A stretch of 27,574 nt of DNA from Myxococcota bacterium (GTDB taxonomy: Bacteria > Myxococcota_A > UBA9042 > JABWCM01): contig CAVOCR010000001.1 in the NCBI GenBank assembly GCA_963694245.1, forward strand, positions 1 to 27,574, given 5' to 3'. Positions 1 through 27,574 of this stretch are shown here, piece after piece. Each line of letters starts with the position of its first letter. Positions within the stretch are counted from its first letter, which is position 1. The notes beneath the pieces were generated by a model that was not told the DNA's origin, did no database searches, and saw only the letters and a program-made list of their open reading frames with translations. The translations under genes were made by a program, and so were the position numbers.

Positions 1-570
1 GCCCGCTGGATCCAGGGCAGAGCAGGGCTCGTCCATGAGCAGCACGGTGGGTTTGACGGGCAAGAGGCGTGCGATGCAGAGCTTCTGCTGTTCTTCCAGT
101 GAGAGTCCAATGGCCTCATCGTTCAGGCGATCCTTGACCTTGTCCCAGAGAAGCACTGTCTTCAGTGATTCTTCGACGACGGCGTCTTCCGCCGCTCGAT
201 TCAGCCGCGACTCCCGGCTGGTATGAATTCGGAGACCAAAGAGCACATTGTCCCGAATGGAGAGCGGGAGTGGATTGGGACGTTGGAAGACCATTCCGAT
301 TTGCTTCCGTACCTGAATCAGTTCGACGTCGGGGCCGAAGATGTCGTGGCCGAGAACGCCGATCTTTCCCGTGGTGCGGACATATCCGAGTCGCTCCACG
401 ATGCGGTTGATGCTCCGAAGAAACGTGGATTTTCCGCAGCCGGAGGGGCCGATCATGCTCGTGATCATGCCTTGGCGAATCTTCAGATTCACGTCGAAAA
501 GCGCCTGGAAATCGCCGTACCAGAGGTTCAAGTTCTCGGTTTCGATGGCGTATGAGGGGTTCTCAGCCAA
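1..570 (-). CDS. pstB: Phosphate ABC transporter ATPase PstB, copy 2 (runs off the window edge; not in the ORF track)
   Basis: Manual translation from TTG at 570 (GGAGG upstream, overlaps the upstream pstB stop): MAENPSYAIETENLNLWYGDFQALFDVNLK...GPSGCGKST...GMVFQRPNPLP...LWDKVKDRL...LSLEEQQKLCIAR...LLMDEPCSALDPAG. No stop before position 1. Confidence 0.93.
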   Translation of the reverse strand, partial: MAENPSYAIETENLNLWYGDFQALFDVNLKIRQGMITSMIGPSGCGKSTFLRSINRIVERLGYVRTTGKIGVLGHDIFGPDVELIQVRKQIGMVFQRPNPLPLSIRDNVLFGLRIHTSRESRLNRAAEDAVVEESLKTVLLWDKVKDRLNDEAIGLSLEEQQKLCIARLLPVKPTVLLMDEPCSALDPAG

Positions 571-1369
571 AAGCTCCCTCCAGATATTGCAGGGTCTTCT
601 CGTTCTGCACATCGCCCGCGAAGAGTGCGTCGGTGTCTCCCACCTCGACACAGCGTCCTTTGAGGAAGAATGCGGTCCGATCGGCCAGTCGCCGCGCCTG
701 CTGGGTCAGGTTCGTGACCAGCACGATGGTCATTTCCTTCTTCAATTCCTTGAGGACGTCCTCGATCTTCATGGTCGTGACGGGATCCACGGCGATGGAG
801 AACTCGTCCAGGAGGAGGAGGTCGGGCTCTTGTGAGAGCGCACGTGCGATGGTGAGTCGTTGTTGTTGACCCCCCGACAGGAGGCTCCCGAGGGCCTTCA
901 ACCGATCCTTCACTTCATCCCATAGCGCGGCTCGGCGCAGGCATCTTTCCACGATTTCATCGAGTTCATTTCGCCGGGATACGCCTCGGAGCCGTGGGGC
1001 GAGCGCGACATTGTCATAGACGCTCAGGGGCAGTCCCACAGGAAGGGGGAACACCACGCCGATTCGCCGCCGAAGGGCGAAGAGGTTCTTCCACTCCCGG
1101 ATGTCGCGTCCATCGTATTCCACGTTGCCCGTGTAGTGCATGTTTTCCGTGAAGGTGTCCATGCGGTTGAGGACACGTAGAAACGAGGTCTTTCCGCTGT
1201 TTGCGGGTCCAATGATGCCGAAGATTTCATTCTTGCGGACTTCCAGATCCACTCCCGAGAGCGCCGTGAAATTATCGTAGTGAACCGCGAGCCTCCGCAC
1301 CTTCAATTTGTCGGGCGGGTCCGCTTTCTGAGGCGATTGGCTCTTCTGGATGGGGCGGGAATCTACCAT
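563..1369 (-). CDS. pstB: Phosphate ABC transporter ATPase PstB, copy 1 (degenerate Q-loop and H-switch)
   Basis: Walker A GPANSGKTS, LWDEVKDRL, LSGGQQQRLTIAR, LLLLDE. Start moved to ATG 1369 (MVDSRP), which overlaps the pstA stop; 268 aa. Confidence 0.93.
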   Translation of the reverse strand: MVDSRPIQKSQSPQKADPPDKLKVRRLAVHYDNFTALSGVDLEVRKNEIFGIIGPANSGKTSFLRVLNRMDTFTENMHYTGNVEYDGRDIREWKNLFALRRRIGVVFPLPVGLPLSVYDNVALAPRLRGVSRRNELDEIVERCLRRAALWDEVKDRLKALGSLLSGGQQQRLTIARALSQEPDLLLLDEFSIAVDPVTTMKIEDVLKELKKEMTIVLVTNLTQQARRLADRTAFFLKGRCVEVGDTDALFAGDVQNEKTLQYLEGAFG

Positions 1370-2232
1370 TTCTTCTTTCCTCTCAGGTAGACGCGAAATG
1401 CGATGGAGACCGAGTTCATCGCCAATACGATTCCGATCAGGACGAGAGCGACTCCGAAGGGAAGCTCCGGCGGGACATCGGGGACCTGCGTCGCCACCAC
1501 GAACAGATGGAGCGAGAGCGCCATGGTCTGGTCGAATACGCCTTCGGGGAGGAAGGGCAGGAAGAATGCAGCGCCCGTGAACATGATGGGGGCTGTTTCG
1601 CCAGCGGTTCTGGAGACCTCCAGGATGATTCCGGTCAGGATGCCGCTGATGGCGTTGGGGAGAACGACCTGGCGAATGGTCTGCCACCGGGTCGCTCCCA
1701 TGTTCCAGCATGCCTCCCGAAAGGACATGGGGACGGCTTGCAGGGATTCGCGGGTGGCGACGATCACCACGGGGAGGGTCATCACGGCCAGGGTCAGGCT
1801 CGCTGCGAGAATGCTGGTTCCGAACTCGAAGAAGAGAACGAACGCTCCGACTCCGAAGAGCGCATGCACGATCGAAGGGACGCCAGCGAGGTTGATGATG
1901 GCGAGATTGATGAGTCGTGTGAACCAGTTGTCCGGTGCATATTCACTGAGGTAGAGGGCCGCCGCGATCCCGACGGGGACGGACGCGATCAGGGCGACAA
2001 TCACCAGCGCAACCGTTCCCATCAGCGCTGGGAAGATTCCACCGGCGGTCATTCCTTGAATGGGATCCTCGGTCAGGAAGGCCCAGCTGATGGCGGGTCC
2101 CCCCTTGATGACGAGCACCGACAGGATCACGATCACGGGAACAATGAGCATCAGGGCCATGGAGAGATACAGCACCCGCATCCCGCGTTCGATGCGTTTG
2201 TTTCTCTGATTGAGTGGGCTGGCTTCGAACAT
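1363..2232 (-). CDS. pstA: Phosphate ABC transporter permease PstA
   Basis: Multi-TM; AGVPSIVHALFG, REACWNMGATRWQTI (EAA-loop equivalent), GETAP; operon position. Confidence 0.95.
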   Translation of the reverse strand: MFEASPLNQRNKRIERGMRVLYLSMALMLIVPVIVILSVLVIKGGPAISWAFLTEDPIQGMTAGGIFPALMGTVALVIVALIASVPVGIAAALYLSEYAPDNWFTRLINLAIINLAGVPSIVHALFGVGAFVLFFEFGTSILAASLTLAVMTLPVVIVATRESLQAVPMSFREACWNMGATRWQTIRQVVLPNAISGILTGIILEVSRTAGETAPIMFTGAAFFLPFLPEGVFDQTMALSLHLFVVATQVPDVPPELPFGVALVLIGIVLAMNSVSIAFRVYLRGKKKW

Positions 2233-2234
2233 GA

Positions 2235-3215
2235 TTACTTCTTTCGAATCCCCCGAATGACAAGGTCAGCGCTCAGGTTGATGACGAACGTCACGATGAA
2301 GAGCAGAATTCCGAGAGTGAAGAGCGCCTGATAGTGATCCGAACCGACCGCAGTCTCTCCGAGTTCCGCTGCGATGGTCGCGGTCAGTGCACGCACGGAG
2401 TCGAACACGCCGTCGGGTACATTGATGGAGTGCCCGCTCGCCATCAGGACAGCCATCGTCTCTCCGAATCCTCGTCCCACACCCAGGAGAACGGCGGCCA
2501 TCAATCCTTGTTTTGCTGCGGGAAGAACGACTTTCCAGGCGATCTGCCATCGGGTGGCCCCGAGGGCCTCGGCTGCCTCGCGGTAGTGATCGGGAACGGC
2601 CTTCAGGGCATCTTCGGCGATGGTGGTCATGATGGGAGCCGCCATCAATCCCAGGATGATTCCAGCGTTGAGGACCGTCAGCCCGATGGGCACGTCAAAC
2701 ATCTCGATGATGAGTGGATTCATGATGACGAGTCCGATGAATCCCCAGACCACCGAGGGAATGGCCGCGAGGAGCTCAATCATGATCTTGAGTCCTTCCC
2801 GGTAGCGACCTTCTGCGAACTCGGAGATGTAAATCGCCGAGCCGAGAGAGAAGGGAATGGCGGTCAGGACAGCCAGGCCGGTCACGCTGGCGGTTCCGAC
2901 GATCAGGGCAAACGCTCCGTACGTCGGATTGGAATCGGAGGTCGGTCGCCATGCAGGCGACAGGAAGAACTCCTTCAGGTTCATCGCGCCCCCGATGAAC
3001 TCGAATCCCTCCCGTGTGATGAACACGAAGATTCCGATGATGAAGAGAACCGCCGAGACGCCCCCGACGAACACCAGTCCCGCCACACCCTTGTCGATGT
3101 ACCAGTGCAGATCCCTTCGATCCCCCGTGTGAATCGAATTCGCGGCATCCGTGGATGGCGTGGAGCCCTGGATGTCAGTCGTCGAGGGTTCCACAGAGTT
3201 TCTCCATGAGGTCAT
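2235..3215 (-). CDS. pstC: Phosphate ABC transporter permease PstC
   Basis: AAIPSVVWG, REAAEALGATRWQ, GRGFGETMAV, TATIA motifs. The true start may be GTG at 3194 (GGAG upstream). Confidence 0.95.
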   Translation of the reverse strand: MTSWRNSVEPSTTDIQGSTPSTDAANSIHTGDRRDLHWYIDKGVAGLVFVGGVSAVLFIIGIFVFITREGFEFIGGAMNLKEFFLSPAWRPTSDSNPTYGAFALIVGTASVTGLAVLTAIPFSLGSAIYISEFAEGRYREGLKIMIELLAAIPSVVWGFIGLVIMNPLIIEMFDVPIGLTVLNAGIILGLMAAPIMTTIAEDALKAVPDHYREAAEALGATRWQIAWKVVLPAAKQGLMAAVLLGVGRGFGETMAVLMASGHSINVPDGVFDSVRALTATIAAELGETAVGSDHYQALFTLGILLFIVTFVINLSADLVIRGIRKK

Positions 3216-4245
3216 TGACGTGTGACGTCAGTTCGCGAACACATGTGTCGAGGCTCTCGTCGTTGTCGTGGTCGGGCACGGCCACATCCCATCTCTGGAG
3301 GATCGTGTGGTACGCGACTTCGTGGAGTTTCTCCGAGTCTGCTGAATTGATGGTGACGACCAGGTGATATTCGATGGGACTCTCATCGAGACCGGAGACG
3401 AGGCTGGGTCGCGCCCGTCGGAGCTCGAGGCCGAATCGGTCCGCGGTGGGGAGAAGCTTCGGATGGAGTTCTTCGCTGGGTGTCCAGCCCGCACTGGAGA
3501 ACACGCCTCGTTTCGAGAATCCCTTCCATGCGATTCCTTCCGCGAGATGGGAGAGGAGATCATTCTGGTCGTCGAGGAAGAGGATTCGAAACACCTTGGA
3601 CTTCTTGGCCTCACCGGTGACCGCGAAGATGGTCTCTTCACAGATGTTCTTGGACTGGTCGCTGAAACGATCCAGCTTCGCAAAGATCGTCATGAGGGAA
3701 GCCAACTCCAGACGCGGACGTCTCGGGTTTTCTTCAATCAGGGATTGAAAGAGCTGGTCGTAGGCGATGGCAATTCGTTTGCCCATGCGTCGGGTGGTAT
3801 GGGCCATCTCGACGTTTCCCTCGAGAAACGCGCGCATCGCATCGCGCAGCATGTTGTGCGATGCCTCTGCCAGCTGGGCGATCTCACCCACGATCTTTTT
3901 GTCGAGGGGGGTGTTGAGCTGCAGAACCACCCGGCTGATGGTGACGGCGTAGTCTCCAGCGCGCTCCAGGCCGATGGTCATTCGAAGCGTGGAGGAGATG
4001 AACCGCAAATGTCCCGCGGCGGGGAGGTGACGTGCAACGAATGCATGGCAGAGAGCATCGATCTTTCGGATTTTCCGGTTGATCTCCAGATCGCCAAGGA
4101 CCACTTCGTAGAGCAGGTCCCGGTCTTCCTGTCGGATCGCCCGGATGGCAAGCTTGAGGGCCTTGCTGACGTCATCCGTGACCGCCCGCAACTCCCCCCG
4201 AATGCTCTCCAGATCCGCCGATAGACGCTCTTCGTACAATGACAT
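3175..4245 (-). CDS. phoU: PhoU fused to a C-terminal LMW-PTP/ArsC-like domain lacking catalytic residues
   Basis: N-terminal ~215 aa with two PhoU repeats (LERAGDYA, LDRFSDQSKNICE). C-terminal ~140 aa follows the LMWP motif order (RILFLDDQNDLLSHLAEG, SAGWTP, HLVVTI, RWDVAVP). ATG 4245 has GAGG upstream. Confidence 0.88.
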   Translation of the reverse strand: MSLYEERLSADLESIRGELRAVTDDVSKALKLAIRAIRQEDRDLLYEVVLGDLEINRKIRKIDALCHAFVARHLPAAGHLRFISSTLRMTIGLERAGDYAVTISRVVLQLNTPLDKKIVGEIAQLAEASHNMLRDAMRAFLEGNVEMAHTTRRMGKRIAIAYDQLFQSLIEENPRRPRLELASLMTIFAKLDRFSDQSKNICEETIFAVTGEAKKSKVFRILFLDDQNDLLSHLAEGIAWKGFSKRGVFSSAGWTPSEELHPKLLPTADRFGLELRRARPSLVSGLDESPIEYHLVVTINSADSEKLHEVAYHTILQRWDVAVPDHDNDESLDTCVRELTSHVNDLMEKLCGTLDD

Positions 4246-4272
4246 GTGCACCTCTGCCCGCTGGGCGTTTGA

Positions 4273-5175
4273 TTATTTGCAGGCCATCTCGCGAATGGGG
4301 GCATAGCCCTTTTTGCTAATGATGCACTGACCCGTATCGCTCATGATCCAGTCCATGTACGCCTTGATGACGCCTTTGGGCTCGCCGCTGGTGTACATGA
4401 GAAGGGGGCGGGCGATGGGATAGGTATTGTCGCTGGCGGTCTGGGGGGTTGGATGCACACAGGTGCCGCCATCCTCCTGCTTCACGCAGGGCATCTTCAC
4501 ATGATCGTTGGTGTACGCGAGTCCGCTGTAGCCGATGGCGCACGCGGTCTTCTCGACCAGCTCGACGACATCCTTTGATCCATGCATGTCTCTTGAACCC
4601 AGCTTGTACTCGCCTTTCTTTCCGAGTATCGCCTTCTTGAAGTATGCGTAGGTTCCGGAGTTGTTTTGACGGCTTATGCGGATGATCTCATCACTCGGAC
4701 ATCCCGGCACGGTAACGCCGAGCTGACTCCATTTTTCCACTGTGCTGCCTTCTCCGTACACCGCTTTGAGTTGAGCGGTGCTGACCTCGTTCATGGGGTT
4801 GTTCTTGTGGAGGAACACGGCGATGGCGTCGTAGCCGACGATGTGCTCCACGGGTGTGACTCCGTTCTTTTCGGCGAGGGCGATTTCCTTCGCTTTCATT
4901 CTGCGACTTGAGTTGGCGATGTCGACGGTGCCGTTGATCATGGAGGAGATTCCAGTACCGGATCCTCCGCCCGTCACCGCGATGGCGACATTGGATTCAA
5001 TCTTGGCGTAGTTCTCCGCCCAGGCCTGAGCCACGTTGACGAGAGTATCGGAACCCTTGTTCTGGATGACGACGCGCTTTGATCCGCTGGCATTGGTGGC
5101 GGATCTCTTTCCCCCCCCACATCCCAGGGCGAGAAGACTCACGGTCATGACGGTGTACATGAAAAAACGATTCAT
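4273..5175 (-). CDS. pstS: Phosphate-binding lipoprotein PstS
   Basis: Lipobox LALGC; KGSDT, GGGSGTG, ANSSR, SRQNNSGT, YPIARPL motifs of the PstS family. Confidence 0.95.
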   Translation of the reverse strand: MNRFFMYTVMTVSLLALGCGGGKRSATNASGSKRVVIQNKGSDTLVNVAQAWAENYAKIESNVAIAVTGGGSGTGISSMINGTVDIANSSRRMKAKEIALAEKNGVTPVEHIVGYDAIAVFLHKNNPMNEVSTAQLKAVYGEGSTVEKWSQLGVTVPGCPSDEIIRISRQNNSGTYAYFKKAILGKKGEYKLGSRDMHGSKDVVELVEKTACAIGYSGLAYTNDHVKMPCVKQEDGGTCVHPTPQTASDNTYPIARPLLMYTSGEPKGVIKAYMDWIMSDTGQCIISKKGYAPIREMACK

Positions 5176-5266
5176 GGTTTCCTGCTTCGTGTTTGCTCTT
5201 GCGAGCTGGGCGCGTCTTGTTGTCCTGGGTCGGATTCAGACACTCTGGTTTCCGACGTTGTAATAC

Positions 5267-5311
5267 CTTTTAGTCCTCAATTGTGACAGTTGTGTGTCAG
5301 CGGATTGACGA
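5267..5311 (-). promoter_or_regulatory. Pho box and -10 element for the pstS operon
   Basis: Minus strand CTGACAC-ACAA-CTGTCAC (5300-5283) is an 11-bp-phased direct repeat like CTGTCAT-N4-CTGTCAY. TAAAAG (5272-5267) lies 10 bp downstream, and a weak third half-site TCGTCAA (5311-5305) is in phase. Confidence 0.75.
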
Positions 5312-5402
5312 GAGTGGGGATTGTTGTACAACCCCGACCTTCTTTCCTCGTGAAGTGTGGGCATCAACATGCGAGAAGAGAGGCTCAAAGCCTTGTTCTG
5401 CC

Positions 5403-5431
5403 TGGACAATGCAACTCCCCGGTTGATACAA
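5403..5431 (+). promoter_or_regulatory. Candidate sigma70 promoter of phoBR
   Basis: TGGACA-N17-TACAAG with TGn before the -10; about 70 bp upstream of the GTG start. Confidence 0.35.
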
Positions 5432-5501
5432 GATTGGGGAGCAGCAGAGCGTCGGATACGTCCTGGAAATGGGGTGTGGAAGGATTCAAGGAGCTATCAG
5501 A

Positions 5502-6209
5502 GTGAGTGGACTCATCCTGGTGATTGAAGATGAAGCGGATCTCCTGGAGTCGGTGGTGTATCGACTTCAGCAGGAGGGGTTTCAAACGCGTGCCGCCTTG
5601 AATGGAGCGGATGGGGTGCACCAGGCCGGAATCCAACCCGTTCCAGATCTCGTGCTCCTGGATCTCATGTTGCCCGACATGGGGGGAATGGAGGTTTTCC
5701 GCCGACTTCGAGCCGAAGAGGCCACACGCCATGTTCCGGTCATCATTGTCAGCGCACGAGGAGAGGAGGTCGATCGCATCGTCGGATTCGAGCTGGGCGC
5801 AGACGACTATGTGGTGAAGCCCTACAGTCCGAGAGAACTCATGTTGCGGATACGGGCTGTTCTACGCCGGGGGAGTCAGGAGATCACACCTGGCGATGAA
5901 CTCGTGAAGTTTGGGTGCCTTTCGCTCGATGGGCTGGGGCATCGAGTCTGGGTCTCCGAGGATGAGGTCGCCCTGACAGCGCTCGAATTTCGGCTTCTCT
6001 CCACGATGATGGAGAGAAAGGGACGTGTGCAGACCCGTGAGAGGCTCCTGGATGATGTATGGGGATACGACGTCCACGTGACCTCTCGAACCGTCGACAC
6101 CCACATCAAGCGATTGCGTGAGAAACTGGGAGACGCGGGGCGATACATTGAGACCCTTCGCGGCGTTGGATACCGGTTCCGTGACAAGCCCGATGAGCAG
6201 TCCGGATGA
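5502..6209 (+). CDS. phoB: OmpR-family response regulator PhoB
   Basis: Receiver (LVIEDE, LLDLMLP, ADDYVVKP) plus winged helix (RTVDTHIKRLREKL, TLRGVGY). GTG 5502 follows AAGGAG; divergent from pstS. Confidence 0.92.
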   Translation: MSGLILVIEDEADLLESVVYRLQQEGFQTRAALNGADGVHQAGIQPVPDLVLLDLMLPDMGGMEVFRRLRAEEATRHVPVIIVSARGEEVDRIVGFELGADDYVVKPYSPRELMLRIRAVLRRGSQEITPGDELVKFGCLSLDGLGHRVWVSEDEVALTALEFRLLSTMMERKGRVQTRERLLDDVWGYDVHVTSRTVDTHIKRLREKLGDAGRYIETLRGVGYRFRDKPDEQSG

Positions 6210-7960
6210 GGCTGGGTGTACGAGGGAAGCTCTTTGGGGTTTCTGTGGTGTTGATCCTCGTCATGGGGCTGATGGGGACACTCTTGTTCGAGACCCATCT
6301 GGTGGGGTGGATGACAGAGCGCACCGATGCGCGTTTGCGAGCCCACGTGCATTCAGCCCGCGAGTTCGTGGAGAGGATCCCGGATCTCGACACCATTCAG
6401 AACTCCGATCCGGTCATCGATCGCTTCGCGGACGCGATTCAGGCACGCGTGACCTACATCCGAAGGGATGGAGTGGTCCTGGGGGACTCGTCGGTCGGGA
6501 CCTCCGAAGTCGCTCGAATGGAGAATCACGCGGCGCGTCCGGAGGTGATCGCGGCGTTGACTGAGGGAGTGGGCACAGCCCGGCGTTTTTCGGACACGAT
6601 TCATCATGAGACCCTCTATGTGGCCGTGCCGTTCACACGTGCGGAGGCGGATGGAGTGATCCGTGTCTCGTTGACCCTCGAAGAGATGGATGACGTCCTG
6701 GACACGCTGCGGCGGGTCATCAACTACGGCGTTCTCGTGGGGCTGATTGTCGCCATTCTCATGAGTGGCCTGGCGTCTCATCTGCTGTCGCGGACGCTTC
6801 GCAGGTTGGCTCAGGCGGTGCGCTTGAAGAGTCGTGGAGCGAAAGCAGGCGATGGAGAGACGGAGCGGGACGAGGTAGAGCTGCTCGCGCTCACCCTCGA
6901 CAATCTCTCCGTGGAAGTCGAAGAGTCGGTCGGTCAGCTGGCGGAGGAGCGGGCGCGGGTGAATGCGGTCCTGGAGGCGATGCAGGAAGCGATCATCGCC
7001 GTCGATGGCGATCTGAATGTCACGCTCGTCAACGCAGCCGCGAAGGAGATGTTCGATCTCCCGCAATTCACCGATAGGCGGAGCCTCATCGAACTCCTGC
7101 GTCTTCCGGAACTCAATGACTACATCGAGTCGGGAGATTGGAGAGAGCAGGGGGAGGGGCTGGAGCTTCAGATTGAGGGGGTCGTGAAGCGCAACGTGCT
7201 CGCTCGAATCACGCCTCAGACGCCGGGAACGGGACTGGTGGTGGTCTGCCATGACATCACTCGCCTCCGTCAGCTGGAGGGAATGCGAAGCGATTTTGTC
7301 GCGAATGTCTCCCACGAGCTTCGTACACCCGTCAGCGCGATTCAGGGGGGTGCCGAGAATCTCCTGGATGGAGCGATGGAGGACCCCGCGGTGAGCGTGC
7401 GCTTCCTCGAATCGATCGCACGCAACGCGGAGCGACTGGGCCGGCTCATCTCCGAGTTGATTGATCTCAATCGGATCGAATCGGGAGCTCACGGTCTCGA
7501 GCCCGAGGCGATCGGCGTGAATTCTGCGTTGGAGGGCGTGCTTCAGGTGTTGAAGCTCCAGGTGGAGGAGAAGCACATCACCATCCACAAGGAGGTGGCG
7601 GAAAGTCCTCAGGTCTGGGCCGACCCCGATGCTTTGGAGCAGATTCTCTTCAACTTGATTGAGAACGCCGTGAAGTATGTCCCCGAGGAAGGCAATGTGT
7701 TTGTACGGGTCAAAGCGACGCGGAGTCGTGTGATGTTTGAGATCGCAGATGATGGTCCCGGGGTTCCGAAGGAGCATCATGGGCGTCTGTTTGAGCGCTT
7801 TTATCGTGTGGATGATGGGCGCTCTCGAGCCATGGGTGGAACGGGTCTTGGCCTGGCCATCGTCAAGCATCTCGTGACCAGCATGGGGGGTAGAATTGGG
7901 ATCCGAGAGGCGGATCAGCAGGGCTCCATCTTCCATTTTGATTTGCCTCTCCCCTCGTGA
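6206..7960 (+). CDS. phoR: Sensor histidine kinase PhoR
   Basis: Two TMs, extracytoplasmic ENHAARPE motif, PAS-like segment, H-box SHELRTP, NLIENAVKY, DDGPG, GTGLGLAIV; ATGA overlap with phoB. Confidence 0.92.
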   Translation: MRLGVRGKLFGVSVVLILVMGLMGTLLFETHLVGWMTERTDARLRAHVHSAREFVERIPDLDTIQNSDPVIDRFADAIQARVTYIRRDGVVLGDSSVGTSEVARMENHAARPEVIAALTEGVGTARRFSDTIHHETLYVAVPFTRAEADGVIRVSLTLEEMDDVLDTLRRVINYGVLVGLIVAILMSGLASHLLSRTLRRLAQAVRLKSRGAKAGDGETERDEVELLALTLDNLSVEVEESVGQLAEERARVNAVLEAMQEAIIAVDGDLNVTLVNAAAKEMFDLPQFTDRRSLIELLRLPELNDYIESGDWREQGEGLELQIEGVVKRNVLARITPQTPGTGLVVVCHDITRLRQLEGMRSDFVANVSHELRTPVSAIQGGAENLLDGAMEDPAVSVRFLESIARNAERLGRLISELIDLNRIESGAHGLEPEAIGVNSALEGVLQVLKLQVEEKHITIHKEVAESPQVWADPDALEQILFNLIENAVKYVPEEGNVFVRVKATRSRVMFEIADDGPGVPKEHHGRLFERFYRVDDGRSRAMGGTGLGLAIVKHLVTSMGGRIGIREADQQGSIFHFDLPLPS

Positions 7961-8388
7961 GACACCCCGCGATGAATGACGTCGAACATCTCGCACTTCT
8001 TGTGCGAAAGCTGTTTCACTCGGGCTTCAACAAGGCGCTCGTCGATCAAAAGTGGCCCGCTTTTGAAGTCGTGTTTCATGGATTTGATCCGGAACGCGTT
8101 GCCCGAATGGATGCGGCTGAGATTGAGCGGGTCCTTCAGGATCCGCGAATCGTTCGGCATCGAAAGAAGGTTCTCGCGACGGTGAAGAACGCGGCGTTTT
8201 TCTGCGAGGTGTCCCAGAAGCATGGCTCCTGGGATCGCTGGCTGGCTTCTCGTCGTTCCATGCCCTACGCAGAGCGGGCTCAGCCCCTTGTGGAGGCTCT
8301 CGCGCACTGCGGGCCGAACACGGTCTTCTATTATCTGCTGGAAGCCGGTGAGGCGACGCAGAGCGAACGCCCAACGGGCGTGAAGTAG
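7957..8388 (+). CDS. DNA-3-methyladenine glycosylase I (Tag)-like protein, short divergent form
   Basis: KWPAFEVVFHGFDPERVARM...LQDPRIVRHRKKV...NA matches the Tag core. Start is GTG 7957 (overlaps the phoR stop) or ATG 7972. Confidence 0.72.
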   Translation: MRHPAMNDVEHLALLVRKLFHSGFNKALVDQKWPAFEVVFHGFDPERVARMDAAEIERVLQDPRIVRHRKKVLATVKNAAFFCEVSQKHGSWDRWLASRRSMPYAERAQPLVEALAHCGPNTVFYYLLEAGEATQSERPTGVK

Positions 8389-8389
8389 C

Positions 8390-9022
8390 CTAGAGGACTC
8401 CGGGGATCAGCGCTTTCACGCTCTTCGCGTAGTCATCATAGTCCTTCAAATCTGCACGAAGAAGCTTCTCTTCATGATGGATGCGTCGCCAGAAGGCGAA
8501 GGGCAGCAGGACGAGCGCGAGCAGAGCCGCATGCCAGGCCTGCAGGAAGATTGTCGTGAAGGCCCAGGTCATCAATGCGCCGGTGTAGCTGGGATGACGT
8601 ACCCAGCGGTAGGGGCCGTGTGTGATCACGGTCTGATCGTGTTGAAGCTCAACGTGCCAGGTGAAGAATTTTCCGAGGGTGCGCACCGCCCAGGTGCGGA
8701 GACCGAGACCCAGGAGCATCATGAGGAGCCCGGCGAGGGCCCATGCGTTCCAATCCATGGATTCGGGGTAGCGGCACCAGGTGGCTTCCACGAGGGCGCT
8801 GGTCTGGACAGCGTAGATGCTGAACAGGATTTGATTCGCAGTCCATTGATCTTCTGCGGTGCGCTGGGTGCCGACTGGGGAGTGTTCCGGTTGAAAAACG
8901 GTCGCAAGAACTCCGATGCAGACGAGGATCCAGGGCTGGGCGTGGGTGAGGAATTCGGGCTCAATCCACGCGGGCAGGATCAGCGCCGCGCAGTTCAGAA
9001 CGATGGCTCGAATCCAGCGCAT
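8390..9022 (-). CDS. Isoprenylcysteine carboxyl methyltransferase (ICMT/PEMT)-family membrane protein
   Basis: Hydrophobic; LGKFFT, VITHGPYRWVRHPSYTG, RIHHEEKLL signature. Confidence 0.88.
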   Translation of the reverse strand: MRWIRAIVLNCAALILPAWIEPEFLTHAQPWILVCIGVLATVFQPEHSPVGTQRTAEDQWTANQILFSIYAVQTSALVEATWCRYPESMDWNAWALAGLLMMLLGLGLRTWAVRTLGKFFTWHVELQHDQTVITHGPYRWVRHPSYTGALMTWAFTTIFLQAWHAALLALVLLPFAFWRRIHHEEKLLRADLKDYDDYAKSVKALIPGVL

Positions 9023-9028
9023 GTCAGC

Positions 9029-11815
9029 CTATTTGTCGGGGAATCGGAACCCGTGCCGACCGTTCTTCTTGAAGTAGAGTTTGGCACCGAAGGGTTTTCC
9101 GGCCTTGGAGGTGAAGCCTTCCAACAGCTCGCTCTCCTTTCCATTGAACAGGGTCTTGACGTCGTCCCGGGTGATCTCGCGCTTGCAGATTTCCCGGGGA
9201 ACACTTCTTCGGCAATCATCGGCGGAGCATTTGAACTCGGTCTCTGTTTCGACGACCCCGCTCTTGTCGGATTTGCAGTTGCAGGGACCCACGGGCTCCG
9301 GGTTCACTTCGAACTTTTTCGCCTGGCTCGCTCCCTCTCCGCCTGTACGCGGGGGGAATTCCCAGGCGATCTTACCGGATTCTTCCAGCTTGAGCGTTGC
9401 GCTGAATGGACGACTTCTGCGGCTGATGAAGCCCTCAAGGGCCGCCGTTTTACGCTCGTCTCCGATCAACTGTCCCACTTCTGCTGGCTCCAGAGTGCGT
9501 TTGCAGAGCTGGAGCGGAAGTGAGAAGGCGCAGCCCTTTTCATCTCCCACGACACAGGTGAATCCGCGGGGACCCCGCCGAATGATTCCGTCTCCACATT
9601 GCGGGCATTTGCCGACTTCAACCGGGGTCACGTCCAGATTCTCGGTCGCGATTTCCCGGCCCTTGGAGCGAATCTCCATTCGATGATCTTCGAGAAGAGC
9701 GATGCTCGCCTCGTACTCCCGAGCGTCTCGGGTGAAGAAGCCGACCTTGCTTGCAGTCTCCCGTTCAATGAGGAGCGTCTGGGCTGTTTCGCGATCGATG
9801 AATCTTCCGCCCGCTTCTTTCCAGATGACGAAGGCACACGTGCCCTCCTTGCCTCCGTTGGAGCAGGAGTAGGTGCGCATCGACTCACGCACCTTGCCGT
9901 CCTTGCATGCGGGGCAGTCGCCGAGGTCCTCGGTTTCCGCATAGAGCGTGTCGTATTCGAATCCGCGAATCGCTTCGACGATGTCATTCGTCCAGTTTCG
10001 GATTTCAGCCATGTAGTCGTCCCGTAGCCGATCCCCTTTCTCAACGGCCTGGAGCGCGTCTTCAAGGGATGCGGTCAACTCGGGAGAGGTGAGGCGCGGG
10101 AGATTGATCATCCGCAGGGACTCGATGAGTCGAATGCCACGGGGGGTGGCTCGCATTCCCCGCCGCCCATCCTTGGATGCACAGCGCTCCGCATATTCGC
10201 GATTGAGCAGTGTTTCGATGATGTCGGCGCGAGTGGCCGGTGTTCCGAGTCCTCCCGTGTCTTTCATGATCTGCGCGAAGTGGGTGTCGTCGATTTCCTT
10301 TCCTGCCGTCTCCATCAATCCGAGCAGCGCCGCTTCGTTGTGACGTGCGGGAGGCTTCGTTTCCTTTTCCTCGTGGCTGTGCTCTTCCAATGACACGGGC
10401 GTGGGTTGATCCGTCGGAGTCGCGGTCAACGGGGCCAGCGCCGCCTCGGAATCCTCTGAGTCCTTGTTGTGGACAGCTCGCCAACCCGGCTCTTTGAGCA
10501 CTTTCAAGCGCGTGCGGAACGTATCGTCCTTCAGGCGGGTGATGCGTTCAATTTCCGTGGATATCGCGGGCGGATGAAACGCCGCGAGGAATCGTCGGGT
10601 CACCAGATCGAAGATCCGAGCGGGATCTCCATCCATGCCTCCAGGATTTCCCTGGCCGGTTGGAATGATCGCGAAGTGATCGGAGATCGCGGCATCGTCG
10701 AAAATCCGCTCGGTGTTTTGCAGTCCGTCCGTTAGCAGGGTCTTTGCGTGAACACCCCACGTTTTCTCTTTTGAGAGTGTCTGGATTACTTCCGTGACCA
10801 CCTCAGTGTAGTCCGAAGGAAGCGCCTTGGAATCCGTACGCGGGTAGGTGATGGCCTTTTCTGTCTCATAGAGCTGCTGGGCCGCACGGAGTGTGCGCCT
10901 CGCGGAGAATCCGAATCGGCGATTGGCTTCTCGTTGCAGCATGGTGAGATCGAAGAGAGGAGGAGCTGTCGCACGACTGTCCTTGCGTGTTTCCGTCGCG
11001 GAGGCTTCGGGCTTGCTCTCCAGAAGCGCCAGGACGCGATCGCGTTCCTCCGCGGTGTGAATGCGGTCTCGAGGGGCGTCCGCCTTGGCGTTGAACCACA
11101 TGGCATCGTATTGATGGCTGGGCGGTCCGGCTGCTCCAAATTGGGCGGCGATGGTCCAGTAGGCGGCAGGCGTGTGGGCGAGGATTTCGAGTTCCCGGGA
11201 CACGAGGATGGCGAGAGTGGCCGTCTGCACGCGTCCTGCAGACCATACGCCACGATCCCGGCTGGAGCGCATGCGGATGGTCAATGCACGCGTGGCGTTG
11301 ATTCCGATCAGCCAGTCCGATTCCGCTCGACAATCCGCGGCGTCCGCGAGTCCGTCGACTTCCGAGTTCTCCCGCGGATTCGCGAGACTTTCGCGGATGG
11401 AATTGGTGGTCATCGATTGGAGCCAAAGGCGCTCGACGGGTTTCTTTGAACCGGCAAATCGATAGATCTCCCGGAAGATCAATTCCCCTTCACGCCCTGC
11501 ATCACATGCGTTGATGACGAGGTTCACTTCTTTGTTGTTCAGGTATTTCTTGAGCGCTGTGAGCTGCTTCCGTGCGCCCCGAACGGGCTGTACCTGAAAG
11601 GCGTCTGGGGCGATGGGAAGGTCTTTCAAGCGCCAGCGCTTCAAATCCTTGTCGTAGCCTTCAGGCTCCAGAAATTCGACCAGGTGTCCAAGCGCCCAGC
11701 TCACGATATGGCTTTCGCTCTCCCAGGCGTGGGCGTTCTTTTCGTCGGCGCCAACGACGCGTGCGATGTCTGCGGCAACACTGGGTTTCTCGGCGATGAT
11801 GAGGGTCTTGCTCAT
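9029..11815 (-). CDS. topB: DNA topoisomerase III with three C-terminal Cys-containing repeats
   Basis: IAEKPSVA, NACDAGREGE, SAGRVQT, catalytic ITYPRTDS, DHFAIIP, GLGTPATR; three CPxC...C...C + GFxS repeats. ATG 11815 follows AGGAG. Confidence 0.93.
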   Translation of the reverse strand: MSKTLIIAEKPSVAADIARVVGADEKNAHAWESESHIVSWALGHLVEFLEPEGYDKDLKRWRLKDLPIAPDAFQVQPVRGARKQLTALKKYLNNKEVNLVINACDAGREGELIFREIYRFAGSKKPVERLWLQSMTTNSIRESLANPRENSEVDGLADAADCRAESDWLIGINATRALTIRMRSSRDRGVWSAGRVQTATLAILVSRELEILAHTPAAYWTIAAQFGAAGPPSHQYDAMWFNAKADAPRDRIHTAEERDRVLALLESKPEASATETRKDSRATAPPLFDLTMLQREANRRFGFSARRTLRAAQQLYETEKAITYPRTDSKALPSDYTEVVTEVIQTLSKEKTWGVHAKTLLTDGLQNTERIFDDAAISDHFAIIPTGQGNPGGMDGDPARIFDLVTRRFLAAFHPPAISTEIERITRLKDDTFRTRLKVLKEPGWRAVHNKDSEDSEAALAPLTATPTDQPTPVSLEEHSHEEKETKPPARHNEAALLGLMETAGKEIDDTHFAQIMKDTGGLGTPATRADIIETLLNREYAERCASKDGRRGMRATPRGIRLIESLRMINLPRLTSPELTASLEDALQAVEKGDRLRDDYMAEIRNWTNDIVEAIRGFEYDTLYAETEDLGDCPACKDGKVRESMRTYSCSNGGKEGTCAFVIWKEAGGRFIDRETAQTLLIERETASKVGFFTRDAREYEASIALLEDHRMEIRSKGREIATENLDVTPVEVGKCPQCGDGIIRRGPRGFTCVVGDEKGCAFSLPLQLCKRTLEPAEVGQLIGDERKTAALEGFISRRSRPFSATLKLEESGKIAWEFPPRTGGEGASQAKKFEVNPEPVGPCNCKSDKSGVVETETEFKCSADDCRRSVPREICKREITRDDVKTLFNGKESELLEGFTSKAGKPFGAKLYFKKNGRHGFRFPDK

Positions 11816-11909
11816 GTTTCTCATCTCCTGGAAGAAGGCGGTTCCTCGCGTTTGAGGAGCCAGTTTCATGCTCGGTGTCGCTTGGCGCAACTTTCATCCG
11901 ACAGGCGTT

Positions 11910-11938
11910 CGTGTAAGGCGTTTTGGAGCGATCGTCAA
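11910..11938 (-). promoter_or_regulatory. Candidate sigma70 promoter of topB
   Basis: Minus strand TTGACG-N17-TACACG, about 95 bp upstream of the ATG. Confidence 0.35.
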
Positions 11939-11950
11939 GTTGAGATGGGA

Positions 11951-11969
11951 CGCTTCCCTCCGGGAAGCG
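11951..11969. terminator. GC-rich hairpin downstream of rsmI
   Basis: CGCTTCCC-TCC-GGGAAGCG, a perfect 8-bp stem 25 nt after the rsmI stop. No U-tract, so termination is uncertain. Confidence 0.4.
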
Positions 11970-11994
11970 GGTGGACGCGCGCGCGCGAGGCAGA

Positions 11995-12837
11995 TCAATC
12001 CGGAATCGTGTCTGCGTCCCGAACCACGTCGGCGACGAGGCGCCTTGGAATGTCGCGTAGAATGGCGATGGCGCTGATCGCGTCCCGGTCCGACAGTCCC
12101 CGACCTCTGAGTGCGGGAAGGTCCCGGAGGATCTGCTTGTGTTGTTCTTCGGGATCCGAGGGATTCGTGTCCAGATGAACGACAAGCGTGGCTTCTCCGC
12201 GGGTGTGTTCGTCTGCGAGGACGAAGTCCTTTGCGAGAAATCGGTGGTGCGTTTCATATTCCTTGGTGATCTCCCGGGAAAGCACGACTCGGCCGTTTGG
12301 ATGGTCTTCCGCGATCAGCGCGACGAGCTCGGCGGCGTTTCGCGTGGGGACGAACGCGATGAATGTCCCGGGCGGTCGCATCCGTTCCTGGATCCATCGC
12401 CGGATTTTCGGAGGTTTCTTGGGTGCAAATCCCACAAAGGTGAAGGGCTCCGGGGGAAGTCCACTCGCGCAGAGCGCGGAGAGGGCAGCGCTCGGACCGG
12501 GGATGATCTCCACGTCGCCATCCTGGGCGATCCAGGCGCGAACGAGGACGAATCCGGGATCGCTGATCAGGGGAGTTCCGGCGTCGCTTACCAACGCCAC
12601 GTCGTCCCCGCTTTGCATTCGAGCGATCAGCGTTTCCGTACGACTCGCTTCGTTGTGTTCATGGAGGCTGATCAGGGTGTTGTTGTCGACTCCGTGAGCC
12701 AGAAGGAGCTTCCGGGTGACGCGGGTGTCCTCTGCGGCGATCACATCGGCGCAATGAAGGATCTCCAGAGCCCGAAGAGTGATGTCATGGAGATTCCCAA
12801 TGGGAGTTCCGACAATGTACAGCGTGCCGTTGGCCAA
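11995..12837 (-). CDS. rsmI: 16S rRNA (cytidine-1402-2'-O)-methyltransferase RsmI
   Basis: LYIVGTPIGNLHDITLRAL, AAEDTR, LVSDAGTPLISDPG, IPGPSA, REITK. Confidence 0.95.
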   Translation of the reverse strand: MANGTLYIVGTPIGNLHDITLRALEILHCADVIAAEDTRVTRKLLLAHGVDNNTLISLHEHNEASRTETLIARMQSGDDVALVSDAGTPLISDPGFVLVRAWIAQDGDVEIIPGPSAALSALCASGLPPEPFTFVGFAPKKPPKIRRWIQERMRPPGTFIAFVPTRNAAELVALIAEDHPNGRVVLSREITKEYETHHRFLAKDFVLADEHTRGEATLVVHLDTNPSDPEEQHKQILRDLPALRGRGLSDRDAISAIAILRDIPRRLVADVVRDADTIPD

Positions 12838-12851
12838 CAGGCCCTCCTGGG

Positions 12852-13955
12852 TTAGAAGCGAAGAGATCCCGATGCCATGAATCCGCCTCGCCTGGGCTCG
12901 AAGAGGAGGCTTTCAGCCGTCTTCTTCCCATCGAGGTCAAGCATGAGGAGAATTGTTCCAGTGATGAGCGAGGTCGCTCCCAATCCGTAGAGAGCGAAGG
13001 AGGTGTTCTGTTGTCTCTCGAGGTCTTCACTCAATTCGAGATATGCAGCCGAGCCCTCCTGGGCATTCATGTTCTCATCCAACGCGGTGATGGCCGAATG
13101 GGAGTCTGAGGCAAATGAGGTGAAAAGCGCCCCTGTTCCAAGGGTTGCGAGCCCGACGCCGATCCCTGTCCATCCCGTGACTGACTGCCAGTCTGCGGGG
13201 GGCGTGGAAGCGATGCTCGCTTCCACCGGGGGAGTGGGTTTCGGGACACGAGGGGGGGCAGTGGATGTCTGCGGGGGGGCGGAGACCTCGGGGGCCGCGG
13301 TGGGGACTTCGACCACCGGTGTCTCGAAGGGCTCGAGGTCCAAGGCGACCATGACCGCTTTTCCGACGGTCGCGACGATCTTGTGTTCTTGAATGACCAG
13401 TCCTTCCGTCCCCAGTGGCGGAATGATTCGCACGGTGTGGATTCCCGGAAGCAGCCATGTGGCGAAGGGGGTCCTGGCGTCCTTGTCGGGCCCCGCGGGC
13501 TGGTCGTTGAGGAATACGGGAGCGCCATGAGGGCGACTGTCGATGATCACGTGGACGTGAGAACCCTTCAAAGCGGAACGCAACTCCGCGGCGCTTTCGC
13601 GGGCGAGTTCCACGCGTTTTTTCCACTTTTTATCCGCGACTTCCTCATGGGGAGACACGCGGGCGATGAAACGATCGTAATACGCGAGGGCCTCCACCGG
13701 GCGGACCATCTTCTCGTAGGTCAGCGCGACCGCGACCAGAATCTGCCAGGTGTTGACTTCCCGCCCTTCCACGATGGGGAGGGTCTTTTTGAATGCATCC
13801 AGTGCTTCTTCGTACTCATGTTCGCGGAGCGCATCCTTGCCGGAAAGATAGAGTTCCTGGGCGCCCGGCGGCAGCGCCAGGGCCGCTGGAATAGCGATCC
13901 ACATCAGACATGTCGCGAGGGCAATTGCGACGATTCGTTCAGTCCAGGAGGGCAT
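12852..13955 (-). CDS. Exported TPR + PEGA-domain protein
   Basis: Signal peptide (AALA), TPR-like helices, PEGA-like IDSRPHGAPVFLN...TP...LLPGIHTVRI, Pro-rich linker, Gly-rich hydrophobic hairpin, terminal SLRF. Confidence 0.75.
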   Translation of the reverse strand: MPSWTERIVAIALATCLMWIAIPAALALPPGAQELYLSGKDALREHEYEEALDAFKKTLPIVEGREVNTWQILVAVALTYEKMVRPVEALAYYDRFIARVSPHEEVADKKWKKRVELARESAAELRSALKGSHVHVIIDSRPHGAPVFLNDQPAGPDKDARTPFATWLLPGIHTVRIIPPLGTEGLVIQEHKIVATVGKAVMVALDLEPFETPVVEVPTAAPEVSAPPQTSTAPPRVPKPTPPVEASIASTPPADWQSVTGWTGIGVGLATLGTGALFTSFASDSHSAITALDENMNAQEGSAAYLELSEDLERQQNTSFALYGLGATSLITGTILLMLDLDGKKTAESLLFEPRRGGFMASGSLRF

Positions 13956-15540
13956 CGATTTTACTCACTTCGGGCTTTTTGCGGTTCTTGACGGGGGACT
14001 TTCCAGGGCGTTTGCGTTCCGATCCCTGTCGGGGGGCGGTTGCCGTCGAAGAGGGAGTCTTCTTTTTCTTCTCGGTTGCGGTTTCCGTGTCTTTCGAGGC
14101 GGCGTCGTCGCCAACTGGCGCGAGGGCTTCCTGTTCAGGCGTCGGTGAGAGGACAGGAATCGGCACGACCGCTTCTTCAGGAGGAGCTGCGACGGCTTCT
14201 TCGGGAGGAGGTGCGACGGTGTTCTTCTCAGTGGTGTCGGAAACGACGGGAGTCGATTCCGAGGTCAGGGGTGTCTTCACGCCAGTCGTCATCCGCGGTG
14301 CATCCCGGTTGAGCAAGAACCAGGTGCCGAAGGCGACGAGACCGACCAGAGCCAACGAAAGTCCCCGTTGGATCCAGCTGGACCGCGTCGATTGTGTGGA
14401 TCCCGAGTCCATGCGGGCCCGAAGCGTTTGAACGTCCCGGTTGAAGGTGTGGGTGAAGAGCGTGGGGGCGCCCGGTTGAACGAGTGTCTGGGGGGCTTCG
14501 TCGTCGCCCGACTTCTCCTTCTCGCGTCGTGTCCCCATTCCGGCTTCCGCGGTTCCGTTCGCGATGGCTTGCAGCTCGCTCAGAAAGAATCCGGCATTCT
14601 GGGGGCGTGTCAGTGGATCTTTCGACAGGCAGCGTTGGATGAAGGTTTCGAGAGGGCGCGAGACCTTGATGCCCAGCTCTGAGAGCTTTCGAGGGCTCTT
14701 CTGGACATGGGCCATGAAGATGTCGAAGGGGGTGTCTCCTTCGAAAGGACAGTGGCCTGAGATGAGCTGGTAGAGGATGATCGCCATCGAATAGACATCG
14801 GCTGCTGCCGTGACCTGGCGCCCTCGGATGATTTCGGGCGACATGTAGGGGGGCGTTCCGGAGAGCTGGCCCGTGTTGGTCAGTGTCATGTCCCCGGTGA
14901 GGGGCTTGGCGCGGGCGATGCCGAAGTCCAGCACCTTCACGTAGTCCTCCGTGGTCTCCGTGTCGACCAGGAGGATGTTTTCGGGCTTCAGGTCGCGATG
15001 GATGATCTGGTGGGCATGCGCCTCTGCCAGGGATTCGGCGATTTCCGCGACGATTCGAAGGGCGTCGTGGGTCGGGAGCACTCCCTCCTGATCGATGCGA
15101 TCCTGGAGCGTGCGGCCGGGGAGGTATTCCATCGCGATGTAGAGGAGGCCGTCTTTGGTCTCTCCGTGGTCGAAGACAGTGACCGTATGCTGGTTGCTGA
15201 GTCGACTCGTGGCTCTGGCCTCCAGAAGAAAGCGTTGAGCGATGATTCCCCGGGTTGCCAGAAGCGGTCGCAGAATTTTCAGCGCGACGATGCGATCCAC
15301 GGAGCTCTGGCGCGCCTTGTAGACGGAGCCGAAGCCTCCATGTCCAATCAACTCCAGGATCTCGAAGCGATCTTCGATGATCCGTCCCAGAAGCATTTCG
15401 TCGATTTCACGGTCCTCTGCACCACGATCCCCGACAGATTGCTCGGCCGGTTCGCTGGAGGAATCCATCGGAACAAGGGTGTCGTTCTCAGGTTGAGTTC
15501 GACCCTCGTCTTCTGGAGGAGTTGTGGGTTTCTCGGTCAT
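13939..15540 (-). CDS. Membrane-anchored Hanks-type Ser/Thr protein kinase
   Basis: GHGGFGSVY, VALK, HRDLKPEN, DFGIAR, GTPPYMSPE, DVYS; one TM; Pro/Lys-rich tail. ATG 15540 follows GAGGT (the track starts at 15648). Confidence 0.93.
   Translation of the reverse strand: MTEKPTTPPEDEGRTQPENDTLVPMDSSSEPAEQSVGDRGAEDREIDEMLLGRIIEDRFEILELIGHGGFGSVYKARQSSVDRIVALKILRPLLATRGIIAQRFLLEARATSRLSNQHTVTVFDHGETKDGLLYIAMEYLPGRTLQDRIDQEGVLPTHDALRIVAEIAESLAEAHAHQIIHRDLKPENILLVDTETTEDYVKVLDFGIARAKPLTGDMTLTNTGQLSGTPPYMSPEIIRGRQVTAAADVYSMAIILYQLISGHCPFEGDTPFDIFMAHVQKSPRKLSELGIKVSRPLETFIQRCLSKDPLTRPQNAGFFLSELQAIANGTAEAGMGTRREKEKSGDDEAPQTLVQPGAPTLFTHTFNRDVQTLRARMDSGSTQSTRSSWIQRGLSLALVGLVAFGTWFLLNRDAPRMTTGVKTPLTSESTPVVSDTTEKNTVAPPPEEAVAAPPEEAVVPIPVLSPTPEQEALAPVGDDAASKDTETATEKKKKTPSSTATAPRQGSERKRPGKSPVKNRKKPEVSKIDALLD
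14167..14218. repeat. 24-bp in-frame tandem duplication in the kinase tail (APPPEEAV/AAPPEEAV)
   Basis: 14167-14190 vs 14191-14214 are identical at 21 of 24 positions. Confidence 0.85.
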
Positions 15541-15678
15541 TCTCGACCTCATCACACCCATGGGCAGTCGCTCCCGTTCAAGACAGCCTACCACCGCGAG
15601 GAGGACGTCTCCAATAATCGGAGGGTGTGGTTTTCCCTCTTTTCTCATTCCAGGAATCGCCGACCAGATTGGCTTTGC

Positions 15679-15706
15679 TTGCGATTGGGGATCTCCAACC
15701 TATGCT
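15679..15706 (+). promoter_or_regulatory. Candidate sigma70 promoter of the Cys-rich lipoprotein gene
   Basis: TTGCGA-N16-TATGCT, about 40 bp upstream of ATG 15749. Confidence 0.3.
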
Positions 15707-15748
15707 AGGGGCTGATTGCCGTGACGGGTTCACCGGCGAGAGGCGCTC

Positions 15749-18301
15749 ATGTCAGAGGTACGCAGAGTCAGGAATGTGCTCCTATACGTCGTCTGGGCGA
15801 CGTCGCTGGTGGGGTGTTTTCAAATTCCTCCGGAACCCGTTTGGCAGGGGGCGGAAGGGGCCGATGTCATCGAGGACGGGGAGCTCCCGAACCCGGACCT
15901 CGACGCCGAGGAGTCCGGTTCGGAGGAGACTGGAGATGTCGCCTGTGTGGATCCTCCGTGCACTCCAGATGCGTGTGAGGGCGCAGAGTGTGGGGATGTT
16001 GAAGAGCCTCTGGATGCCGATGCGGGCGACTCCCCGGATGTCTGTGCACCGGATTGTGACGAGAAGAGTTGTGGTGGGGATGGGTGCGGTGGCTCCTGTG
16101 GAATGTGCCTGGATGGGCTCGTTTGCAATGAGGATGGCGTCTGCACATGCGTCCCTCAATGCGAGGGCAAGGAGTGCGGGGAAGACAGCTGCGGTGATCT
16201 CTGCGGGACCTGCGCCTCGGGTCAGCAATGCAGTTCGCAGGGGGCGTGTGAATGTGCCCCCGCCTGCGGCGAGAAGGTCTGCGGAGACGATGGTTGCGGC
16301 GGTTCCTGTGGGGATTGTCAGGGGGGCACTCAATGCGCCGCGGGAACATGTGAGTGTGTGGCGGACTGCGCCGACAAGACCTGTGGTTCGGATGGTTGCG
16401 GGGGGGACTGCGGACCCTGCAGCGAGGTACAGGAATGCAGTTCCCAGCAGCAATGCGCCTGCAAGTTCAGCGTGTGTGGAGACACCTGTTGTCAGAGCGG
16501 GGAGGTCTGCCATGTCTCCGGTGACAATTGTTGCGATCCGAACTGTGGAGTTCAGGAGTGCGGATTGAACGCATGCGGCGAGGCCTGTGGGGATGGCTGC
16601 GCCTCGAACGAGCTCTGTGATGCGGGAAGCTGCGTGTGCGTGCCTGATTGCGATGGAAAGGAGTGCGGTTCAGACGGTTGCGGCGGTACCTGTGCCCCCA
16701 ATGCCTGCGCTGATTTTTCGGCATGTTCGGAAGAGGGTGTGTGCGAATGCGAGCACGCGACGTGTGTCGGAACCTGTTGCTCGGAAGGCGATGTCTGCCA
16801 TGAAGAGAGCTGCTGTACACCGGACTGCACGGACAAGGTCTGTGGTGAATCCGACGGCTGCGGTGGAATCTGCACCGCGTGCGCCAGCGCCGAAGCCCTT
16901 CAATGCTCCCAGTTGATCTGTCCTGTGGAGTTCATCGAAAATCCGATCCCCACCGCCTGCGTGTTTGCGGGCTACCAGGAGAACGGGACCCTCTGTGAGG
17001 ATGGAGATGCCTGCACTGTCGGCGATGTCTGTGACGATGGAGCCTGTCTGGGGCCCGTGTGCCCGGGTAGCGGCCCCTGCAAGGACGTGTTTTGTCAGGG
17101 CGGAGCGTGCGCGGTCTCCTACGAGAACGTCGGAACGTCCTGTGACGATGACGATCCCTGCACGGAGAATGACACCTGTGCATCTTCGCAGGGAACGGTG
17201 GTCACCGTTTGCGAAGGCGTGAATCTCTCTTGTGACGATGGAAATCCCTGCACGAACGACACCTGCGATCTGACCGGGGAATGTACGCATGTTCCCGTGG
17301 CCGATGGGATCGGCTGCAACCCAGCGGGCATCTGCATCCAGGGGGCGTGCTGTCAGGATTCCTGCATCGCGCCGAGTTCTTGCGGGTTCACCTCCTGTGG
17401 GACGGGATGCGGTCTGTGCGCCGGCGCTGGAAGCACCTGCGTGGAGAGCAGTTGCGATGTGATCGGGGGGCCGGACGACATGCAGCTTGTGCAGGCGGGT
17501 CTGGGACTTCTGGGCTGCAGCGTTGGCAGCGCGTCCTGCGATGAATCGCTTCAAGGGGAGGATGAGTCGCCGGAAGTCCTCGCCTATCTGAGCGCCTATG
17601 CGATCGATACGTTCGAAGTGACGATCCATGACTTCAATACATTCCTCGACTCCATCGGAGGGCCCACGGCGAGTTGCGGCTCCTCCGAGTTCGGTCCATG
17701 CGTTGTTTTGGATGGGAGCGAGTGGAGTGCTCTCGTGAATCAGGGGCCCTGGTATCCCGCCAGCCATGTGACCTGGGTGGGCGCTTCGGATTATTGCGCG
17801 TCGAAGTCCAAGCGGTTGTGCACCGAGGCCGAATGGGAGCGTGCGGCGCGTCACGACGGGGGCATCTGGCCCTGGGGCAACTCCCCCGCTCCCAGCACCG
17901 CGTGTACGCAGGCGAGTCATGGCGGCGTCTGTGGCGACGGGCCCTCGGTAGTGGGGAGTCATCCGGAAGGCGTGTCGACCGTTCAGGCACATGACATGGC
18001 AGGCAATGTCGCGGAGTGGACCGCCGATTTCTATGCCCCGGATATCTATCAGAGCTATGTGAACGCGAGCGCCCTCGCATACCAACCCATCGGACCGGGC
18101 GTCGGGACGGGCGTCCATGTGATCCGGGGTGGGAGCTTTGCGTCTCTGGAGCCGGATCTCACGAGCACATCCCGTTCGTTCGCCTCTTCGGATCTCAGCG
18201 GCATTCCCACGACCTCGACCTCTCCGGACGCGCTCGGGAGCGACGAGATCGGGTTCCGTTGCTGCGTGGATGTCGACAGTCCGATCGCTCCCCAGGAGTG
18301 A
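15749..18301 (+). CDS. Cys-rich repeat lipoprotein with C-terminal FGE/SUMF1-like domain
   Basis: Lipobox SLVGC; acidic spacer; tandem Cys repeats; from ~residue 578 AIDTFEVT, RLCTEAEWERAAR, HDMAGNVAEW, IRGGSF, IGFRCC. Confidence 0.9.
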   Translation: MSEVRRVRNVLLYVVWATSLVGCFQIPPEPVWQGAEGADVIEDGELPNPDLDAEESGSEETGDVACVDPPCTPDACEGAECGDVEEPLDADAGDSPDVCAPDCDEKSCGGDGCGGSCGMCLDGLVCNEDGVCTCVPQCEGKECGEDSCGDLCGTCASGQQCSSQGACECAPACGEKVCGDDGCGGSCGDCQGGTQCAAGTCECVADCADKTCGSDGCGGDCGPCSEVQECSSQQQCACKFSVCGDTCCQSGEVCHVSGDNCCDPNCGVQECGLNACGEACGDGCASNELCDAGSCVCVPDCDGKECGSDGCGGTCAPNACADFSACSEEGVCECEHATCVGTCCSEGDVCHEESCCTPDCTDKVCGESDGCGGICTACASAEALQCSQLICPVEFIENPIPTACVFAGYQENGTLCEDGDACTVGDVCDDGACLGPVCPGSGPCKDVFCQGGACAVSYENVGTSCDDDDPCTENDTCASSQGTVVTVCEGVNLSCDDGNPCTNDTCDLTGECTHVPVADGIGCNPAGICIQGACCQDSCIAPSSCGFTSCGTGCGLCAGAGSTCVESSCDVIGGPDDMQLVQAGLGLLGCSVGSASCDESLQGEDESPEVLAYLSAYAIDTFEVTIHDFNTFLDSIGGPTASCGSSEFGPCVVLDGSEWSALVNQGPWYPASHVTWVGASDYCASKSKRLCTEAEWERAARHDGGIWPWGNSPAPSTACTQASHGGVCGDGPSVVGSHPEGVSTVQAHDMAGNVAEWTADFYAPDIYQSYVNASALAYQPIGPGVGTGVHVIRGGSFASLEPDLTSTSRSFASSDLSGIPTTSTSPDALGSDEIGFRCCVDVDSPIAPQE
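16043..16921 (+). repeat. Coding tandem Cys-rich repeats (seven ~35-aa 8-Cys units and two ~23-aa 6-Cys units)
   Basis: Consensus CxPDCxxKxCGxDGCGGxCGxC-x5-C-x4/5-C, interrupted twice by CxxxxCxxTCCxxGxVCH-x-C. Confidence 0.85.
16994..17290 (+). repeat. Three CxDxxxCTxxDxC repeats
   Basis: CEDGDACTVGDVC, CDDDDPCTENDTC, CDDGNPCTNDTC. Confidence 0.8.
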
Positions 18302-18376
18302 TCTCTGGAGTCGCGCCTGCATCTGACTCCGCTGGAGGAGGCGCAGCCCCTCATGACGAAGCTCTCCTCGCCTCTT

Positions 18377-18395
18377 GTTGAAAGCAATTCTCAAT
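18377..18395 (+). promoter_or_regulatory. Fur-box-like operator upstream of feoA
   Basis: GTTGAAAGCAATTCTCAAT; its core matches the 7-1-7 Fur repeat TGATAATnATTATCA at 10 of 14 positions. It is the only AT-rich patch, 27 bp before feoA. Confidence 0.65.
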
Positions 18396-18422
18396 TGCGG
18401 GTCGGTATGCTATCCAGCCGGC

Positions 18423-18677
18423 ATGTCGGACGACATCACCACCTTGAATGGGCTTGAAGACGGAAGCAACGCCGTCGTTCATTCCGTGATCGGAGAGGAC
18501 GCGATCGCACGAAGAATCGCTGATCTTGGGTTCTGGAAGGGGACCTCCGTGACCCTGGTTCGGAGAGCGCCAGCGGGCGATCCTCTCGAGGTCAAATTGA
18601 GAGGATTTCGACTCGCCCTCCGTTCGGAAGAGGCTCTTCGCGTGAGAGTGGTTCCTCTCTCGGAGGAAGCGGGATGA
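18423..18677 (+). CDS. feoA: Ferrous iron transport protein A
   Basis: RRIADLGFWKG, RRAPAGDPLEVKLRGFRLALR; ATG 18423; ATGA overlap with feoB. Confidence 0.93.
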   Translation: MSDDITTLNGLEDGSNAVVHSVIGEDAIARRIADLGFWKGTSVTLVRRAPAGDPLEVKLRGFRLALRSEEALRVRVVPLSEEAG

Positions 18678-20647
18678 AATCATCCTCCCCCGACTCCTCC
18701 AGGACGATTCGTTTTGCCCTCGTGGGGCGACCGAATGCGGGGAAGACCTCTCTTCTGCTCGCCATGACCGGCGCATCGGGCTTGAAGCCCGTGAACTTCG
18801 CAGGCTCGTCGGTGGAGCGCGTGGAGAGTCAGGTGATTCGCGATGACGTGGAATTTCAGGGGATCGACCTCCCGGGTATCGTCTCTCTGGATCCCCTGAC
18901 CCGCGACGAGGAGCTCGCCATCGCAGCGCTTCGGGGGGATGAAGTGGAATCGCTCGATGTGATCGTGGCGGTCCTCGATGCCACGCGATTGAGCGTGGAG
19001 CTTCCCTTTCTTCAACGATTGATCGTGCTGGGGAGACCTCTTGTCGTGGCATTGAACAAGGGAGATCTGGCGGCTCACCAGGGTCGGGTGGTGGACGGAG
19101 TGGCGCTTCAGTCTGCGTTGGGCGTCACGGTGGTCGAGACGAACGGTCGCCTGGACACGGGCGCGGATGGGCTCTTCGAGGCCATCGCCGCGGCCGAGGA
19201 TTCCCCTCCACCACCCGGCATGGAACTGGATGCTGACGCGTTGACCGCGGAAGTGACTCGGGGCAAGGGTGTTCAGACCCTCTGGACGGATCGTCTGGAT
19301 GCCCTTCTGCTCCATCGTGTCTGGGGTCTCCCGCTTCTCGCGCTGCTCCTCTACGGCGTGTTCCAGGCGATCTTCCTCGGCGCGGAGCCCGCAATGGGAT
19401 GGATCGAGTCGGGGCAGGGGTTTCTCAGCGAAGCCGTTGCTGGCTGGTTGGAGCCCGGTGCGTTGCAGAGCCTGCTCATTGATGGGCTGATCAACGGGGT
19501 GGGCTCCGTCGTGATCTTTTTGCCTCAGATCATCTTGATGATGGCCTTCATCGTCTTGTTGGAGGGCTCCGGATATCTCGCTCGAGCGGCGTTCCTGCTG
19601 GATCGGCCCTTGAGCCGGGTCGGATTGAGCGGCCGCAGCTTCATGCCCTTGATGGGGTCGTTTGGATGCGCGGTTCCAGGGATCCTCGCGACTCGGATCA
19701 TGGAGGGGGAGCGTGATCGGCTCGCGACCATCGCGGTCGCGCCGCTCATGAGTTGTTCGGCGCGATTTCCCGTGTATGTCGTTCTGATCGGCGCCTTCTT
19801 TCCGGCGTCGATGGCCGGGGGAGTCCTCTTTGGGCTGTATGCGCTGGGAGTCGTCGTCGCGGCTCTCGTGGCATGGGCTCTGAGGAGGACGGTGTTGAAG
19901 GGAGCCAGCTCGGTTCTGCTCATGGAACTCCCTCCCTATCAACTCCCACCGATACGTCATGTCCTCGGCGCGGTGTTGTCAGCCGTGAAGGCCTTCGTGG
20001 TGATGGCAGGCACCGTGATCTTCCTGACCTCCCTCGTGATCTGGGCGCTCAGTTATTACCCGCGTCCGATGGATATTCATTCGGAGCATGCTGGGCTGCG
20101 CTCTGCGGTCATGGCGGGGTCCGGGGACGAAGCGTCGAAGGCCGCGGAGCTCTCCCGATTGGATGCGGCGGAGGAGTCCGCCTACTTCGAGAACAGCTAC
20201 CTCGCGCGGTTTGGGAAGGCGGTCCAGCCGGTGTTTGCGCCCGCGGGGTTTGATTGGCGCATCACCGTCGGGATTCTCGCGGCGTTTCCAGCCCGGGAGC
20301 TGATCATCCCCACGCTGGGTACGCTCTACAGTCTCGGCGAGGTGGACCCTGGCGCGCATGATCTCGCGACTCTGGAAGAGGGTGCGGCGGCGCCGGATGG
20401 TCTTCGTGCGAAGCTGCGCGCCGCACGTGACTCCGATGGGAATCGCGTCTTTGACCCGGTGGTCGCACTGGCGCTGATGGTGTTCTTCGCGCTCTGCAGT
20501 CAATGCGTCGCGACGCTCGGCGCGATGCGGCGGGAGACGGCGTCCTGGCGTTGGCCCGCGTTCGCCTTCACCTACATGACGGCGCTCGCCTGGATCGCGG
20601 CGGTCGCGGTCCATCAGGTGGGTCGCTGGATGGGGTGGGGCGCGTGA
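18674..20647 (+). CDS. feoB: Ferrous iron transport protein B
   Basis: G1 GRPNAGKTS, G3 DLPG, G4 NKGD; gate motifs GSFGCAVPG and PLMSCSAR; CSQCVAT. Confidence 0.96.
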   Translation: MKSSSPDSSRTIRFALVGRPNAGKTSLLLAMTGASGLKPVNFAGSSVERVESQVIRDDVEFQGIDLPGIVSLDPLTRDEELAIAALRGDEVESLDVIVAVLDATRLSVELPFLQRLIVLGRPLVVALNKGDLAAHQGRVVDGVALQSALGVTVVETNGRLDTGADGLFEAIAAAEDSPPPPGMELDADALTAEVTRGKGVQTLWTDRLDALLLHRVWGLPLLALLLYGVFQAIFLGAEPAMGWIESGQGFLSEAVAGWLEPGALQSLLIDGLINGVGSVVIFLPQIILMMAFIVLLEGSGYLARAAFLLDRPLSRVGLSGRSFMPLMGSFGCAVPGILATRIMEGERDRLATIAVAPLMSCSARFPVYVVLIGAFFPASMAGGVLFGLYALGVVVAALVAWALRRTVLKGASSVLLMELPPYQLPPIRHVLGAVLSAVKAFVVMAGTVIFLTSLVIWALSYYPRPMDIHSEHAGLRSAVMAGSGDEASKAAELSRLDAAEESAYFENSYLARFGKAVQPVFAPAGFDWRITVGILAAFPARELIIPTLGTLYSLGEVDPGAHDLATLEEGAAAPDGLRAKLRAARDSDGNRVFDPVVALALMVFFALCSQCVATLGAMRRETASWRWPAFAFTYMTALAWIAAVAVHQVGRWMGWGA

Positions 20648-20826
20648 TGGACTGGTATTGGACCTGGCAGGATCCCGTCGCGTTGGGCCTCGTCACGTTC
20701 GTTGTGGGAGTCGCTTTCGGGCATGCGTTGGGTCGGCGACGAAAGGCCAGCGCCCGGAAAAAGAAGGCGGAGCGGACATCCACGCGGACACAGTTGACTG
20801 TGCTGGACACGCCCTCGGACGAGTGA
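20647..20826 (+). CDS. Small (59 aa) single-TM protein coupled to feoB
   Basis: TGATG stop/start overlap; MDWYWTWQDPVALGLVTFVVGVAFGHALGRRRKASARKKK... (TM followed by a basic stretch). Confidence 0.65.
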   Translation: MDWYWTWQDPVALGLVTFVVGVAFGHALGRRRKASARKKKAERTSTRTQLTVLDTPSDE

Positions 20827-20830
20827 GGGG

Positions 20831-21745
20831 TCATTTCTTCTTCGGTGAGCGCTTCTTCGGCTTCGCCTTGAACTTCTTTCCCAGCTGCGTGACCTCTCGG
20901 GCGAGCGCGTTGATCTTCTTCAGCTGAGCTTCGAGGGCTCCCGTGACTTTTCCGGTTCGGGAGCTGGGAGCGATCCAGATCTCCGTCTTTTTTCCCGCCT
21001 TCTTCTTGAACTCGGCGTAGATGCCATCCGCTTTCGTGGCCTCGGCGACGATCTTCGGGAGAATCCCCGTCATCTTCTCAAGAATCCGACGTCTGCGGCG
21101 GGTCTCCTCGGGTCCAAGGCGCTTGCTGGCAGCCTCCAGCCATGCGCTCGCCTCTTCGATGGACTGGCGACTTCTCTTCACCTGCGCCTGGATCTGTTTG
21201 AGGCCTTTCTGAATGCTTTTCTTCACGCTCGCGACCTTCATCTTCCCGATGCCCCCCTTCTTCGCGGCGGAGTGAAAGGCTTTTGCGCTGGTCTGATAGC
21301 TCTTCAGTGATTTTTTCGCCTTCGGGGGAGTTCCCTGCGCCTTTTTCAGGAGGGCCATGACCTGGTTCCACAAGGGCTGCTGATTGGATTTGATCTTCTT
21401 TCGTTTCCCGACGAGCTTGTTGAATCGCTTCTTGAGCTTGAGGACGTTCTTGTGCGTCTTCTGAAGCCCTTCCCGGGAAATCCTCATCCGCTTCATGTGC
21501 TTGTTCAACGCGGGCATCGGAGGGTTCTTTGGAGTTACCCCGTCCTTCTTGAGGAACGTCAGGAGGCCCTTCTTCTCGGCCATGTCCTTGTTCATCTTCT
21601 TCAAGGACGTCACGACGCTGCTGTTGAGCTGGGTCAGCGACTTGCGCGCGCTCGCGGTCTTCATGACGCGGGTGCATCCGGTCGTCAGGAGGAGCAGGGC
21701 CATCACAAGGGCAGGGGCCGCCCAGTGGATGAGGGTCTTCTTCAT
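20831..21745 (-). CDS. Extremely basic helical lipoprotein, unknown function
   Basis: Signal MKK...LLLLTTGC; by hand count about 61 Lys + 18 Arg vs 16 Asp/Glu in 304 aa; ATGA overlap with the upstream gene; GGAG upstream. Confidence 0.8.
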   Translation of the reverse strand: MKKTLIHWAAPALVMALLLLTTGCTRVMKTASARKSLTQLNSSVVTSLKKMNKDMAEKKGLLTFLKKDGVTPKNPPMPALNKHMKRMRISREGLQKTHKNVLKLKKRFNKLVGKRKKIKSNQQPLWNQVMALLKKAQGTPPKAKKSLKSYQTSAKAFHSAAKKGGIGKMKVASVKKSIQKGLKQIQAQVKRSRQSIEEASAWLEAASKRLGPEETRRRRRILEKMTGILPKIVAEATKADGIYAEFKKKAGKKTEIWIAPSSRTGKVTGALEAQLKKINALAREVTQLGKKFKAKPKKRSPKKK

Positions 21746-23079
21746 GGAGTTCTCCGAGGGGGTTCTGAGGGGCGTGGGGTGTTGAGTGCGTTGTCCATGA
21801 ACACGCTCGCTGGGAATCGGGCTCCGGTTTCAGGGTGACGCACGGTTCGTTTCAGCACGAAGTCGAACAAGAGAGGATTGTGCATGTAGATGGTGCGGAG
21901 GGGTTGCGCCTCTTCCGGTCGGAGGAATCCCTCTTTGACGAGTGGGGTCAATCGGATGACGACGTTCACAGCGGGAAGTGGATAGTCGCTCCCGTTGACC
22001 AGTCGGGGATGCAGGTCGTCTCTCTCGAGGAGTATGCGCAGCGGTCGGGACAGACGGTTGGCGAGGGTGACAGCACTGATCTCTCCGAAGAGGAGTCCCT
22101 GGTATCTGGCTTCATTCATCAGGCGCAGGAAGAGGTCGAAGTTGTCGACCGGAGGTCCTTCGGGGTGATCGAGGTCCTCTCCTTCACCGAGGCTCGCGCA
22201 ATGGGCCACGATCACGCGAACACCGTGATCAAGTGGGCGGCGCAGTCGGAGGGGATTGCCCAGATCCTGGGAACCCTCGGCGTCCACCGCATATTCATGG
22301 CCCGCATGGGTGAGGAGTGTCAGGCGGAGTCGCGCCATTTCCTCATAGAAGGCATCGTGCGCGGGATCCGCGGGGTCGATGTTCATGGAGTTGGGGAGCC
22401 ATTTGACCTGGGTGGCTCCTCGTCGCGCTCCTTCGCGCAATGCCTCCAGGGCATCTTTCCGTGCGGGATGAACGGACAAGGTGGCGCGGAAAAGGTCTGG
22501 ATGGGCCTCGGCGAGGGCCAGTACGCGTTCGTTCGGTACGTGGAATTGAGACGCATCGGGGTCGGGTGTTCCATCGGGGCGGTGGTTCATGTCGAAGGCG
22601 AGGAGATGGTGGACTCCATGGCGGCCCCAGGCACGAATCAGCGAGACGAGGCGCGTGATGTACTGGGCATCCGCGCTGGCGAGATTTTCGATTCCGCAGG
22701 CGGTGCGGTAGACCTCAAATCGCACGCGTTCAAAGGGATGGCTCCAGTCGAGGTTGTCGGGATGAATGCTGGCACCCGTGCCGCCGGTGCCCAGCCCGAC
22801 CACGTGTGTGTGGTAATCGACGAGATGGCTGGGATCGATCCCCTCCATCGCAGCATCCACCAACTCCGATGTATTCGATTGTGTGACGAGGTCGAGTGCA
22901 TCCGGTGAGTGATTCCAGGCCCCCCCGAGTTCTCGCAGTGCCATCGGGCCTCCGATCCAGCACAGTGCGCCGAGGGCGAGCCATGGCAGCATCCGGCGGT
23001 TCCAGGACTTCTTCTTCTTTCCCTTCTTCTTTCCCTTCTTCTGTGTTTTCGGGGAATCCTCTGAGCGCCTGGAACCCAT
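21742..23079 (-). CDS. Membrane-anchored/exported amidohydrolase-superfamily protein (Amidohydro_2-like)
   Basis: VDYHTH, KWLP, LLTHAG, VAHCAS, NGSDYP; polybasic N-terminus followed by a hydrophobic segment. ATG 23079 is 1 bp after the upstream stop. Confidence 0.85.
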   Translation of the reverse strand: MGSRRSEDSPKTQKKGKKKGKKKKSWNRRMLPWLALGALCWIGGPMALRELGGAWNHSPDALDLVTQSNTSELVDAAMEGIDPSHLVDYHTHVVGLGTGGTGASIHPDNLDWSHPFERVRFEVYRTACGIENLASADAQYITRLVSLIRAWGRHGVHHLLAFDMNHRPDGTPDPDASQFHVPNERVLALAEAHPDLFRATLSVHPARKDALEALREGARRGATQVKWLPNSMNIDPADPAHDAFYEEMARLRLTLLTHAGHEYAVDAEGSQDLGNPLRLRRPLDHGVRVIVAHCASLGEGEDLDHPEGPPVDNFDLFLRLMNEARYQGLLFGEISAVTLANRLSRPLRILLERDDLHPRLVNGSDYPLPAVNVVIRLTPLVKEGFLRPEEAQPLRTIYMHNPLLFDFVLKRTVRHPETGARFPASVFMDNALNTPRPSEPPRRTP

Positions 23080-23080
23080 T

Positions 23081-23662
23081 TCATTCCCCCACGAGAGCTT
23101 GGAACACTGCGAATCGCCAGCTGTTCGTTCCGTGATTGTGGATGTGCAGATGCACAGGATCTCCCTGTTCCAGGTGGGCGGGGGACAACACTTCCTCATC
23201 GTAGAGCATTGCGCCTTGTGGAATGGGCACGGAGAGTTTCCAGAGCGGATGATCGCCGACGGTGAGATTCAGGACGCCTTCGGCGGGTTCGGGAGCCCAG
23301 AGCGGCAGATGCCATGCGATGATGCGAAGGGGGGTGCCGGCACTCACGTCGGTGAGGAGCGGTTGACGGAAAGTGCCCCATTTGCAGAGATCGGTCTCGA
23401 CTTCAAAGACCCCTGCCTCCACTTGATATCCTCCGGAACAGGTCGCGTCTTCGGGACGATCCACTTCGAAGGGATCCTCGTGGGCCTCGACGAGCACCCA
23501 TGCGTCCATGTCCACGAGGAGAATCTCACGTGCATCGGCATTCCCGGGTGTCGTGTCGGGTTCCACGCTGGAGGCGGGTTCACAGGAAGACACGCTGATG
23601 ACAGCGAGCAGCATCCCGAGATGGCGGTGGAGGGGTCGTGAACGAAGGAGGAGGTGTGTCAT
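23081..23662 (-). CDS. Hypothetical lipoprotein with HxHxHxH motif
   Basis: Lipobox-like VSSC after a hydrophobic stretch; Cys pair; C-terminal VHLHIHNHGTNSW; tight spacing to both neighbours. Confidence 0.75.
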   Translation of the reverse strand: MTHLLLRSRPLHRHLGMLLAVISVSSCEPASSVEPDTTPGNADAREILLVDMDAWVLVEAHEDPFEVDRPEDATCSGGYQVEAGVFEVETDLCKWGTFRQPLLTDVSAGTPLRIIAWHLPLWAPEPAEGVLNLTVGDHPLWKLSVPIPQGAMLYDEEVLSPAHLEQGDPVHLHIHNHGTNSWRFAVFQALVGE

Positions 23663-23673
23663 CGGGTTCGTTC

Positions 23674-25065
23674 CTAGTCCCGTGGCTGAACCATGTCTCC
23701 CGGTTTGACCCAGTCCGTGAACTGCTCTTTGGTCACCAACTCAAGCGCGACCGCCGCATCGAGAAGGGTGGTTCCGTCGGCGTGGGCTTTCTTGGCGATC
23801 CGGGCTGCGTTGTCGTAGCCGATATGGGGATTGAGCGCGGTCACCAGCATGAGCGATTGCTCCATCAGCGTCTGGATCCGGGCGTGATTCGCCTGGATGC
23901 CCACCACACAGCGATCCGTGAAAGAGGTGGCCGCATCTCCCAGAATTCGGATGGATTGGAGGAGGTTGTAGATCATCACGGGCTTGAACACGTTCAATTC
24001 GAAGTGTCCGGTGGCTCCCGCAACCGTGATGGTCGTGTGGTTTCCGATGACCTGGGAGGCCACCATGGTGAGGGCCTCACATTGAGTTGGGTTCACCTTG
24101 CCCGGCATGATCGAGGAGCCGGGTTCATTCGCCGGCAGCATGATCTCCCCGAGTCCGGAGCGCGGTCCTGAGCCGAGAAATCGAATGTCATTGGCGATCT
24201 TCATCAAGCTCGCAGCCAACACGTTCAGCGCCCCCGAGCACTCCACGATCGCATCATGAGCCGCGATGGCTTCGAATTTGTTGGGGGCGGTGGTGAAAGG
24301 AAGTCGGGTGAAATCGGCGACTTCAGCTGCGAAGGCTTCCGCAAACCCCTTCCATGAGTTGAGCCCTGTTCCCACGGCGGTGCCGCCCTGTGCCAGCGCG
24401 CTGAGACGGGGAAGAGTGGCTTCGACTCGAGCGATGCCGTTGGCGATCTGAGCTGCGTAGCCGGAAAACTCCTGTCCCAGGGTCACGGGGGTTGCGTCCT
24501 GGCAGTGGGTTCTGCCGATTTTCACGATGTCCGCAAATGCCTGCTGGCGTTCTTCAAGCGCTGCCAGGAGATGCTGAAGTCCGGGGATCAGACGCTCGTG
24601 GATTTCCAGAACCGCGGCGATGTGCATGGCGGTTGGAAACGTGTCATTCGACGATTGCCCCATGTTCACATGATCGTTGGGGTGAACCGGAGTCTTCGAC
24701 CCACGCTCTCCCCCGAGCATTTCGATCGCGCGATTGCTGATCACCTCGTTGGCGTTCATGTTGGACTGGGTTCCGGAGCCGGTCTGCCACACGAGCAGGG
24801 GAAACTCATCGGCCAGGGTGCCATCAATGACTTCATCTGCGGCTTGAACCAGCGCATTTCCGACGCCCGGATCGAGCAACTCATGACGCATGTTCACCTG
24901 GGCCGCGGAACGTTTCACGATTCCGAGCGCGCGGACGACGGGAGCGGGCATCTGTTCGGTTCCAATGGGAAAGTTCTCAATGGAGCGTTGTGTCTGCGCG
25001 CCCCAGTAGCGCTCAGCAGGCACTTCCACGGGGCCGAGGGAGTCGGTTTCGATTCGGGTGGTCAT
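23674..25065 (-). CDS. fumC: Class II fumarate hydratase
   Basis: [63 protein letters not shown]; ATG 25065 follows GGAG; 463 aa. Confidence 0.97.
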
Positions 25066-25165
25066 CCGTCCATCTCCTTGTCCAGTTGCGCGTGCACGGC
25101 GTGTGTTTGTACTGGCACAGCAGGGGCGGATTGGCAAGGGGGGGACGGTGGCTTGAAGCCCGTTT

Positions 25166-25498
25166 TCAGTTGGGGCTGCGGGCGTATTTCTTCAAGCCTT
25201 TCAGCTTGTTCATCACGTCCCGAAGCTCTCCACCGATATCGTCATGGAGGAGTGCGACGCGCGTTCTCAGGGTGTTGTCGGCGGCGAAGAGCCGCTCGCG
25301 ATCTCCTTGCGCGAGAGGATTGTTCTGGTTCCACTCGAGGACATCGTCAATCAATTGTCCACGCTCGGTGACGAGCTCTTCAATGCGCTCACAGTCTCTT
25401 TCATCGATGGCTCTGGAGAGTTCGTGGTGCATGGTGTGCAACGCCTCGACACATCCGGGACGGTGGCTGCCTTCATCATGTGTGGTCTGATTGATCAT
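25166..25498 (-). CDS. fliT: Probable flagellar chaperone FliT-like protein
   Basis: 110-aa helical protein 10 bp after fliD; [10 protein letters not shown] and C-terminal LKKY resemble FliT-type chaperones. The assignment rests mostly on context. Confidence 0.55.
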
Positions 25499-25508
25499 GA
25501 GTTGTCAG

Positions 25509-26840
25509 TTAGCCGAGTGACGCCAGGGCGCCCCCTTGAAGATTGATGTTGCTCATCGCCATTTCCATTGCCGAGAACTGTTTCCTCAGTCGAGTCACGA
25601 GCGCTTCGATCTTTCGGTTCTTGTCGCTGATGCTGTCGTCCAGGCGATCGATGCGATCACTGTAGGAGTCCGTCTTGGTCTTGAACAATCCCTCGAGATC
25701 CTCAGTGTACACTTCGATCTTCGTCGTCAGGTAGTCTGAAAGTCCGGTGTCCGCCGCCGTGAACATGGAAGCAATGGAGGACATGTCCTTGTTCATCGCT
25801 TCATCGAGATCGTCGTCGTCGATCTTGAGCTTTCCAGTCCCGTCGGTCTTGATGCCGATTTGCGCGAGGGCATTGAAGGACCCCGTGGAGCCGGTCACAA
25901 AGTTCGAGATGACTCCCATCATGTCGGACTTCAATCGCTTGAGCGTCGAGTCACCGGCCAGCGAATAGTTGAAGTTCGTGGCTTCCGTGGATTTGAGATC
26001 CTTGGCCACGAGCGAGAGGGCGTCGTTGTATTTCGAGACGAACTCCTCGAGGTTTTCCTTTGTCTCCGTTTTGTTCGCTTCAATTTTCACTTCCGCGGTT
26101 CCCGTCTTCAGCAGATTGAGCGTGATGCCTTCCAACACGTCCGTGACGGTGTTGGTCTCCTGTTCGACGTTCAGCCCATCCAGCGTGAACGTGGCGTTTG
26201 AAGCCTGCGTGATCTGGGTGAAGTTCAGTTCCGTTCCGGCGGCCCCGGTGTAGGATTCACTGATGATGATCGCGTCGTCCGCCGCCCCTCCAATCACGTG
26301 GCCCGTGTCCTTCGACGCGATCTGGATGTAGGTGCTGGTTCCGTCGTTGATCAGGGAGGCGAACACGCTCGCTCCTGCGGCGTTGATTGCATCTGCCGTG
26401 TCCTGAACGGACATTTCATCTGTGATGATGACGTCGATGGGGTCTTCGTCTTTCACGGTGAGGGTCAGGGTTCCCCCCTTGACCGTGTCATTGCTCCCCG
26501 TGAAGGCAGTGGACCGGTCTTTCTCACTCACCGCCAAACTAGTGACGTCGACATCGTAACTTCCGGGAAGAGCGGAACCCGCAGTCGTCAACGAGAGGAC
26601 TTCTTCATCACTGGTGGTACCGCTGTAGCCCAGAATGTCGGCTTCGGTCTTGAACTCCTCGAGGAATGCCGTGAGGTCATTCAGCTTGCTTTTGATCTCT
26701 CCAATCTTGGAGATTTTGACGTTCAGACCCGACTTCTGAGATTCCCAGTTCTTGATCTGGATTTTCTCGACATTCACCATCGCGTCGATGATCGCGTTGG
26801 TGTCCATTCCCGAGACCAGACCTGATATGTTCGAAACCAT
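25509..26840 (-). CDS. fliD: Flagellar filament cap protein FliD
   Basis: ISGLVSGMDTNAIIDAMV, ASNATFTLDG, TDVLEGITLNL, IGIKTDGTGKL, LRKQFSAME. Confidence 0.95.
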   Translation of the reverse strand: MVSNISGLVSGMDTNAIIDAMVNVEKIQIKNWESQKSGLNVKISKIGEIKSKLNDLTAFLEEFKTEADILGYSGTTSDEEVLSLTTAGSALPGSYDVDVTSLAVSEKDRSTAFTGSNDTVKGGTLTLTVKDEDPIDVIITDEMSVQDTADAINAAGASVFASLINDGTSTYIQIASKDTGHVIGGAADDAIIISESYTGAAGTELNFTQITQASNATFTLDGLNVEQETNTVTDVLEGITLNLLKTGTAEVKIEANKTETKENLEEFVSKYNDALSLVAKDLKSTEATNFNYSLAGDSTLKRLKSDMMGVISNFVTGSTGSFNALAQIGIKTDGTGKLKIDDDDLDEAMNKDMSSIASMFTAADTGLSDYLTTKIEVYTEDLEGLFKTKTDSYSDRIDRLDDSISDKNRKIEALVTRLRKQFSAMEMAMSNINLQGGALASLG

Positions 26841-26888
26841 GAAATCAATTCCTTTCGCAAGAGAGGGAGAGAGGGGGCGACTGTGGCG

Positions 26889-26904
26889 TGCAACCTATCG
26901 ACCT
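26889..26904 (-). promoter_or_regulatory. Candidate sigma54 (-24/-12) promoter of fliD
   Basis: Minus strand A-GG-TCGATAGGTT-GC-A has exact GG-N10-GC spacing with TTGCA, but the -24 side matches TGGCAC poorly. Confidence 0.35.
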
Positions 26905-27073
26905 TGGTGGGGTGACGCGAGTTCAAGTTCACCCGTGGACCCTTTCGCGTCTCCTTTATTTGTGGAGGGTTCAAAGTGGGGTCTGAACCATTCCACAAGA
27001 GACAACGTGAGTTCAGAGTCTGAACTTAAATGCGTTCGGTTGCGAGCAACCCCTCCTCTCCCAATTCGTTGTA

Positions 27074-27091
27074 CCTGGGGACTTTCCCAGG
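27074..27091. terminator. Hairpin immediately after the flgL stop
   Basis: CCTGGG-GACTTT-CCCAGG, 2 nt past the stop; no U-tract. Confidence 0.35.
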
Positions 27092-27093
27092 CG

Positions 27094-27574
27094 TTATGAC
27101 AACCACCGCAGTGCGCTTGCACCCATGAGCCGTTTGGAGGCCTGGATGGCGCCCGACATGGCGAGCTCTGCAGTGTTCAATTCTGTAATCGCGGATGCGA
27201 GATCGAGGTCTTCGCTCTCCGCTCGCTGAATTTTTGTTCGCAGCGTGAGATCTTCGAGGAGCACCTGGCTCTCCTCGACATTCTTCAGTCGTCCACCGAT
27301 CGACACATGCTCGAGACTCATTGCGTGAATGGCGTCGTCCAGCTTCGTGATCATGTCGGCGATCGCCACGGTGTCGTTGGCCTTGAGAGCGACGACAAAA
27401 TCGTCCAGAGCTTCGATGACGCTCGGATCCCCGAAGAGTTCTTTTCCCAGGGTCTGTGCTTCCACTCGAAAACCGGGGATCACCTCGACGGTTCGTTTGC
27501 TGTTGGCTCCTTGATAGACGCCATTGTTGTCGTAGGGAGGGGTGTCTTCCGCCATCCCTGAGAACAGGTGTCGC
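27094..27574 (-). CDS. flgL: Flagellar hook-filament junction protein FlgL, C-terminal part (5' end outside the window)
   Basis: Frame is open to the window end: RHLFSGMAEDTPPYD...YQG...EV...GKELF...IGGRL...EDLDLASAITEL. This is the FlgL pattern rather than flagellin. Confidence 0.88.
   Translation of the reverse strand, partial: RHLFSGMAEDTPPYDNNGVYQGANSKRTVEVIPGFRVEAQTLGKELFGDPSVIEALDDFVVALKANDTVAIADMITKLDDAIHAMSLEHVSIGGRLKNVEESQVLLEDLTLRTKIQRAESEDLDLASAITELNTAELAMSGAIQASKRLMGASALRWLS

Follow-up and report, generated by a model that had tools for sequence, protein, structure and literature searches.

The Pst system is the textbook high-affinity phosphate importer and an input to Pho-regulon signalling, and to our knowledge every depiction of it shows two identical ATPases. 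The closest structurally described counterpart of the locus reported here is the type I importer PstSCAB of E. coli, which has EAA coupling loops and in which a single pstB gene provides two identical consensus sites (PDB 9k3s, 9k3x, 9k3y; PMC12976172). The composite-site rule, by which the core motifs of one subunit and the signature of the other make up one ATP site, has been stated for PstB in the same work (PMC12976172).

ABC dimers with one degenerate site are a familiar design in heterodimeric exporters such as TM287/288, TAP1/2, CFTR and ABCC proteins, PatAB and BmrCD (reviewed in PMC3971661). In these, one nucleotide-binding domain (NBD) is changed in its core motifs and its partner in the signature, which leaves one composite site non-catalytic and the other consensus; they are type IV transporters with NBDs fused to membrane domains, and many of them replace the Walker B glutamate. 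The first-pass annotation of the DNA discussed here had cited heterodimeric exporters as the home of one-dead-site designs, which is correct for the exporters but leaves out the importers RbsA and NupO, whose fused NBDs also include one degenerate ATP site (PMC11466899). RbsA and NupO differ from the pair described below in having both NBDs on one polypeptide, in having lost the Walker A lysine in the dead half, and in belonging to another importer class unrelated to Pst.

Tandem pstB genes are also known, from Firmicutes. The B. subtilis proteins PstBA and PstBB have been modelled as a heterodimer (PMC11466899), and the tandem PstB copies of E. faecalis, both canonical, have non-overlapping functions (PMC12096839), so that the presence of two pstB genes does not by itself imply a heterodimer. 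As in our locus, the two Firmicutes genes lie adjacent to each other after pstA; unlike in our locus, no degenerate site is present. No description of complementary degeneracy between two PstB proteins was found in the full-text literature searched, a coverage that leaves out most subscription journals.

Organization of the pst locus

The window, that is, the whole stretch of 27,574 nucleotides analysed, comes from a 62%-complete Myxococcota MAG in 538 contigs, and its base 1 is base 1 of the contig. On the minus strand it carries, in this order, pstS for the periplasmic phosphate-binding protein (4273..5175; PBP_like_2, 1.3e-37), a gene for a 358-aa fusion of PhoU with a C-terminal arsenate-reductase-like domain of LMW-PTP-type fold (3175..4251; Pfam PhoU, AF2/Foldseek), the permease genes pstC (2235..3215) and pstA (1363..2232), both with the importer permease domain BPD_transp_1, then pstB1 (563..1369, 268 aa) and pstB2 (1..570), of which the 5' 190 codons are present and the rest lies beyond the contig end. 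A gene caller run on the identical contig places the pstC start 7 codons later. A phoB-type response regulator gene (5469..6209, plus strand; Response_reg and Trans_reg_C) and, next after it, a gene for a PhoR-type histidine kinase (HisKA and HATPase_c) form a divergent pair. Some 110 nt upstream of the pstS ATG we read directly from the sequence a candidate Pho-box-like element (CTGACAC ACAA CTGTCAC, 5283..5300, minus strand) made of two 7-nt units at 11-bp spacing, which may correspond to the E. coli Pho box consensus.

The locus thus has the same pstS, pstC, pstA and phoU components as E. coli PstSCAB, and is likewise of the type I importer kind with EAA coupling loops. Both ATPase genes belong to one operon with pstS, pstC and pstA, and this context recurs in 80 loci (the best 80 of at least 594 matches). 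The two non-identical NBDs are encoded together by adjacent, overlapping genes: the pstB1 ATG and the pstA stop overlap by 7 nt, and the most likely pstB2 start, a TTG at 570 preceded by GGAGG, overlaps the pstB1 stop by 8 nt. Such overlapping stops and starts along pstA, pstB1 and pstB2 fit a layout for coupled, equimolar (1:1) translation. The products are free NBDs of 26–30 kDa working with BPD_transp_1 permeases, and not NBDs fused to a six-helix membrane domain as in type IV exporters.

The C-terminal third of PstB2, including the switch histidine, is absent from the assembly, since the contig ends there. Two ABC fragments at other contig ends (C507 and C326) were considered as the missing part and rejected, as they belong to other ABC families with the signatures LSGGQRQRV and LSGGERQRV. 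Two other public assemblies with an identical PstB1 reach pstB2, and both also stop inside it.

TIGR00972, the NCBIfam PstB equivalog, is the top-scoring family for both proteins, although neither attains its curated cut-off of 343.2 bits: PstB1 scores 282.1 bits and the truncated PstB2 228.6 bits over 178 of 248 positions. Full-length orthologues fall into the same range below the cut-off (272–290 bits for PstB1 and 306–323 bits for PstB2), whereas the canonical PstB of related genomes scores 345–404 bits. The best PDB match of PstB1 is E. coli PstB (9k3x; E = 8e-58, 40% identity). PstB1 and PstB2 are 38–40% identical to each other, and each is 40–49% identical to canonical PstB.

Complementary motif losses in PstB1 and PstB2

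In PstB1 the Walker A motif reads GPANSGKTS (1184-1210, all motif positions being on the minus strand), the Q-loop VVFPLP with Pro108 encoded at 1046-1048, the signature an intact LSGGQ (866-880), the Walker B and D-loop LLLLDEFSIAVD (785-820), and the switch LVTN with Asn220 encoded at 710-712. In PstB2 the Walker A (GPSGCGKST, 424-450), Q-loop (MVFQRP, 277-294) and Walker B/D-loop (LLMDEPCSALD, 10-42) are canonical, and the signature is a degenerate LSLEE (91-105). Every motif that had been listed for the two subunits from inspection alone is present in the window sequence at these positions. The Walker A of PstB1 had been called atypical; it is indeed a variant, but not a broken one, as GxxxxGK[ST] is still satisfied.

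In PstB1 both the Walker A Lys/Thr and the Walker B Asp-Glu are retained; Pro has taken the place of the Q-loop Gln, and Asn that of the switch His. A HMMER alignment with E. coli PstB (9k3x) equates Pro108 with the Q-loop Gln, Asn220 with His210 and Glu189 with the catalytic Glu179, the residue mutated for ATP trapping in E. coli PstB (PMC12976172). Neither subunit has a complete catalytic motif set of its own, PstB1 being without the Gln and the His and PstB2 without the signature Gly-Gly. Both are NBDs of the same type as E. coli PstB, and like it have no regulatory domain; unlike E. coli, which has one pstB and two identical consensus sites, this locus has two diverged genes with complementary motif losses. 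Common ancestry with the tandem pstB genes of Firmicutes was considered, and equivalence was rejected on the grounds of motifs and identity.

To map the changes over the whole proteins we compared 81 PstB1, 75 PstB2, 117 PstB1' from the sister pair described below (type II) and a reference set of 38 canonical PstB (that of E. coli, 12 from relatives of the window genome, and 25 cluster representatives), and kept the columns that are fixed in canonical PstB and fixed to another residue in PstB1 or PstB2. In E. coli numbering, the fixed changes of PstB1 are S45A and S50T in Walker A, Q98P, P102G and F103L in the Q-loop and the coupling-helix groove, P180F and S182I just after the catalytic Glu and in the D-loop, H210N and M212V in the switch, and also C163T and A169S. 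Those of PstB2 are G156L, G157E and R161K in the signature and its helix, and also A137V, A169P, Q213A and T222C.

By the composite-site rule, the changes in the PstB1 core and in the PstB2 signature share one site, and the other site has untouched motifs. By the same rule each homodimer would contain two crippled sites, and the mixed pair alone has a perfect one. The first-pass annotation had placed all defects on the same composite site; the unbiased scan bears this out for the core and signature changes, but not for the D-loop of PstB1 (SALD to IAVD), which faces the consensus site, so that this site may differ in behaviour from that of E. coli. With this reservation about the D-loop, and with the switch His of the window's own PstB2 lying off the contig, the pair shows the deviations of the degenerate-site class: one NBD is changed in its core and its partner in the signature, the changes fall within one composite site, and the second site is fully consensus. 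The likeness to heterodimeric exporters is one of working logic and not of family membership: in the present pair, which serves a type I importer, each NBD is a separate subunit, and it is the Q-loop Gln and switch His that have been lost, with the Walker B Glu still in place.

Conservation across loci and selection

A scan with one genome per species gave at least 594 matching stretches, of which the best 80 loci were retained, so that the counts below describe these loci and are no census. The hosts of these best 80 of at least 594 loci span more than ten phyla and include Myxococcota, Planctomycetota, Gemmatimonadota, Acidobacteriota, Poribacteria, Verrucomicrobiota, Rhodothermota, Binatota, Nitrospirales and others, as well as Pseudomonadota such as Thiodiazotropha and the phosphate-accumulating Accumulibacter. 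PstB1 homologues number in the thousands at 70–86% identity, and 16 sampled over several phyla were invariant at the changed positions.

Among the best 80 of at least 594 loci, the Q-loop Pro, the switch Asn, LSGGQQQRL and DEFSIA[V/I]D are present in 81 of 81 PstB1 sequences, and PstB2 lies directly downstream of PstB1 wherever the contig continues. The PstB2 orthologues of these loci have a canonical Walker A, Q-loop (GMVFQRPNPLP in 76) and Walker B, together with a signature of the form L[S/Q]LE[E/Q]QQKL or close to it (L.LE/L.LA..QQKL). The co-occurrence expected from the window alone was thus borne out in this set, the Gln-to-Pro and His-to-Asn exchanges and DEFSIA[VI]D of PstB1 always going with an adjacent PstB2 of the L[S/Q]LE[E/Q]QQKL kind. 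Because the same substitutions are fixed in 81/81 PstB1 and about 75/77 PstB2 (again within the best 80 of at least 594 loci), the pattern is far beyond chance. A PstB2 that also lacked its switch histidine would have spoken against a consensus site; the window's own PstB2 ends before that position, and all 75 full-length orthologues from the best 80 of at least 594 loci keep the residue (VTHNM[A/S/G]QA).

The A-loop aromatic of PstB1 is present in 81 of 81 sequences (78 Tyr and 3 Phe), and GK[T/S] and the Walker B DE occur in all 81 (best 80 of at least 594 loci). From the kept A-loop aromatic, Walker A Lys and Thr/Ser, and Walker B Asp-Glu, it is therefore nucleotide binding, and not hydrolysis, that looks to be selected in PstB1.

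Rates of change agree with functional constraint on both genes. Over 21 close locus pairs, which are mutually non-independent, the median dN/dS was 0.13 for PstB1 and 0.09 for PstB2, compared with 0.065 for PstA, 0.061 for PstC and 0.15 for PstS in the same 21 non-independent pairs. Pairwise identities of PstB1 and PstB2 were correlated (r = 0.86 over 2775 locus pairs) with means of 64.4% and 65.7%. We conclude that both genes are under purifying selection, diverge at equal rates and are inherited together, and that neither is decaying. The earlier claim of selection rather than decay is upheld by these equal divergence rates and by dN/dS values lying within the 0.06–0.15 of PstA, PstC and PstS; relaxed selection, which would have contradicted it, was not seen, the medians being low in PstB1 and PstB2 alike.

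Origin and distribution of the pair

A profile search over 1.84 billion cluster representatives exposed a second, milder degenerate PstB type, which we call type II, the pair of the window being type I. The first type II protein, PstB1', has the Walker A GPAGSGKTS, keeps LSGGQQQRL and has a canonical D-loop (DEPCSGLDP); its Q-loop (MVFATPQPLP) shows Gln replaced by Ala in 120 of 120 sequences, and its switch (VTNN) His replaced by Asn in the same proportion, 120/120. Type II loci were found in Sorangium sp. So ce260 and in two MAGs (Polyangiaceae and Gemmatimonadaceae), and in these three the order is pstA, PstB1', PstB2' and then an ordinary PhoU. The sole motif change of PstB2' is Glu for the second signature Gly (LTSEQ, LSGEQ, LSAEQ; LS[G/A/S]EQQQRL). 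Type II is like type I in its tandem position and in the loss of the Q-loop Gln and the switch His from the first copy; it is unlike type I in its canonical D-loop, its preserved QQQRL and its plain PhoU. Beyond what type II has, type I carries P180F, S182I, G156L and R161K and, usually, the PhoU-ArsC-like fusion.

In an ML tree without Firmicutes sequences, whose root within PstB is insecure as it depends on two distant ABC outgroups, PstB1 groups with PstB1' in a single clade (ultrafast bootstrap 99, SH-aLRT 97; quick trees agree), and PstB2 groups in a second clade with PstB2' and two signature-degenerate representatives (98/99). From these two clades it follows that the asymmetry arose once, by loss of Gln and His in one copy and a Gly-to-Glu change in the other. 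Type I is the further-derived form, with long stems (about 1.0–1.4 changes per site) and short, conserved crowns.

The distribution is patchy: the pair is present in only one of 40 relatives of the window genome, against 15 with a single canonical PstB. Pairs that are nearly identical are shared between phyla, as by Longimicrobiales and Binatia, which points to movement of the operon by horizontal transfer. No canonical PstB was found in the 62% of the window's own genome that was recovered. In four of five complete chromosomes, including that of Saltatorellus ferox Poly30, the pair is the only PstB-family match, and must therefore suffice for the PstB job alone.

The PhoU fusion and the PstA coupling loop

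The C-terminal domain of the PhoU fusion has only a weak Pfam match (LMWPc, E = 0.019), and its assignment comes from an AF2 model of the fusion (pLDDT 91.8), for which Foldseek returned PhoU 4q25 (TMt 0.92), the pI258 arsenate reductase ArsC 1lk0 (TMt 0.89) and 3rh0 (TMt 0.85). In its P-loop (FLDDQNDLLS) the catalytic Cys and Arg are replaced. The model thus predicts an LMW-PTP-type arsenate reductase fold that would be catalytically dead. At least 51 of the 80 type I loci (best 80 of at least 594) encode the fusion at full length, and the three type II loci have a plain PhoU in its place. Poribacteria loci carry, beside a plain phoU, a further doubly degenerate PstB-like gene that looks like a pure regulator.

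The EAA coupling loop of PstA reads REACWNMG in type I against the canonical RE.A.ALG, whereas that of PstC is canonical-looking (REAAEALG). As a lead, read from the altered PstA loop, PstB1 may be the subunit that docks on PstA.

Proposed mechanism and alternatives

We suggest, with a probability of roughly 80% and on the strength of sequence patterns, that PstB1 and PstB2 are obligate partners in a heterodimeric ATPase seated on the PstC-PstA channel, one of its ATP sites being consensus and the other degenerate. The consensus site would combine the Walker A, Q-loop, Walker B and switch His of PstB2 with the LSGGQ of PstB1; it would hydrolyse ATP and power phosphate import, probably at one ATP per cycle. 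The degenerate site would be made of the Walker A and B, Pro Q-loop and Asn switch of PstB1 and the PstB2 signature with Leu-Glu for Gly-Gly.

Loss of the switch His, loss of the Q-loop Gln, or a charge at the second signature Gly each cripples ABC hydrolysis, and because of this general effect we infer that the degenerate site is slow or inactive. Given the conservation of the A-loop aromatic, the Walker A Lys/Thr and the Walker B Asp-Glu, it probably still binds nucleotide, with hydrolysis poor or nil; slow or residual hydrolysis is possible because the Walker B Glu is retained, unlike in many degenerate exporter sites. Such a site could act as a lasting contact, or as an allosteric site, between PstB1 and PstB2. 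E. coli PstB has no regulatory domain to keep the dimer together at rest (PMC12976172), and in TM287/288 the degenerate site retains nucleotide and keeps the NBDs in contact (PMC3971661). By analogy with TM287/288, a permanently occupied degenerate site could supply the resting-dimer contact.

An improbable alternative is that the two proteins do not pair, PstB2 homodimers driving transport and PstB1 having, as a pseudo-ATPase, an accessory or regulatory role outside transport, perhaps alongside PhoU or PhoR. In a PstB2 homodimer both sites would show Leu-Glu for the signature Gly-Gly, and CFTR G551D, a comparable signature change, is strongly inactivating. The perfect LSGGQQQRL in 81/81 PstB1 (best 80 of at least 594 loci) is hard to explain unless it completes a partner's site, and the invariant groove next to the PstB1 Q-loop (PLPVGLP), together with the co-modified PstA coupling loop, suggests that PstB1 does dock on the transporter's membrane part. 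What speaks for a separate PstB1 is the unusual PhoU fusion in the operon, the likeness of the doubly degenerate Poribacteria gene to a pure regulator, the contact of E. coli PhoU with PstB and PhoR for which PMC12976172 cites earlier work, and the separate roles of E. faecalis PstB1 and PstB2 (PMC12096839).

The distinct phenotypes of the tandem E. faecalis genes (PMC12096839) could also be read in favour of two homodimers that work in different transporter states or under different conditions, along the lines proposed for the tandem genes of Firmicutes. We regard this as highly improbable here, where the copies are 38–40% identical and neither homodimer would have a complete site, whereas the E. 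faecalis copies are fully canonical and 60% identical; translational coupling and the single pstCA set also argue for one complex. Finally, pseudogenization of a redundant duplicate or an assembly artefact, which a gene pair at a contig end in so incomplete and fragmented a MAG might bring to mind, is effectively refuted by intact frames, an identical protein in three independent assemblies, thousands of homologues at 70–86% identity, dN/dS of about 0.1 and changed residues that are invariant over phyla.

If the heterodimer with one degenerate site is adopted as the working model, a regulatory role can be considered for its second site. Tentatively, and with far more doubt than confidence, we propose that the degenerate site is more than a passive hinge and forms, with the PhoU fusion and its dead oxyanion-binding domain, a cytoplasmic sensing module that would control import and keep PhoR informed of phosphate status. 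As inputs it would take the ligand state of the PstB1 site (ATP, ADP or another ligand bound) and the binding of oxyanions to the PhoU fusion, and the REACWNMG loop would fix PstB1 on PstA, making the transporter structurally polar. Such a module, if real, would give the importer a brake and a sensor of its own, which the symmetric Pst of E. coli does not have.

Implications of an asymmetric Pst system

One-dead-site ABC dimers, both in exporters and in RbsA and NupO, were already known, as were the tandem pstB genes of Firmicutes. New here are the type II sister pair and the single origin, the finding of the pair as sole PstB in complete genomes, the link with the PhoU fusion, the map of fixed differences, and the divergence-rate and dN/dS figures. 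For annotation, PstB1 and PstB2 are proteins that lie below the NCBIfam PstB threshold yet are labelled as ordinary PstB.

These results will mainly concern specialists in ABC transporters and in phosphate homeostasis, to whom the separable PstB1 and PstB2 subunits offer a clean system for asking what degenerate ABC sites do. We conclude that the asymmetric Pst is an ancient, widespread and selected variant with a single evolutionary origin. Its long fixation in many phyla would imply that one hydrolytic site suffices for a type I importer in nature.

PstA loop alongside the asymmetric PstB pair, and a milder sister pair

In at least 90% of the loci carrying the type I pair, i.e. the PstB1/PstB2 pair of the window, the EAA loop of PstA (pstA, window 1363-2232, minus strand) has the sequence REACWNMGATRWQTI in place of the RE.A.ALG of canonical PstA. 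The coupling loop of PstC in type I loci is unchanged from the canonical form. This combination of an altered PstA loop with a canonical PstC loop suggests that PstB1, the subunit with the degenerate ATPase core, docks on PstA.

A second asymmetric PstB pair (type II; L112:6001-7566, L113:6001-7594 and L114:6001-7559) is a sister to that of the window and is milder in its substitutions. PstB1' combines Gln->Ala with His->Asn and has a canonical D-loop, and the sole change in PstB2' is that of the second signature Gly to Glu. Carriers of this pair are Sorangium sp. So ce260 and MAGs of Polyangiaceae and Gemmatimonadaceae. At L112 and L113, two of the three loci, the pair is followed by an ordinary PhoU.

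PhoU fusion, intergenic region and a third PstB-like gene

In the window, PhoU is fused to a domain of the LMW-PTP/ArsC fold (3175-4251, minus strand), in which the catalytic Cys and Arg of the fold are substituted. Among the best 80 of at least 594 matching stretches, at least 51 loci with the asymmetric PstB pair also carry the full-length fusion. The position of the fusion gene differs between the two subclades: one has it between pstS and pstC, the other has it upstream of pstS. The divergent pstS/phoB intergenic region of the window contains a Pho-box-like tandem heptamer, CTGACAC ACAA CTGTCAC (5283-5300, minus strand).

Poribacteria loci have a third PstB-like gene ~1 kb downstream of the pair, adjoining a plain phoU (L069:6497-7348, L071:6580-7434, L076:6490-7350, L078:6554-7402, L080:6551-7354 and L088:6483-7280), with a more strongly eroded copy at L089:5402-6286. 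Both faces of the product of this third gene are degenerate: the Q-loop Gln is replaced by Arg or Pro, the signature is LS[T/I/N]GQQQ[L/R]L, and the switch His is replaced by Asn (TNKRRQA). It is possibly a purely regulatory PstB.

Contig ends and distribution of the operon

The same sequence is present in three assemblies (the window MAG, a 37-kb ENA contig and a Logan contig), all of which break off in pstB2, at points no more than ~25 bases from one another (window 1, L012:7369 and L013:3973). These near-coincident ends suggest that the assembly graph branches in the conserved 3' portion of the gene, e.g. due to co-occurring strains.

The majority of the window genome's relatives from its own class carry one PstB, of the canonical type. 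MAGs assigned to different phyla, Longimicrobiales versus Binatia, share near-identical pst operons, with 95% identity in PstB1 (loci compared: L031 against L041; L054, L056, L059 and L082), and the asymmetric pst operon appears to move horizontally.
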